A stretch of 64,000 bases of DNA from Pelagomonas calceolata. Lineage: Eukaryota. Of the stretch, positions 1 through 64,000 are shown one piece after another. Every line of letters starts with the position of its first letter. Positions within the stretch are counted from its first letter, which is position 1. Location: the NCBI GenBank assembly GCA_918797485.1, contig CAKKNE010000002.1:4216001-4280000 (forward strand), written 5' to 3'. The position numbers and the translations under genes are program-made. The notes below the pieces were generated by a model. That model was given only the letters and a program-made list of their open reading frames with translations. It made no database searches and was not told the DNA's origin.

Positions 1-1172
1 CCATCGACCTCCTCGAGGCCGTCGAGGATGGACCCGGTCGACGGCAGCGCCTTCCTGGAAGCTTTCCGAGCTTTCTTTTCCTTCTTCCTAAATAACTTCC
101 GGGCTTCGTCTCGCGTCAGGTAGTCGTTCTGCGTCTCGAACGCGGCGGAAGACGCGTCGACGCCGCCCCAGCGGCCCGTACGTAAAGTACTGGTGTCATT
201 CGTGTCCATCTTGGCGTTCGGAGCTTTGCCCATCCTCTGAGCTAACGCAGCGATGTCCGCGCCCGACAAATGCGACTGATCCTTAGCAGACAACCCGCCA
301 CTACTACCAATCTTCAGCTTGTGGGCCTGCTTCGTCCGATCATCATATTTCGCCATCACAGAACCCCCAGCAGTAGTGCCAGTGGCATACTCGAAATCAT
401 CTGCCACGTCACCGCCCATGTGCAAGGCTTGCTCCTCCTGCAACTCGACGCGCTTCCGCCGGATCTTGTCGTCTTCGGCGCGATTGACGTTCTGGAGCGT
501 GTGCTGCGACTCCTTCTTCAAACCGACCAATTTCCCATGTTCGTTGCGCTCCAAAATGTGTTCGTCCTCCAGCGTCAGAATCATCTCGTCGCCGACTTTG
601 AGCGCTTCCGCGGAGTGGGCGGCCACATTCAAGCCCTCTAAATCGTTAGATGTATAAGCTCGCTCTTGATCCAACTGGAGTCTCCGTCTTCGTTCCGCCT
701 CCAAGGCTACGAGCTGCGGGTCCTCCTTCTGGCGCCGTTGGCGCTGGACCCACGCTTTTGCATCATCTACCTCGTCTCCTAGCGTCGATTCGGGGAGTTT
801 GGCCGAAGCTTCTCGTCTTCTCTTCGCCTTGGCTAATTCCGCTTCGATGTCCGCCAATCGTCTAGCTTCTAGTCTCTCAGCTCGAGCGAGCTCGAAGTTG
901 CGCTCGGCCTGCTCGCGAGCTTTGGCTGCGGCGCTCGACACTTCCGCGTTGAGGGGCTTTAATCCAAGTTTCGCTCTCAGCGCGTTCGTGTCGTCGACGG
1001 TCATGGAGACCTCGCCGTCGGCGCTCGTGGAGACCTTGACGCTCTCCGCTAATTTAGCGTAGTCGACGCGCTCCGGTGCTGGCGCGGCCTTGGGCGGCTC
1101 GCGGCGCGGGCGGCGGTCTCGGCTGCGCGAGCGGCTGCGCGAGCGGCTGCGCTTGCGGTCGCGGCGGCCCAT
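1..1172 (-). CDS. SART1: U4/U6.U5 tri-snRNP-associated protein 1 (SART1/Snu66), 5' part; runs off the left edge
   Basis: Own translation from ATG 1172: RS-rich MGRRDRKRSRSRS, HIND-type motif MTVDDTNALRAKLGLKPL, then YTSNDLEGLNVAAH and GDEMILTLED typical of SART-1. Absent from the ORF track because there is no stop in the window. Confidence 0.85.
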   Translation of the reverse strand, partial: MGRRDRKRSRSRSRSRSRDRRPRREPPKAAPAPERVDYAKLAESVKVSTSADGEVSMTVDDTNALRAKLGLKPLNAEVSSAAAKAREQAERNFELARAERLEARRLADIEAELAKAKRRREASAKLPESTLGDEVDDAKAWVQRQRRQKEDPQLVALEAERRRRLQLDQERAYTSNDLEGLNVAAHSAEALKVGDEMILTLEDEHILERNEHGKLVGLKKESQHTLQNVNRAEDDKIRRKRVELQEEQALHMGGDVADDFEYATGTTAGGSVMAKYDDRTKQAHKLKIGSSGGLSAKDQSHLSGADIAALAQRMGKAPNAKMDTNDTSTLRTGRWGGVDASSAAFETQNDYLTRDEARKLFRKKEKKARKASRKALPSTGSILDGLEEVD

Positions 1173-1391
1173 TGCTTGTTTCTTACGGCGTTACCGTGCG
1201 CTTCTTAACGTGCGCTTGCGCCGCGCGGCGCTCGCCTCAGGCTGGTCTGAGGGTTTTGTTGCCGGCGCTTCGGCGGCGCGCCAAAAAGCAAGCAGAGCGC
1301 GAAGCACAGCGATGAATGAGGTCTGCAGTCGTATGAGCGCTTGCCTTGCTTTCGTCGAGGCTGCGCCGCGCTTTGCTTGTGCTTGGGCTTG

Positions 1392-1413
1392 CTAGTGTCT
1401 TACAAGCCGCTAG
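1392..1413. promoter_or_regulatory. Recurrent intergenic motif CTAGTGTCTTACAAGCCGCTAG
   Basis: 28 bp (1387-1414) identical to 24036-24063; lies in a divergent intergenic region 220 bp upstream of the SART1 ATG. Confidence 0.65.
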
Positions 1414-1791
1414 CTCAACTTGCCGAGAAGTCGCACGTCGTGCCGCCGCGCCCTCGCACGAGCTCGGCGAACGAGTCGTAGCGCTACGACGTGGGCCGCT
1501 AGGGCCACGTTTTGATTGGCTCGTCCGCCTCATGAGCCTCCTTGACAGCTCGGTAAATTGAGCGGCAGCGGCTGCCGCGGAGCGACAGCGGTGCCCGACG
1601 CGTTTTGACTACGGACGCCGGCGCGGCCTTCCAGCGAGGCGGCTCCCACGACGCCGCGGCGCGTCTCCTTTTCGCTGGGGCAGCCCCCGGTCCGCGACCG
1701 CCCGCGCCCGCCGCGGGGCCGGCTCTCACCCAAAAAGAGCGCCACCCGCGCGACCAGCCTGCGCGCGCGCCCGCCCGCGCGCGCGAGGGCC

Positions 1792-2697
1792 ATGGGCGGC
1801 GGTGCGAGCACACCGGTCGCGCCCGCGCCGGGCAACCAGCGCCAGCGCCAGACGAGCGACGCGCTGAACCAGATGCCGCTGGAGGAGGTCCAGGAGGTCG
1901 TCACGGTCCGGTCCCGCTTGTCCAGGATCCGGTTGTCGTTTATAAGGCCCTCGTTGTCGCCGCCGGAGGACGGCACGGGGTTATTACCCCAAATGCGCAA
2001 GATCCTCGAGAACGACGGCGATTTGTTGGACTTCACGAACTTCCTCATGCGCGAGTTCGCCGACGAGCCGCTCCAGTTCTACGCGGCGATCGCGGACTTC
2101 ACCTCGCAGTTCGGCACTCCCACGGAGAAGAAGCGCGGCATGGTCGAGCTGCCGCGGCGCTTCACGACCGTCGAGGAGGGGCCCGATGAAGACGATACGA
2201 TTGAGGAAGTTGCTGATAGCAAGACGGAAGCCCGCCAAGCCGCGGCAAGGGAGATCTTCGACGAGTTCCTGGCGACGGACGCGCCGCGCCAGGTCCACGT
2301 CCCGGCGAAGATGCGCAAGGCCCTGAAGAAGGAGCTCGACGCTGGCTTATGCTTACCGGCCGTGTTCCGACCGGCGTTAGGTGAGGTCTTGACGGCGTTA
2401 GCAAGAGACAAGCTCGTGCCCTTCGTGACGCATCAGCGCAACGACAAGAAGATCTGGATTCGAGTCTTGCGCATTCTCGAGAGTAGTGTCGCGTCGGAGA
2501 AAAGGCAGTCGTTTCGAGGTGGAGCCCCAAAGCCGGACCCGGCGTCGCCCGGCCGCGCGCGCCAGCCGACCATGGCGACCGTGCCCAAGAAGCGCTTCGA
2601 CCACCGGCGCTTGAGCGTCGACGTGCGTATGGTGGTCGCGCGCGAGCTGGACCTCGAGGAGCTCCGGAAGAAGCACGCCGCGGCGACGAAGGCCTAG
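1792..2697 (+). CDS. RGS (regulator of G-protein signalling) domain protein
   Basis: FLMREFADEPLQFYAAIADF, AREIFDEFLATDAPRQVHV and VFRPALGEVLTALARDKLVPF match RGS helices; MGGGAS start is a possible N-myristoylation signal. Confidence 0.8.
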   Translation: MGGGASTPVAPAPGNQRQRQTSDALNQMPLEEVQEVVTVRSRLSRIRLSFIRPSLSPPEDGTGLLPQMRKILENDGDLLDFTNFLMREFADEPLQFYAAIADFTSQFGTPTEKKRGMVELPRRFTTVEEGPDEDDTIEEVADSKTEARQAAAREIFDEFLATDAPRQVHVPAKMRKALKKELDAGLCLPAVFRPALGEVLTALARDKLVPFVTHQRNDKKIWIRVLRILESSVASEKRQSFRGGAPKPDPASPGRARQPTMATVPKKRFDHRRLSVDVRMVVARELDLEELRKKHAAATKA

Positions 2698-2760
2698 CCT
2701 ATCCCTATCCCTATCCCTCCCCCTGTGCTAACGGCTCGTGTTACTTGAGTGGTCCCGACC

Positions 2761-2782
2761 CTAGCGGTCTGTAAGACACTAG
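2761..2782. promoter_or_regulatory. CTAG-N14-CTAG motif copy (CTAGCGGTCTGTAAGACACTAG)
   Basis: Reverse-orientation copy about 240 bp upstream of ATG 3023. Confidence 0.6.
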
Positions 2783-3022
2783 CAAAAGCATGTTTAAGCA
2801 GGCTCCGCGGCGAAAGCAATCCGTTACGCGTGCGAGGGCTGCCGCAGGACACAACGGCTACTTCGCGCGAGTCGACCGCACCGCGTCGTCGACGCATGCG
2901 ATCCATGGGTGCCTGAGCAGGGGCTGCCCACCGACTGCGCTGTGGGCCGCACGCCACCGCTGCGACGCGTCGACGGCTCGCCTGCGCCCGTCGGGTGACC
3001 GGGTCGTGGGCGTAAGCGGACG

Positions 3023-3886
3023 ATGCCGCGCCGCGCCCTCGTCCTCGCGGCGAGCGTGACTCTGGCAACAGCCAAGAAGCCGCTCATGCCCAAGTGCGAG
3101 GACCAGGCCGACGACATTGGGGCCAGCGTGTGCCAGGCCATGCTCGCCGTCGAGTTTTATACTTGTGAGAAGGACTTCTGTCCCACGTGCGAGGGGCCCC
3201 ATGCGGGAGTGTGCAACCTGTCGTGCGACTACTGCCCTACGTATATGCCTACAGTATCGCCGTCATCCTACACGCCTACGACGCAATTCGCTCCCTCGTA
3301 TCTACCTACGAGACGACCTACAAAACGACCAACAGCTATGGACGTGACTCCCACAAATGCACCGTCCTACGAGCCCAGCAAAGCACCTTCCTCATACCCA
3401 CCTTCTCTCCGACCGACCGGCGCCTTTCCCACGCATGCGCCAACCCAGTGCCATAACGCCGCCGATGCAGCATTAGGTGAGTTCACGTGCGCCCAATGGT
3501 TAGCCAGTGACGGCGTCGACTGTTCGTCGGTCGAGGGCGCCTGCGCCCTGAGCTGCGACGAGTGCGGTCCCACATCGCATCCGACGATGCGCTACGACAT
3601 GAACTCGCGCGGGCATCCTACCTATGCCTTCGACGGGTGGCGCTTGGAGGGCCGGACGGAGCCGCCGGCGCCATCTGGTGTTGTCGTGGTGGGCGGCGAC
3701 GCGTCCTACTTCGTGGGAGGAGCCGTCGTCCTGGGATTCCTGGTGAGTCTCTGTATCGCGTGGCGGCGGAAGTGCATTCGGGATAGGGGCTACGCGCAGT
3801 TCGGCGAGGTGCGCGAGGAGCGGGCCTACGAGATGCCCGACGCCGGGCTGGAGCTGTCGGATTTTGATGGTAGGGGGCTGACGTAA
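3023..3886 (+). CDS. Type-I membrane protein with two Cys-rich (ShKT-like) modules and a Pro/Thr/Ser-rich stalk
   Basis: Signal peptide; CNLSCDYC and CALSCDEC modules; PT repeats; TM helix YFVGGAVVLGFLVSLCIAW followed by RRK. Confidence 0.7.
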   Translation: MPRRALVLAASVTLATAKKPLMPKCEDQADDIGASVCQAMLAVEFYTCEKDFCPTCEGPHAGVCNLSCDYCPTYMPTVSPSSYTPTTQFAPSYLPTRRPTKRPTAMDVTPTNAPSYEPSKAPSSYPPSLRPTGAFPTHAPTQCHNAADAALGEFTCAQWLASDGVDCSSVEGACALSCDECGPTSHPTMRYDMNSRGHPTYAFDGWRLEGRTEPPAPSGVVVVGGDASYFVGGAVVLGFLVSLCIAWRRKCIRDRGYAQFGEVREERAYEMPDAGLELSDFDGRGLT

Positions 3887-3971
3887 GGTTCGATGGCGTA
3901 CCCGTGTGTACCCGTTGTGTAGGGAGGTCGATGTTACGGTGCTAGGACTAGTGGGCGGACCCGCTTATTTG

Positions 3972-3992
3972 CTAGCGGCTGTAAGACTCTAG
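3972..3992. promoter_or_regulatory. CTAG-N13-CTAG motif copy followed by CAAG repeats
   Basis: CTAGCGGCTGTAAGACTCTAG then CCAAGCAAGCAAG, 230 bp upstream of ATG 4222. Confidence 0.6.
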
Positions 3993-4125
3993 CCAAGCAA
4001 GCAAGCTGCGTCATTGCCCGTACACCCATTCACGAGACCTAGGGCATAATTCGAGCATCGCAGCAGTGGAAGTGTGACGACTGTTCGGTGTTTCGTAATC
4101 GCGAGCTCTTCAGACGAGCAAACAC

Positions 4126-4181
4126 GAGCTTGTAGCAAGTGCTGCAGCTGGCAGGAGCTTGTAGCAAGTGCTGCAGCTGGC
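4126..4181 (+). repeat. Tandem duplication with 29-bp period in the 5' leader
   Basis: GAGCTTGTAGCAAGTGCTGCAGCTGGC starts at 4126 and again at 4155. Confidence 0.85.
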
Positions 4182-4221
4182 CAGAGTCGCACTACGCAGC
4201 CCTACGCAGTCCGTTGCAATC

Positions 4222-5502
4222 ATGCCCGGTGCGAAGAAAGTGAGATTCGCGTCGCCACCCGTGCTGTCACCGATGTCGCACGACGAGCTCGACGACTACG
4301 AAGACTACGAGGCCGCGAAGGCGGCGGCTCGCGCGGCGTACGAAGAAGACGACGATACAGCGGAGACTGCAGCCCTGACCGCGCGCGACGAGGAACGCGG
4401 CAGCGCGGACGACGACGGCGCCGCGGCGGAGACAGCAGCAATGACCGCGCGCGACGACGACGCCGCCGCCGCGGAAACAGCACCCAAAGCTGAGCTGGGC
4501 AGCGTCGCCGCACTGATACTAATAGCGCTGAGCGCCTTTGGGTTCTCGGCGCAGGCGCTGATCGTGAAGTTTTTGACGCGCTCCGACCCCGTGCCGCCCA
4601 TGGAGATCGTCTTCTTTCGCGGCTGCTTCCAGTTCCTGGGGTGCTGCGGGTTGTTAGGTTTGTACCCGCCGATGTGCCGCGCTCCGTCAAGGTGGTTCGG
4701 CGACTCTTGGAGGGAAATGAAGTGGCTCGGGTTAAGAGGCTTGGTCGGCTTCGGCGGCATCGCCTTCTCCTTCCAGGCCGTGTCGTTGTTGGGCATAGCG
4801 GAGGTCCAGGTCGTGCAGACGTCGACGCCGGTGCTGGCTGCTATTTATGCGCGTGTATTGCTCGGAGAGCCGTGGCTCCGGCTGGAACAATGTGCGGCCG
4901 TCGTCGCGTCGATTGGCGTGGCCCTCCAGTTCGGCGGCCACCAACACCGCATCGACGGGTCGGACCACGCCGCGGGTCTCGCCTTCGCCCTCGCGGGCGC
5001 GGCCTCCGCGGGCGGCGTCTACGTCCTCGTGCGCTACCTCGGCACCGTTGTAAAAGTCGACTGGCCCATCCTGATGCTCTACCAGGCCTGCGGGCAGATG
5101 CTCCTCGCCTTCCCCGCGCACGTCGCATTGAGAGGAGGCCCTATCCGGACAGCCTTCTCGCAACGATCAGTACTGTTACTAATCGCGTGCGGCGCGATGG
5201 GATTTCTCTCGCAAATACTGATGACGCGCGGCATGCAGCGCGTCAAGAGCGCCTCTGCCTCCATCGCGCGGTTGTCGGGCCTGCCGTGGTCCTTTTTGTT
5301 CCAGGCAGTGTTCACCTCGGACCCCGTGCGCGGCCGGACCGTCGCGGGCGCCTTGATAGTAGTGGCGTCGATGGGCTTCGTCGTCCACGCGGCGCGGCTC
5401 AAGAACACTACGCCCCAGGCGAAGGTGCTGGTCGAGCTGCCGACCTACGCGAAGGTCCGAGCCGACGACGACGACGAGTACTGCGGCGACTCCGACGACT
5501 GA
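4222..5502 (+). CDS. EamA/DMT family transporter (SLC35G-like)
   Basis: About 10 hydrophobic helices in two EamA-like halves; PPMEIVFFRG, LGLRGLVG, SQILMTRGMQ. First ATG at 4222. Confidence 0.85.
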   Translation: MPGAKKVRFASPPVLSPMSHDELDDYEDYEAAKAAARAAYEEDDDTAETAALTARDEERGSADDDGAAAETAAMTARDDDAAAAETAPKAELGSVAALILIALSAFGFSAQALIVKFLTRSDPVPPMEIVFFRGCFQFLGCCGLLGLYPPMCRAPSRWFGDSWREMKWLGLRGLVGFGGIAFSFQAVSLLGIAEVQVVQTSTPVLAAIYARVLLGEPWLRLEQCAAVVASIGVALQFGGHQHRIDGSDHAAGLAFALAGAASAGGVYVLVRYLGTVVKVDWPILMLYQACGQMLLAFPAHVALRGGPIRTAFSQRSVLLLIACGAMGFLSQILMTRGMQRVKSASASIARLSGLPWSFLFQAVFTSDPVRGRTVAGALIVVASMGFVVHAARLKNTTPQAKVLVELPTYAKVRADDDDEYCGDSDD

Positions 5503-5874
5503 TATGATGATGATGATATGTTGTTGTTGTGTATAGTTAGTTTTGCTTTTGCTTTTCTTATTTGTTCCGACGTTCGCGGCGGCGCGCCGCGCGGACTGCC
5601 GTTGCGCGTAAAAGTTTGTATACATACGTCTCAGAATGCGTCCAGAGGCATTCCAGCGCGCGGATGCGTCCCCAATCCGCGCCGCGCGCGCCCGCACGAG
5701 CACAAGCAAGTGATGCCACTCTGAGCTGCCAAGCTCGCCGGCGCATCGCTTGCGCCAATCTCCGTTGGCATTCCTTGTTTGTTATTTATTGCGCTGTTGC
5801 ACTTGCGCAACGGTTACGCTGTCGCCGCGTGCGTGCAAAGTCACTCAGCAGCACACTGCAGCAGCAGCATAAGC

Positions 5875-6987
5875 ATGCCAGCCATGCGCCGCGCCCGCCG
5901 CTGGACCGTCGCCGCAGCGATGTTCATCACATGCACCACGGGCCTGCAAGCACCCGCAATCAGACAAGCGCCGCGCACCCTACGCCACGCCACGCTCGAC
6001 AGCACCGTCCTGAGCTGCGGCGCGAGTCGGCCCAAAACGGCCCTGAGCAACGTCGAAATCTCGGAGTTCGTGGACACGAGCGACGAGTGGATCTCTCAAA
6101 GAACTGGAATAAGATCTAGGAGAGTCCTTCAACCCGGTGAGTCCATCGCGGACCACGCCGCGTCGGCCGCGCAGAAAGCCCTGGACCGCTCCGGCCTCGA
6201 CCCGGCGGACATCGGTCTGGTCATCGTCGCCACGTCGACGCCGGAAGACTTATTTGGAGACGCGGCGAACGTCGCGGACCAGTGCGGCTGCAAGAACGCC
6301 GTCGGTTTCGACATTACGGCCGCGTGTTCTGGGTTTTTATTTGCGTTAGTCACAGCTTCACAATTCCTGGAATCAGGCACCTACGACGCGGCGTTGGTGG
6401 TCGGCGCCGACGCCATGTCGCGGTGGGTCGACTGGGGCGATAGAAACACGTGCATTTTGTTTGGAGATGGGGCCGGGGCCGTCGCGATCAAGAAAGGTGG
6501 TGCTGGACTACTGGGTTTCTCCATGGGGTCGAACGGTGCGGGTCGCGAGAAATTAGCGTTACCGTACAACGGGAACCGGCTGCCATTGATCGGTGGGAAA
6601 TCTGCTACTGTGGTCGGCCCTCGCGCGATGTTGATGGAGGGCCGGAGCGTCTACGTGTTTGCGGCGACGACGGTGCCTCGCGTTTTGAGAGAAGCTCTAG
6701 AAGATGCTCACTTGACAGTAGACGATGTGGATTGGTTTTTACTTCATCAAGCGAACGAGCGCATCCTCGAGGCCGTGGCCGACCGGATAGGTGTACCGAA
6801 GGACAAGTTCATCATCAACATGGACGAGAACGGCAATACGAGCGCCGCGTCCATCCCCCTTGCCTTGGATTTCGCCGTGAAGAGCGGGAGCGTGAAAAAG
6901 GGCGACGTGCTCGCGTGCGCCGGGTTCGGCGCGGGCCTGTCCTGGGGCGCGGCCATCTTCCGGTGGGAGGGCGAACTATTGCAGTGA
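5875..6987 (+). CDS. fabH: 3-oxoacyl-ACP synthase III (KAS III), probably plastid-targeted
   Basis: DTSDEWISQRTGI, AACSGF (Cys), LFGDGAGA, HQAN (His), GNTSAASIP (Asn), GFGAGLSWG; N-terminal presequence. Exact start uncertain. Confidence 0.95.
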   Translation: MPAMRRARRWTVAAAMFITCTTGLQAPAIRQAPRTLRHATLDSTVLSCGASRPKTALSNVEISEFVDTSDEWISQRTGIRSRRVLQPGESIADHAASAAQKALDRSGLDPADIGLVIVATSTPEDLFGDAANVADQCGCKNAVGFDITAACSGFLFALVTASQFLESGTYDAALVVGADAMSRWVDWGDRNTCILFGDGAGAVAIKKGGAGLLGFSMGSNGAGREKLALPYNGNRLPLIGGKSATVVGPRAMLMEGRSVYVFAATTVPRVLREALEDAHLTVDDVDWFLLHQANERILEAVADRIGVPKDKFIINMDENGNTSAASIPLALDFAVKSGSVKKGDVLACAGFGAGLSWGAAIFRWEGELLQ

Positions 6988-7270
6988 GTATCGGGGCTTG
7001 AGCTCGCCGAGGCCAGAAGTTGGCGGGCATTCGCGTCGATCGTGTGTCGTTTATACCAAGTCATTAAGTCGTAGTACATCAGCATTCTTGCTTCGCACCT
7101 CGGTAACATACTGCCGATGACGGGATATGTTCCCGCGTCGCGTCGATGGCGTGCGGGTCGGTCTCGATTCGCCGCGCTGTGGGCCGCGCTGTGCAGAGCG
7201 CCACGACGTGCGCGCGTGTGCTTGTGCTAGGGACGTGCGCAGCACTGCACAAAGTTGGAGGCAGCCCGAG

Positions 7271-8305
7271 ATGGCACAAGTTGAGCCCGCAGAGGCTGCC
7301 CAACCAGAGACCATTGCATTCGCGCCAGACACGACGACGCGCCAGAAAAAAGGCGTCCACAAACCAATCATTGCTCCATTCCTGTCGAAGCCACCGGAGG
7401 ACACGCAGCGGCCAGCACGGGTGCACTTATTTGTCAATCCGTTTTCCGGACGACGCCGCCGCGGCGCGACGGTCGCCGCCGAGGCGACGCGGCTGCTACA
7501 AGCTGAGGGTATCCAAGTGGTTGAGTACCGGTCCGAACGCGCGGGGCACTTCCTCACGCTCTCGGCCGGAGCGGAGGTCGCAGACGACGAAGCCATCGCT
7601 GTAGTCGGCGGCGACGGGAGCGTCTGCGAGGTGATCACGGGGCGGCTGAGGCACCGCAAGACGCTGCCGCGCGTCGCGATCATTCCCTGCGGCACCGGGA
7701 ACTGTCAAGCCATGGAGCTCGGGATCACATCTGTTGAAGGCGCCGTGGAGAGGATCCTGGCGGGCCGCGTACGTAAAATCGATCTGGCCGAGGTGCGCGT
7801 TTGCGACGACGGCCTGTGGTATAGCCACAACCTGGTGACGTGGGGCCTCGGCGTCGACTCGACGGTTTTGGCGGAGAAGATGCGCTGTCTGGGCCCGGTC
7901 CGCTACGACCTCGGTATCGTGGCAACGATCCTCGCCAACCGACGGCGGCCGGCCACGCTCACCCTCGACGGCAAAACGCTGACGGGCGACTACACGCTCT
8001 TCCTGATCCAGAACACGCAGACCGGCGGAAGCAACTTGTTGCTGGCTCCTGGGGCCACGGCGGACGACGGCTGCATGGATATTGGTGTCTTGCGACGCAT
8101 GTGTCGGCGGAGCCTCATCAGGGCGTTCGGCATGCTGAAAAGCGAGGGCCGGCACGTGTTCCATCCTCGCGTCGCGTACCACCGATTTAAGTCGCTGGCG
8201 CTTGAGACGCCCGTTCCCATGAAGATCAACGTCGACGGGGAGATCGTGGGTACGACGCCGCTGGACATGTCTGTGATGCCGGGGGCGCTGGCGGTCTTTG
8301 CGTAA
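7271..8305 (+). CDS. Diacylglycerol/sphingosine kinase family lipid kinase
   Basis: VNPFSG, VGGDGSVCEV, IIPCGTGN, DDGCMDI, NVDGE. Confidence 0.9.
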   Translation: MAQVEPAEAAQPETIAFAPDTTTRQKKGVHKPIIAPFLSKPPEDTQRPARVHLFVNPFSGRRRRGATVAAEATRLLQAEGIQVVEYRSERAGHFLTLSAGAEVADDEAIAVVGGDGSVCEVITGRLRHRKTLPRVAIIPCGTGNCQAMELGITSVEGAVERILAGRVRKIDLAEVRVCDDGLWYSHNLVTWGLGVDSTVLAEKMRCLGPVRYDLGIVATILANRRRPATLTLDGKTLTGDYTLFLIQNTQTGGSNLLLAPGATADDGCMDIGVLRRMCRRSLIRAFGMLKSEGRHVFHPRVAYHRFKSLALETPVPMKINVDGEIVGTTPLDMSVMPGALAVFA

Positions 8306-8569
8306 ATTTTGTATGTGTAATAAGCGTCACGAAGAGCTGTGCTGGCTAGTAGCTTGCAAGCTACTAGGCACAGCGCTGCCGAGCCGACGCGTTCCCATGA
8401 AGATCAACGTCGACGGGGAGATCGTGGGTACGACGCCGCTGGACATGTCTGTGATGCCGGGGGCGCTGGCGGTCTTTGCGTAAATTTTGTATGTGTAATA
8501 AGCGTCACGAAGAGCTGTGCTGGCTAGTAGCTTGCAAGCTACTAGGCACAGCGCTGCCGAGCCGACGCG
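8212..8569 (+). repeat. Perfect 178-bp tandem duplication (last 31 codons and stop of the lipid kinase, 3' flank, 22-bp palindrome)
   Basis: 8212-8391 matches 8390-8569; stops at 8303-8305 and 8481-8483; palindrome CTAGTAGCTTGCAAGCTACTAG at 8346-8367 and 8524-8545. Confidence 0.95.
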
Positions 8570-8722
8570 ACGCTCTCCGTGCCGCGCGACGAGGCAGCAG
8601 CGGTGCACCAGCTCCGCGGAGCCATCGGAGATAGCGTGTTGTTTCACGTGCTGCAACGCGTCGGTGGCCGCGACGCGGCCGGCTGCTCTCCAATCAAGGC
8701 TGCCCCAGAGGACGCAGCGCTG

Positions 8723-10699
8723 ATGGCAGCCGCCGAGCGCCGGCGCCAGCTGCAGAGCCACTTCCGCGAATCTGATGAGCCGCCTCAAACTCCCGAGAAC
8801 CGCGCGACGAAAACCTGGCGCCGAGCGCTGCGCCACGAGCCGGACTCGCCCCTCGAGGCGCTGGCGCTTCGCGGCCGGAACGACGGCAGCGAAGTCATGG
8901 AGGACTTCTTCGGGCGGCGGCGCCGCGTTCGCCGGCCGTCGAGCGCGAGGCCGGCACCGCCGACGCGCAAGGCGCCGACGCCGAAGTCGCCGCAGCGCCG
9001 GCGGCCGCAATCCGCCAAATCGCCGAAGCGCATACCAGAGGCCACGCCCCAGCGCCCGCGGTCCGCCGCGCCGTCGCGGCCGCCGCCCGTGCCCGAGGCT
9101 GGGGCACCGCCGCCGACGCTCGCGATCGAAATCCAATTGCCGCCGCCGCGCTGCCCGCCGCCGCGGCCCGACGGCTCTCCCAGTAGACGGCGGCCGCGGT
9201 CGGCCATGGCTAGATTGGAGTCGCCCAAAAAGCTCTTCAAGCGCGCCAAGGGCGACGTCGCGCGGCTGCGCCAGCGGCTGCTGAATGGGGAGCGCGACGC
9301 GAGGAGTGTCGTGAAGGACCTTTACGAAGGCAGGCAGAAACGTATAGAAGCGGACTACGACCGAGGCAAGGTGCTCCTCAAACAAAAGCACGCGGACGAG
9401 CGCGCCTACCTCGCCTCGTACCAGGCCGCCGAGGCCTCGCAGAAGCGCGGGCCCATCCAGGGCGAGCGCAAGACCTACAACGTGCGGGGCGTCCGGAAAC
9501 ATACGCGCAATAATTTGCGAGGTGTCTCCGTCGAGAACACGGTCGAGGGCGAGCTGCCTACCTACCTCCACAAGGGCGAGCCCAAAGTTCTGCCGGGCGT
9601 CGCGAAGCGCTTGGCCTGGGACCGCGATCGGAGAAGGAGGACCGTTCTCGAGTTAAAACGCCACCAGCGCATCGAGGTCCAGGCGCTGGAGCGAAAGTGG
9701 GCCAAGGAGCGCGCGGCGCTCGCGTCCGAGCGGCGCGTCGAGGAAATGCGGCTGCGGGAACTCATCGCGCACGCCACAAAAACCGTGTCTGACGCCGAGG
9801 AGGCCGAGGCCCACCGCCGCGCGTTGGATGCGCGGGCGTCGGGGCCGCGGCGCTGGCGCCGCGCGACGGATTTGGAACCCGACCGTGTGACGACGGAGAC
9901 GCGCGGGAAGGCTCTTTTAGCGTGCGACGCGGCCGTGGCCCGCGCGTCGCTGGCGTGCGCCGCTTTAAATACCTACGAGCCGCACAAGCGTGTCCAGAGG
10001 CCGCAGTCCGCGCGCCCGGCGCGGCCCGCGAGTGCACGTGCGGACAAGCATCGCCTGACCATGCGCGTCGGCGGGCCGCGGCCCGCGTCGGCGCCGGCCA
10101 CACGGCCCCGGTCGGCCAAACGACCAGCGTCCGCGGGTATGAGGCCGCAGAACGTCTGCGCCTGCTGCCGCAATGTATTAAAGGAGGCGGTGCGCCTCCC
10201 GCGCGACTTCTTCTTCGGGAAGAGCAAGACGCAGTTCTGTTCGCTCGCCTGCGCCAAGGAGTGGAACCACCGCTTGGGCCCAGACATGCACCGGGGCTAC
10301 CGGGACATGTTGATCGACATGCTCGTGTCGAAGCGCGACCCGGGCCACGCGCCGCCCGTCGAGATCTTGAACAGGTTCCAGAAGGAGGACCAACTTGAGA
10401 AACACGTGGATCAGGTCTTCTACCGGCCGTCGCGGTCGTTCTACAACGGCGGCGCGAAGGTCGGGCCCCTGTCTCTGGCCTCCTACGATGCCTCGAAGTA
10501 CACGCTCGAGGACTCGTCCTACTCTGTCGCGGAGAGCGTCAAGCAGCGCGTGGGCGCGGACTTCGTGGCGCCGGAAATCTTGAAGGACCTGGAAGATATC
10601 TGTGCGCCGTCGGCCACGCCCGAGGCGCTGGGCTCGTACGCGTCGATGACGGTCGACGACGTGCTGTCGCGGCACGAAGCCTCGGCGGGCAGTTGTTAA
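8723..10699 (+). CDS. Hypothetical protein with coiled coil, RPxSA repeats and a MYM/TRASH-like zinc finger
   Basis: Long ORF; CACC...FCSLACAKEWN; recurring RPQSA/RPASA. First ATG is at 8723. Confidence 0.65.
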   Translation: MAAAERRRQLQSHFRESDEPPQTPENRATKTWRRALRHEPDSPLEALALRGRNDGSEVMEDFFGRRRRVRRPSSARPAPPTRKAPTPKSPQRRRPQSAKSPKRIPEATPQRPRSAAPSRPPPVPEAGAPPPTLAIEIQLPPPRCPPPRPDGSPSRRRPRSAMARLESPKKLFKRAKGDVARLRQRLLNGERDARSVVKDLYEGRQKRIEADYDRGKVLLKQKHADERAYLASYQAAEASQKRGPIQGERKTYNVRGVRKHTRNNLRGVSVENTVEGELPTYLHKGEPKVLPGVAKRLAWDRDRRRRTVLELKRHQRIEVQALERKWAKERAALASERRVEEMRLRELIAHATKTVSDAEEAEAHRRALDARASGPRRWRRATDLEPDRVTTETRGKALLACDAAVARASLACAALNTYEPHKRVQRPQSARPARPASARADKHRLTMRVGGPRPASAPATRPRSAKRPASAGMRPQNVCACCRNVLKEAVRLPRDFFFGKSKTQFCSLACAKEWNHRLGPDMHRGYRDMLIDMLVSKRDPGHAPPVEILNRFQKEDQLEKHVDQVFYRPSRSFYNGGAKVGPLSLASYDASKYTLEDSSYSVAESVKQRVGADFVAPEILKDLEDICAPSATPEALGSYASMTVDDVLSRHEASAGSC

Positions 10700-11013
10700 T
10701 AGAAGTATATATATATATCCTTATGTACCTCCTAGGAGGTAGGTAAAATTGAGTACGCGAAAACAGCACAGTCCCATCACCGACCCCTCCGCATCTTCTC
10801 TGAGAAGTGCCCGAGCATATGGAGCCGTCGCCCACGTATCTCGCTCATACCTCGCTCATACTCCGCTCGGGCAGGCCCGAGCACGTCGGGAAATCCCTAG
10901 CCGTGTAAAAACCTATTCGCGGTTCAATTGTAGGCCTTCTATACGGCGTACGTAGCCTTTGCAACGCGGGGTGCCTCAGACGCCGCAGGGAAAAAAAAAA
11001 AAGAGCTTGAGTG

Positions 11014-11672
11014 AAGCGCCGCGCGACGAGCTGCTGGTCTACGCCGCGTCGGGCGACCTCCTGGCGAAGTTTAGCGGGCGCCAGGCGGACCGACCGGTGG
11101 AGCGCGTCGCCGGATGCGGCTGCGACCATGACGTTCATGAGCGAGTTGTCCCCGAGTCGTGGCCCGACGCGGCCCTCTACGCGGTCTGGCGCACGGACAG
11201 CTTCGAGCTGAGTGGCATCGGCGCGATCGACCCCGTCGGCTTCTCTGCCACGGCCGTCAGCGTGCCGAGGGCAAACGACGTCTGCGCCCCGGGCTTCTCG
11301 GGCACGCGCTGCGACCGCCCGTTCTGCAACGGGATAGTGGATGTGACGGCCGGCGGCGCGACGTCCGGCGTGATCCGGTCGCAGCCGGCCGGTGCCGAGA
11401 CCTACGCCCCCTACAGCCAGTGCGGCTGGCGCGTCCCACGAGGCGACGCGAGCCGCGTGACCCTGACCTTCAGGGAGCTCGCCCTCGACGCCATGTTTGA
11501 CAAAGTCAAGGTCTTCCGGGGCGGCCCGCCGGATTCTATTGGCTGGACGGCCCTGGCGCGGTTCGCGGGCGATACGACAGCGCACGGCCCCTTCACCTCG
11601 GCGCTCGACCCGGACTTCGCCTACCAGTTTACAGGCACCGTCGACGACTCGGCGCCGACGTCCCCCGTGTGA
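11014..11672 (+). pseudogene. Orphan fragment of a CUB-EGF-CUB extracellular protein
   Basis: DELLVY..GDLLAKFSG (C-terminal half of CUB), CAPGFSGTRCDRPFC (EGF), SGVIRS..YAPYSQCGWRV..VTLTFRELALDAMFDKVKVF (CUB). No upstream ATG or signal peptide; starts just after a 12-A run. Confidence 0.6.
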
Positions 11673-11770
11673 GTCCATCACCATCCTATCCCATCGTCGC
11701 CCCATCTTCCTTTCCACTTTCCTCTCCTCAGGTTATAACTTTATTTTTAACCTTAGTAGATAGATACAAA

Positions 11771-14398
11771 TTAGTCCATCGAAAACTCCGCAGTCGCGTT
11801 CGTGATGACAAATTCCAAAGCGCGCGGCATCTCGTTCGCCGGCCGGTCGTACAACGGCAGGTCGATGCGGTTGAAGCACGTGTGCGCGCGCGGGTACGTC
11901 GCCTGGCTCACGGGTATCGACGTCAAACAGAAGCACCGCGAGACGCCGTCCCTTTGTTGCAATTGCGCGAAGCCCCCGACCGGCAATCGTGCGGATCCGG
12001 TGGTCCACTGCAGCAATCGAGCGCGTCTTTCATCGTCCCACCGCTCGACGACCTGCCAGAAGGCTCGGGTCACGGGATGCTCCGCGCGGTCGTTCGCGAA
12101 CGCGCCCTTGTAGACCGTGTGCTTCTTCCACTCGTCTAGATCCAGCGTCGGCGTGCCGCACAAAGCTAATTCGAGCTCGCGAGCCGTGACTAACAACATG
12201 GCTGCTGGTGGCACCAATTCATGAAACCCAGCCAACAACGCTGTCAAGGCATCCCTATGGCACCCGTAGACCGCCTCCCGCAGCCTCAAATGGATGAACT
12301 CGTTCACGTTGCCCTTGCTGACCGGGATTCGGTCGCCATCCTTTTTCAATTTGACCGTTTCCGTGCCACTTACCGTTTTTCTCGTGACCTCAAAGGTCAG
12401 ACACAGATGCTGGAAATCCTCGGCGGGCATCTTCCGCAGTTGATTTAAGGAGGTCCACAACTCTTCATCCACGAGCCGCAAGTCGTCGAAGATGATCGGC
12501 TCGCCCACCAGATACTTCAAAATTTTTACGTTCGGCGACGCCTCCAGGCTGATATGATTGTCGAAGAGGCACTTCGCGAGACACCTACCGACGAAGCGAT
12601 ACTCTAATAGCTTGTTCGAGCGCTCGTCTTTGTCCTTGATGCCTCTTATTCCAACAACATCATAAGTCGTATTTCCTGCGTCGCTCGGTCGGAACAAGCC
12701 ATTGTTCTCGTCAAAGGCCTTCGCTAAACATAACCGCCAGAAGTCTCGAGATAAACCGCCCGCATCTAGACCGCTTTCACCATCGAACTTGAGGAACCAG
12801 CTCATGCGCCATGCTTTGGGCGCTAGTTTCGCAAAGGCCTTTCGCGCACCACCATAACAATCACTCCGTTTTACTTTCAGCTCCACTCGTCCCGTAGCGT
12901 AGGGTACTCTCAGCTTCTCTAGAGTTTCTCTCATGGCAGTTAACCTCTGAGAAAAGGGCCACATGTCGGCGCGCTCGACCGCCGCCCGCAAGTCGTCCGA
13001 TAGTTGCACGGAAGGTATGTCGAACCCTTGTTGCGCGGAACCGACCCACATGGACTCGCCCGGCCGCACGCCTTTTGTGGGTGGTGCTTTGCCCTGGTCT
13101 GGGGGTAATTTCAAAACTCGCACGAGAGCATGCGCGAAGCGATCACCTTCGGACCACTTCACGAAGGCGGACCCATCAGGACGCCACTCGACGAGTCGGC
13201 CTTTCCGTCTCGCTACGTAGGACGTCACCGAGTTCCGTCGAGGCGACGGCGTGTCCAAGGGCCTTTCTTTCGCCTCGTCGCCCATGGTCTCGTCCGCGTA
13301 GTCCCACTCCTCAAAATCAGCTTCGAGATCATTGTCGTCGACGAGGTTCGAGGGCGGCGGCGGCGGCGGCGGCATTAATGGAGGCCGCGGCGTTTGTCGA
13401 GGCGAGTCGACGTCGAAGGGCGCCTCCTCGTCCTGTTCTCGCGCGTACTGCTTCTTGTACTTCCGCCTTTTGTAAAGGGCGAACAGGCCCGCTAGTATGA
13501 ATAAAGCTGCACCGGCGCCGCCCATCGCGGCCGGCCCGCCGGCAGCGTCGACGAAGGACATGGGTTGGGCCTTCGCCGGGACGGGCGACGGCGTCGGGTT
13601 TGGGGAAGGGACCTGGGACGGTCCTGGCGTCGGTGCTTGCGATGGTGCTTGCGACGGCAGAGGTGTCGGCAGTCGCGTCGGCCGCGGCGTCGGTCTCGGC
13701 GTAGGTGCCGGCGACGGCGCCGGCGTCGGCGCCGGCGTCGTCAACAAGGAGAAGGCTTGGACGTGCTTCAGCTCCAGGTTCGAACCGGGGCACCACGCCA
13801 CTAGCTCATACAACGACCCATCGTCAACGTCGCCCTCCACAACAATATTCGTCGACGGCGTCGCGTCGTTCGGGGCCTGCTCCGTCAGGACCCAGTCGCA
13901 CTGCTTCGTGTCGCAGGGCCCGTCGTTGAGGCGTACGGTCAGCGTCACTTTGTTGCAGTCCGCCTCTGCACCTGAGGTCCGCCAGGACACGAGACAAGGC
14001 ACGTGCGCAATACAAGCCATGGCCGTGCCGATTTCGACGACTTCTATAAATGAAGCGGTCGGTTGCGGCGACGGCACGGGGCTTGGTACGGCGGTCGTCG
14101 GCGTCGCGGTCGTCGGCATCGATGAAGGCGTATGAGTAGGTCGCGGCGTCGGGACATGTGAAGGTCGTGGTGTCGGTTCAAAACTAATTGAGGGCTTTGG
14201 TGTGATCGTCGGTGCGGGCGTGGGCAGCGACGTCGGGAACGATGTGGGCGCCGTCGGCGTCTTTGTGGGTGACGCGGTCGTCGGCTTCTTCGTCCATGTG
14301 GGTGCTAGGGTTGGTCCGTAGGTGGGCGGCGCCGGGGTGGACGTCGGGTCGTACTGGGCCCGCGCCGCGGCCAGCAGCCACAAAAAGTATATTTTCAT
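11771..14398 (-). CDS. HECT E3 ubiquitin ligase with signal peptide, PT-rich ectodomain and one TM helix
   Basis: MKIYFLWLLAAARA signal; PT repeats; TM AALFILAGLFALY then KRRK; HECT motifs FDGESGLDAGGLSRDFW, LLQWTTGSARLPVGGF, PRAHTCFNRIDLPLY (catalytic Cys). Confidence 0.9.
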   Translation of the reverse strand: MKIYFLWLLAAARAQYDPTSTPAPPTYGPTLAPTWTKKPTTASPTKTPTAPTSFPTSLPTPAPTITPKPSISFEPTPRPSHVPTPRPTHTPSSMPTTATPTTAVPSPVPSPQPTASFIEVVEIGTAMACIAHVPCLVSWRTSGAEADCNKVTLTVRLNDGPCDTKQCDWVLTEQAPNDATPSTNIVVEGDVDDGSLYELVAWCPGSNLELKHVQAFSLLTTPAPTPAPSPAPTPRPTPRPTRLPTPLPSQAPSQAPTPGPSQVPSPNPTPSPVPAKAQPMSFVDAAGGPAAMGGAGAALFILAGLFALYKRRKYKKQYAREQDEEAPFDVDSPRQTPRPPLMPPPPPPPSNLVDDNDLEADFEEWDYADETMGDEAKERPLDTPSPRRNSVTSYVARRKGRLVEWRPDGSAFVKWSEGDRFAHALVRVLKLPPDQGKAPPTKGVRPGESMWVGSAQQGFDIPSVQLSDDLRAAVERADMWPFSQRLTAMRETLEKLRVPYATGRVELKVKRSDCYGGARKAFAKLAPKAWRMSWFLKFDGESGLDAGGLSRDFWRLCLAKAFDENNGLFRPSDAGNTTYDVVGIRGIKDKDERSNKLLEYRFVGRCLAKCLFDNHISLEASPNVKILKYLVGEPIIFDDLRLVDEELWTSLNQLRKMPAEDFQHLCLTFEVTRKTVSGTETVKLKKDGDRIPVSKGNVNEFIHLRLREAVYGCHRDALTALLAGFHELVPPAAMLLVTARELELALCGTPTLDLDEWKKHTVYKGAFANDRAEHPVTRAFWQVVERWDDERRARLLQWTTGSARLPVGGFAQLQQRDGVSRCFCLTSIPVSQATYPRAHTCFNRIDLPLYDRPANEMPRALEFVITNATAEFSMD

Positions 14399-15272
14399 GG
14401 CTGCCCTTTTATCGTCGCGCATGGCTGCCCATTTTTTCGAGGTGCGGCCGTCCGAAATTTTCCGACGGCAAGAAACGCAGCGCCAGCCGGCTCACGCGCG
14501 GCAATTACGGAGTCGCACCTGCGGATAAGGCGTCCGGCGCACCAGCCTGTAAATTTGGCAGAGGCTAGTAGATGGCTAGTAACCTTCCCGCCGGCCGAGC
14601 GCGCGCGGCTCGCCCCCTGTGTATGATTCGTCGCGGTCGATGGCTCGTGGCGCCCTGCTGGGCTGTTCGGCCTCGGGCAGCCTGCGTCTCCGCGCGCGGG
14701 GCTTGGGACCTTGCTATCTCGCTTCGGCCCGCCGCTAACGGCTCCGCGCTGCTCCAGAGACTGCTCGGAGCCATGTAGCCCGGAGTTTGAAGAAGAGACC
14801 CCCTCTAGAATTCAGAACTGAGAGCACATGACAGCTTTGTGTCACCTGTGCTCCACCCCATCGGCGCGACCGCAGCCAAAAAGTAGCCAGAACCTCCTCT
14901 AACGAGCACCGCCTCTAAACGTGCAACGCCAGATCCCCGTCGAAGGACCTTGCACAGCATACACAAGCGCTCCTCATGTCTGTGACACTCAACCAGCAGG
15001 CCATGGAGCACGCCATGGCCTCGAGACCGGCCATCACGGACCCCGTAGCGCCCAGTGCCCGCGCTGGCTTTCAATTTGCGCGTTTTGCGGCGATGGCGTG
15101 GAGGTCGGCCGCCGCACGCGAAGGCGCCGCCCCGCTCCTCCTGAATATTTGAGACGGCTCGGACGCCCTCGACGCGAGAAAAACCGCGCAGGTCTTCCCG
15201 AACAAGGACCGCGGCGGCCCCAAGATCACCTTCGTCTCGCGGCCGCGCGCGAACGTCGTCGCACCCGTCAAC

Positions 15273-15899
15273 ATGGGCAGCCCGGCCAAGCGCAAGTCGC
15301 CGGGCGTCCTGCCCGTCACGCCCGACTCTAGACCCGCGGACTGCATCATGCCGCCTCCGTTAGAACTCGACGAGTGCGGCTCGCCCAAGCGCATCCGCTT
15401 CTACTCGTCCCTAAGTTCCGTGCGCGAGCACGGCGGCTGCACAAAATGTGGTGGAGACACGATCAAGTGTAGAGGCCACGCCTTCGACCGTAGTGATCTG
15501 GACTACTTCGAGCCCTGCGCCGGCCGCGTCTGCCTCGAGTGCGACGCGCCCGAATGCGGCACGTGCGCGCAGCCGATGCCCCTGCCCTTCTGCAGGGCCT
15601 GCGTCGAGATGGTCGTCTACGAGAGCGGCAGCTTCGTCGCCGACAAGCCCGAGTACGCCCAGTACCTGTGCAAGGGCGGCGGCGACGACTGCTGCTGCAA
15701 CGCGCTCGTCTGCGACGACTGCCACGACAAGACGACGGGCACGCGCACGGCGGCCTACGCGAGCGCCCTCAAGGCGACGCGCGCCTCGGCCCTCAAGGAG
15801 AACCCGCTCAAGTACGTCGTCCAGGAGGCCGTCACGGCGAAGACGCGGCTCTGCGAGGACTGCGTCGAGCGCCTCGAGGCCCTCGGCCAGGACGAGTAG
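15273..15899 (+). CDS. Cys-rich (multiple CxxC) putative zinc-finger protein
   Basis: CTKC, CLEC, CGTC, CRAC, CDDC, CEDC; strong GC3 codon bias. Confidence 0.65.
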   Translation: MGSPAKRKSPGVLPVTPDSRPADCIMPPPLELDECGSPKRIRFYSSLSSVREHGGCTKCGGDTIKCRGHAFDRSDLDYFEPCAGRVCLECDAPECGTCAQPMPLPFCRACVEMVVYESGSFVADKPEYAQYLCKGGGDDCCCNALVCDDCHDKTTGTRTAAYASALKATRASALKENPLKYVVQEAVTAKTRLCEDCVERLEALGQDE

Positions 15900-16107
15900 A
15901 TCTGACCCGGCTGTCCCATTTCCCCCTTTTGGTTGGTCCCCCCGCGCGCGAGGCGGGCTAATACTCTCTTGTTTGCACCTCGCGGCGGCTCGCTGCGGCG
16001 GCACATTGCCCGATGAGCACAGTTGCGTGTATAGAACTTCCAGAGTACGTGTGCGCTAGAGAGAGAGAGAGCCACTTATTGAACCCACCCCCAGGTAGCG
16101 CTAATTG

Positions 16108-16128
16108 CTAGTGATTGTGAGACACTAG
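16108..16128. promoter_or_regulatory. CTAG-N13-CTAG motif copy
   Basis: CTAGTGATTGTGAGACACTAG about 150 bp upstream of ATG 16280. Confidence 0.5.
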
Positions 16129-16279
16129 CCAGCAGCCGAGCCTCCTCGTTATCGATCCGTGTGCCCACTGGAATAGCTCTGTGACCCACGCAACGCTGTG
16201 AAATTAATAGCGTCACCGTCACCGCACTTGCCTTGGTGCGAACGCGCGCAGCGCGCAGCTGTGCGGCACGTTCTCACAG

Positions 16280-19200
16280 ATGCAGCACTCTCAAGGAACA
16301 CCGGTATCAGCGCGCACGCGGCGCGCGCGGGCGCGCACGCAAAGCGAGGCCGCCGCGCCGACGCAGTCCTCGACGCGGAGCAGTTCTCGCCGCCGGACGA
16401 CCCGCGGCGCGCCTGAAACCGCCCCGCCGACCGGTCCGCGACGCAGAACCGTCACTCCACCACCCGGCGCGCCCGGCGCGGCGCCGGCTCCCGCTCCAGC
16501 GCGACGCCGCCGCACGCGCTCGCCGCCGCCGTCGCAAGCGTTGACGCAAGAGTCGCCGGCGCCGCCCGCGGCCAAAGCGCGCCGGAGGACGACGCGGTCA
16601 CGCGCGCCCGCCGAGGCGCCGGCTGCGGCACCGGCTGTGGCGCCGGTCGAAGCCATGCCGTTGATGTCTGCGTCCGAAGATCTGACGCAGCCGGGCGAGG
16701 CGCCGCCGCCGCCGCCGGTGGAAGCGTCGCCGTCGGTCGACGTGCCGATGGCCGAGGCGCGGGCGCCGCCGCCACCGCCGGTCCGCGACGGCCTCGACAT
16801 CGTGAACATGCTGCTGCCGCGGCTCCAGCGGCGAGAAATTATCGCCTGCCACCAGACGTGCCGGCTGCTGCGCGACACGGTGCGCAAGGCCGACTTCCGA
16901 CCCTGGACCAAGCGCCTCGCCTTGGCGGAGCAGCGCTCGCGGCGGGCGTGCAACGCGGACAAGAGGCTGCTCGAGGAGTTCCGGAACGCCTACACGGGCG
17001 GCGCCGCGATGACGGCCGACCACATGGCTCGACATGCCGTGCCTCTCGCGACGCTCAACGAGGTGTGCTCGGCGTTGCGCGACTTCGGGCCGGAGCGACC
17101 GCCGGCGGGCTGGTGGACGACGGCCTTGCCTCGAGCGCTCGCGGCGACGCCAGAGACGGCCGTGTGGGGCCGGCCCGCGCTGGACGCGGCGCGCGTGGAC
17201 GATCTTCGAGACGCGCACGAAGTCGCGGGGCGCCTTTGCGAAACGGTAATCGGCGAGAGCCCGACGGCTCAACCGTGGGTCGCCGCGGCGGCGTTCGTGC
17301 TGAACGCGGGCGACGGCTGGCGCGGTCCGATGTACGCACTCGCGGCCATGGAGCACGCGCTCGGCTCGTCGACAGCGACGTACACTATCAGAGAGTTCGC
17401 ATCGCGGCTACTCGTGGCGCTCGTCGACGGGCACTGGCCGCGGCTCAAGCTCCTCAACGACGTCCCCGGTCGCGGCACGCTCTTCGTTGATGTATTGAAA
17501 GCGTTACACAACCTCGGCTTCGCGCCGGCGCTCCGCGTGAATCGCGATCCGCCGGGCACACTGACCGCCGAGCAGGAGGCCTACGCCGGCGCCGATTTGA
17601 CGCCGCGGACGACGGGGCACGAGTGCCTGATTGTAGAAGCCTACGCGGGGACGGGCAAGTCTCATAGTACGCTCCAGTTCGCCGCGCGGCGCCAGGCCGC
17701 GGGGGAGCGCGTGCTCGTGCTCTATTTCAACAAGAGCATGTACCAAGAGATGGTCGTCAAGCTGGCAGCGGCTAGCCCCGGCACGGTGTGTTCGACGATG
17801 GACGCGCTCGTGCTGCGCGAGTTTCTGAGGCAGGCGCCGGAACTCGTTGAGCCTGGCGAATCTTCGATGTTCCACGACGTCTCGGCGGGCGGGCCGGCCT
17901 ACTCGGCGCTGGCGTTGCGCCGCGCGTTGCGCATCAGCGAAGATGACCGCTACAAGGGTCAGCTCGCGAAGCACACTCGCCAGGTCCTCAACGCGTTCGT
18001 TTATTCGGCGGATACGGACGTCCCCGACATCGAGGACCGGCGCTTCTACCGAATCCGACAGTGGTGGCAGGAGCGGCAGCCGCAGATGCCGCCGTTCCAA
18101 AACCACGCGCGGGCGCTCTGGCGGAAGGTCATCTCGCGGGCGCCGGCGGACGCCCACATGAAGCTAAGCTTCGCCGAGGTCGCCAAGTGCTTCCAGTTGC
18201 GAGCGTTGGTCGCTCAGAACAACAACTCCGATATCGACTGGATGCGGCGCGGCCTACCGGCCGGGACGGTGCTCGACCGCATCACGCCCTTCGCGGGCAC
18301 GCAGGATTATAGTTATGTGGTTATTGATGAAGCGCAGGACCTGAATCCGACGCACTACGAACTTTTCGTGACGGGCCCGCGGCGAGCGCGGCAGCGTATC
18401 GCGCACGCACTCGTGGGAGACCCGTTCCAATCGCTCTATGCCTGGCGCGGGGCCAAGAACGCTTTGCGCGACGCCAAGGCCACTTTACAGCACACGCTCA
18501 TCCGACTGACCAAGTCCTTCCGATTCGGTGAGGAGGTCGCGGATCTCGCGACGGCGGTGCTGCAGCGGTGCGGCGACCCGGCGACGGCGAGGCTCGTCGG
18601 CGCGGGTCCTCCGGGTCGCATTCACCACCGGAACGATATTGACTGCCACGATTGGAGGACGGGCACGCCGATCACCGTGCTGGGAAGAAGCAACAAGAAC
18701 GTATTGCTAGCGGCCCACGAGTATGTGGCGGAGTATCTGAGGCACGGGGACCGGACGCCCTTCATATTTGTCCGCGGCGCCAGAGGTGGTGCGGATATGA
18801 ACAAAACGCTACGCCTCGTCGAGCGCCTCGTGGAGCTGAGGAATAGCGGCGACGTCGGTACGTTCGGCGAGGATACTGCTACTTACCTTGAATTCGTGCG
18901 TTTGTGGAGAGAAGACGCCCTCGATAATATCGAGCTGGAGCGAGGGATTCAGATGGTCGAGGCACGGCCCGACGCTACGGCGGTGATCCGCGGTATACGG
19001 GACATGTCTGTTGAGACTCCTGAGGAGGCACGGGTGGTCCTCTCGACAGTACATCAGATGAAGGGCCTCGAGAGCGGCGCGATACGGATCCTAGACGACG
19101 TTGTCAAGGGCGTCGCCGACGATTTGGGCCGGCCACAGAGACTGCCGGACGCGACGCTCTGCCTCGTGTATACGGCGCTGTCGCGCGCAATCGGTGATCT

Positions 19201-19525
19201 TTACCTGCCGAAGGCCCTGTCGGCGGTCTGGCTACGCCAGAACCCGCCACGGGCGGTGCTGCGATGCGTCCCGCCGCTGGAGCGGCGGACATGGTGCGGC
19301 TTGTGTCCTCGCACCTTAGTGTACCCCGCGGACGAAGAGGCTGAGGACGCTTTCGGTGCCGTGCCGGCATACGACACGGGGGCGACTCTACGCGTCTGCG
19401 AATTCTGCCGCGGATTTTGCGACCCGGCCGTTCCGCTCCAGGTGCCGACCTACGAGCATTTCCGCGCGGGCTGGGATCTGCGGGCCATAGCTGGCGACAG
19501 CGACGACGGCGGCGACGCGACTTAG
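16280..19525 (+). CDS. FBH1: F-box DNA helicase 1-like UvrD/SF1 helicase
   Basis: F-box-like LDIVNMLLPRLQRREIIACHQTCRLLR; AYAGTGKS, VVIDEAQDLNP, VGDPFQSLYAWRGA, LTKSFRFG, STVHQMKGLE, YTALSRA. Confidence 0.8.
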   Translation: MQHSQGTPVSARTRRARARTQSEAAAPTQSSTRSSSRRRTTRGAPETAPPTGPRRRTVTPPPGAPGAAPAPAPARRRRTRSPPPSQALTQESPAPPAAKARRRTTRSRAPAEAPAAAPAVAPVEAMPLMSASEDLTQPGEAPPPPPVEASPSVDVPMAEARAPPPPPVRDGLDIVNMLLPRLQRREIIACHQTCRLLRDTVRKADFRPWTKRLALAEQRSRRACNADKRLLEEFRNAYTGGAAMTADHMARHAVPLATLNEVCSALRDFGPERPPAGWWTTALPRALAATPETAVWGRPALDAARVDDLRDAHEVAGRLCETVIGESPTAQPWVAAAAFVLNAGDGWRGPMYALAAMEHALGSSTATYTIREFASRLLVALVDGHWPRLKLLNDVPGRGTLFVDVLKALHNLGFAPALRVNRDPPGTLTAEQEAYAGADLTPRTTGHECLIVEAYAGTGKSHSTLQFAARRQAAGERVLVLYFNKSMYQEMVVKLAAASPGTVCSTMDALVLREFLRQAPELVEPGESSMFHDVSAGGPAYSALALRRALRISEDDRYKGQLAKHTRQVLNAFVYSADTDVPDIEDRRFYRIRQWWQERQPQMPPFQNHARALWRKVISRAPADAHMKLSFAEVAKCFQLRALVAQNNNSDIDWMRRGLPAGTVLDRITPFAGTQDYSYVVIDEAQDLNPTHYELFVTGPRRARQRIAHALVGDPFQSLYAWRGAKNALRDAKATLQHTLIRLTKSFRFGEEVADLATAVLQRCGDPATARLVGAGPPGRIHHRNDIDCHDWRTGTPITVLGRSNKNVLLAAHEYVAEYLRHGDRTPFIFVRGARGGADMNKTLRLVERLVELRNSGDVGTFGEDTATYLEFVRLWREDALDNIELERGIQMVEARPDATAVIRGIRDMSVETPEEARVVLSTVHQMKGLESGAIRILDDVVKGVADDLGRPQRLPDATLCLVYTALSRAIGDLYLPKALSAVWLRQNPPRAVLRCVPPLERRTWCGLCPRTLVYPADEEAEDAFGAVPAYDTGATLRVCEFCRGFCDPAVPLQVPTYEHFRAGWDLRAIAGDSDDGGDAT

Positions 19526-19545
19526 TGTGTAAACAACAAATTACT

Positions 19546-20436
19546 CTACCTTCTTCGACCCATACCCCCGTAGGACTTGTTCCGGTCCCGCTCGACCTCG
19601 TCCCACGTCCGCCGCGGCGCGTCGCTTCTTTTTTTAGGACCGTCGCGCCGCGACCACGACGCCGGCGCGCCCGGCTCCCGCGAGCCGCGCCACGACGGCG
19701 CCGTGACCTCGCCCTGGCGGCCTTGCGGGACGAGCGGTGCCTGGGCCGGCTCGGGGAGGGCCTCGCGCCGGTAGTTCAGCAGCGGCGCCTCATCATCAGT
19801 CTTCGCCTTCTTCTTGCTCTTCTTGTCCTTCTTCTCGTGCTTGCGTTTCTTCTCCTTCTTCGAGGCTTTCTTGGCCTTCTTGGCCTCGCGCTTCACGGCG
19901 TCCGCGGCGGACAGCTGCCGGTGGCCGTCGCGCTGCTTAGAATCATCGGCAGCCGGCGCGAAGACGTCGACGCCCCGTTCCAGCGTCTGCGACGACGCGA
20001 GGTCCTTGTCGCGGTACGCGGCGCCCGGCGCGAACTTGGACACCGCGGGACCATAGGTATCAGGTTCATCTTCCTTGTCCCTCAATTCCGGCGGCAGCTT
20101 GTACTTCTCGCAGTGGTCCACGCGCAGGGTCCGTCGTAGGAGAGACGCACCGTTCAGGTTGTCCACGGCGAGAATGGTAGAGCGCTGGTCTTCGTACTTG
20201 CACCAGCACCAGCCGCGGGGCTTGCCCGTTTTTTTATCTCGAGGATAGTTGAAGTCCTCGACCTCGCCGAACTGCGACAAAACACAAATAATGTCTCCTT
20301 CACTTAACTCGGTGGCCAATCCTCCGACGTAGACCCACGCGCTGTCCTTGTACTTCGCGTGCCAGGACGCCTCGGGCGTGATGCCTAGCTCGAGCTCGCG
20401 CTCGTTCAATTTTTGTACTGCGGCCATGTTATTCAT
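19546..20436 (-). CDS. RBMX2: RES complex RRM protein (RBMX2/Ist3/Snu17)
   Basis: KLNERELELG..ASWHAKYKDSAWVYVGGL..ELSEGDIICVLSQFGE..YEDQRSTILAVDNLNG..RTLRVDH. Confidence 0.95.
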   Translation of the reverse strand: MNNMAAVQKLNERELELGITPEASWHAKYKDSAWVYVGGLATELSEGDIICVLSQFGEVEDFNYPRDKKTGKPRGWCWCKYEDQRSTILAVDNLNGASLLRRTLRVDHCEKYKLPPELRDKEDEPDTYGPAVSKFAPGAAYRDKDLASSQTLERGVDVFAPAADDSKQRDGHRQLSAADAVKREAKKAKKASKKEKKRKHEKKDKKSKKKAKTDDEAPLLNYRREALPEPAQAPLVPQGRQGEVTAPSWRGSREPGAPASWSRRDGPKKRSDAPRRTWDEVERDRNKSYGGMGRRR

Positions 20437-20680
20437 GATGGTGGTGCGTTTTGCGCGCGGCGCGCGTCGACGGCTTGGCTGCGCGCGGCGACGGCGACGG
20501 CGTGCAGCCTAGCCTTTGGTGTACCGCTGCTGCAGCAGGCAGCGCGCGTCTCTCACGCGCCAAACAGCACCGCACAGCGTGCGCGTGCGATATGCGGAGC
20601 ACGAATAACTGCGCAGGAGTCCTTGCTCTCCTAGCCAAAGCAAACAATCAAGAGGCAAAAACACGTTAATCCCAGGTGAG

Positions 20681-20702
20681 CTAGCGGCCTGTAAGACACT
20701 AG
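20681..20702. promoter_or_regulatory. CTAG-N14-CTAG motif copy
   Basis: CTAGCGGCCTGTAAGACACTAG in a divergent intergenic region, about 130 bp upstream of ATG 20830. Confidence 0.6.
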
Positions 20703-20829
20703 GCATCCCTAGCAAGAGCTTGGGCCGCTCCGCAAGTTGGGTTGGGCAGCCCTGAGCAGCTGTTAGAGCAGCGTGGGCAGCGCAGGTGACAATAATTGTA
20801 GTGCCCTACTAAATGCTGCAGCTCGCAAG

Positions 20830-21606
20830 ATGGCAGTACTCGACGAGTTAAGAACAGCTCGACAAGAGGGTTATGATGTCGTACAGGACACCCTAGCTTG
20901 GCTTGACACCGACGAATACAACAACGACGGCTGCGCAGATTTTCTGTCAGATATTTGCCACGATTTCGAAATCACCGAGACGGACGTTGACCTTGCACGG
21001 CTGCTTCTATCACGTGGAGCAGACGCCAATTATTGTGAGGAAGGCGACGGGTGGACCCTTTTACATGCCGCCGTCAGTTTTTCTCGCAATGAATACGGCC
21101 GAAAGCTTACCACAGCGCTCATCGGCGCCGGCGCGGATGTCAACGCGAGGGCACATGTAGATAATACTTCTCTTACTCCTCTCTGTACGTTGTTAGACAG
21201 CAATGCATGTTCCACTAGTAGACTGCCTCACTGTCTGGAAACCGCCACCCTATTACTGCGCGCCGGCGCATCACTAGACGCATGCTGGGATGATGATTCG
21301 GCCGAGGACTTTGTCGAAGCCTTGTTGCCGGTGCCTCGAAGCCGGAACGGCGTGGCCTCCGACCCCAATTTTCTCGCCCTCAAAACGCTTTTCGCCAATG
21401 TGCGCCGCGCCGGAAGTTACAAGCTGTGGACCCGCGAAAACGTCAAAGCACTGCTCCGCCTCCGGTCCCTCGTCGCGCGCGGCCGCGCCCGAGACATAAA
21501 GCGCCTGCGCGCGAAGACGCCCCGAGAATTCGCGCTCCTCTTCGCGCCGGCGTTCCCGAACGAGCTCTTCTGGAAAGTGATGGAATACTGGAATCCGCGT
21601 GTGTAA
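20830..21606 (+). CDS. Ankyrin-repeat protein
   Basis: LARLLLSRGADAN..GWTLLHAA, ALIGAGADVNA..LTPL, LLLRAGASLD. Confidence 0.8.
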   Translation: MAVLDELRTARQEGYDVVQDTLAWLDTDEYNNDGCADFLSDICHDFEITETDVDLARLLLSRGADANYCEEGDGWTLLHAAVSFSRNEYGRKLTTALIGAGADVNARAHVDNTSLTPLCTLLDSNACSTSRLPHCLETATLLLRAGASLDACWDDDSAEDFVEALLPVPRSRNGVASDPNFLALKTLFANVRRAGSYKLWTRENVKALLRLRSLVARGRARDIKRLRAKTPREFALLFAPAFPNELFWKVMEYWNPRV

Positions 21607-21635
21607 ATGTGATTACTCGCCCCCCACACCATAAG

Positions 21636-23765
21636 CTAGCAGAACGAGAACGGCCGCGTCAGGTGCAGCAGCTCCTCGACGGCCTGCTGGAACCTGAGCG
21701 GCGCCGCGCCGACGCGGTCGAAAGCCTCCTCGCTCGCGACGGGCCGCGCGGCCCGCGCGAGGAACACGTGCGACTCGGCGCCCGGCGCCAAACTGTCGTC
21801 GAAGGGCCGGTCCGTCTCCGGATTGCCGGACGCGGAGCCGCCCTGGACGAGCTGACACTTGACTCCCGGTGCTGGTAGAGCACCGCAGTCCATGGCGTTC
21901 TGGAAGGATTTCGAGGCGTGGTCTCTTTCAACAAGTAACGTATCATAGTCCATGGTCGTCTCCTGTCCCGATGCCGCGGCGACGTACATGGCCGTCTCGC
22001 GTAATCGGACCGAACACCGGCCACTCGGTAAACCCTTGGCCGACGGGTCGTTCGCCACATCAAAACCGGCAGCCAATGCCGCTAGCTCCTCGCAGAGCTT
22101 CTGCTCCACAGACTCGTCCTTGGCCGCCCAGTTGCCGCCCCTACTCGCTACTGCTTCTTCATCCAGAGCGTCGGGCGCGAGGTGGATGCCGCACTTTGAT
22201 AACTCTGCTATCAACCGTCCCGCTGTTGTACTGTTGGTCATGAGCGGCTTGAGCTCCGGTCGATCCGGCCCGACCAACCGACAGCTCCCGTCGCCCCGCG
22301 CTTCAATCTTCACGGTCATGCGAGGCGTCTCCAAACTAAGAACGGCGCAGGCCTCCTCGACCTCGGACGGGCCATCCTGTACCGCTGGCAAGGCTGGAGA
22401 TAAGGACCATGATTTGTAAAACAGATCTAAAGTACGGGGCTGCGCGATACATAAAACCCCAGTGCGATTCGACACCCAGCTCACCTCCCGCCCTGACAGT
22501 TTGATCTCGCACGTCGTGCCGTCGACCCATTTATCACACGCAGTATCAAACCACATGACGCGCAGGGCGCCTTCTTCCTCCGGTGGTACGACCGTCGGAG
22601 GTAACGATACTCGTAGCCGTATGTATTTATTTGGCTCCGGATCCTTCGCCTCGTACCTAAAAGGCTTGTCTTCTTCGTATTCGGGGAACGGCTTGACGTC
22701 CACACTTGTACTGAGACCGGTTACCGGCGTGACGAACCAGCCTTGCTTGAGCCGGCGCGCGGGCGGCGGCAATCCCAGGACTTCCACTTGGACCGACCCG
22801 CCTAACGGTAACATGTCTCGTCCTGCTAGGAGAGAGCCGTCCTCGCCCTCCGGTAGATCCATGGAAGCTCTTCGTTGGAGCAGGGTCTCTCCCGTATTTC
22901 TACGGGTAGGTCCGACATGTGCCCCACCTAAGACCATGGCTCGCACACACAACCGCTGTGTACCCAACGCCTTCGGCAAATCGACGTGCACATCCACACC
23001 ATCCCCAAATGACAACTGCTTGAAGGGCCCCCTTTGCATCGTCTGCTTCATGTTGGCCCAGATGGCTATTCTGGTAGCCTGGGCGGAACCACTGACATCG
23101 TCCTTAGCAAGGGCCAGCATCTCCCGCTTGTCCGGGTCCTGTTCATTCACCAATTTGTAGTCGTCGGAGTGCTGCAGGACGTCCGCCGTGCACCTGTTTA
23201 ACCTTTGCACGACGGCGTCGCGCAAGTTGTGCAACTGCACGTCACAGGCAGCCGCACTCGCTAGATCCCCCCTCGCGAGAGCATCAGCTCTAGCACCTTC
23301 TACACCCCTAGCGACGCCCTCTATCTCCTGAATCCGAGACAAAGAATGCTCGATCGTAAATCTACCAGCAAACTCATGTCTGATTTTCTCCTCGTTCATG
23401 TCCTGCTCCAGCCGCGCCTGGTACCCATTCACGGCCAACGCGTCGTCTCCGGTCGGCACCTGCACGCAATTTCGGAAGTGGGTCCAGTTCCGGTCCGTTT
23501 CCGCCTCTTCCCGCAAGGCATTGATCTTCGACCTCCGCCGAGGTAGGTTGCCCTCCTCGTCCCTCAGTTCGTCCTGCAGTCTTTGTAACTCCTCCTCCCG
23601 GTACGCTTTCTGCTCTGCTTTCAGTTTTTCGGCCGCGATTCTCTCGCGCTCCACACGTTCGGCCTCGGCCTTCTCCTCGGCGACGCGCCGCTCCTCGGCC
23701 AGGCGCTCCTCCTCGATGCGCTCGGCTTCTAATTCCGCCTTGGACTTCTTGCCCTTCTTGCCCAT
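21636..23765 (-). CDS. IC97/CASC1 (DNAI7)-like axonemal dynein-associated protein
   Basis: Lys/Glu coiled-coil N-terminus (MGKKGKKSKAELEAER), W..FRNC after the coil, and C-terminal LLHLTRPFSFC resemble the CASC1 family. Confidence 0.65.
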   Translation of the reverse strand: MGKKGKKSKAELEAERIEEERLAEERRVAEEKAEAERVERERIAAEKLKAEQKAYREEELQRLQDELRDEEGNLPRRRSKINALREEAETDRNWTHFRNCVQVPTGDDALAVNGYQARLEQDMNEEKIRHEFAGRFTIEHSLSRIQEIEGVARGVEGARADALARGDLASAAACDVQLHNLRDAVVQRLNRCTADVLQHSDDYKLVNEQDPDKREMLALAKDDVSGSAQATRIAIWANMKQTMQRGPFKQLSFGDGVDVHVDLPKALGTQRLCVRAMVLGGAHVGPTRRNTGETLLQRRASMDLPEGEDGSLLAGRDMLPLGGSVQVEVLGLPPPARRLKQGWFVTPVTGLSTSVDVKPFPEYEEDKPFRYEAKDPEPNKYIRLRVSLPPTVVPPEEEGALRVMWFDTACDKWVDGTTCEIKLSGREVSWVSNRTGVLCIAQPRTLDLFYKSWSLSPALPAVQDGPSEVEEACAVLSLETPRMTVKIEARGDGSCRLVGPDRPELKPLMTNSTTAGRLIAELSKCGIHLAPDALDEEAVASRGGNWAAKDESVEQKLCEELAALAAGFDVANDPSAKGLPSGRCSVRLRETAMYVAAASGQETTMDYDTLLVERDHASKSFQNAMDCGALPAPGVKCQLVQGGSASGNPETDRPFDDSLAPGAESHVFLARAARPVASEEAFDRVGAAPLRFQQAVEELLHLTRPFSFC

Positions 23766-24040
23766 ACTTGTTGGGGCTGCCCTTTTACCAGGTGGTGGCT
23801 TTCCCAGGCGGTGCGGCGCTCGTGGGCGCTTGGCTGCCTTCTTTCCGACGCGAGCGCTCGAAAGGTAACCTCTCTTTCTTGTCGCGGGGCTCCCTCGAGG
23901 CTCGGCCGGGGCAGGTTGGCATCCAGCGCTGGGCCGGGAGTTTCGTCCGTGCGGGTCCTACGATAGTAGTTAAGCGGTCACCTGAACCCTGGTGGCTCGT
24001 AGCATCGATAGCGTACGTGTCGTGGACGCGTGCTTGCTTG

Positions 24041-24062
24041 CTAGTGTCTTACAAGCCGCTAG
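24041..24062. promoter_or_regulatory. CTAG-N14-CTAG motif copy identical to 1392-1413
   Basis: GCTTGCTTG + CTAGTGTCTTACAAGCCGCTAG in a divergent intergenic region. Confidence 0.65.
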
Positions 24063-24132
24063 CCCCACTCCATAATCTCGACGATGCAGCGCTCGATGCG
24101 CCTGCGTGCCTCGCACAGCCAACACGCCATCG

Positions 24133-24453
24133 ATGCGAGCCCTAATTTTAATCCTGGGAGCGGTGCTGGGCATGTCCGAGAAGCGCGTCCAATTCAAGCT
24201 CGCAGCCACCGTAGCGTACGAGACGGTCCCGTCGCGCGCACAAACTCTAGGTGAAGCCGCAGGATTAAGGGAAGTGAAGCGCGTCTTCCGCCACGCGCCG
24301 AAGCACGAGGCCAAGCACCGGGCGCAGGGCCTGCACCTCTGGTACACGGGCGCCGCCGCGTCGGCCGCGGACGCGGATCGCGCCGTCGCGCAGCTGCAAG
24401 CGGACCCCGACGTCGCGAGCGCTGAATTAGATCAAGAAGTGCAGATGCTCTGA
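24133..24453 (+). CDS. Small secreted protein resembling a stand-alone subtilase N-terminal (pro)domain
   Basis: Signal MRALILILGAVLG; VKRVFRHAPKHEAKHRAQGLHLWY and LQADPDVASAELD resemble bacterial subtilase prodomains; no catalytic domain follows. Confidence 0.6.
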   Translation: MRALILILGAVLGMSEKRVQFKLAATVAYETVPSRAQTLGEAAGLREVKRVFRHAPKHEAKHRAQGLHLWYTGAAASAADADRAVAQLQADPDVASAELDQEVQML

Positions 24454-25262
24454 TGGCTTTTCTCACGCAACCGCTGCCGGCCGAGTTGCTCCACCTCCTC
24501 GTCGAGGGCGAGTGGGCGTTAGCGGCGCCGCCGCGCGCCGATGCCGGAGGTAATTCTGTTCCGGTGCGCCACCGCTTCGAGGCCGAGGGCGTGGACGTCT
24601 GGCTCACGCGCGATACGGGCGTGGCAGCAGAGCCGCTGGAGGCCGTGGCTCTGAATCTGGAGCGCCGCGAGGCGTCGGTCGAGCGGTCGAACGTCGGCGG
24701 CTACCACTCGCACACCGATTTGTTCGACGCCTTCCCCCGCGCGACGCATGCCGCGCGACAAGCGACGGAAATCGCGGCGAGAGCCATGGGCGCCGACGTG
24801 AGCGCTCGAGCGCCGGCGACGCGCGTCGCGGTCGAGGGCGCGCGCTTAGTGGTGGACGGCGACTACCAACTAGCGGTGCGCGCGGACGCAGCAAACTTGG
24901 AGCTCGCCGGCGCGGCGCGCGCGCACGACGCCGACGCGAGCGGCAGCGTCGAGGCGTGGGTCAACGTGTCGCGCGCCGGCCACTTCAACGCGCTCCATGA
25001 CCACGCCGGGGCGTCGGTGAGCGGCGTGATATGGGTCCGCGCGCCGCCGGCGCCGCGGGGCGTCGAGTTCAGCGGCTGCTTGTTCCTCGCGCTACGATTT
25101 CCCAGCGACGACGCCCCGGGCGCCTACGCGCTCGTCGCGCCCGCCGATCGGGCGCTCGTCGCGTTCCCCGGGCGCCTCGCGCACGCCGTGCTGCCGCTCG
25201 CGCCCGAGGCCCTGCGCGACCCGGACGACGTGCGGATCTCGCTCGCGTTTAACTATCCGTGA
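24453..25262 (+). CDS. 2OG-Fe(II) oxygenase, TIGR02466-like
   Basis: SNVGGYHS, AWVNVSRAGHFNALHDH, SVSGVIWV, FPGRLAHAVLP, RISLAFN. Confidence 0.85.
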   Translation: MAFLTQPLPAELLHLLVEGEWALAAPPRADAGGNSVPVRHRFEAEGVDVWLTRDTGVAAEPLEAVALNLERREASVERSNVGGYHSHTDLFDAFPRATHAARQATEIAARAMGADVSARAPATRVAVEGARLVVDGDYQLAVRADAANLELAGAARAHDADASGSVEAWVNVSRAGHFNALHDHAGASVSGVIWVRAPPAPRGVEFSGCLFLALRFPSDDAPGAYALVAPADRALVAFPGRLAHAVLPLAPEALRDPDDVRISLAFNYP

Positions 25263-25489
25263 TATTGTGATTCAGGGCTTGGCAGCAGATAAGGAATTTG
25301 TGGCAGGATCCGCAGGGGACGAATTGCGAAAGAAGGCAGCAAAGTGCACAGGCAAAATCCTCCGGAAAGTTCCGATTAATCCATCGATAGTCGATTAATC
25401 CATCTGCGCCAGTGGTAACATACTAGACTTCACCCAGCGTTGTGCGAGAGCCGCGGGCCCACACGGCGCCGTAGCAAGCCGGGGCAGCC

Positions 25490-26551
25490 ATGTCCGAGTT
25501 CCCGGGCCTGGAAAAATGGTACCTCCAGAAGAAGCCGACCCTATCCATCCAGGATGTGGCCCTCTGGCAGATGCTGCCGCCCCACCCCCAACGCACGAAG
25601 ACGCCGGCGGTCTTACGGGTCGCGCTGTGGAACGGCCACGTGCGGGACGTGCCCGTGCCAGATCGGTCCATGACCGCGGGGGATGTTATACGGATCATCT
25701 GCGCCACTGAAATCCACAACCCGCCGTACGACGAGACGCGGTTGTGCGTGGACGGGAATCCCGTGGCGCCCTTCCGGAGCATCATTCATTGCTTCGACGG
25801 GACGTACAAGACAGAACAGCCGAAACACCTAATCAACGAGGACGGCTCCTTACAATGTTCGATCATCATCGACCCGTGCCCCGCCGTCGCGTCAGGTATT
25901 CAACACCTCGAGCCCTGGAAACGAATGAGAGACGCGGACGACGCGTCGGACGTGGCGCATCGAACGCAAATATACCACGCTTTACGTGAAGGACGTCCAC
26001 TCCCGCAGCGGCCCGAGGTCCTCGAACCACACCTGATGAAGCCCCCGAACCACTTCGAGCGAGATTCTTCAGACCCCGAGCCCCACTCGTCCAAGCTACG
26101 CTTCGACATGTTCATGAAGCGGCGCCACGAGCCGAACCAGAAACTGTTGGAACGGGGCCGAGGTTTGATAGCAGGTCGCAATGAAAATAAAGTACGGCCC
26201 CTTAGATCTGGAAGGTGGAAGGAGAGCTTTCCCAAGAAGGTGCCTTGCTCGTACCGATGGAACGAGAAGAACTTCATGGACGAGGACACGGGGAAGCTTT
26301 CCGCGGACCCGTCGACGATCGACGAATTATATAAACCCTTCCTCATGTCGGCGAAGGAAAGGCGGCAGCGGTCGCGCGGCGGGAAGCGCGTGTCGATGGC
26401 TGACACAGACCGTCCGCAGACGCGCGGCGGTACAGCCGTTTCTGAAAAACGCGACGCGGCGGCGGACCCGCTCTCGCCCGGCGACCAGGAAAGTATCGAC
26501 ACGTTGCACGGGCGGCATCGCCGGGCGACGGTGCCGCGGGCGATGCCCTGA
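25490..26551 (+). CDS. Hypothetical protein
   Basis: 353-aa ATG ORF with coding-like composition; no family recognised. Confidence 0.6.
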   Translation: MSEFPGLEKWYLQKKPTLSIQDVALWQMLPPHPQRTKTPAVLRVALWNGHVRDVPVPDRSMTAGDVIRIICATEIHNPPYDETRLCVDGNPVAPFRSIIHCFDGTYKTEQPKHLINEDGSLQCSIIIDPCPAVASGIQHLEPWKRMRDADDASDVAHRTQIYHALREGRPLPQRPEVLEPHLMKPPNHFERDSSDPEPHSSKLRFDMFMKRRHEPNQKLLERGRGLIAGRNENKVRPLRSGRWKESFPKKVPCSYRWNEKNFMDEDTGKLSADPSTIDELYKPFLMSAKERRQRSRGGKRVSMADTDRPQTRGGTAVSEKRDAAADPLSPGDQESIDTLHGRHRRATVPRAMP

Positions 26552-26590
26552 TGGCGTAAGAGGTGTGTTGTGTACTACTATGTGTCATTA

Positions 26591-29206
26591 CTAAAGCGCG
26601 TCCAGCTCCGCGCGCAGCCCGTCCGCCGCCGTGTTGAGCTCGTCGGCCCGCTCGTAGTCCTCCGCCTCGACAGCCGTCTCTATTTCTTTCTCCAGCTCCG
26701 CGAGGCGCGCGGCCAGCGCCGCTTTCGCCTCGGCGGCCTCCGGCGAGTCCTCCTCCTCGACGGCGGGCGCCTCCTCCGCCGGCTCCGGCGACGCCGGCGC
26801 CTCCTCCTCAACAACACCGTTCTGCGACGCCTCCGAGTCCGACGACTCCGCCACGTCGTCGAGGCCGCTCTTCCTTTTTAAGTCAGAACACCGCGCGTCG
26901 AGCGTCGCGAGCTCGCAGCGCACCAGGGCGTCCGCGGCCGCGTCCAGCCGCAGACCGGTCTGCCCCGACAAAGCGCGCCGGCACCGCTTCAGGGCGCGGG
27001 CTCTCCTACGAAGCGACCGCAACACAACCACATCAGCCTCGCGCGCGACGGCGTCCAAGGCACTTCGAGCCTCGTCGCGTTTTGATCGCGCTTCATCCAC
27101 CGCTTTCGAGGCCGCGGACCGCGGTTCCGACAATGCCGCGAGCTTCTCCTCCTTCGCCGCGCGCGTCGTCTTTAATTCAGTGGCCTCCTTGGCGAGCGCG
27201 CCGGCCTCCTTGTAGTTCCTGGCTGCGGCGGCTGCTTTTTTCTGGCGTTCTAATTCCGGCAGCCGGTCATCTAAAGCCTTCAGGGCGTTTCTGAGTATAA
27301 GAGCGTCGTCGTCCAACGCGTCTCGCTTACTGCACGCCTCCCTCAACGATGCCTCGGCTTCTTCACAATTTTTACGAGGCTGCCTTAAGCTTTCATCATC
27401 ATCGTCGACCTCGTCCGCCTGCCACACCGGTTTTGAATTCGCTAATCTGTCGGCCGCGTCCAGCTCCGATGCGGCAGTCTCCGCGACCCTTCTTCGAGAC
27501 GATAGGTCCGCAGCAACGAGAGCGCCAGAACAAGCCTGCTGCGCTCTCTCCGCATCCAAAGCATGCTGTTCCCTTTCGCAATCCTTGGCGGACGCCTTGA
27601 CCATCTGGTCGCGCTGCGCTAACCTCTGGAGTTGCCGCTCGAACTTCGAGCGCGCGAGCTTGATCTTCCCGTCGCAGTCGTCGAGCTCGGCCTCGACCGC
27701 ATCTCGCTCCGCCTCTAAGACCGCGACGCGCCTCCTTAGATCTTCAAGCTCGAGCTCCTTCAAAGCGCGTTGGTCCGCCAACGCGTCTCTCCTTTCTAAG
27801 TCGCCGGACGTCTGTTGTTCTATTAACTGCTCCATGCGCTCGAATTCGTCGGCCACGAGCGCCGCATCCCTATCTACATGAGCTCTTTCCATGGCCAGTC
27901 TCTCACCCTCGGCCGCTAATCTCTTTTCCTCTGTGGAACTCTTCCTTTCGGCATTGGCCTCTTCACAAGTTAACACCGACCGCTGGTCTTCATGAAACCG
28001 TCGCAGCCAGCTCGCCAGATCTTTGAGAGCAAGTTCATGATCTTTCCTACGTTGTTCTATCGACGAGTCCTCGCTATGGACGTCTCGGTCGAGCTCGTCG
28101 AGTCGCTCGACTCGTAGCTCCACTTCTCTACGAGCCGCGTCGACCCGAACTTGCAAAGCGTCCGCCCCCTCATAATCTTCCGCTTCCGCCAACTCCGCCT
28201 GCTCCTTGAGCACTTTGGCCAAAGCTGCATCGAGTGACGAGCGCTCCTCGGCCAGAGCCTGCCTTTCGCGCTGCGCTTCCACGCCGCGTCGCTCATGCGA
28301 CGATAACCGCATACACAAGTCCTCGGTCGCGACGACAAACGCGTCGAGCGTGTCCTTGAGCTCGTCGCCCGGGCGTTTGGTGGGAGGCTCGACGACTTCC
28401 TCGCGCGGCGCATAATCAAGCTCGTCCACAGATTCGTCGGAATCGTTTCGCGCCATGGCCGCCCGGACTTTGGCTTCTAAATCAGAGGTGTCGTCCTCCT
28501 CGTCTTCGGAGGACGAGGGCGCGACGTCCGGCGTCGGCGCGCGCGCGGGCGGGCTCTTCTGCCGCGGCGACGGGCGCTTGAAGACGCCCGTCAATCTTTT
28601 ACCGGCCTCCTCCATCTTCGAGATGACCGTGGGCTTCTTGCGCTCCGCTTTCGGAGATGCTGTGTGCGGGCGCGGCGGCGGCGCGGCCCGAACGGGCGCC
28701 GGCGCGGGCGCCTCGGCGGCCTGGTGGAGCCAGGCGGCCTGCTCCGCGCTCAGGCCTTCATCAGGATCCTCCTCCTCCTCCTTTGGTGGCGAGGGCTCGG
28801 GCTCCGGAGCTGCGGGCTCCGGCTCCGGTTCTGGCGGAGGCGGCGTCGGCGGCGCCGAACCATCCTCCGAGGTGCGCTCGTACCCGACGCGCTTCGCACG
28901 CTTCTTCTTGACAATGGGCCTCCTCACAACAGGCTTGGGCGGTTCCGGGACTGGTGGTGTCGGAGCGCGGATCACCTCGGGCTCGGCCCGCAGGTCCAAC
29001 AGGCTCGGCTCCGGTGCCGGTTCTGGCTCCGGCTCTGGCTCGGGCTCCGCTGGCGGCGGCGAGTTGAGGAAAGAGAACGCCGAGCCGGTCGACTCGCGGC
29101 CGGTCGCCGGCGGCTCGGGCTCGGCGGGCGTCGCGGGCGCCTCCGGCGCGGGTGATGGGGGTTTTGACGCTTCTTGCTTCACGGAGAGGCCGCCGAAGAG
29201 ATCCAT
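26591..29206 (-). CDS. Long coiled-coil protein with UVR-like motifs and a Pro/Glu-rich N-terminus
   Basis: MDLFGGL start; LAEAEDYEGADAL, AAARNYKEAGALAKE, AVEAEDYERADEL. Confidence 0.75.
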   Translation of the reverse strand: MDLFGGLSVKQEASKPPSPAPEAPATPAEPEPPATGRESTGSAFSFLNSPPPAEPEPEPEPEPAPEPSLLDLRAEPEVIRAPTPPVPEPPKPVVRRPIVKKKRAKRVGYERTSEDGSAPPTPPPPEPEPEPAAPEPEPSPPKEEEEDPDEGLSAEQAAWLHQAAEAPAPAPVRAAPPPRPHTASPKAERKKPTVISKMEEAGKRLTGVFKRPSPRQKSPPARAPTPDVAPSSSEDEEDDTSDLEAKVRAAMARNDSDESVDELDYAPREEVVEPPTKRPGDELKDTLDAFVVATEDLCMRLSSHERRGVEAQRERQALAEERSSLDAALAKVLKEQAELAEAEDYEGADALQVRVDAARREVELRVERLDELDRDVHSEDSSIEQRRKDHELALKDLASWLRRFHEDQRSVLTCEEANAERKSSTEEKRLAAEGERLAMERAHVDRDAALVADEFERMEQLIEQQTSGDLERRDALADQRALKELELEDLRRRVAVLEAERDAVEAELDDCDGKIKLARSKFERQLQRLAQRDQMVKASAKDCEREQHALDAERAQQACSGALVAADLSSRRRVAETAASELDAADRLANSKPVWQADEVDDDDESLRQPRKNCEEAEASLREACSKRDALDDDALILRNALKALDDRLPELERQKKAAAAARNYKEAGALAKEATELKTTRAAKEEKLAALSEPRSAASKAVDEARSKRDEARSALDAVAREADVVVLRSLRRRARALKRCRRALSGQTGLRLDAAADALVRCELATLDARCSDLKRKSGLDDVAESSDSEASQNGVVEEEAPASPEPAEEAPAVEEEDSPEAAEAKAALAARLAELEKEIETAVEAEDYERADELNTAADGLRAELDAL

Positions 29207-29409
29207 CAGCCCTTGCGAACCCCCGGGATGCTGCGCGCGCGTGCGACCCGGGCCACGGGATGGCGGAGCGCTGCTGAGGCGCAGGTGTTGCGGCGCTCGG
29301 CACAAGCCGCGGCGAGCGAGAGCTGCGCGCTTTGACTAGCTTTTGCAATAATCTTCCACCCGCAAAGTGGCGTAACAGCTGGGGAGCGCAAAGAGAGTTT
29401 TTTTTGTGG

Positions 29410-29429
29410 CTAGTGTTACATGCCGCTAG
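29410..29429. promoter_or_regulatory. CTAG-N12-CTAG motif copy
   Basis: CTAGTGTTACATGCCGCTAG between divergent ATGs 29206 and 29618. Confidence 0.55.
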
Positions 29430-29617
29430 CACAGCCGTCTCGACCAAAAAAAAGCCTCGTGTGCGACGCATTGCACATTCCATAGAAGTGCTCAGCAGCG
29501 TCGCTGCTCCCGACATCGCTGGCCGCGCCTCAATAGGAGCCCTCCCGCATAGCGCTGAGGGCCCAGAGAGGAATCCTGGTTTTCAGTCTTTGTGCGCGCA
29601 CAAGTGACTGACTTGAG

Positions 29618-32600
29618 ATGGCCTCCCAGACGCCTTTGACGCGCAGCGCCACAAGCATGGATCGATTAGAAGGCCAGGCCCTCACGCGCAGCCCGCCGGG
29701 CTCGGGGGGTCCCTCGGCGAACGACCACGGCGGCCCAGATGATGAGGTGGTCATGGCGCGGCTCGAGCGCATGTCGTCGGCGCAGGGCCGGCGGCAGCTC
29801 TCGCTCGCGGGGCGCCAGGCCATGCAGTCCGTGCGCGACGGGCTGGAGGAGATGCGAAGGCGGCCGTCGATGCGCGAGCGCGCGGAGATCGCCGCCGCGG
29901 CCCTGGACGGCAAGCCCCTGCAGCGCGCCGCGACGCAACCGACGCCGCCGGCGCCTCCATTAAAACGGACGCTGACGGCGCCTCGATCGAGAAGCGTCCG
30001 GCTACGGCCGCAGGAGGCCGCGCAGGAATTATCAAGGACGCTGTCGATCTCCGACGAAGCTACAAAGGAGCCGCCGGAGACGCTGCTCTTCTCCTGGGGC
30101 CGCGGGGCGCTCTTGCACGACGGCGACGCGACCGCCTCGACGCCGGTGGCCAAGTTCGCTTCTCGAAACATTAGAATAGTCAACGTGGACACGAGCGGCT
30201 ACCACGCGCTGTGCGCGGATTCCGAGGGCCGCGTCTTCGCGGCCGGCGCCAACGAGTCCAAGCAGGGCGACGCCTCGCGCCCCGAGGATCATCTGCAGAG
30301 GGCGGTGCGCGTCGAGTGCGTCCCCGTCGGCGCGCGCGTCGTGGCCGTGGCCTGCGGCGCGCGGCACAGCGCCTGCGTCACGTCGCAGGGCCGCGTGCTG
30401 TGCTGGGGTTCTAATGATAGGGGCCAGTGCGGCGATTCCAGAAAATCCGCGCAGCCGCGGGCCGTCCAGGGCGCGCTCGCGCGCTGCGTCGCCGCGACCA
30501 TAAGCTGTGGCGACGAGTTCACGGCCTGCGTGACGTCACGGTTCGAGATTTACGCGTGGGGCGCGCGCGAGGCCTGCGGCGCGCCCGAGGTTCAGGGAGA
30601 CGACCGGGGCGCCGTCGAGGTGCGAAGAGTGGACGCTTTGGTAGGCGTCCCCGTCATCGGCCTCGCGGCGGGCGCGGGCCACTGCGTCGCGCACACGCAG
30701 ACGGGCGAGGCCTGGGCCTGGGGCCGCGACGAGCACGGCCAGTGCGGTTTGGGGGATGCGACGCTCGGGCGGTCCACACAAGTCGAGGCGCCGAGGCGGC
30801 TGGAGGTCTCCTCGCCCATCGACCGCGCCGCGTGCGGGCGCGCCCACACTTTATTAGTGACGAAAAGTGGTGAGGTATTAGGCTGTGGCCGGAACCACGG
30901 CGGCCAGCTGGGCCTCGCAGAGCTTGAGGACGTCTTCGCTCCAACAAAATGCTTCCCCTCACTTAACGGAAGGGCCGTGGTCGCCGTCGCGGGCGGCGAC
31001 GCGCACTCGCTCTGCGTTTTAGATGATGGGTCTTTACGAGCTTTCGGGCGGCCCGCCGGCTGCGGCTCAACTGATGGAGACGATGTAGTGGACGCCGTCG
31101 CGGTGCCGCTGCCGCACGAGTGCTTCCACGTCGTGGCAAGTGGCGACGCGTCGCTCGCGCTTTGCCGCGCCGGTGCGCTCGCGCGCCGCGCCAGCGCGAC
31201 GGGGCCCTTCTGGCGCGACGGCTACACCGACTACGCGGCGCAAGGTCAAAAGCTCGCGAAGCGCGCCGACTCGTTCCTGCAGGCCGCGGCCTCGGCCGCG
31301 CCCATCCGCTCCAGCGAAGCCGCTGCCGTCGGAGCCAAGGCATCAAATGGGGACGCCGGGTGCTTGGATAGGGTTTGTGATGTGCTCGCCTGGCCGTCGC
31401 TGCTCGCGGCGTCGTTCGTCCGTGCGGAACCGGCGGCGCCCCACGACGACAGCCGCTTCGACGAAGACGCCTTCGAGAGCTGTTTCGCGCCTCTGGACGC
31501 CTTCTTCGCATCTGACGACGCCGCGCGGCGCCGGGCAGCTTTAAGCATCCTGTCGGGGGCCACGCGCCTCGGTGCAGCTAGGCACGAGGCCAACTCGGCC
31601 GACGCGGCGCGATGTGCTTTAGCGCTGATGTGCAGCGCGGCGTCGGTGTTAGAATGTGACCATGGGCGTGCCTCGGGGCCTGCATGCGAAGAACCGTCGG
31701 ACGCGGACGCAGCGAAGGGCGCCACGTCACTACTTGCCTGGGACGCGGCGCGGGCCGCGATCGAGGTCGTCTTGAGCGCGCACGAGGCGACGCGGGCGCG
31801 CGCCGTCGTCGCTTGTTTACCTACAGACGACGAGGACCGAGCTGTTTTACGAGAACGGCTCCGTAAGCCCTTGCGGTTCCTTGTGGCCCAGGCGTGCCGC
31901 CGCGCCGGCTTGGAGGGTGTTTTACCATGTGGTGGAAACTTTCCCCCTTTGGGGCAGCTGGCTGCACTGAACCTCGCGGGTGATTTGGCCATGGCCCGGG
32001 ACGTCGTCCTCGACCGGCCCGCGCAATTAGCTCAAGAGGCACTAACATTACAAAGAGTCAAGGCGCTACCTCCTTCACAGACGGCGTTCTCGGCCGCGCG
32101 ACGGGCGTTGTTTGGCCTCGAACTACTCAGGAGGGCCGGTCACGCCGCGGGCGTGCCGCGCAAGGAAACGCTGCAGAGCTATAGAGTAGAGCAGGTCGAC
32201 TCTTTAGGCGTCGTCATCGCGATGCCCTCCGAAGACGACTCGCCCTACCAGCCCGGGCCCGGCGGCCTACTCATCGATTTTCTGAAATGGCAGGAGGCCG
32301 GTGCGCCTTCTGTAAATACTGATGGGTGCTGGTACCTGTCCGGCCACACATGGCTCTGTTCGCCTTCCGCGAAACGTGAACTGCTAGCCTTCGACGCGCG
32401 TCGACGGCAGCAACAATCATTTGTCCAGGCGGCCATGCTCGCGCGCTTCACGCCAAACCAGACTCCTTTTCTCGTGCTGAAGGTGCCCCGCGCTTCACTA
32501 TTAGAGGACTCGCTGGCCTTTTTACGATCTGTACCTGATGGCGACCTGACGAAGGAGTTGAAGATTGAGTTCGTCGGAGAACAGGGCGTCGACGCCGGCG

Positions 32601-33814
32601 GTCTGAAAAAAGAATTCTTCCAGCTACTCGTGCCCCAATTATTCGATCCCGTCGTTGGCATGTTTTCCAAGACGGCGCACGAGGAAGTGTTCTTCAATGC
32701 GGCATGTGATTGGTATCTAGATGAATACGAGCTCGCGGGCTTACTCGTGGGTCTGGCGGTGTACAACTCCGTCGTGCTCGAGGTGCGGCTACCCGTCGTA
32801 GCGTACAAGAAGTTGCTTGTCCACAACGGTGACTCCTTCGAGCCTAGTCTAGCGGACCTGGCGGAGCTCGACGGTGACCTCGCGAAGGGTTTAAGGCAGC
32901 TCCTCGCGTTCGACGGCGACGTCGAGAATACTTTTTGTAGGACCTTCGAGGACGACGACCCGGCGGGCCTGCCGGGCGCTACCATTGAATTGATGCCGAA
33001 CGGCGCTTCCACAAACGTGACGAGTGAGAACCGGGAGGACTACGTTCATGCGTTATGTGACTACCGGCTGAAGGAGGCGGTGCGCGTCCAATTCGATCGC
33101 TTCGCGAAGGGCTTCTGGCGCGTGCTGGGCCAGTCGTCCATTGAAAGGGTCGTGGAGGCGGAGGAGCTGCGGGTCATGGTGCAGGGCGACGAGGCGCCCT
33201 TGGATTGGGCGGCTTTACAAGATGTCTGTGCCTATGAAGGGTTCGGCGAGGCTGTCGGTGGTGCTGACGATGCGGCGACGCCGCCTGTAAATGACGACAT
33301 GTCCGCCGACGTCGAGGACTCGTCGGACTCGGACGCGAGCGACTCGAGCGGCGAGCCGCTGTTTGGAGCTGTGACGGAGCCGCGCGTCGCCGACGGCGAC
33401 GGCGCCGACGGCGCCGCGTCGACGCCGGCGGAAGGCAACGGCTCCGGCGCCGCGGCGACGCCGGACGGCGGAACCGCCGCGGACGCCGCCCGACAAAAAC
33501 GGAACCCGCGCGACGTCCCCGTCGTGAAAGCTCTGTGGGCGGCCGTCGCGGCCTTCGACGACGCTTTGCAGCGGGACTTCCTCATGTTCGTGACAGGGTC
33601 CAAGACCGCGCCCATGGGCGGTCTGGGGGCCCTGCGGCCGCCGGCGCACGCGTCCTTCAAGGTCCAGCGCGCGGGCCCCGATTCGGACGCTTTGCCTACC
33701 TCTCATACGTGCTTCAACACCCTGTTGCTGCCGGAGTACGACCCTCCACAGAAAGTGGCGAAGCTCCTGGAGTATGCTGTGAGAGAGGGCCACGAGGGGT
33801 TTGCCCTCGAATAA
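29618..33814 (+). CDS. HERC-type E3 ligase (RCC1 repeats + HECT)
   Basis: RCC1 blades (VACGARHS..VLCWGSNDRGQCG, AACGRAHT..GRNHGGQLG); HECT EFVGEQGVDAGGLKKEFF, FLMFVTGS, LPTSHTCFNTLLLPEY, terminal EGFALE. Confidence 0.93.
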   Translation: MASQTPLTRSATSMDRLEGQALTRSPPGSGGPSANDHGGPDDEVVMARLERMSSAQGRRQLSLAGRQAMQSVRDGLEEMRRRPSMRERAEIAAAALDGKPLQRAATQPTPPAPPLKRTLTAPRSRSVRLRPQEAAQELSRTLSISDEATKEPPETLLFSWGRGALLHDGDATASTPVAKFASRNIRIVNVDTSGYHALCADSEGRVFAAGANESKQGDASRPEDHLQRAVRVECVPVGARVVAVACGARHSACVTSQGRVLCWGSNDRGQCGDSRKSAQPRAVQGALARCVAATISCGDEFTACVTSRFEIYAWGAREACGAPEVQGDDRGAVEVRRVDALVGVPVIGLAAGAGHCVAHTQTGEAWAWGRDEHGQCGLGDATLGRSTQVEAPRRLEVSSPIDRAACGRAHTLLVTKSGEVLGCGRNHGGQLGLAELEDVFAPTKCFPSLNGRAVVAVAGGDAHSLCVLDDGSLRAFGRPAGCGSTDGDDVVDAVAVPLPHECFHVVASGDASLALCRAGALARRASATGPFWRDGYTDYAAQGQKLAKRADSFLQAAASAAPIRSSEAAAVGAKASNGDAGCLDRVCDVLAWPSLLAASFVRAEPAAPHDDSRFDEDAFESCFAPLDAFFASDDAARRRAALSILSGATRLGAARHEANSADAARCALALMCSAASVLECDHGRASGPACEEPSDADAAKGATSLLAWDAARAAIEVVLSAHEATRARAVVACLPTDDEDRAVLRERLRKPLRFLVAQACRRAGLEGVLPCGGNFPPLGQLAALNLAGDLAMARDVVLDRPAQLAQEALTLQRVKALPPSQTAFSAARRALFGLELLRRAGHAAGVPRKETLQSYRVEQVDSLGVVIAMPSEDDSPYQPGPGGLLIDFLKWQEAGAPSVNTDGCWYLSGHTWLCSPSAKRELLAFDARRRQQQSFVQAAMLARFTPNQTPFLVLKVPRASLLEDSLAFLRSVPDGDLTKELKIEFVGEQGVDAGGLKKEFFQLLVPQLFDPVVGMFSKTAHEEVFFNAACDWYLDEYELAGLLVGLAVYNSVVLEVRLPVVAYKKLLVHNGDSFEPSLADLAELDGDLAKGLRQLLAFDGDVENTFCRTFEDDDPAGLPGATIELMPNGASTNVTSENREDYVHALCDYRLKEAVRVQFDRFAKGFWRVLGQSSIERVVEAEELRVMVQGDEAPLDWAALQDVCAYEGFGEAVGGADDAATPPVNDDMSADVEDSSDSDASDSSGEPLFGAVTEPRVADGDGADGAASTPAEGNGSGAAATPDGGTAADAARQKRNPRDVPVVKALWAAVAAFDDALQRDFLMFVTGSKTAPMGGLGALRPPAHASFKVQRAGPDSDALPTSHTCFNTLLLPEYDPPQKVAKLLEYAVREGHEGFALE

Positions 33815-33822
33815 TGTGATAT

Positions 33823-34821
33823 CTATATTATTTCTAACTTTCTGTTCGGATACCCAAACTCTCCTTTGTGCGCGTCGAAGAGCTGCGTGAGCTTCTCGAC
33901 GAAGACCGCGTGGGCCGCATCGACCTCGTCGCGCGTCGGCTCCTTGCTATGCGGCGGCGTCCACGCGTCGCCGAAGACGATGTCCTGCGGGACTTGGAGC
34001 GGGAAGCCCTTGGGCGTCGGATAACAAAAAAAGCCCCAATCTCCAGAGTAGAGAGGTAGGGCAATTCTCAAATTGCGCACGAGCCACCGCCTCGCTCCAT
34101 AGAAGGCGCCGTAGGTCCTATAGAGGTCCGAGGAACCAAAACAATACGCCGGCACGAGTGGTACGTTATGGATCATCGCCAAGCGAACAAAACCTTTGCG
34201 CGACTTCAAATAGACGCGTTCCCTCCCGCAAATCGTCTCGAGCTGCTCGTCTTGGCCGCCCGGACATAGGAATAGAGATAGGCCTTGCCTGAGGCAGCGG
34301 TTCGCCGTTTTCCGCCCAGCGTCCACACAACCGGTCTTCAACGTGACCGTCCTCACCCCCGGGATCTTAAACAAGATGGACGCGGCCAGCGTGCGCGGCG
34401 CGCCCCTTTTATGCACTTTCGGAAACGCATCATACATCGGCCCGGCCATGAGCACGCGAAAATCGCTGTTCACGCCGTGCGGGAAGAAGGCGAAGATGGC
34501 CTGGTCGTCCTTGAGCTGACTTTGGACGGCGTCCGTGCGGTGCAGCTTGAGCGGGAAATACTCTCGCAACCGAGCGAAGACCCAGTGGCCCTTGGAAAAA
34601 GTCTCGTCGGGCCGGCCCGTTTTGAGTTCGCAGTTGTCTATGGTCACGTAGGCGAGCCACGCTATCATTGATGCTGCTATGGCGGTGTACATGTACCTCG
34701 GCTCGACGTTGGCCGCTGCGTACAATGCTAGCAGAGGCGGGGCGGCGATCGTGAATACATAATTGAGGGTCACGAGGAGGACTGTGATGGCTGGGGAGTA
34801 TCCCTTTGCATCTTGCGGCAT
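33823..34821 (-). CDS. DGAT2/MGAT family acyltransferase
   Basis: EYFP, FFPHGV (variant of HPHG), PGGQDE, RKGFVRLAM, LVPAYCFG, LFDAHK; two N-terminal TM segments. Confidence 0.9.
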   Translation of the reverse strand: MPQDAKGYSPAITVLLVTLNYVFTIAAPPLLALYAAANVEPRYMYTAIAASMIAWLAYVTIDNCELKTGRPDETFSKGHWVFARLREYFPLKLHRTDAVQSQLKDDQAIFAFFPHGVNSDFRVLMAGPMYDAFPKVHKRGAPRTLAASILFKIPGVRTVTLKTGCVDAGRKTANRCLRQGLSLFLCPGGQDEQLETICGRERVYLKSRKGFVRLAMIHNVPLVPAYCFGSSDLYRTYGAFYGARRWLVRNLRIALPLYSGDWGFFCYPTPKGFPLQVPQDIVFGDAWTPPHSKEPTRDEVDAAHAVFVEKLTQLFDAHKGEFGYPNRKLEII

Positions 34822-35038
34822 TTTAAAATGCTGCCTTTGGGTGCTGCTTTGGGGTGCTGATGCTGCGACGGCGTCGCGAGCGGCAGCTGCAAGGGCACAG
34901 CTGCTGTGCACTGCGCTGCACTGGCAGCACCGATGCCAAACGTTTGCGATCCGTGACAGCGACGCTGTGAGTGCTAAAATTAGCTGGCGAGCGTGCTCAC
35001 AAGCTCTGTTGGTGACAGCCAAAAAAGACAAGCGATTC

Positions 35039-35058
35039 CTAGTGTGTCGGTACGCTAG
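35039..35058. promoter_or_regulatory. CTAG-N12-CTAG motif copy
   Basis: CTAGTGTGTCGGTACGCTAG about 220 bp upstream of ATG 34821 (-). Confidence 0.5.
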
Positions 35059-35180
35059 CTCAGCGTTGCAGCTCAAGGGCGCAGGGCTCTGATAGACGCG
35101 CAAGATAACGAGAGCGAACGCAGATAGCACCGTTTATCGATAAACGACCGTCCGGAAGCGCCTCGGCCTCTACGCCACCG

Positions 35181-37526
35181 ATGCGGCAGCACAAGGTCAG
35201 GAGCAGAGCTGCACTGCACCTGCTCCTTTTGCGAGCAGCAGGGGCCCTGCAAGCCGTAGCGCCGCGCAAAGCCGCGCCAGTCCTCGCGCCGCCGACGGCG
35301 GACTTGGTTCTGATTGATGGGGACAATGTGAGAGGCAAGACGGCCTTCGCGGTCTCCGCGCAGAGCCTCCTCGCGCAGACGAGGACCTTCGCGGTGACGC
35401 AAGACGCGGTCCTATACATCGACCACGGCCTCGCCGCCGAGTGCCTCGCCGTGGACGACAAGCTGCGAGTGGTCTTCGCCGGCACGGCCCAAAGCGCCGA
35501 CGACTGCATCGTGAGGGACGTTGCATACTTACTAGAAGAAAACCCCTCTTTAAGTGTCAGCGTCGTTACATCCGACTCGGGTCTCATCGCGCGGTGTAGG
35601 AAAGCAGCGCGCGCTAGGGGGCGCAACGGCCGCCTCGACATTTGTGGGTCGGTGCGCTTTGCGGAAACGGTTTTGGACGAAGCCCTTGGCGCTGACGCCG
35701 TGGACCACGTTTCTGCAAATGAAGACCACGTGGCCGTCGCCAAGGCCCTGCAGGTCTCGACGGAGCGCGCGTCGCTGAAACGAGTGCGCAATAAACGACT
35801 CACTAAAAAACGGCGAAAAGGCACCACAAACGACGTGACCGCGTCCTTGGCTTCGTTAAATGGCTTAAATGATAAGCCGATCAAGACGCCCGACGCCGCC
35901 CTCGAGGAGCTCGTGTCGAATGGTGCGACGCTACCTCAACTCGAGGCCGCCATCAGGCAAGCGGGAGGCGGCCTTCGAGGGCGCGAGAAGACCTGGGAGC
36001 GGTGCGTGCGCGCGGCCTACTTGCACAAGTGTCTTCGAGGTAAGACGGCAGCACCGCATAAGGTGCTCGACGGCCTCGCGGTCTACGTCAACAAGCTCAT
36101 GACTAGCCGGGCATTGGCGCGCGAGGCCGTCCTGAAAACTGCTAAAAGGCCGCCCCGCCTCAAGGTGAAGAAACGTCTAGAACCCCTCAAACAACTGAAA
36201 CAGATTGAGAGCGTCTCCTCAAAGACGTGGCCGGGCGGCTGGCCGGTTGACGTGAGCGTCATCGAGACGCCGAGAGGTGCTTTCTTGCCAGATCTCGTCA
36301 ATTGTTCAGTAGCTCTAGTATCGGACACGCACGGCTTTCGTATTGACGATTTGCCGATGAAGGGCGACGTGTTAATCCACGCGGGCGACTTTTGGCTCGA
36401 TACGCAGAACCGGAATAGGAACGCCAAGGCGTTTGAGGACTTCGACGCGTGGCTCTATCGGCAGGACTTTACGCACAAGATCGTGCTGCGGGGTAATCAT
36501 GATCCTGTCAGGTGTGAATTCAAGGCGTCGAACGCTACTTATATCGCCGCGAAAAGGCAGACTATTGATATAAATGGTCTGAAGGTCTACTGCGTGCCTC
36601 ATGGTTCGGCTGTCTCCTTGACGAAGGACTTCAAGGCTCTGAAGGAGTTACGCGACGCGGACATACTGCTGACCCATGCACCTCCTAGAGGTACGTTGGA
36701 TACTACGTATGAGGGCAACAACGCCGGCTCCAAGGCCTTGCGGGACGCCTACTACAATGCTTGTGACGACGAGGCGCCGACGCTGTGGGTCTGCGGCCAC
36801 ATCCATGAAAGTGCAGGCGCCGCGCGCGTCGGGGCCACGACGATAATTAATGCAGGAATGGCGAACGCGGGCCGCGCCAAAAGATTGGACCGCGGCTTCG
36901 TCGCCGTCGGGGCGGATCTTGCAGAGGCGCCGCGCGCGCCTCCCTCACCACCTCCTGTTGAGGAAGTCGAGGAGGAACTGACCATGGTGGGCCCCGCGCT
37001 GCCTCGTTTGTTAGCCGTTGATCTGGGCGAAAAGACCGTCGGGGTAGCTTTATATGATGAACAAGGTGCGCTGCTCGACTTCGCTGCGGCGACCGATGAA
37101 GAGGACGGCGCCCGGGCCGTCGTCGCCGCGGCGGAGCGGTGCCTTGGCGGGCGCCAAGCGACCGTCGTTGTGTGCGAGGGCACGGGGCGCCTCCTGGCGG
37201 ACGAGGCGTTCGACGCGCTTTCCCAGAGCGGCCTCGTGGCTTGCGAGGCGCCGCACGTCATCAACCCCGACGAGTGGCGCGCGGCCGTGCTGGCGCCGCG
37301 CGAGCGCGTCAACGCCAAAAAGGCAAAACACGCCGCGCGGTTGGTGGCGCGCCAACTCGCGGGCGGCCTCGAACATTGGCGCGAGGACCTGACGACGGAC
37401 GCGGCGGAGGCGTGCGTCTTCGGCGCGTGGGCTTGCACAGAGCTGGGCTGGCGCGATGATGCTATCGTAGAGCGGTTCTCGAACGGGGACTTGCGGGTGG
37501 TGGCAAAGCGGCCGCTTGTGGATTAA
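35181..37526 (+). CDS. Fusion of NYN/YacP-like (PIN) domain, calcineurin-like metallophosphoesterase and RuvC/YqgF-like RNase H-fold domain
   Basis: LIDGDNVRG..SADDCIV..VVTSDSGL; VSDTHG..IHAGDF..RGNHD..THAPP..CGHIHE; LLAVDLGEKTVGVA..VVCEG..PDEWR..TTDAAEA. Hydrophobic presequence at the N-terminus. Confidence 0.75.
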   Translation: MRQHKVRSRAALHLLLLRAAGALQAVAPRKAAPVLAPPTADLVLIDGDNVRGKTAFAVSAQSLLAQTRTFAVTQDAVLYIDHGLAAECLAVDDKLRVVFAGTAQSADDCIVRDVAYLLEENPSLSVSVVTSDSGLIARCRKAARARGRNGRLDICGSVRFAETVLDEALGADAVDHVSANEDHVAVAKALQVSTERASLKRVRNKRLTKKRRKGTTNDVTASLASLNGLNDKPIKTPDAALEELVSNGATLPQLEAAIRQAGGGLRGREKTWERCVRAAYLHKCLRGKTAAPHKVLDGLAVYVNKLMTSRALAREAVLKTAKRPPRLKVKKRLEPLKQLKQIESVSSKTWPGGWPVDVSVIETPRGAFLPDLVNCSVALVSDTHGFRIDDLPMKGDVLIHAGDFWLDTQNRNRNAKAFEDFDAWLYRQDFTHKIVLRGNHDPVRCEFKASNATYIAAKRQTIDINGLKVYCVPHGSAVSLTKDFKALKELRDADILLTHAPPRGTLDTTYEGNNAGSKALRDAYYNACDDEAPTLWVCGHIHESAGAARVGATTIINAGMANAGRAKRLDRGFVAVGADLAEAPRAPPSPPPVEEVEEELTMVGPALPRLLAVDLGEKTVGVALYDEQGALLDFAAATDEEDGARAVVAAAERCLGGRQATVVVCEGTGRLLADEAFDALSQSGLVACEAPHVINPDEWRAAVLAPRERVNAKKAKHAARLVARQLAGGLEHWREDLTTDAAEACVFGAWACTELGWRDDAIVERFSNGDLRVVAKRPLVD

Positions 37527-37556
37527 CAACTTATGTTTCTTACAGACTACAATGAA

Positions 37557-37631
37557 ACGTGCTCTGCCGCTGAGCTACTGAAGGAGATCCTTCAGGCAGG
37601 ATTCGAACCCGCGGCCACGTGCTTATAAGGC
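37557..37631 (-). tRNA. Circularly permuted tRNA-Ile(UAU) gene or pseudogene: 3' part (37631-37588), TCT linker, 5' part (37584-37557)
   Basis: Reassembled 72 nt: CCTTCAG TA GCTC AGCGGCA GAGC A CGTGC CTTATAA GCACG TGGCC GCGGG TTCGAAT CCTGC CTGAAGG A. All four stems pair and the invariant bases are present. Confidence 0.8.
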
Positions 37632-37668
37632 AATTTTTTGGGTGCTGTGCGTAGTCTTGGGGTCGTTG

Positions 37669-38730
37669 TCATGCGCCCTCGAAAATCTCGCGGAACACGC
37701 CGAAGTTGTCCGGGCCGTAGCCCGCGTGGAAGATGGCGAAGGCGACGACGTCGAAGTGCTCCTTCCTCTTGCGCACCTCTTGCTTGTAGGTCTCGGCGAC
37801 GATGGGACTCGGATTTTGGAACGCGCCGCAGCCGAACGCACTGAGCACGACGTGTCGCACGCCCGCCGCCATGCAGGTGTCTAGTTGCGCCGCGATGCGT
37901 TTCCGCAGTTCGGCATTGTCGTAGCTTTTCTGCGACGCGCCGCGCATGTCGACGGCGGCGCTTCTCAACTCAAAAAATGGGAAGACGTCCTCGTCCGCCA
38001 GCAGGCCGTAGCCCAATCCATCACGTTCCTCAGGCCCCTTGATACACACGCGCGGGCTCGCCGTGTCCAGGTAGACGCGCCCGTCCTGACCGCTCACGAG
38101 CCTGTGCATGGCGTCCGAGTACTCCATATCGTCTCGGCTGTATCCCTCGTCGTGGAAGTGGCCTGCGCGCGCGGACCGTGAGTACAAACTCACGACGGGA
38201 CTCGAACCCGCAATCTCCCCCCCTGGTTGGGCGCATTGTCCATTTTAGGCCACGCGAGTAAAGCGACGCCGGTCCGCGCAGTCCGTGCGCCGGAACATGT
38301 TCTCCTCCTGGGCTACCTGGCCGTGGGCGTAGCCACCTCCAAAAAGGTAGGCGTTTGCCATGTTGAGAACTGCGAAGGTACGGCCGTAACTCTTCGTCAG
38401 CGTCAGGGTAACGTCGCCCCAGTCGCCCGGCAGCACCTCGACAACGGTCGACGACGGTTGCTGCGCTCCCGAGGCCCACCGTGCCAGATTCTTTGATGCG
38501 AGGTCGTGAAAGGCTCGCCGCTTGTCTGGCGTGGAGAGCCGCGCCAGTGTGTCTCTCAAAACTTCGATGCGGAGGTAGCCCGCTGGATCCCACTCGCGCC
38601 GGCTCGGAAGGGGTTCGAAGATCTCTTGACCGTGCTCTGCGACGTCGCCATCTTCGAAGAGGGTTTCGCCCTCGTGGCGCTGCTTCCGGCGCCGCCGCTG
38701 CGCCGCGTCGTCCTCGTCTAGGGCTGCCAT
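37669..38730 (-). CDS. TIGR02452/DUF2263 microbial-type PARG-like macrodomain protein; exons 38730-38280 and 38162-37669
   Basis: VLNMANAYLFGGGYAHGQVAQEENMFRRT and HVVLSAFGCGAFQNP. Removing a 117-nt GC..AG intron (38279-38163) gives ..RRTDC-HFH.. in frame and removes an in-frame TAA. Confidence 0.85.
38163..38279 (-). mobile_element. Introner-like GC-AG intron with 10-bp terminal inverted repeats
   Basis: Starts GCGCGGACCG, ends CGGTCCGCGCGCGCAG; repeats at 38270-38279 and 38169-38178. Confidence 0.55.
38187..38259 (-). pseudogene. tRNA-Arg-like pseudogene inside the intron
   Basis: Acceptor ACTCGCG/CGTGAGT, A box TGGCCTAAAATGG, intact T arm GCGGG TTCGAGT CCCGT, AGATT variable loop; anticodon arm collapsed (CCCAACCAGGGGGGG). 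Confidence 0.75.
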
Positions 38731-38796
38731 CTGGGTTTGCGGGCTGGGGCAGCCTTTATCCGGAGAGTAGGCCAACAACGATTTCGGGGATAATCT

Positions 38797-38859
38797 CAGC
38801 CGTGAATTTCACCAGGGCTAGCATTCCATGAGCTATGGCTCCAGCCGTGAATTTCACCA
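38797..38859. repeat. 18-bp direct repeat CAGCCGTGAATTTCACCA, two copies 45 bp apart
   Basis: 38797-38814 and 38842-38859; each contains the dyad GTGAA-T-TTCAC; upstream of the PARG-like ATG. Confidence 0.8.
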
Positions 38860-39223
38860 CGGTTGCTGTCGTTTTCAATATTGAATGTACGCGTCTTTTA
38901 AGAGTAGAGTTCCTTGTTTTCATGCGTCCAAATTAGCCCCAGGGCAGTAGCTTGGGCAGCTTAGCAGGGCAGCTTCGAGATCAATCTGGAGCTACGGGTT
39001 TTCAGGAATGTTCCCGATCTCGCCGCGCGCCGCGACGTCTAGCATGTCCCAGGAGGGTGCGCGGACTCCGTGGTGCCCCAGAGGCTCCAGCCACTAGTCC
39101 TAGCGCCGTAGCAGAACAAGCCCCACACGCCCGGGCCGTCGAAGCAGAACTAAAACAAGGGGAATCTTAGGGTAGGTATGTTCAGACAAATTGTGTGCAG
39201 ACAACACAGGGTGATGGTGCGAT

Positions 39224-39805
39224 TCAGGTGAAGGTCCACTTCGTGCGCAGCCTCCCCGCCTTTCTCACAGAAGGCGCCTCGGGCAGCAGGTCGTCGAGCG
39301 CCACGAGGCCCTCGAGCTCGCCCGACGCGTCGTCGATGAGCGGCAGGACGGACAGCCCGTGCGCGCGCATCAGCAGCAACGCGTCGTTCGCCGCGCATTC
39401 ACGGGTCACGACCGGCACGTTCGTCTTCATGACGTCGCAGACGCGGATGCCCGTCTTGAGCACGTCGGCGCCCGTCAGGCCGCGGGCGCGCATGAGGGCC
39501 GGGTCCTGCTGTTTTTTTGGTTTCCGCGTGCCGTGGCTCAGGTAGGTCACGACGCCTCGGTCCGTCACTAGACCCGCGAAGCCCTCGTCCCCGTGGACCA
39601 CGAGCGCGCCGGCCTTTTCCATGCGCGCCATCGCCGCAGCATCCAACGTCGCCCGCGGGCCGATCGTCGCCTTGGCCAGGCGGTCGCCCGCGAGCTCGCC
39701 GCGCCTCGCGACGGCGCACGCGACGGACTCGCCGTTCACGAGCTTCGTCGCTGCTCTTGAAGCCGCGGCGGCGATGTTGGAGATGGAGCGGCCGACTGCG
39801 GCCAT
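39224..39805 (-). CDS. CBS-domain pair protein
   Basis: GALVVHGDEGFAGLVTDR; VCDVMKTNVPVV..ALLLMRAHGLSVLPLIDD..LEGLVALDDLL. Confidence 0.85.
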   Translation of the reverse strand: MAAVGRSISNIAAAASRAATKLVNGESVACAVARRGELAGDRLAKATIGPRATLDAAAMARMEKAGALVVHGDEGFAGLVTDRGVVTYLSHGTRKPKKQQDPALMRARGLTGADVLKTGIRVCDVMKTNVPVVTRECAANDALLLMRAHGLSVLPLIDDASGELEGLVALDDLLPEAPSVRKAGRLRTKWTFT

Positions 39806-40284
39806 TTCTGCAACTGCGACTTGCCTCACAAGTTGCCTGTGGCAATTTGGCACGACGCGAGGCACCGCAATGCGCGAGCTTCGAGGTCCAGCTAGATGTG
39901 GACACGAGGCGAGCTCACAGCGGTTGTCTCGTGCAGAGACGTGCAGGTGGATGAGATTAAGGACGCACAGGGGTCGACGACCGCCAAGGAGGAGGCTGGC
40001 GTTTGAGCATCGGAGTGACGCCCGGGCAAACACCCTTCAAACGATCCTACTCACCGCTCGCAGTCCTCCAACAATCCCGACATACGGATACCGGGCCAAA
40101 TTTTAACTGGCCCAACTGGCCCCACTGAGCCACTGAGCCGCGTCCGCGGGCAATCACCAGCCGAACACAACACATAGTTTTTTATCTTTTCTGCAGGACG
40201 CAGTCCTCTCACAACATCGCAAACACACGCATCCCATAGTACAACCTCGACCTTAGGCCCGGAGCGCCAACACACAAACACGCC

Positions 40285-40767
40285 TCAGAACCCCCGCGCC
40301 GCGGCCCGCGCGGCGGCCCGCTCCGCGTTGACACGCGGCCGGACGCCTCCCGGAGAGGCCTCGTCGAGCCACGACCCGAAGACGAGCGACATGACGCCGT
40401 CCCCGTCGTGTTCCTCGATCTTCAGCGACACGTCAGCGCCGAGCGTTTTACGTACTTCCTGAAGCGCCGTAACCGCGTCGTTGCCCATGCCCACAAAGAC
40501 GCAGTCGTCGCTCTCGAACAGCGCGTAGACGCCGGACACGGCCTCGCCGGCGTGAAGCTCGAGCCACTTTTCGTACTCTAAACTCGGCGCTTCTCTCAGC
40601 AATTGCATCGTCCCGCCGGTGTATCCATCATCTATTAATTCTCCGTGTCCTCCCGCGTGGTATAACCGAGTGCTGGGACGGCATGACCTCCAACCTGATG
40701 CAGGCGTGCCGAGAGGCGGCGCCAGCGCGCTGGCGGTGCCTACTGTCAATATTGTTGCAAACCGCAT
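40285..40767 (-). CDS. Probably plastid-targeted protein with a GIY-YIG-like segment
   Basis: Presequence MRFATILTVGTASA-LAP; SGVYALFESDDCVFVGMGND resembles a degenerate GIY-YIG motif. Confidence 0.5.
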   Translation of the reverse strand: MRFATILTVGTASALAPPLGTPASGWRSCRPSTRLYHAGGHGELIDDGYTGGTMQLLREAPSLEYEKWLELHAGEAVSGVYALFESDDCVFVGMGNDAVTALQEVRKTLGADVSLKIEEHDGDGVMSLVFGSWLDEASPGGVRPRVNAERAAARAAARGF

Positions 40768-40988
40768 CGCTCTTTCACTCGTTGCGGCTAGCGTCGCGGA
40801 GCTGAGGCTGTGCACGCGCCGTTAGCATCTCTGTGCCACGGAGAGCGCATGCTCACAGTGTCCGCGCGAAGCGGCGCCGTGCAAGACAGACGCGCCTGCC
40901 GAGTAATACGGAAGTCTGCTACACACTGCGGTACAAATTGGTGCGAACCGCGAGTCGCAGCGACGCCTGCAATCCATAAAGCAGCACG

Positions 40989-41724
40989 ATGCACACTGTG
41001 CTCCTGCTCTTGAGCGCCGCGGCGACGATAAATGCCTGGACGGCGCCCACCAAAGCAGTGCATAAGCTCCGCGTCCCGCCACGAAGAGATGAGGATCGAT
41101 GCTTCTACGGCGAAGTCGGCGTCGACGGCTCCGTCGTCGCGGACGTCGCGCAGCCGCGCGCAGACACTCTCCCACCGAAGCCGCCGAGCCCGGAACTCTC
41201 GCCGCTCGTATGGACCCGGCGTCACGCCACCAGCACGCCATCGTGGTGCGAGTCAGACGAATCACCGGTTTCTAATTACACAGGACGTCGTCGGCGAGCA
41301 GTTCCGAGCGTTGGAACGAGAAGACGTGAGCCACGCCTACAAGTTCGTGCACGAATCTATAAAAGAGCAGTACTCGCTGGACGTCGACCGCTACGAGCAA
41401 ATCTTCAAGGGTGCCGCCTATGACGGCTTATTGGGGTGCGCGTCGTGGAAGGTCACCGCACTGTCACCCTCCCCGATCGACGACGACCGGACCGTCGCTT
41501 CGATGACCGTGCTCCCGAAGCCGGTCCCGGGGTGCGTCAGGGTGGCTGGAGTTGCCGGCCAGCAAGGCATAACGTGGCCCACGTTCTACAAGTGGGAACT
41601 GCGGAAACAAAAAGACGGCTGCTGGATGATCGAGAACATGACTCCCGAGCCGCCGCCCATCGACACGGTGGCTACCGACGCGACGCCACTGCTCGAGTCC
41701 GAGTCTGCCACGGCGGCGCCATAA
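40989..41724 (+). CDS. Presequence-bearing protein, DUF4864-like; exons 40989-41207 and 41284-41724
   Basis: A 76-nt GTATGG..CTAATTACACAG intron joins PSPELSPL to DVVGEQFRAL..AYKF in frame; signal peptide ends INA-WTAP. Confidence 0.7.
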
Positions 41725-41745
41725 GATAAGATTGTGCTACAACAA

Positions 41746-44256
41746 TTAGATCCTACACGCCTCCGCCAGCATTCGTTCCGCCGCGACGTGGTCCGCGAGC
41801 CCTTGATAAAACAATGACCGGAGCTCGCCCCCGTCGCGCGCCGTCGCGCGCGCGTGCTCGGCCACCCGCAGCAGCGCCTTCACCGGGTACGGGTCGTCGC
41901 CGACGCCGTCGAAGGCGTCGTCGCCCACGCCTTTCACCAAATCGTCGGCGTCGTCAACGATGCCGGCCAAGGCGCGAGCGACGTCGTCGGGCCCCCGCAG
42001 CGCCGGCACGACGAGGGTCTCGTCGAACGCCGTCGCGAGCGGGCCGCACGCCGCCGCCGGGTCCGCCGCCGTCGCCACCACGAAGAGTCTGTCGCCCGCG
42101 GCGGGCGGCCGCCGGCACAGCGCGCGCAAGGCCGCCGTCGCGGGCCCGTCGACGACGGAGTCGACGTCGTCCAGCACCAGCACACTCTTCGCGTGCTCGG
42201 CCTGGGCGTCGAAGGCCGCCGCGAGGCCCGTCGAGGGCGAGGCGCCGTCCCTTAGTAAATCGTAGGCCGTCTGGAACGCCACCGCGTCGACGGCGCCGTC
42301 CCGCGCCGCGTCGCGCGCCGCGACGGCGGCGTGCGCGGTGCAGCCGGATCCGCGCACCTCCGGGACCAAGAGTACGCTCCGCGTCGCGCCCGGCGCGCCG
42401 CTCCGGAGGAACCGTTTTAAGTAAGATCGGACCGACGAGTGCGCGGCGACGTCCAGGAGGCCGTGCGGCGCCCTCCGCGCGAGGTCGCCGTCCGCGCGCG
42501 TCGCGGCCGGCGTGATGTCCTGGAGCGCCTCCTCGAGATGGGCTTTTGACACGGTAGGTGAACCTTGCGCTAAGGCTCGCGACGCCGCCGCGCGCACCAA
42601 CCCAGCAATCTCCGCGCCCGAAAACAAATCTGTGCGCGCCGCCAGGCCGCCCTCGACGTCGTCGACGTAGGCCCGCGCATCGTCGGCGAGGGCGCCGTTC
42701 TCCCTCATCCGCCGCGTGTGAATGCGGGCGATGTCGCGGCGGCCGACGGCGTCCGGCCGTCTTACTTGTAATTGCACTTCCAGGCGCCCCGGCCGCAACA
42801 ACGCTTCGTCTATGAGCTCGGGCCGGTTCGTGCAGCCGACGACGAGCACGTTCGGCGCCTCGACGACGCCGTCCATTTTGGCCAGGAGTTGATTCACTAC
42901 CCCGTCGCGCACGCCCGTCGTGTCCCCGGTCAGGGAGCCCCGCCGCCGCGCGATGGCGTCCATCTCGTCGAAGACGACCACGTGCAGCGCCGACGCGTCG
43001 CCGACCTGCCGGAACTCCGCCTCGGCCGGCGCGAAGAGCTCCCGCACCTTCCGCTCGGCCTCTCCGACGAACTTGTCGAGGATTTCCGGCCCGTTGACGA
43101 TCTGCGGCTCGCGCGCGCCCAAGGCTCGCGCCAGCTCCCGCGCCAACAACGTCTTGCCGCAGCCCGGCGGGCCACTCAATAGAACACCTCTCACGTGGCC
43201 CACGCCGAGTCGCTTCGCCGCTTCCGGCGAGGCTCGGCTCGCGAGGACGCGCCTCACGATGGCATCGAGCTGCTGCTCTAGACCGCCGACGCGCTCGCGC
43301 AGGGCCTCCTGGGTCAATAAAGCCGGGTTCGCCTCGAGCTCCTCCTCTTCTTCTTCGTCCTCCTCCTTCTCCTCCTCAAAGGCGACGAGCGCGTCGCGCA
43401 CGTCTTTAGGCACCTCACCACTGAGCAGCTTCTCGAGCGCCTCGCGGCCCTCGTCGGCCGAGCCCGTCGGCGGCCGCAGCACGACTTCGAGGACCGCGGT
43501 CGGCCCCTTCTGCGCCGTGAGGCGCTGCGGCGGGCCGCCGAGCATCTTCGCCACGGCCCCGACCGTCGCCGAGCCACCGACGCCGGCCGTCGCGCCGCGC
43601 AGCTCCTTCTTCGGGCCGAGCGGGCTCATCCCATCCCGGCCCCGCCGCAACTTCTGGAGGAACACCGTGCCCGCGAGCGGCTTGACGAAGACGTGCGAGC
43701 CCTCGAGGAACATCTGCTCGACCTCCCTGCTTTCCGACTCCTCGCCCCACGCCCGCAGCGTGACGTCCCAGGCCTCGCCGCCCGCGAGCCGATACGCGCC
43801 GCCGTCCTTGAGCGACGAACCCCAGAGCTTCTTCGACCCCTTCAATCGTATCGCGTCGACGGCGTCGCGCACGGCACTGACTTTGTCCGTGTCGGCCCAC
43901 GTGCCCCAGGCGTAGCGCCCGTTGCCCGAGGACTCGGTCCCTTCGCCCGTCGACGTCTCCACCGCGATGCGCGCCAGTTCGGCCAGCTCGTCGACCGCGC
44001 TCTTCGAAAAGTCTATGCCCGCATCCAGCCGGTTGTCGAGCAGTAGCCCGTCGCCCTCGTACAGTTCGCCGCTCGCCTTGCGCTGCTGATGTTCCATGTA
44101 GATTTGGCGCCGGCGCGTGTCGAGGCGCGCCGCTTTGCCTTGGAGTTTGCTCACGTCGAACGGCTCGTCGCTCGCGCGCAAGGGATGGCTGCGCTGCGTA
44201 GATGGTGAGGGTGCGAAGGCTGCGGCGACGCCTAGCGTTAGCCAGGCGTGCCGCAT
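41746..44256 (-). CDS. NSF/Sec18-like AAA+ ATPase with bipartite plastid-type presequence
   Basis: MRHAWLTLGVAAA-FAP; GPPGCGKTLLARELARALGAREPQIVNGPEILDKFVGEAE, LHVVVFDEMDAI, VVNQLLAKMDGV, ALLRPGRLEV; second AAA domain degenerate. Confidence 0.85.
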   Translation of the reverse strand: MRHAWLTLGVAAAFAPSPSTQRSHPLRASDEPFDVSKLQGKAARLDTRRRQIYMEHQQRKASGELYEGDGLLLDNRLDAGIDFSKSAVDELAELARIAVETSTGEGTESSGNGRYAWGTWADTDKVSAVRDAVDAIRLKGSKKLWGSSLKDGGAYRLAGGEAWDVTLRAWGEESESREVEQMFLEGSHVFVKPLAGTVFLQKLRRGRDGMSPLGPKKELRGATAGVGGSATVGAVAKMLGGPPQRLTAQKGPTAVLEVVLRPPTGSADEGREALEKLLSGEVPKDVRDALVAFEEEKEEDEEEEEELEANPALLTQEALRERVGGLEQQLDAIVRRVLASRASPEAAKRLGVGHVRGVLLSGPPGCGKTLLARELARALGAREPQIVNGPEILDKFVGEAERKVRELFAPAEAEFRQVGDASALHVVVFDEMDAIARRRGSLTGDTTGVRDGVVNQLLAKMDGVVEAPNVLVVGCTNRPELIDEALLRPGRLEVQLQVRRPDAVGRRDIARIHTRRMRENGALADDARAYVDDVEGGLAARTDLFSGAEIAGLVRAAASRALAQGSPTVSKAHLEEALQDITPAATRADGDLARRAPHGLLDVAAHSSVRSYLKRFLRSGAPGATRSVLLVPEVRGSGCTAHAAVAARDAARDGAVDAVAFQTAYDLLRDGASPSTGLAAAFDAQAEHAKSVLVLDDVDSVVDGPATAALRALCRRPPAAGDRLFVVATAADPAAACGPLATAFDETLVVPALRGPDDVARALAGIVDDADDLVKGVGDDAFDGVGDDPYPVKALLRVAEHARATARDGGELRSLFYQGLADHVAAERMLAEACRI

Positions 44257-44621
44257 GATGCTGCAGCTGCACGGCTCGTGCGCGCTAACCACGGGCACGG
44301 ATCGCTGCGACTGTCTTGGCTTTCACGAGTCTCGTTGGTGCACTGAACCTGTCGCTGCCACCAATTGCAGCGGTCGCAAGCCCGATTGCCTCTCTTGTTG
44401 GTCACCGCTCTCCTAAGCCTAAAACGCTGTCAGCAGCACACGAATAGTGCGCTATTTGTTGCGTGACGCACGGCATCGATCGCATACGTGGGAAACGAGA
44501 CTTCTGCCGCCAAGAAGACCGCTCTAATCCTGACGCGTCGGCAAGCAGCACCACAGCAAAGACCACACCGAGGGCTGCACGACGTCGCCGCAGCGATCAT
44601 ACAAAAAAGAAGTAGCGAACG

Positions 44622-45362
44622 ATGCACTGGATGCTGGCCGCCCTCGCGGCAACGGCGGCCTTCCAGCCGCCGCAAGCGCAACTCACGCCGAGGCGGCCGC
44701 GCGCCACCTCGGCCGCCGACGAAGAAGGATGGCGCTTCGAAGGAAGGTTCGTCTTCGCGCCGCAGCTGGTGAGAGTGCCCGACGACCCGCCCGACGCGTA
44801 CATAGTGAACGTCTTCGGCTGGACGCTCGGGGGTGTTGTTGCGCTCCAATACGACTCGTCGCTCGTCGGCCCCTACTTGGAATTCGTGGAGATGGGCGCT
44901 TTGGTTGTGAGGAACGGTTGTATCGGCCAGTGGGGTGCGCGGTTACTCGTTTCAAACGAGGAAGCGAAAGAGGCGTGCGAGGACGTGTGGCGCGTTCCCG
45001 CTGGGACACGCTCCCTCAACTATATTGATGAGGGCGGCACGTTGGTTGTCGAAGGTGATGATGACTCCTCTAAAATTCATGGCTGGTCCCGCGTCAAGGG
45101 CGGCCTGCGGCTCTTTGGGTGGCGGTCGCCGGCGTTGCCCGTGTTGTGGACGCCGCAGATCAAGGCGCTTTGGGCGCCCGTGAAGCTGCCTTCATCTAGA
45201 AATGTTGATTTGGACGTGCACGTGCTGGGCCTCTCGGCGACGTCGATTGCATTACGGCGATTCCGAGATGACCGCGACGTCGATCGGATCCCGCTGGGCT
45301 TCTGCGTGGCCGCGGACGGGCTGCGGATCGATATTGCCCCGTGGCGCGGGGACCGGTTGTGA
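44622..45362 (+). CDS. Acetoacetate-decarboxylase-like / NEOXANTHIN-DEFICIENT 1-like plastid protein
   Basis: ATAA-FQP presequence; WRFEGR, FGWTLGGVVALQYDSSLVGPYLEFV, WGARLLVSNEEA..VWRVP. Confidence 0.65.
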   Translation: MHWMLAALAATAAFQPPQAQLTPRRPRATSAADEEGWRFEGRFVFAPQLVRVPDDPPDAYIVNVFGWTLGGVVALQYDSSLVGPYLEFVEMGALVVRNGCIGQWGARLLVSNEEAKEACEDVWRVPAGTRSLNYIDEGGTLVVEGDDDSSKIHGWSRVKGGLRLFGWRSPALPVLWTPQIKALWAPVKLPSSRNVDLDVHVLGLSATSIALRRFRDDRDVDRIPLGFCVAADGLRIDIAPWRGDRL

Positions 45363-45390
45363 ATGTAATGTTTTTGTTGTGATCACATAC

Positions 45391-46500
45391 TTACTCCCGG
45401 CCCGCGCGCCGCACCCGCCACCGCAGCAGTCTCTCACTGGTCCAGACGCCGAGCGCAAGCCTCGCCTCCTTGAACGCGTTCCCGAGCGACGGCGGCGCCG
45501 GTGGCCGCGGAGCGTGCGACACGGCAGGGAAACTTAGCGGCGGGAGTTCAGCGAGCGTCGGCGGGCGTGCTCCAGGGAGCAGGACGACCTTCGGCGGCGG
45601 CCGCCCGAGGAGCGCCCGCGCGAAAGCGAAGAGCGCGCGCCGCGTCGGCGGCAGGACCACGACGACCGCGGCAGCGACGGCGGCGCGGCGTAGGCGCCGT
45701 CGTCGCCGGCCCGGCGCTGGTGGGGCGGCGCCGCGCGTCGGCGCCGGCGCGACGGCCGCGTCGGCGGCGACAAGTTTGGCGCTCCGGAGTTCTGCGCGCA
45801 GCTCTGCGATCACCGTGTCGCGCGCCGCGAGGGCATCTTTCTCCCTTAAAAGCTCCTTGAGCATCTGTTGCGTGCGCTGCTCGTGCGCCTTGAGCTCTTG
45901 CTTAAAGGCCGCGTCCGACCCGCGGTCGGTGAGCGCCCACTTCACCTCCGTCCGCAGCCGCTCGATCTCCGCGTCCTTCGCGAGGAGCAGCTGGGTATTG
46001 ACGGCGGCGCGCGGCGGCGGCGCCAGCGGCGCTTTGATGAGCAGCCGCGAGGGAGCAGCTTCGGGTGGCGGCGGCAGCGGCGGCACCGCGAGCGCGAACG
46101 CCGCGCCCAGAGACGCCCCGAGCGCCGCGTAGAGGACCAGGTCCCGGAGGAACGACGGGGGCTCGTGCTTTTTTTGGACGACCGCGGGAGACTTCGGGGC
46201 GCCCGGCTCCTCCTTGGTCTCTTCCTTGCTCACGACCCGTGGGATCGGCTTGTCGTCGACGTGGGCCGGAGCCATCGTACTCTTCACGTTCTTCTTGGGC
46301 GAGAGGGTGACGGAGCGCGATTGCGGCGTGCTGTTGCTTCCTTTGCCCAGCGCCTCAAAGCGCGAGGGCGGCGACGCGGCGTTGCTCCCGTCGCGCAGCG
46401 CCTCGGACGAAGGTGAAGCTACCGGGGAGCCGACGACGCGCGGCCGCGGCGGGATGTTCTCTTTGGTCGGCAGGTTCTCCTTGGGGCTGGGCGGGGGCAT
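45391..46500 (-). CDS. Hypothetical membrane protein with coiled coil
   Basis: TM LVLYAALGASLGAAFALAV, a coiled coil and a second hydrophobic stretch. Confidence 0.6.
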   Translation of the reverse strand: MPPPSPKENLPTKENIPPRPRVVGSPVASPSSEALRDGSNAASPPSRFEALGKGSNSTPQSRSVTLSPKKNVKSTMAPAHVDDKPIPRVVSKEETKEEPGAPKSPAVVQKKHEPPSFLRDLVLYAALGASLGAAFALAVPPLPPPPEAAPSRLLIKAPLAPPPRAAVNTQLLLAKDAEIERLRTEVKWALTDRGSDAAFKQELKAHEQRTQQMLKELLREKDALAARDTVIAELRAELRSAKLVAADAAVAPAPTRGAAPPAPGRRRRRLRRAAVAAAVVVVLPPTRRALFAFARALLGRPPPKVVLLPGARPPTLAELPPLSFPAVSHAPRPPAPPSLGNAFKEARLALGVWTSERLLRWRVRRAGRE

Positions 46501-46765
46501 TGACTCCGCGCCTGGAGCTTGCGAGCAAGCAACTGATGAATTAATTCGCCGCGGGCTTGTGCGCGCCCGCAAGCCGGTTACTTTCAGTTCGCGCAGTCCA
46601 CAGCGACCGCGCCAAGCTGTAGCTAGCCTCTGCAAGCCGCGGAAGCTCCTCAAATTAATTGAGAACTGAAAAATCTCCTCCAAATGGCGTGAGGCGGGGG
46701 TCTAGCCTAATTGGCTTCCTAGCGTAGCAGACTTACTAGTAAATCACAATACACTTAAAGGGTCT

Positions 46766-48193
46766 TCAGACTCGTCTCTCGTCGAAGTACCGCGCGATCG
46801 CCGCGATGCCCTCCTCCGCCACGGCGCGCGGCGGCTCGACGAGGTTCACCGTACCGACGCACTCGACCTCACACGACGTGAGCTCGGCGATAGACCGGGG
46901 CAGCGTCGTTAAACTGGAGCAGAAGATGAGCTGGAGCGACGCGAGCGCGCGGAGTGATCCGATCGACGCCGGCAGCGCCGATAGTCGCGAGCACTCGCTC
47001 AGGTCGAGGGCCCGCAGGTTTTCGAGGCGCCCGAGCGACTCCGGCAGCGCCGCGAGGCCGCTGCAGCGCCAGAGGACCAGCTCCTCGAGGTCCTCCAAGT
47101 CGCCGAGCGCCTCGGGCAGCGCCTCGATGTCCTCGCCCGACAGGTCCAACACGGTCGTCTCGCCGCGCTCGACGCGCCGCACGGCCTCGCGCGCCGCCGC
47201 GCTTGCTTGCCAAGCCGCGTCGTCGGCGACGGGCGTGGCAGAAGAAAAATCTCCCTTCTCCTCGCTCACCGCGACGCCCTTCGACCACTCCACGACCGAC
47301 ACAGGCGTCGACGCCGCCCCGAAGAGCGGGTCCACGAAGCATACCGGGAACGAGTCGCTAGCCAGGGGCGCGCCGTCGGCGATGCCCGGATCGCTCGTTG
47401 GTATGGCGCAGCGGCCCGATTCGAACCGTGGTCGGTCGAACACGACGTCGTCGCCGACGAAGCGCAGCACGAGCGACCGTCCGAAGCAGCCCGGACCGCC
47501 ATGAACGCATCGAGCATCGAAGACCAATGCGTCGCCCGCGCACAATTCGAACTGCGCCGCGTTCGTGGGCGCCGCGGCCGCCGGCAGGTCCCGGGCGGCC
47601 TCGTAGCGCTCCCCCGTCGCGAACTGGACCGGCGCCAGGTCGCCCTCATGCAAATGCGAGCCAGGTGCAAACGCCAGGGAATTCGGCGCGTCGTGGTCGT
47701 CCAGAGCTATGGCCACAGAAGCGATCTGCTTCCCCCGGACGGCCCAATAGGAGCCGTCGGCGTGCCACGGCGTGCTGGCATTTCGCGCGTACGCATTTGA
47801 TGCGTGCTTCACGAACAATTGGTCGTAGAGGAAGGTCGCGGTGCGCGACTCCATGAGCCGCGCGGCCACGGCGGCGGCGGCACCCGTCTCCGCAAAGTCC
47901 CTCAACGTAGCATGTCTCTTGTACAGCTCTAGGTCCGTGAAATAGTTCGGCTCGCCGTCGCCGCCCGGCGCGAGGTCCTCGGCGTACGGACCCGGCGTCG
48001 CGACGCAGTCCGCCACCGCCTGTCGCAGTAGTTCCACCGTGGCGGCGTCGGCGACGCCACGAATGACGACAACGCCATCTTTCCGATACTTGTCGACGTG
48101 CGCCGCGGAGATGCGCTTCGCGACTTGTGGTATCGTCGACGGCGCGAGGCTGCTCGCCAGCGCGCCGACGAGCGCGAGGCTGGCGCCGCGCAT
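46766..48193 (-). CDS. PhyH-family Fe(II)/2OG dioxygenase fused to C-terminal leucine-rich repeats
   Basis: YRKDGVVVIRG, TPWHADGSYW, IALDD, PGSH, AGDALVFDARCVHG; LRRs LPEALGDLEDLEELVL, LPESLGRLENLRALDLSEC, LPASIGSLRALASLQL. Confidence 0.8.
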   Translation of the reverse strand: MRGASLALVGALASSLAPSTIPQVAKRISAAHVDKYRKDGVVVIRGVADAATVELLRQAVADCVATPGPYAEDLAPGGDGEPNYFTDLELYKRHATLRDFAETGAAAAVAARLMESRTATFLYDQLFVKHASNAYARNASTPWHADGSYWAVRGKQIASVAIALDDHDAPNSLAFAPGSHLHEGDLAPVQFATGERYEAARDLPAAAAPTNAAQFELCAGDALVFDARCVHGGPGCFGRSLVLRFVGDDVVFDRPRFESGRCAIPTSDPGIADGAPLASDSFPVCFVDPLFGAASTPVSVVEWSKGVAVSEEKGDFSSATPVADDAAWQASAAAREAVRRVERGETTVLDLSGEDIEALPEALGDLEDLEELVLWRCSGLAALPESLGRLENLRALDLSECSRLSALPASIGSLRALASLQLIFCSSLTTLPRSIAELTSCEVECVGTVNLVEPPRAVAEEGIAAIARYFDERRV

Positions 48194-48508
48194 GGTACAC
48201 TGAGTCCACCGATGCGGCGAGTTGTAGGCTGCTGGAGAGGTGTGATTTTCAAGCCAGGGGTGCGGAGTGGCAACGCAAGGAGCGCGCCGAAGCGAACGCG
48301 CACGCAATGAGCAGTATATGTCTGGAGTCTAACGCGTCACGCGCGCCTCACAAGGCCGCAACCAACTTGAGTAAGGCGGGACCGCATGTTAGTGTATCGA
48401 CATACTAGCGTCGCAAAATCGACATCGCACAGTGCGTCCAGCCTTCTGCACAGCAGCGAAAGCGAACGCAGCCTCGTACCGTCACAGGTCGAAGGGCAGC
48501 CATCGAGG

Positions 48509-50134
48509 ATGGCACGCCTCCTCCTCCTCCTACTACTCACGGCCGCCCAGGCCAGGCGCAAGGGCGTGAACGTAAAAAAGAAGGAGAAGGTCGAGCTCGA
48601 CGACGCCCGGCTCCCTCCCTTAAATGAGGTGCTCGACGAACTTGAGTTAGATGCGGCCGAGTTGCTGGCGCGAGGCGTCGAGACGACGCGCCAACTGTGC
48701 GCCTGGGGCCGGAGTGATATTTCTATACATGGCAACGACTTAGGATGGGATAGGGACAAACAGAAAGTAATAAATGAGAAGATCAATGCCATTCGTGCTG
48801 AAGCGGCGGTGCAGAAGACTACGGAGACCGTAGATCCTTTGAAGGCAGCGAGGGACGAGAGAAACGCCCTGACCTACGGTAGAGTGTTCGCGGACCGCGC
48901 GACGGCGTCCTTTGAATTTAAAAAGGCCTGGTTCGGCGCCGATTTTCCTGAAGCCTTGTCGATGCCTCTGGTGAGGGCGCTGCCTCTTGATGGGTGTGAT
49001 GAGCTTCTGTGGCAGAACACGTCCATCTACAAAGGCAGTGCGGTGCTCGCGGACCGAGGGGGCTGCTCCTTCGTCGAGAAGGCCTGGGCGGCGCACAACG
49101 CCGGGGCCAAGCTACTCCTGGTCATCAACAGCCCGGATCGGCCCTTCGACCGCCCTACTTCTGGTTATGCCACAGATGCCGAACCTACACCGTCGCCTGA
49201 TACTCTAGCGGTTGGCTTGGTGCACCAAGATGCAGGACCTGGATTAGCAAGAGCGGCCTCTAGCGCCTGGGTCGACCAAGGTCCCCAAGCGGTGGAACTC
49301 CTACAAATACGCGCGCCGTGGCGCGTATTCATGGAGAAGTACGGGCTTATTTCGAAGAAAGTTGTGGTGGACGCGCGCCAGGGCCCCTGGGATTCGTATG
49401 ATGCTACCACCATAAGAGCCGTCCCTCTTAAATGTGTCTCAGGGCGGCCCGACTGCGCACCTATCCTAGAGTCGGAGAAGACCATCCTGCCGGACACGGA
49501 CTCGGGCACTTTGCATATTGCTGGGGAGAGTTTTGAGTTCGTGAGTGCGGCGTGGGGGGGCGTCCTGCCGGACCGGCCCGTAGCCGTAGTCACCGCAGAA
49601 TACCTCTGCTCACCTCCACCACACTGGTTTTGTAGGGTACTCTCGCTGTTCTGCCCAACATCAAACTACAAGGACTTTTATAATAGGGCGCCCGGCGCGT
49701 TGGTCCTTGCGAGGCGCGGCGGTGGCTGCGACTTCGCGACGAAGGCGCGCCATGCTTCTGCTGTAGGGGCTGCGGTGTTGGTCGTCGAGCAGGCCGATGA
49801 GGAGCCATTACTGCGCATGGGCGCGCGGGACCCGCCGTTCCCGAACGTCGTGGGCGTCGCGGTGCGTTCGAAAGCGGGCGCCGCGCTCCGACGAATTGAG
49901 AACACCACATTCGTGAGGTTGCGGCCCGCGCCGGCGCCCGGCTTCGCGCACCGCTGGCTGGAACTCGCCGAGGCGGCGCCGTGGCCTTCTGACGCGGGCA
50001 ACGCGGCGAAGGCATTGGCTTCATTGGAGGAGAAGAACGCGGGGTCGGCGGAGAGGCTGGCGTTTGCGCGGGCGGCGCACGCGAACCGTGTTGTTACGGA
50101 GGAGGACGTCGGGAATAAGGGGGGCGAGCTTTAA
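48509..50134 (+). CDS. Secretory-pathway protein with two PA (protease-associated) domains
   Basis: Signal MARLLLLLLLTAAQA; PLDGC..AVLADRGGCSFVEKA and LVLARRGGGCDFATKA; C-terminal GGEL is ER-retention-like. Confidence 0.8.
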   Translation: MARLLLLLLLTAAQARRKGVNVKKKEKVELDDARLPPLNEVLDELELDAAELLARGVETTRQLCAWGRSDISIHGNDLGWDRDKQKVINEKINAIRAEAAVQKTTETVDPLKAARDERNALTYGRVFADRATASFEFKKAWFGADFPEALSMPLVRALPLDGCDELLWQNTSIYKGSAVLADRGGCSFVEKAWAAHNAGAKLLLVINSPDRPFDRPTSGYATDAEPTPSPDTLAVGLVHQDAGPGLARAASSAWVDQGPQAVELLQIRAPWRVFMEKYGLISKKVVVDARQGPWDSYDATTIRAVPLKCVSGRPDCAPILESEKTILPDTDSGTLHIAGESFEFVSAAWGGVLPDRPVAVVTAEYLCSPPPHWFCRVLSLFCPTSNYKDFYNRAPGALVLARRGGGCDFATKARHASAVGAAVLVVEQADEEPLLRMGARDPPFPNVVGVAVRSKAGAALRRIENTTFVRLRPAPAPGFAHRWLELAEAAPWPSDAGNAAKALASLEEKNAGSAERLAFARAAHANRVVTEEDVGNKGGEL

Positions 50135-50513
50135 CATTGGTGTATCCCACGAGTCTCGCGTCAACGGCGTCGCGGGTGAGGAGGCGCGTCGACGGCGTCG
50201 CCGTCGCGCGTCCGTTTTCTTGGGGTCACGAACCGTCCGGAGACGGGTCCATGGGTCTTTAAACCGCGAGATCGGGCAGCCAATCAGGTTATGCTGCTCT
50301 CAGAGAGACACACTAGCCCTGCGGCAGCGCGGAGGCAAAAGCCACGGGGAGCAGGGCCTCGCCGCGCCATTGACTTCGCCCAGCCAGTGGCAGTGCGCCG
50401 CCGAACCGCTGCGCCAGTGCGCGTCGTTGGATCCGCCCACCAGCGACGTATACTTTCAAACGCGCCCCAAATCCAAATTGGCTCATTTTGGCAGCGCGCA
50501 CCGCAAGTAAACG

Positions 50514-52739
50514 ATGCCCCGCTCCTCCTCGCTACCACCGGCCCAGCTCCGCCGCTCGAACAGCGGCGGCCGCCTCCAGTCCGTCGAAGCCCCGGACCGC
50601 ACCGTCCTCCTGCGAAGCAGGGGCTACGACGCCACGAATGGACGGGTTTTGAGCGAGGGGAGTTTTGGTAGTATAAGAGCCTGCGAGCGGCTGGCTGATG
50701 GGGCCGTGGTAGCCGTGAAACTGATAGAGCAACCGACCCATAGATACGCGACCGAGCGAAGAGTGCTCGAAGTGTCCGCGAAGGGCGACACGCCCTTCGT
50801 TTTGTCTCTGCTCGACGCCTTCGAGGCGCCGGGCGTCGCGGCTTTGGTTACTCCCTTGTATGATGGTGACGCGCATGATTTACTAAGGGCGGTACGGGCG
50901 CAAAGACGAACAGAAGTCGACCCTCGCACGTCCTTCGCCCGGGCGTCCGATAGACTCTCAAGGAACTTCACGGATGCCTTCGGGTCCTCCAAGGATGTCG
51001 TCGAGGCCAACGGGCTGGACAACGATACTGCTCTCAAAATTGTCGCTCATACGGCATCGGCCCTAGATTGGCTCCACGCGCGAAAGGTCGCTCATCGGGA
51101 CCTGAAGCCCGAGAACGTGCTTTGTGCTGGAGGTGGTGGTCCGCAGGCGCGCTTTGTCCTCGCGGATTTCGGTGTTGTGGGTGTCGGCTGCGGGCCGACG
51201 ACCGGCGCGCGCACGCTGGTCGGCACGCCCGAATACGCGGCGCCCGAGATGGCCCAGGCCTTCCTGGCGAACGGCGGCGACGTTAAAGTCTTGCAGGCCT
51301 TCGAGAAGAGCTCTCGAAGGGGCCATGGGTTAGGGTCGTTCTTCCGGCGGCGGTCCAAACAGATGCGCGGCCAGAATAAAGCAATAGGCAAGACGGAGTA
51401 CGGGCACGCCTGCGACTGGTTCGCGCTCGGGTGTTTGCTGTATGAGCTTTCTGTGGGGAGTCCGCCGAAGCGAGGCGTGTGGACCGCGTCCAAGCAAGCG
51501 AAGGGTCTCGATGGAGACGTCGCTTCCACGATCGACTGGTTACGAGCCGAGGACCCTTCCCGAAGGTGCGGCGTGCGAAATGGGTTGAACGATGTCCGAC
51601 GGGCTGGGGCTTCCGTTGCAAAAGCCTTGGATGCAACTGCATTACTACAAAAAACCTTCAAGGACAAGCCTAGGTTATCTCCAACGAAAGATTTGAAGAC
51701 CCAACCGTCGCCCGTCAAAAAAACGTCGGGCACGCGCGACTGGGCCCGCCGGCGCGACATGCTCGCGCCGCCGCCACCCACGCCGTCGCCGCCGCCGGCC
51801 CAAGTCGCGGCGAAGATGGCCGCGGTGCCAGCTCTCGACTCGACGCCGCGCGTGTCGCCGGACACGTCGCCGCGCGTCGCGCAGAGCACGCCGCCGTCGG
51901 TGCCCAAACAAACGCCGGCGCGGCCCGCGAAAACGTCGATAAGGGACAAGGAGCCGCGGACGCCGCCGGTCAAAGGAGCGGGCCTGCGCCTCTTTTCGAA
52001 TGAGAGCCCGCCCTCTCCATGTATACAGAGACGCCCCTTTTCCGACGGCGACCGCGTTCCAACGGACGCGGCGGACGTCGAGGTCGCCGCGGCGCTGGCG
52101 TCCGTCGTCGAGGCGGTGGAGAAGGCCGCGGCGCAGGACCGTTCGCCGCGCGCGACGCTGGCGTCGGCGGCCAAGCGCGAGGCGTCGGCCGCGGCGGTCG
52201 ACGCCGCGGCCGCGGCGCAGCGCGCGCGCGCCGCCGCCGCCGCCGCCGAGGCGGCCGAACAGCCGGCGCCGCCCTTCGACATCACGTCCTCGGAGTGGAG
52301 CCCCCTGCGGCGGGCCGTGCGGTCGCGCGTGCTCGCGCTCGAGGCGCGGATGCATACCCCGCCCGCGACGCCCAAGCCCGCGCGCCGGGCGGCGCCGCCG
52401 CCGCGGCGCGGCCCGCTGGTCCTCGTGGGCCTCGTAGGCCTCGGGGGCGCGGCGGCGCTGGCCCTGCTCGCGGACCCGTCGCTCGTCGACCGCCTCCGCG
52501 CGGCGCCGCCCGCGGCCGCGCCGCCGCGGCCCGCGCCGCCGCCCGACTTCGTGGCGGACCTCCGGCGGCCGCCCGCGCCGCCGCAGAAGACGTGCCGCTC
52601 GGCGATCAACGCGCCCGCGCCCCGGCCGGCGCCGACGGTCGTCGTCCGCAAGCGCGGCCCGCTCGCGCCGCTCCGCAAGCTGATCGATCTGCTCCTGCTG
52701 GGGCCGCTGCGGCGGCGGCTGTTTGGTGGGGGAAGGTAA
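50514..52739 (+). CDS. Ser/Thr protein kinase with Pro-rich tail and C-terminal TM segment
   Basis: SEGSFG, VAVK, HRDLKPEN, DFG, GTPEYAAPE, DWFALGCLLYEL; LVLVGLVGLGGAAALALLA. Confidence 0.9.
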   Translation: MPRSSSLPPAQLRRSNSGGRLQSVEAPDRTVLLRSRGYDATNGRVLSEGSFGSIRACERLADGAVVAVKLIEQPTHRYATERRVLEVSAKGDTPFVLSLLDAFEAPGVAALVTPLYDGDAHDLLRAVRAQRRTEVDPRTSFARASDRLSRNFTDAFGSSKDVVEANGLDNDTALKIVAHTASALDWLHARKVAHRDLKPENVLCAGGGGPQARFVLADFGVVGVGCGPTTGARTLVGTPEYAAPEMAQAFLANGGDVKVLQAFEKSSRRGHGLGSFFRRRSKQMRGQNKAIGKTEYGHACDWFALGCLLYELSVGSPPKRGVWTASKQAKGLDGDVASTIDWLRAEDPSRRCGVRNGLNDVRRAGASVAKALDATALLQKTFKDKPRLSPTKDLKTQPSPVKKTSGTRDWARRRDMLAPPPPTPSPPPAQVAAKMAAVPALDSTPRVSPDTSPRVAQSTPPSVPKQTPARPAKTSIRDKEPRTPPVKGAGLRLFSNESPPSPCIQRRPFSDGDRVPTDAADVEVAAALASVVEAVEKAAAQDRSPRATLASAAKREASAAAVDAAAAAQRARAAAAAAEAAEQPAPPFDITSSEWSPLRRAVRSRVLALEARMHTPPATPKPARRAAPPPRRGPLVLVGLVGLGGAAALALLADPSLVDRLRAAPPAAAPPRPAPPPDFVADLRRPPAPPQKTCRSAINAPAPRPAPTVVVRKRGPLAPLRKLIDLLLLGPLRRRLFGGGR

Positions 52740-53538
52740 TGATGTGTCCGACTCCTTTTCTGCGTGGACAAAACCCGCACTCAGTGACGGGACGCGCCCT
52801 TCCTTCCTGCCGTTCGCGCATCTATCCTGAGGCCCAAAGGAGGATTGCGAGAGGCATTCGATAGGTCGACTCTCACAACTGGCCTATCGAGCCTCTCGAT
52901 TAGGAGCTAAAAACGAGCCAGAGAGAGAGAGCCGAGAGACAGTGGCCACCCGAGTCGACTCTAATACTACTAAACTGCCCTCTGCGTTCGACTTTTTGGA
53001 GAAAACAAGTCTTGCGAAAGGGCTGGAACCATCGGATCTACAAGTTCGCCAACGCAGAGCGCGGGGCGCGGTCGCCCAGTCCTTGAGATTGTAGGCGCGA
53101 GCTACAACAGACCTGGACCCGCGTTAGCCGCCCGGCCGGCGCGCATCTGGTGGCCCTGGAGGCGGGTCGGATGCGACGCCCGCGCCGACGCCGAACCGAC
53201 GGTGCCGAAGGCCCAAACGCAGCACCAGCCCCCGCGACGAAGCGCGGTCCCCCCATATGGACGCCCGGAAAAAAATCAAACAAAAACACAGAACAAAATT
53301 CCGTGTGCAGTTCCTCTCCCCCGGCTGGCGCCGCTTGCTGACTGTGACAAACTACCATCCCGGGACTACCATATCCATGTACTTAAGTACTCTTCCTTCT
53401 TCCTTCCGTGTATGATAGGAGCAGGAGCAAAGTAGATACAGCACACTGATGGCGTCCACGACCGCCTCCGCGCGGCGCCGCCCGAGTTCGTTGCGCCGTG
53501 AGAAAAAAGGGACTCCTGAGACACAACAACACACTTAC

Positions 53539-54303
53539 TCAGAGGTCCCCGCTCCGCCGGTCGGACGCGATCCGCGGGGGATGAGCCTCGTCCGCCGCCT
53601 CGAAGCCGTGGACGCCGTACCCGCGCTGCAGGAAATTTTCGGAATTGCCCGCGGGCACCCACTCCCGGGCCTCCTGCGCCGCCTCCTCCCTCGCAATCTC
53701 GCCCATGGAGCCGCCGACGCGCCGGCCTTGATCAAAACGCCGGCTGTCGGCCTGGATGTCCCGCACCGCGTCGTGCAGAGACTGCGTGGCCTCGGCCTCC
53801 CGGTGCAGGCGCGCTTCCATCCTCTCCGCCTCCTCGACCCTCAAATCGTTGACGGACTTGCCCGCGTTCTTCGTGCGGACGTTGGCCAGCGCCTCGGCGA
53901 CCGGCGACAACCCCACAAGCTCGTCGCAGCGCCACTCCCTCCAAGAATCCTGGGCCGACGCGTCATCGACACCCCGCACGGGGCACGCCGCCCATTCAAT
54001 AAATTCGCGCACGAACTGGCCCTCTTTGTCCAGTTCCTGGCGGTAGCACTCGTGGCGGATCAGCGCGGTCTGCAGGTCGTCGCACCGGCGCATCTCCGCA
54101 TCCAAAAAGCTGTGGCCGGCCCGTCTTATCGAAGGCGGCGCCGGCGGGACGCTCTCGCAGTCGTGCCGCCGCCACTGGCGCTCGAGCTGGCGGCTCTTCT
54201 TGGGCAGCCTTGCTCTCCTCTCCTTGTCGAGGTCGAGGCAGGTGTGGACGCGGTTGGATGGTTCCGCGGCGGCCACGAGGGCGATTGTCCAGGCGTGCTT
54301 CAT
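53539..54303 (-). CDS. Hypothetical secreted protein with spaced Cys motifs and a coiled coil
   Basis: MKHAWTIALVAAA signal; WRRHDCE, RRCDD, RHECY, EWAACP, WREWRCDE. Confidence 0.5.
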   Translation of the reverse strand: MKHAWTIALVAAAEPSNRVHTCLDLDKERRARLPKKSRQLERQWRRHDCESVPPAPPSIRRAGHSFLDAEMRRCDDLQTALIRHECYRQELDKEGQFVREFIEWAACPVRGVDDASAQDSWREWRCDELVGLSPVAEALANVRTKNAGKSVNDLRVEEAERMEARLHREAEATQSLHDAVRDIQADSRRFDQGRRVGGSMGEIAREEAAQEAREWVPAGNSENFLQRGYGVHGFEAADEAHPPRIASDRRSGDL

Positions 54304-54348
54304 GGCATGGTGCGGTGGGGCTGCCTTTTTCGGGTCCCTGAGAGCTTG

Positions 54349-54370
54349 CTAGTGTCTTACGGTACGCTAG
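54349..54370. promoter_or_regulatory. CTAG-N14-CTAG motif copy
   Basis: GCTTG + CTAGTGTCTTACGGTACGCTAG between divergent ATGs 54303 and 54502. Confidence 0.6.
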
Positions 54371-54501
54371 CCCTCCTTTTGCGGCGCTATTGTCCAACGC
54401 GTAAGCTGCTACACATTGCTACGCCTAAGTGCGCCCTCTCGGACTGCTACAACCACGCGCTGCGCGAGAACAACGGCTGCGGCTGCTCACGGCATACACA
54501 G

Positions 54502-56538
54502 ATGGAGCCCTCTCCCGCTCCTGTGGAGGCTGCCGCGGCGCACGCCTCGTCGCACGACACCGAGGCGCGCGGCATGCCGCCGGCTGCGCGGTACCGGGCC
54601 GCGCAAGCGGCGACGGAGCCCACCGCCTCGCACTCGTCCCACGTCGGCGTCAGCGGCCGGACTCGCGCGGCTGTAAACGAAGACTTGGATGTTTTGGCCG
54701 TGGGCGATCGCGTCGTGGTAAATGGCGTGCCTGGCGTCGTCACGAGGAAGGTGCCTGGCGGCAACGGCTGGTGGAAGGTGCGGCTCCACGGACGACACGC
54801 TCGCGAGGACCGGAGTTATCGCAGAACCCAGATCACGAAACTCCACGTGCCGCCCGCAGCGCCCGCGCCCGCGCCTGCCCCACCCCCAGCCGCTGTCGGC
54901 GCTAACGTCGAGGCTACGCCGCCGGCGCAGCTGTGGGTCGACACGACGCCGGCGGGCCGCGCCCCGGCGCTGAAGGTCTGCGCCGTCCAGCTCCGTGCGA
55001 CGCCCGGCGACGTGGAGGGCAACTTACGACGCGCCGAGCAGCTCATACGAGCAAATCCCGGCCACCACCTCTATGTCTTGCCCGAGCTCTCCAGCTGCGG
55101 GTACAGCGACGAGGTCCTCGCAGACTGCGCCGCGTTCGCGCACGGTAGCTTCGACGGCGTGTTCAAATTCTTCATCGACCTGGCGCGGGAAGTCGACGCG
55201 CACATCTGCTTCGGGTTCCTTTGCCGCACGTCGAGACCCCTTTCGGCGGTGCCTGCCGTCGGCAGCCGGGTCTTGGCCGCCAACCACCCGGGCCATGTGA
55301 CGCGCGTCAACGCCTTCGCCGCGGCCGCCGACGTGCTATTCGACGCCGGAACCGAACGAACGTACCTCCTGAGCGACCTCCGGACGCCGGTCTTCACCAT
55401 CGCCCAGGCCGTCGTCGGGCCCACCGGCATCGAGCTCGTCTACGACAAGATGCATCTTTGTGATATGGGCGCGTGTTCCGAGGTCGCGCACGGCCTTACA
55501 CGCGGGGAGCGGCCGGGCGTGTTCACGTGCCGCGGCTGGCGCGTCGGCGTGTGCATCTGTTACGACCTGCGCTTCCCCGCGCTCTGGCGGCGCCTGGCCT
55601 GGGAGGAGGACTGCGACCTGATCGTGCATCCGTCGGCGTTCGTCCGCGACGCGACCTTCCCGATGTATCATACGTTCGTCACGACGCGGGCCGTGGAGAA
55701 CGGCATCTACGTCTTGTCGGTGAACTTCGCCGGCGCGGACTTTGGCGAGTCGATAGCCGCGCCGCCGTGGGTGGGACCCGTGCCGGGCCTCGCCGACCAG
55801 CGCGCGCGCGTCCTCGGCTGCGACGAGGGCGTCCTGGCGCTCAGTTGCGAAACGGCCGTGCTCGACGCCGTGCGCGCGGCGTACCCGTACCGGCGCAACG
55901 CGCACCCGTCCCTGCGCGCGGCGCCGCCGGCGGTCTCTGTGACGCCGGCCGCGGTCTCACCGCGCGCGGCCACGCCGTTCGCGCCGGCGGAGCAGGAGCC
56001 CGCGAGCCATCGCCGGCGGTGGACTGATTCTGAAATAGCGCTCTGTATGTCTGCCGTCCAGACCTATGGGGAGCGGCGGCACAAGGCCATCGCGTCTGCA
56101 GTGGGCACGCGGACGGCTGCACAGGTCCGAACGTTCCTCACGAAGCGGAAGGCGAAAGGAGGTCTTCCCGCCGCGCCGGCGCCGCCGGCGCCCGCCCCCT
56201 GGGTGCCGCCACCGCCGCCGCCCCGCGACGCGCGCGACGCGCTCTCCGCGGAGGTGCTCGCGCCGCCGAGCCGCAGCGACGGGTACGGCGCCGCGGAGGC
56301 GGAGACCCTCTCGGCCCTCGTCGGCCTCACGCAGCAGGCCACCGCGGCGTCCGCCGAGGCGTGGGCCGCGCCTTCGGCCCTCGTGGGCCTCCAGGAGGCC
56401 TGCCAGCAGGCCACCACGGCGTCCGCCGAGGCGTGGGCCGCGCCTTCGGCCCTCGTGGGCCTCCAGGAGGCCTGCCAGCAGGCCACCACGGCGTCCGCCG
56501 AGGCGTGGGCCGCGCCGCCGCTCGATATGGATATGTGA
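54502..56538 (+). CDS. Carbon-nitrogen hydrolase (nitrilase superfamily) with Tudor/SH3-like modules and a Myb/SANT domain
   Basis: Triad VLPEL (E), YDKMHL (K), ICYDLRFP (C), TRAVENG; SANT WTDSEIALCMSAVQTYGE..IASAVGTRTAAQVRTF; Tudor-like VGDRVVV..GVV..WWKVRL and VGSRV..GHVTRV..DVLFDAG. Confidence 0.8.
   Translation: MEPSPAPVEAAAAHASSHDTEARGMPPAARYRAAQAATEPTASHSSHVGVSGRTRAAVNEDLDVLAVGDRVVVNGVPGVVTRKVPGGNGWWKVRLHGRHAREDRSYRRTQITKLHVPPAAPAPAPAPPPAAVGANVEATPPAQLWVDTTPAGRAPALKVCAVQLRATPGDVEGNLRRAEQLIRANPGHHLYVLPELSSCGYSDEVLADCAAFAHGSFDGVFKFFIDLAREVDAHICFGFLCRTSRPLSAVPAVGSRVLAANHPGHVTRVNAFAAAADVLFDAGTERTYLLSDLRTPVFTIAQAVVGPTGIELVYDKMHLCDMGACSEVAHGLTRGERPGVFTCRGWRVGVCICYDLRFPALWRRLAWEEDCDLIVHPSAFVRDATFPMYHTFVTTRAVENGIYVLSVNFAGADFGESIAAPPWVGPVPGLADQRARVLGCDEGVLALSCETAVLDAVRAAYPYRRNAHPSLRAAPPAVSVTPAAVSPRAATPFAPAEQEPASHRRRWTDSEIALCMSAVQTYGERRHKAIASAVGTRTAAQVRTFLTKRKAKGGLPAAPAPPAPAPWVPPPPPPRDARDALSAEVLAPPSRSDGYGAAEAETLSALVGLTQQATAASAEAWAAPSALVGLQEACQQATTASAEAWAAPSALVGLQEACQQATTASAEAWAAPPLDMDM
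56311..56517 (+). repeat. In-frame coding tandem repeat (63 + 72 + 72 bp)
   Basis: Units start at 56311, 56374 and 56446 and encode SALVGL(QEAC)QQATTASAEAWAAP. Confidence 0.9.
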
Positions 56539-56554
56539 TTAATGTTTTAAGACG

Positions 56555-57238
56555 TCATCGCCGCCGCCGCACGGCACCGTTCCCGCGCGCGGTGACGCCC
56601 GCCTTGCCGTCGTCGTCGCTGTCCGACCCAGCCTCGTGGTCCTCCAATTCATCAAAGCTCCCGCCCCGCAGCGTGACGTAGACGAGCGAAATGCACGTGA
56701 CCACACCGCCCCACAGCACGAGCGTCCGCATCGCCGCCGTATCCCTAAAAGACGCGTCGCCGCGCCACGCGTACCGCACGCGCACGGCCGGCAGGAACGC
56801 CGCCGGCGCGACCCTATCTATATCCGAGTTGCCGTCGCGCCGCCGCCGCTTCTCGTCGCGGCGCGCCTGCTTCCGATCTACTTCGCCGTAGCGCGCGCGC
56901 GCATCAATAGAGACGATCTGCGACCCGTCGTGCGTCAGCGTCACGTCGACCGAGGTCAGGTTCCGGCCGTTCTCCATCAAACGGAGCCACGGCGTCGCGG
57001 CGGCGTCGGCGGACAGGGCCAGCTCGACGGCGTCGAGCGGGGCGCCGGCCTCGGGCAGGGGCACGCCCCGCAGCGCCCGGTCGGATTTGACGCGGAAGCG
57101 CGGGCTCGCGGCCTCGCGGCAGTCGCTCCAGGCGGTCTCGGCGCCGCGCAGCCGGCTCCGCGCGCGGAGCCGCACGCCGTCGCCGTAGACGTAGGCGCTC
57201 GCCGTCGATGCTACGAGGAGCAGGAAAGCGGCCGCCAT
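56555..57238 (-). CDS. Uncharacterised type-I membrane protein
   Basis: Signal MAAAFLLLVASTASA, YVYGDGV, and TM LVLWGGVVTCISLVYVTL. Confidence 0.65.
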   Translation of the reverse strand: MAAAFLLLVASTASAYVYGDGVRLRARSRLRGAETAWSDCREAASPRFRVKSDRALRGVPLPEAGAPLDAVELALSADAAATPWLRLMENGRNLTSVDVTLTHDGSQIVSIDARARYGEVDRKQARRDEKRRRRDGNSDIDRVAPAAFLPAVRVRYAWRGDASFRDTAAMRTLVLWGGVVTCISLVYVTLRGGSFDELEDHEAGSDSDDDGKAGVTARGNGAVRRRR

Positions 57239-57587
57239 GCGACGCGTTCGCGATCGCGTCTGCAGAGGCTGGCTCAGCTCAGGCACCAGAGAGATCGCAG
57301 GCGTGCTTTTCGCAGCGTTTTCTCCGCAGCAGCGGTTGACCACCGATGCCTGCTGTTCACTGCTGCTGCGTTAATCAGCTGTGAGCTGCACAGCCCGCCG
57401 CAATCAATCGATCTTTGCCATGCGAAAACCCGTTACTAGCACCATACATAGCGCAAGACGCCATCGCCGCGCCCCCCAATACGAAATGCCGAGGCACATC
57501 TTAGCTATCCGGACACATCCCGGGAGCGCGCACCAAAGACAGGGGAGATTGGGGGAAACACGGATCGAGGCGAGCAACAGCCGGGGA

Positions 57588-58421
57588 TCATTTGTGGGGG
57601 CTCTTCTTCTTGAGGAGCCGTCGGTCGTGGAGGTTCTCGGCGAGCTGCTGCCGCGACAGCGCGTGCGAGACCTCGTCGGCCTCGCCCTCGTTCGCGACCC
57701 AGTCGTCATCCACTGACGTTTCGCCGAGCGCCTCCTCCTCGAAGGCCTGCAACTCTCGCCGCCATCGTGTCGCCGGCGAGATCTGGCGCTTCGTTTTCTC
57801 CGTCAAAGCTTCGATCGCCTCCATCAGAGGCTTGTTGTCGTACTTGACCATGTAGCCCAGTACGATCAATACGGCCCACTCGCTCCGCGCGAAGCCTGAT
57901 CGAGAGTGGACGAAGACGCTTCCACCGCACTCGATCTGCTCGCTGATGAAGTCGCAGGCCTCGTGGAGATTTGGCGAGCACTCGTCGTGCGACGTGTCGA
58001 CGTCGAGTTGCGTGAAGTTCTCGTTCTGCGTCGGCTTGTCTATTGTGCTCACGATTGATGTGACGCCGCACTCCAACAACGTAGCTTCGAGCGAGGCGCC
58101 CATCTTCGTACCGCTCACGGCAGACACCCAGAGGTTCTCGCTCACGTTCGCGATGGCGCTCGAGCAGTCAAAACTGGACTTGACGGCGGCGTCCTCGGCG
58201 GCCTTTTGCTTTTCCTTCTCCTTCTTGGCGGCGCGACTTGCCCGTCCTCTCCGTTTGCTCTTCTCGCCGTTCTTTTTGCTGTCGGGGCTCCCGGGCGGGC
58301 TCTTGGCCTTGCTCGGCGGCTTGGGCGGCGACTTGGGCGCCTTGGGCGGGCTCTTCGGCGCTTGTTTGGGGGAGGCGGTCTTCGGGCTCCCCGGTGGCCT
58401 CTTGTCGACGATGGCGCTCAT
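57588..58421 (-). CDS. Dual-specificity phosphatase-like protein, predicted inactive
   Basis: ANVSENLWVS, LHEACDFI..GGSVFVHSRSGFARS..LGYMVK; Ser replaces the HCx5R Cys. Confidence 0.8.
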   Translation of the reverse strand: MSAIVDKRPPGSPKTASPKQAPKSPPKAPKSPPKPPSKAKSPPGSPDSKKNGEKSKRRGRASRAAKKEKEKQKAAEDAAVKSSFDCSSAIANVSENLWVSAVSGTKMGASLEATLLECGVTSIVSTIDKPTQNENFTQLDVDTSHDECSPNLHEACDFISEQIECGGSVFVHSRSGFARSEWAVLIVLGYMVKYDNKPLMEAIEALTEKTKRQISPATRWRRELQAFEEEALGETSVDDDWVANEGEADEVSHALSRQQLAENLHDRRLLKKKSPHK

Positions 58422-58889
58422 CGCTGTTGCGCCTCGTCGGGCTCAATACCTCCGGCAGAGCCTCTTAGCTCTGGCTATGCTCTCCGAGGGCGCGGCGGCG
58501 TGCGCTCTTCGCGCAGGTCGTTTCCGCGGTGCTGCGAGTATGCCTCGATACGATCGCTCAGTGCGCGGATCGGCTGGGGAGGAGCAGGTCGAGGCACAGG
58601 CTCGATACGACCTCGAGTGACACCGAGAGGCGCTGCTCGTTTTGGCGCTTGGGGCGTACGTAGCCTGTGGAAGAGCCGTATCTACGTGGTTCTCGAGGCG
58701 CCGGCGCCTCTAGCGGTGTCCGGAATACCGCGCGGGTTTCGCCTCACAGCGCGTTTTGTTTTGCGGCTTAAGCTCCGCGCTATCGTGCACGATACAGCCA
58801 GAAAGCCGTCTCCGTCGCCTCTGACACGTGCGCTTCAGCTCACCCAAGTTTGAAAGAAATCGGCACAAGAGAAGCAGTCCAACACAACA

Positions 58890-60017
58890 ATGCGCACCTT
58901 GCTCGTCTCCGTAGCACTCGCGTCGGGCAAAGTAACGGACCTCCGCGGCCGCCTCGACGCGCTCAAAAGCGATCATATTAAGATGGCCTGCCCGCTCGGC
59001 AGTCTTGAGTTAAACGCCACCGAGGCGCGACTGCTGGCCCGAGACGCCGCCGACGTCCTTACCAAAGCCATCACATATATGCGTGACGGCGTCGGGAGGC
59101 TGCTTGGCGCTTTAGATCGCAAAGTCGCAGACCCGCGCTGGGTCGCCGGGCCGCTGCACGTGGACTCTGAATGTAGAGCAAAACTGGAAGCCGCGCTCGT
59201 GGCCGCGGCGTCGCCGGCGCGGGCCGCCGGCCGGCAGCTCGCATCAAAGGTCCTGGCGCGCGCGGCCGCGACGGTGAATACAGTGTATGTCGTCCACGTG
59301 CCCGAGCTCCCTTCACTAAATCCCATTCGAGATTCACTGAAGCCGGCGCTGCACGCCGTCCATCAAAGCAAGCAGCGCCTCGAGGCATCTGAATCGGTCT
59401 TTACGCGGGCGGCGCCCGTCGTCCTCGGCGCGCTGTGTCTCGGTATCGTCGGATGGGCCGCGGCCTACGTTACCTCAATGACATGGTCCGTAATCACATC
59501 AATCGCGTCGGTGCTCGTCTCATTAACGACGCTGGCGGCGCTCGCCGTCGTCGCGACCTTCAGCGTTTTTGCCGCGGGCGCCATGCAGCTGGAAGTGCTC
59601 GGTCTGTTCCGGCGGGACTTCGCCTTCCACCACGAGGCGGGCTTCCACCTCGTCCCGGCGGGCGCCGTCCCCTGTGCGTTACATGGCTGGCTGCCGTTGT
59701 ATTGCGGGCTGGTTGCCGCGGCGGCTCTTGCATTATTTTTCCTCGCGATCTATGCGCGGAGCCTCGTGGGTCGCTTGTTTTTTTGGCTGCGGCGGGCGAG
59801 AAAAATCGACGTCGACGCTGCGCTCATCGCCGCGGCGTCGGGTTCGGAGTGCGCGATCTGCTTCGAGGACCCGGCACAATTACTCGTGTTCCTGCCGTGC
59901 GGCCACCGGTGCGTCTGCGCGTCCTGCGCGGAGAGGATAGAAAGGCGGTGCCCGCTCTGCCGCGCGCGCGTGCGCGACCGCATCGCCGTCGTGGGGAAGC
60001 ATAAGTTCCGGGTATGA
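58890..60017 (+). CDS. Multi-TM protein with C-terminal C3HC4 RING finger (putative E3 ligase)
   Basis: Signal peptide, about 3 TMs, CAICFED..FLPCGHRCVCASC..CPLCR. Confidence 0.85.
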   Translation: MRTLLVSVALASGKVTDLRGRLDALKSDHIKMACPLGSLELNATEARLLARDAADVLTKAITYMRDGVGRLLGALDRKVADPRWVAGPLHVDSECRAKLEAALVAAASPARAAGRQLASKVLARAAATVNTVYVVHVPELPSLNPIRDSLKPALHAVHQSKQRLEASESVFTRAAPVVLGALCLGIVGWAAAYVTSMTWSVITSIASVLVSLTTLAALAVVATFSVFAAGAMQLEVLGLFRRDFAFHHEAGFHLVPAGAVPCALHGWLPLYCGLVAAAALALFFLAIYARSLVGRLFFWLRRARKIDVDAALIAAASGSECAICFEDPAQLLVFLPCGHRCVCASCAERIERRCPLCRARVRDRIAVVGKHKFRV

Positions 60018-60118
60018 CCTTACATTGTCGCGGCGACGGCGTCGAGCTCAAACCCGTCCGGAACCCCCGTTTTTGTTCGCTCTCGGCCGGGCAGGGGCTT
60101 CCCAAAAGGAAACCGCAG

Positions 60119-60139
60119 CTAGCGTCGTGTAGACACTAG
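60119..60139. promoter_or_regulatory. CTAG-N13-CTAG motif copy
   Basis: CTAGCGTCGTGTAGACACTAG then CAAACAAGC, about 200 bp upstream of ATG 60336. Confidence 0.55.
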
Positions 60140-60335
60140 CAAACAAGCAGCAGGCGGCCGGGCGGGCGAGGACGCCGCAGGGGTGCTCCCGCGCGGCCGC
60201 GATACACGCATTGATACGTTTGGACCGCATCGTCGCGCCTGCGTAACAGTTGTGCCGCCTAGGAGCGCTTGCCAGCAGCTCCTCAACTGCGACCAGTGTG
60301 GTACAGCCGCACAGACGCCGCGGCAGAAGCTGTGC

Positions 60336-61655
60336 ATGGGAAGGGCTAAGCATCGCAAGCTCAAGAAAGCCGGTACGAAAACACTGGTGTCCCTGGACAA
60401 AAAGCTGCCGAGCCGGCGCCCGCCCGAGCACAAGCGATTCCGAGAGCAGCAGATAGCCAAAGAGAAGATGGCGAAGAAAAAGCGAAAGGCCCCCGGGAGC
60501 CACCCGCCGATCAAGAGCCACGGCGACCTGCCGACGCCGAAGCAGCGCAGCCCCGCCGCCGAGGAGCGCCGCGCGGCCAAGCAGGAGAAGAAGCGCGCGA
60601 AGAAGCAGGCGAAGCGCGAGGCCGCGCGGTCGCCGGCCGCCGCCGCCGAGGCGCCCATGGCGCCGGCCGCGGCACCTGCACAACCGCCGGCGACGCCCAA
60701 GCCCCTGTCCAACTGGCTCGGGAAGTTTTTGAGCACGCCGCGGTCTACCGATATAATTGACGCCTCGGGGCTCGAGGACGCTCCGATGGACGACACGTAC
60801 ATGCGCGGCTTCGCGGACCGCTGCCGGCAGGAATCAAAACCGGAGGCGCACGACTCGTCCGACGACGAGTCCGTCCACGTGCCGCCGGCGCCGCCCGTCC
60901 AGGAGACGTTTTCCGTGTTCGTGGCCAACGTGCCCTTCGCCGTAAGTGAAGCGCAGGTCCGCGCGGTGTGCGCCGAGCCGGGCGGCCTCGTGGACTTCGA
61001 CCTGCCTTTATGTAGAGCCGGCGCGAACGCGGGGCGGCCCGCGGGCTACGCCATCTCTGCCTATGCGTCGCGCGACGCGGCGGAAAGGGCGGTCGAGGCG
61101 CTGGACGGCCGCGACTTCCTCGGGCGGGAGCTGAGGGCCAAGTTGGATGAGGAGGGCACGACCACCAATGGGCGAGCGTCGCCACCGTCCACGAGACGGA
61201 AGCCCCCCCAGAAGCGGCCGCGCTACTTCGACGACGGGGGCGACGGCGCGAGACCGGCGCGCCAGTCGAACGTCATGCGCTGCTTCCTCTGCGCCTCGGA
61301 CGCGCATCTGGCGGAGGCCTGCCCGAACCAGCTTTGTAGGAGGTGCCGCCGGCCGGGCCACGTCGCGCGGGACTGCCGGAACCCGCCGCGGCCGATGCCG
61401 GAGCTCTGCACGGCCTGCGGCGCCGTGGGCCACTCGTGGAAGTGGTGCGAGGCCGGCGACGGGGAAGCTAGATTGTCCGACGGCGCGACGTGCATGGTCT
61501 GTGGGCGCGAGGGCCACCTGATCTGCGGTGCCGTCGCGGGGCCGTCGACGCACGACGTCTACTGCGCGTGGTGCGCGCGCGCGGGGCACACGGAGCCGTC
61601 GTGCCCCATGAAGCAGGCGGGCGGGCGGCGGTCGCCGACGGGGAGTAGGTTCTAA
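60336..61655 (+). CDS. RRM + five CCHC zinc knuckles (Air1/ZCCHC7-like RNA-binding protein)
   Basis: SVFVANVPF..AGYA..ALDGRDFLGRELR; CFLC..H..C, CRRC..GHVARDC, CTAC..GH..C, CMVC..GH..C, CAWC..GH..C. Confidence 0.85.
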   Translation: MGRAKHRKLKKAGTKTLVSLDKKLPSRRPPEHKRFREQQIAKEKMAKKKRKAPGSHPPIKSHGDLPTPKQRSPAAEERRAAKQEKKRAKKQAKREAARSPAAAAEAPMAPAAAPAQPPATPKPLSNWLGKFLSTPRSTDIIDASGLEDAPMDDTYMRGFADRCRQESKPEAHDSSDDESVHVPPAPPVQETFSVFVANVPFAVSEAQVRAVCAEPGGLVDFDLPLCRAGANAGRPAGYAISAYASRDAAERAVEALDGRDFLGRELRAKLDEEGTTTNGRASPPSTRRKPPQKRPRYFDDGGDGARPARQSNVMRCFLCASDAHLAEACPNQLCRRCRRPGHVARDCRNPPRPMPELCTACGAVGHSWKWCEAGDGEARLSDGATCMVCGREGHLICGAVAGPSTHDVYCAWCARAGHTEPSCPMKQAGGRRSPTGSRF

Positions 61656-62262
61656 GTTTGTATATCGCGAGACGTTGTTCGCCGGTCGACTACTACCCTT
61701 CTTTCTTCGTCGACTATGCGTTCGGAGAGAGGCTGCCTCGGACTGAAGCCTCGTGACTGCAGTTTCATCTGCAGGCTCATCCACTCACGAGCTCTCCTCA
61801 CAGCCTGCAATTGAAGGTTGGCGAGTTCGAGATAAGCCGCGTCCACGCGAACGTCAATCATCACTAATTTCAAATCTATTATGGATCCGCTCGCCTGCTT
61901 TTTCGTACTGATCTTGGGTGGCGAAGTTTATGAGACTGCCAAGCTATTGAGAGGCCATTGGTTTGGCCTGCGAGGTCCCATCCGCCTGTTTGGCTTCCTC
62001 TCGCTTTAAGGAGACCGCGCTGGCGCGCCGGCGACAGCTGTCCACCCGAGGTAGCCGCCGGCGCGACGCGCGCGACTGCCGAGTCGCCGACGATTTGACA
62101 GCAAGCTGTACATAGAGTCTGGATGCGCACCGTGACGCGGTTTTGTGCTCAAGATCGAGGCTCGCGTCTCTCGCGCCACATACTAGTCTTTTGAGTAACC
62201 TGTCTCTTTTGTTTCGTGCTCCCCCAACGTCGTCGACGCGGCGTTCGGCGGATTACACACAA

Positions 62263-63165
62263 CTAAGAAGGCTTACGCCGCCGCCGTTCTCGAACGGAGT
62301 AGCCGTACTTCCGCAGCGCCCTCTTGGACAGGTCGTCCATCGCGTCGAAGCGATGCCTCGAGCGGCGCCACTTCGCGACCGTGTCCTTGCGAGCGAGGGA
62401 GCCCGTTCCCTCTTTACCGCTCGTGCCGAGGTCGCCCGAGAGCGCGTCGACGGCGGCCGCGACATTCACCGCGCCCGGCAGCACGGCATCTGCCATCCGG
62501 CGGAGCGTCGACGCAGCGCGCTTGCCGCGTAGGTCCTCCAAGCGCACGACGACCGACGGTAGGGCGAGATTGGCGAGGGTCGCATCGGTGGCTGTGTTCC
62601 AAATCGCCCAGATCGTGAGCTTGCGCAGGTGCGACGGCCGCTTGTCCGGCACGAGCGCCTCGCCGAACAATTCTAGCGGCCAGCCAGACGACGCCCCCAG
62701 CGCCTGGTCGCGGCCGTCCCGCACGACGTGGACGTAGGACGCGTTCGATAGGGGTAACCACGGCAACAACAACGAAAGTTCAGGTTCCTTGACGAGGAGC
62801 GCCTCGCCGCCGTCGGCCGTGCGCGCGTGGAACTTCGTGAGGCGTCCGCGGCGATACGTATGCAATTGCTTGCGCAGGATCCCGTCCAACGCTGCTGAAT
62901 CTGAACGAGACAGGAACGCGCGACTCGTCGGCAGCTCGCTTGCTGACCGCACGCGCCGCGCCAGCAAGCCCATGGCCTCGCAGCAGCCGACGCCCGAGTC
63001 CCAGGCCGCGTCGCCCCAGCCCCTGGCGCCCAGGTGCGCGAGCGCCTCGGCGGCGACTCTGGTTCCGCTCGACGGCAGGCCGCCGACGAAAATTGTCGTG
63101 ACGTCGCTGGTCTCCTGTGCGGCGTGAGAGCACACTGCTGCGAGGATGAGTGTGCTTGGTCTCAT
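62263..63165 (-). CDS. Sulfotransferase family protein (secretory pathway)
   Basis: Signal peptide; IFVGGLPSSGT (5'-PSB loop), VKEP, YVHVVRDGRD, VRLEDL. Confidence 0.8.
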   Translation of the reverse strand: MRPSTLILAAVCSHAAQETSDVTTIFVGGLPSSGTRVAAEALAHLGARGWGDAAWDSGVGCCEAMGLLARRVRSASELPTSRAFLSRSDSAALDGILRKQLHTYRRGRLTKFHARTADGGEALLVKEPELSLLLPWLPLSNASYVHVVRDGRDQALGASSGWPLELFGEALVPDKRPSHLRKLTIWAIWNTATDATLANLALPSVVVRLEDLRGKRAASTLRRMADAVLPGAVNVAAAVDALSGDLGTSGKEGTGSLARKDTVAKWRRSRHRFDAMDDLSKRALRKYGYSVRERRRRKPS

Positions 63166-63475
63166 CGGTTACAAGCTACCAGTGCCTCGCATCGATGGCG
63201 TGAGAGCATGCAGCAAGGATGAGTGGGCTGCCTACCATGGATCGGCTAAAGCTGGCCGCTGCCCCGCATCGATGGAGAGCGTATCATGCGCCATCAGTGC
63301 GGAATAATGCTGCCCTCGGTTGTGCTGCATTGGCTTCATTTGTGGCACACTGGCCCCACTAAGCTAGCTCACAGAGCGCGTGCGGGTTTTCGCGGATTCC
63401 TCCCTTTGGGCGTACTGAGACAGGTATATGCTTAAACAGAGTCTTCGTCACAATCGGCACGCACGCCGTCGCCGC

Positions 63476-64000
63476 TCACAACCCCCGCTTCGCGACCGCC
63501 GCGTCGAGGCGCGCCTCGGTGGCCTCCCACAGCGCGTCCGCGAGCGCGTCGTCTTTCGCCTGGTCCGAGCGCTTCGACGCGACGGCGCAGTCGTCGAGGT
63601 ACTCGCCACGCGGGAGGTTTGGAGCGACGGCGGCCCAGACCGTCGTCGCCGCGCCCTGGGGAATGCTCTTGTCCGCCATGAAGCGGCCGAGGAGAAAGCC
63701 GCCGAGGCCGCCGGCCGCCGCCGTCTCGCGCCATAAAGGCGTGCGGATGACGCCCGGGTGCAGCGAGACCGCGGTCACGGTCTCCGGGAGGCGCTTCGCC
63801 AACGCCTTGGCAAACAATATATTCGCGAGCTTCGAGTTGCCGTAGGCGCCCCACGGCGAGTACTTCACCTGCTTAAAGTCGAGGTCGAGGCTCTCTGCAC
63901 TCCACTCCTGGGCGGCGAAGCCGTGCGCCGTGCTCGCCACCACCACGACGCGCGACGGCGTTTCCATCGTACCCCGCGCCTCGAGCTTGGGTCGCAGGAG
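63476..64000 (-). CDS. Short-chain dehydrogenase/reductase (RDH/WWOX-like), 3' part
   Basis: RVVVVASTAH, YGNSKLANILF (YxxxK), SLHPGVIRT, QGAATTVWAA; 5' end lies outside the window. Confidence 0.9.
   Translation of the reverse strand, partial: LLRPKLEARGTMETPSRVVVVASTAHGFAAQEWSAESLDLDFKQVKYSPWGAYGNSKLANILFAKALAKRLPETVTAVSLHPGVIRTPLWRETAAAGGLGGFLLGRFMADKSIPQGAATTVWAAVAPNLPRGEYLDDCAVASKRSDQAKDDALADALWEATEARLDAAVAKRGL

What the first reader, a model, noticed from the sequence alone, without database searches (positions are those of the whole stretch)
37557..37631. Circularly permuted tRNA-Ile(UAU) gene in a stramenopile-like genome
Seen: the minus strand reads GCCTTATAAGCACGTGGCCGCGGGTTCGAATCCTGCCTGAAGGA (tRNA positions 30-73), then TCT, then CCTTCAGTAGCTCAGCGGCAGAGCACGT (positions 1-29). 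Swapping the parts gives a 72-nt cloverleaf: 7/7 acceptor, 4/4 D, 5/5 anticodon and 5/5 T pairs (one G-U), with U8, A14, G18G19, U33 and TTCGA intact. Established: permuted tRNA genes are known from Cyanidioschyzon, prasinophytes, a chlorarachniophyte nucleomorph and Thermofilum; I do not recall one in stramenopiles. Oddities: the break is in the anticodon stem (28/29 or 29/30, shared T); the linker is only 3 nt, the length of CCA; I cannot fold a bulge-helix-bulge at the termini; C1:G72/A73 is a eukaryotic Tyr identity set although the anticodon is Ile. Inference: either a functional permuted gene with non-standard processing or a recent copy of a circularised tRNA.
Basis: partly seen in the sequence, partly recalled or inferred. 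Interest (0 to 1): 0.88.

Follow-up and report, generated by a model that had tools for sequence, protein, structure and literature searches.

The report
Clamped tRNA mimic in algal mRNA
A marine eukaryote (likely an alga) keeps almost unchanged, in the tail of one messenger RNA, a back-to-front tRNA wrapped in a small RNA clamp that also occurs in many viruses and bacteria, mostly with a gene for a protein predicted to be Ro60-like; it is likely a Y-RNA-like tRNA mimic rather than a working tRNA gene.

Summary
The permuted order is real (reads collinear, cloverleaf perfect), but the 75 nt are the core of a 117-nt RNA (37542-37658, minus). A 7-bp stem with an ACAGCA motif, 5' AAG and 3' CUGU clamps the two tRNA parts. 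The RNA lies in the 3' UTR of a polyadenylated PARG mRNA and differs at 1 of 115 positions in two wild relatives (third codon positions 11-18%). The same design recurs in phages, giant viruses and bacteria, permuted or as a tRNA with the clamp inserted at 28/29-29/30. 28 of 30 carrier viruses encode DUF2828/DUF7788, whose model matches Ro60; bacterial copies often flank rtcB. There is no BHB motif, the discriminator is unconstrained (A73 in 14/38 vs 27/29 true tRNA-Ile), and many members lack the anticodon arm. Best reading: a Y-RNA-like tRNA mimic (0.55). Clamp-guided splicing into a real tRNA stays open (0.2). No partner protein was shown in the host. The closest copies are in marine giant viruses. 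This scan noted the family before on viral DNA; a nuclear, mRNA-embedded copy is the new part. New variant; interest 0.7.

The parts
37542..37658 (-). Whole clamped tRNA-like RNA (117 nt), 5' AAG to 3' CUGU
   Evidence: one CM hit, 104.5 bits (the window sequence was in the model)
37651..37658 (-). 5' AAG and 5' strand of the 7-bp clamp stem
   Evidence: covaries with the 3' strand across 40 members
37643..37648 (-). ACAGCA motif, 2 nt after the stem; predicted protein-binding tag
   Evidence: seen in 3 of 8 viral look-alikes before it was used as a query; fixed by the pattern in later scans
37588..37632 (-). tRNA positions 29/30-73: 3-bp anticodon hairpin with UAU (37627-37625), variable loop, T arm, acceptor 3' strand, A73
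37585..37587 (-). 3-nt linker (TCT) closing the acceptor stem
37557..37584 (-). tRNA positions 1-28/29: acceptor 5' strand, D arm, lower anticodon stem
   Evidence: pairs 27-28 with 42-43 form in 40 of 40 aligned members
37542..37550 (-). 3' strand of the clamp stem and terminal CUGU
37523..37668 (-). 3' UTR of the PARG mRNA that carries the element; poly(A) added near 37523
   Evidence: stranded reads and poly-T loose ends at 37523 in 2 of 4 runs
37669..38730 (-). Host gene: microbial-type PARG (PF10021), two exons, GC-AG intron 38163-38279
   Evidence: Pfam 1.6e-10 on exon 1; 117-nt skip in 81-130 reads per run; spliced frame open
35181..37526 (+). Convergent neighbour: metallophosphoesterase gene (context only)

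Best explanation
The element is a 117-nt RNA in the 3' UTR of a PARG mRNA in which a conserved stem plus ACAGCA motif clamps a permuted, closed-acceptor tRNA fold, and it likely works unspliced as a Y-RNA-like tRNA mimic whose clamp would bind a protein predicted to be Ro60-like (DUF2828/DUF7788, ROT-type). Shown: the sequence, the covarying structure, transcription inside the mRNA, purifying selection in the host lineage, and the link of the family to DUF2828/DUF7788 and rtcB genes in viruses and bacteria. Inferred: the two short helices of the split anticodon stem stack, so the RNA shows a full L-shaped tRNA with an anticodon loop but no free CCA end. The clamp tethers it to the Ro-like ring, and the tRNA part recruits or decoys tRNA-handling enzymes (RtcB-type ligases, anticodon nucleases), as proposed for YrlA-Rsr-RtcB. 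In this host it would act from the mRNA tail or be released from it. Its closest relatives are in marine giant viruses, so exchange with such a virus is likely; the direction was not tested.
For: Same order as YrlA (T arm, closed acceptor, D arm); YrlA is the best Rfam match, 34.8 bits. Structure in 40 members: 96.3% of cells paired, covariation 0.82 vs 0.20 shuffled (acceptor, T and clamp pairing were selection criteria, the anticodon helices were not filtered by script). DUF7788 in 28 of 30 carrier virus records vs 4 of 29 tRNA-rich controls, and 3 of those 4 controls turned out to carry a strong cassette. In prokaryote genome loci, 24 of 38 scanned have DUF2828/7788 within 2 kb, 8 RtcB, 1 TROVE. 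The AlphaFold model of the DUF2828/7788 protein has Ro60 as its two best PDB matches (E 1.1e-5 and 9.8e-5). Not destined for charging: A73 in 14 of 38 permuted UAU members vs 27 of 29 ordinary tRNA-Ile(UAU), p 2e-6 with kin not removed. A full anticodon arm is present in only 64 of 109 viral/metagenome and 22 of 76 prokaryote-genome members; 16 of 185 have acceptor loops of 2 nt or less and 15 of 185 are UUCG/GNRA-closed. The nearest giant-virus loci carry an ordinary tRNA-Ile(UAU) about 1 kb away. Host: 1 of 115 differences vs 51/284 and 25/230 third positions and 14/170 and 10/168 upstream non-coding sites.
Against: No Ro60 or DUF2828 gene was shown in the host (no genome held; none among 7 window proteins scanned). 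The giant-virus bin with the closest cassette has no DUF7788 or ROT match. The ROT model is of middling quality (pLDDT 66, TM 0.38) and had no sequence match in the PDB. Control virus records are shorter (90% complete or more: 15 of 16 vs 1 of 7). Where the arm exists it looks canonical (U33 123/128, A37 120/128, A38 125/128), and this copy has a 7-bp acceptor with A73, all compatible with a real tRNA. YrlA's GNCGAAN motif is absent. The two host relatives share the same single change and are not independent.
Confidence: 0.55

Rival explanations
1. A true permuted tRNA gene of a new type: the clamp replaces the BHB motif and guides cutting at 28/29 (or 29/30) and RtcB-type ligation; RNase P, tRNase Z and CCA addition then open the acceptor loop, giving tRNA-Ile(UAU) from an mRNA tail. 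The unpermuted insert-bearing forms would be intron-containing genes of the same class.
For: The rejoined sequence is a perfect cloverleaf. Removing the clamp restores an exact 5-bp anticodon stem in 63 of 106 permuted and 65 of 87 unpermuted members vs 2-16 of 193 in shifted registers. Loops are mostly canonical and cover many real anticodons. RtcB genes lie next to 8 of 38 prokaryote loci. No other copy was laid from host DNA and ATA codons are used.
Against: The discriminator and the 1:72 pair are free to vary; the arm is missing in about half of the family; the junction wanders between 28/29 and 29/30, 5-25 nt from the motif; A32 in 39 of 128; no Pol III terminator after the element (sequence); viruses keep an ordinary tRNA-Ile(UAU) nearby. 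Eukaryotic tRNA-Ile(IAU) can read AUA (established knowledge), so the host need not depend on this copy.
Confidence: 0.2
2. The clamp stays, but RNase P and tRNase Z cut the acceptor loop and CCA is added, as in M. smegmatis YrlA; the PARG mRNA would then end in a two-piece, possibly chargeable tRNA-like structure that controls its stability or translation.
For: The acceptor has 7 pairs plus A73, the feature linked to RNase P cleavage of M. smegmatis YrlA (PMC4201824, passages); the element sits on the mRNA strand 20 nt before the poly(A) site.
Against: No pile-up of read ends or loose ends at 37585-37588 in four poly(A) runs, though only a large fraction would show and cut RNA lacks poly(A).
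Confidence: 0.12
3. In this host the cassette has lost its Ro-like partner and is kept as a Class-I-like small RNA or as a 3'-end and stability element bound by some other protein.
For: It has the AAG start, short stem and CUGU end of dictyostelid Class I RNAs, which bind the RRM protein Rnp1A (PMC7919456, passages). The 27 nt flanking the cassette are also invariant in both relatives. Five read starts at 37541 in one of four runs coincide with the CUGU end (weak).
Against: The tRNA part is as conserved as the clamp; length and two motif positions differ from Class I; no Rfam Class I match at E up to 10.
Confidence: 0.1
4. A dead, recently inserted copy of a circularised tRNA, or a mis-assembly.
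For: Only two fully sequenced wild relatives were obtained, both close (about 92% DNA identity).
Against: Collinear reads and contigs; 1 of 115 differences against neutral rates, p from 3e-9 to 7e-3 depending on the baseline; an intact family-wide clamp; no donor copy laid from host DNA.
Confidence: 0.03

Closest known systems
YrlA-type bacterial and phage Y RNAs with Rsr/Ro60 (Rfam RF02553; PMC4201824; bioRxiv 10.1101/312249)
   Same: T arm, closed acceptor hairpin, D arm in that order inside a stem that joins the 5' and 3' ends; gene neighbours are a Ro60-fold protein and RtcB.
   Different: ACAGCA instead of GNCGAAN(0-1)G; the partner is DUF2828/DUF7788 rather than TROVE; an anticodon hairpin is kept, which YrlA lacks; score far below Rfam's cut-off; this copy is nuclear and inside an mRNA 3' UTR.
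ROT/TROVE RNA-repair platform with a tRNA-like partner, and b7a-tRNA (Burroughs and Aravind 2016, not held; seen only through passages of PMC7824862 and 10.1101/312249)
   Same: tRNA-like RNA predicted beside Ro-related, Band-7 and RtcB genes; Band-7 genes flank two members here.
   Different: I could not see how that paper defines the RNAs, so identity with this family is untested; the bacterial members may already be described there. No eukaryotic copy is mentioned in the passages I saw.
Circularly permuted tRNA genes of Cyanidioschyzon, prasinophytes, the Bigelowiella nucleomorph and Thermofilum (PMC3978253)
   Same: 3' part before 5' part, short linker (1-74 nt in print, 3 here), canonical cloverleaf on rejoining.
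   Different: No BHB; junction 28/29-29/30 is not among the listed 15/16, 20/21, 37/38, 50/51, 59/60; no TATA-like or T-run signals; lies in a Pol II transcript; the ends are held by a conserved clamp.
Dictyostelid Class I RNAs (PMC7919456)
   Same: 5' AAG, a stem of about 6 bp joining the ends with free sequence, a conserved motif next to the 5' strand, 3' CUGU.
   Different: 117 nt with a tRNA domain instead of 42-65 nt with a variable loop; motif positions 3 and 11 differ; not a free-standing gene. The paper calls Class I unique to dictyostelids.

Membership tests
Circularly permuted tRNA gene (C. merolae type) | 3' part upstream of 5' part; rejoins to a canonical cloverleaf | tested here: met
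Circularly permuted tRNA gene (C. merolae type) | BHB or BHB-like motif formed by leader and trailer | tested here: not met
   0 of 4 central pairs at 28/29 and at 29/30
Circularly permuted tRNA gene (C. merolae type) | Junction at a reported position (15/16, 20/21, 37/38, 50/51, 59/60) | tested here: not met
   28/29 or 29/30 here; Table 1 of PMC3978253
Circularly permuted tRNA gene (C. merolae type) | Upstream TATA-like sequence and downstream T stretch (Pol III unit) | tested here: not met
   Read from the sequence: no TATA in the 40 nt between the PARG stop and the anticodon arm, no run of 4 T before the poly(A) site; transcribed in an mRNA
Circularly permuted tRNA gene (C. merolae type) | Circular intermediate and mature, CCA-ended, charged tRNA | not testable with these tools
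   Only poly(A) reads and contigs were available; no joint seen, which is uninformative for tRNA
YrlA Y RNA (RF02553) | T arm, closed acceptor stem-loop, D arm within an end-joining stem | tested here: met
YrlA Y RNA (RF02553) | Rfam gathering score (69 bits) | tested here: not met
   34.8 bits, model positions 23-86 only
YrlA Y RNA (RF02553) | GNCGAAN(0-1)G motif near the 5' end | tested here: not met
   motif from PMC4201824; absent from the 5' strand
YrlA Y RNA (RF02553) | Encoded within about 4 kb of a Ro60 gene | tested here: not met
   window neighbours are PARG, metallophosphoesterase, DGAT and CBS genes; met in spirit by viral and bacterial members with DUF2828/7788
YrlA Y RNA (RF02553) | Bound by a Ro60-family protein | not testable with these tools
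   needs a binding assay
Dictyostelid Class I RNA | 5' AAG, short end-joining stem, 3' CUGU | tested here: met
Dictyostelid Class I RNA | 11-nt motif with T3, C6, C9, A10, A11 | tested here: inconclusive
   With my inferred register (ACAGCA = positions 5-10) C6, C9 and A10 match, T3 and A11 do not; A11 holds in 178 of 193 family members
Dictyostelid Class I RNA | Length 42-65 nt and a Rfam Class I match | tested here: not met
   117 nt; no Class I hit at E up to 10
Dictyostelid Class I RNA | DUSE promoter element about 60 nt upstream | not tested
   60 nt upstream is PARG coding sequence; the DUSE letters were not in the passages read

The most novel reading that the evidence does not exclude
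The ACAGCA clamp is a new, BHB-independent class of tRNA intron: with a Ro60-like protein and RtcB it is cut out at 28/29-29/30, so hundreds of hidden phage and giant-virus tRNA genes, straight or permuted, are real, and this alga makes its tRNA-Ile(UAU) from the 3' UTR of an mRNA with a virus-shared cassette.
Probability: 0.2. Interest if true: 0.93.

Novelty: new variant of a known kind. Interest (0 to 1): 0.7.

Why it matters
tRNA-mimicking Y RNAs are described from bacteria and phages; the papers read say the tRNA domain is not apparent in animal Y RNAs. A selected, nuclear, mRNA-embedded copy in a marine eukaryote, nearest to giant-virus copies, would extend that design to eukaryotes and point to RNA-repair or anti-nuclease parts traded between algae and their viruses. 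The clamp also links three things treated apart: YrlA-like mimics, the unnamed RNAs beside DUF2828/DUF7788-rtcB genes, and the Class I RNAs thought unique to social amoebae. That gives a testable candidate partner (DUF2828/7788, a domain pair of unknown function also present in plants and fungi) for all of them. If splicing occurs instead, it is a new route to tRNA.

Tried and rejected
Tyr reading (type II permutation at 37/38 with a 9-nt intron, using a downstream GUA-like stretch): rejected, that stretch is the clamp's 3' strand and varies with its partner across the family. BHB at either junction: none. Exact acceptor pattern in viral contigs: 0 hits. INPHARED blastn with the window element and with L053: only ordinary tRNA pieces, no record covering 80%. 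Rfam: only sub-threshold YrlA. Sequence search of the PDB with the ROT alignment: nothing at E below 0.27. ROT in the nearest giant-virus bin: not found. ROT in the host: left open; no genome, the homolog list named no alga, and the protein atlas gave no answer. No joined 28/29 or 29/30 form in poly(A) reads or metatranscriptome contigs: not evidence, as these libraries drop tRNA. A metatranscriptome contig with another acceptor hairpin and two with a 1-nt gap at 37626 could not be assigned to an organism. Promoter/terminator scan is sigma-70 type and empty. The CM also scores ordinary tandem tRNAs at 30-60 bits, so only hits of 80 bits or more were counted. PMC6514570 held nothing relevant. 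Chance matches were dropped before counts: 11 of 19 loci are tandem tRNAs; 42 of 114, 26 of 107 and 44 of 121 unique matches had fewer than 6 of 7 acceptor pairs.

Full report
Observation. On the minus strand, 37631-37557 holds tRNA positions 30-73, a TCT linker and positions 1-29. Swapped in a script, the parts give a 72-nt tRNA-Ile(UAU) by ARAGORN. A T on either side makes the junction 28/29 or 29/30. Neither junction can form a BHB motif (0 of 4 central pairs). No whole genome is held and no call names the host. It is a eukaryote with a spliced gene, GC about 0.63, present in marine metatranscriptomes, with one protein identical to an NCBI/MMETSP record on a 6.1-Mb contig. From recall this fits a pelagophyte alga; that label is an inference.

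Context. Stranded poly(A) reads from four runs of one sample (6-12% of each run read) show that the element lies in the 3' UTR of a minus-strand microbial-type PARG mRNA (PF10021). The stop is at 37669, poly(A) is added near 37523, depth over the element is 18-210, and the only joint is a 117-nt intron. The order is therefore not an assembly error. In two DNA runs, which may be sources of the window, depth is flat over the element and no second or unpermuted copy was laid, although 45-55-nt pieces of another repeat in the same stretch were found. A differently sequenced tRNA-Ile(UAU) elsewhere would not show in this test.

The element is larger than reported. A viral-contig scan for the permuted layout gave 19 loci: 11 ordinary tandem tRNAs and 8 with the same layout. 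Comparing flanks revealed a stem joining leader and trailer, followed in 3 of the 8 and in the window by ACAGCA. In the window this clamp runs from AAG at 37658 to CUGU at 37542. Scans on the motif gave 67 viral and 67 metagenome loci for UAU (many viral ones were chance matches). Without the anticodon they gave 125 and 120 viral loci from scans stopped early, estimated at about 900 and 670 stretches in the collection, chance matches included, and 122 loci in prokaryote genomes. With at least 6 of 7 acceptor pairs: 72 of 114 unique permuted matches, 81 of 107 unpermuted matches in which the clamp hairpin is inserted into the anticodon stem, and 77 of 121 in prokaryote genomes (some may be phage contigs in bins). 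The permuted form is thus a circular permutation of the insert-bearing form.

Structure. On 40 permuted members RNAalifold predicts the clamp, anticodon hairpin, T arm, closed acceptor and D arm. With the named structure 96.3% of cells pair, covariation is 0.82 against 0.20 in shuffles, and slid controls pair at 25-41%. Members had been filtered on acceptor, T and clamp pairing and picked by eye from 103, so those helices are biased. The 27-28:42-43 helix, not filtered by script, pairs in 40 of 40. Removing the clamp restores a 5-bp anticodon stem in 63 of 106 permuted and 65 of 87 unpermuted members, against 2-16 of 193 in shifted registers.

Selection in the host. Two wild syntenic contigs (L094, L139; about 92% DNA identity) differ at 1 of 115 cassette positions, the same one in both. 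Third codon positions of the flanking genes differ at 51 of 284 and 25 of 230, upstream non-coding DNA at 14 of 170 and 10 of 168 (binomial p 3e-9 to 7e-3). The 27 flanking UTR bases are invariant too. The closest non-host members are 70-74% identical (others 48-66%) and come from a giant-virus bin and similar marine contigs. A tree of 40 UAU members joins them with the host copies at 86/92, below the tool's bar for firm support. The direction of transfer was not tested.

Partner genes. DUF7788 is found in 28 of 30 carrier virus records and 4 of 29 tRNA-rich control records (4 more controls were not held). Controls are shorter (90% complete or more: 15 of 16 vs 1 of 7), and 3 of the 4 positive controls carry a cassette scoring 80 bits or more. 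Among 44 unique UAU members with up to 1.5 kb of flank, 8 had DUF2828/7788, 1 TROVE and 2 Band-7 among the 50 ORFs scanned; six of the eight are related phages. Of 74 prokaryote loci passing the filter, 38 had long ORFs in the DNA held: 24 DUF2828/7788, 8 RtcB, 1 TROVE. An AlphaFold model of the phage protein (pLDDT 66, pTM 0.51) has Ro60 as its two best PDB matches (E 1.1e-5, TM 0.38); a sequence search found none. Against the link: the giant-virus bin with the nearest cassette has no such gene, and none was shown in the host.

Mimic or precursor. For a precursor: the exact register, canonical loops where the arm exists (U33 123, A37 120, A38 125 of 128), many real anticodons, RtcB neighbours, and in this copy a 7-bp acceptor with A73. 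For a mimic: A73 in 14 of 38 permuted UAU members against 27 of 29 ordinary tRNA-Ile(UAU) from the same loci (p 2e-6, kin not removed); a full arm in only 64 of 109 viral/metagenome and 22 of 76 prokaryote members; 16 of 185 acceptor loops of 2 nt or less and 15 of 185 closed by UUCG or GNRA; 5-25 nt between motif and junction; A32 in 39 of 128; an ordinary tRNA-Ile(UAU) about 1 kb from the nearest viral copies; and no Pol III signals here. I put the unspliced Y-RNA-like mimic at 0.55, clamp-guided splicing at 0.2, acceptor cleavage without joining at 0.12, a partner-less Class-I-like or 3'-end role at 0.1 and a dead copy at 0.03. Binding, stacking and any repair or decoy role are inferred, not shown.

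What is known. PMC3978253 (parts 1-3 of 11 read, with Table 1) lists 34 permuted genes, none from stramenopiles, none at 28/29-29/30, all tied to BHB motifs. PMC13578239 (passages) adds no stramenopile case. PMC4201824 (passages) and bioRxiv 10.1101/312249 (passages) define YrlA: same arm order, closed acceptor, no anticodon loop, GNCGAAN motif, near Rsr. PMC7824862 (passages) mentions a ROT/TROVE protein with a tRNA-like partner in RNA repair, citing Burroughs and Aravind 2016, which is not held; equating DUF2828/7788 with ROT is from recall, and the bacterial RNAs may be described there or in supplements I did not see. PMC7919456 (passages) gives the Class I hallmarks, three of which are met here, and reports none outside dictyostelids. 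Ten literature searches and three Rfam scans found no description of this clamp family or of a nuclear copy; most subscription papers are outside that library. This scan's own notes had already seen the cassette in a giant virus and a phage and proposed the Ro-like and Class I links. I had reached the family and the DUF2828 link before reading them; the Class I lead came from them.

Verdict. Real, selected and transcribed; not a member of the known permuted tRNA genes, YrlA or Class I by their own tests, but it works most likely like a YrlA-type mimic with a Class-I-like clamp. New variant of a known kind; interest 0.7.

Noticed in passing
window 38163-38279 (-): The PARG intron is GC-AG with 10-nt terminal inverted repeats (introner-like) and holds a tRNA-Arg-like sequence (38187-38259; ARAGORN calls it Leu, Rfam tRNA 32 bits). 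At least three other copies of its 3' part exist in host DNA, one with a CCU anticodon arm.
   Followed up: partly
L094 about 1045-1140 (intron of the PARG gene): In one wild relative the same intron is about 90 nt longer and carries an extra tRNA-Cys(GCA)-like sequence after the Arg-like one: an intron that gains tRNA pieces.
   Followed up: no
L072 and L087 (tRNA clusters, 3 kb): Marine giant-virus-type tRNA clusters hold about ten ACAGCA clamps each, most of them small stem-closed units without a tRNA domain, of Class I size.
   Followed up: partly
L004, L016, L017, L096, L457: A sister type with the same permuted layout but a GUUACUUC-type or longer leader; L096 and L457 lie next to true TROVE/Ro60 genes.
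   Followed up: partly
L026 about 120 nt upstream of its cassette; L050: Clamps that enclose tRNA domains broken at other places (for example inside the acceptor 3' strand), so the clamp can be grafted at several positions.
   Followed up: no
L415, L419, L431, L440, L442, L443, L450: Bacterial rtcB - clamp RNA(s) - DUF2828/7788 gene rows, a parallel of the rsr-yrl-rtcB operon; L419 has three tandem cassettes.
   Followed up: partly
window 35181-37526 (+): The convergent gene joins a NYN-like N-terminal region (weak, E 6.5e-4), a metallophosphoesterase domain and a C-terminal region that a source labels RNase H-fold/Holliday-junction-resolvase-like: a possible RNA-end-processing fusion next to the cassette.
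   Followed up: no
window 37626: Metatranscriptome contigs in two studies show a 1-nt gap in the anticodon loop, probably from a more distant relative; not assignable.
   Followed up: no
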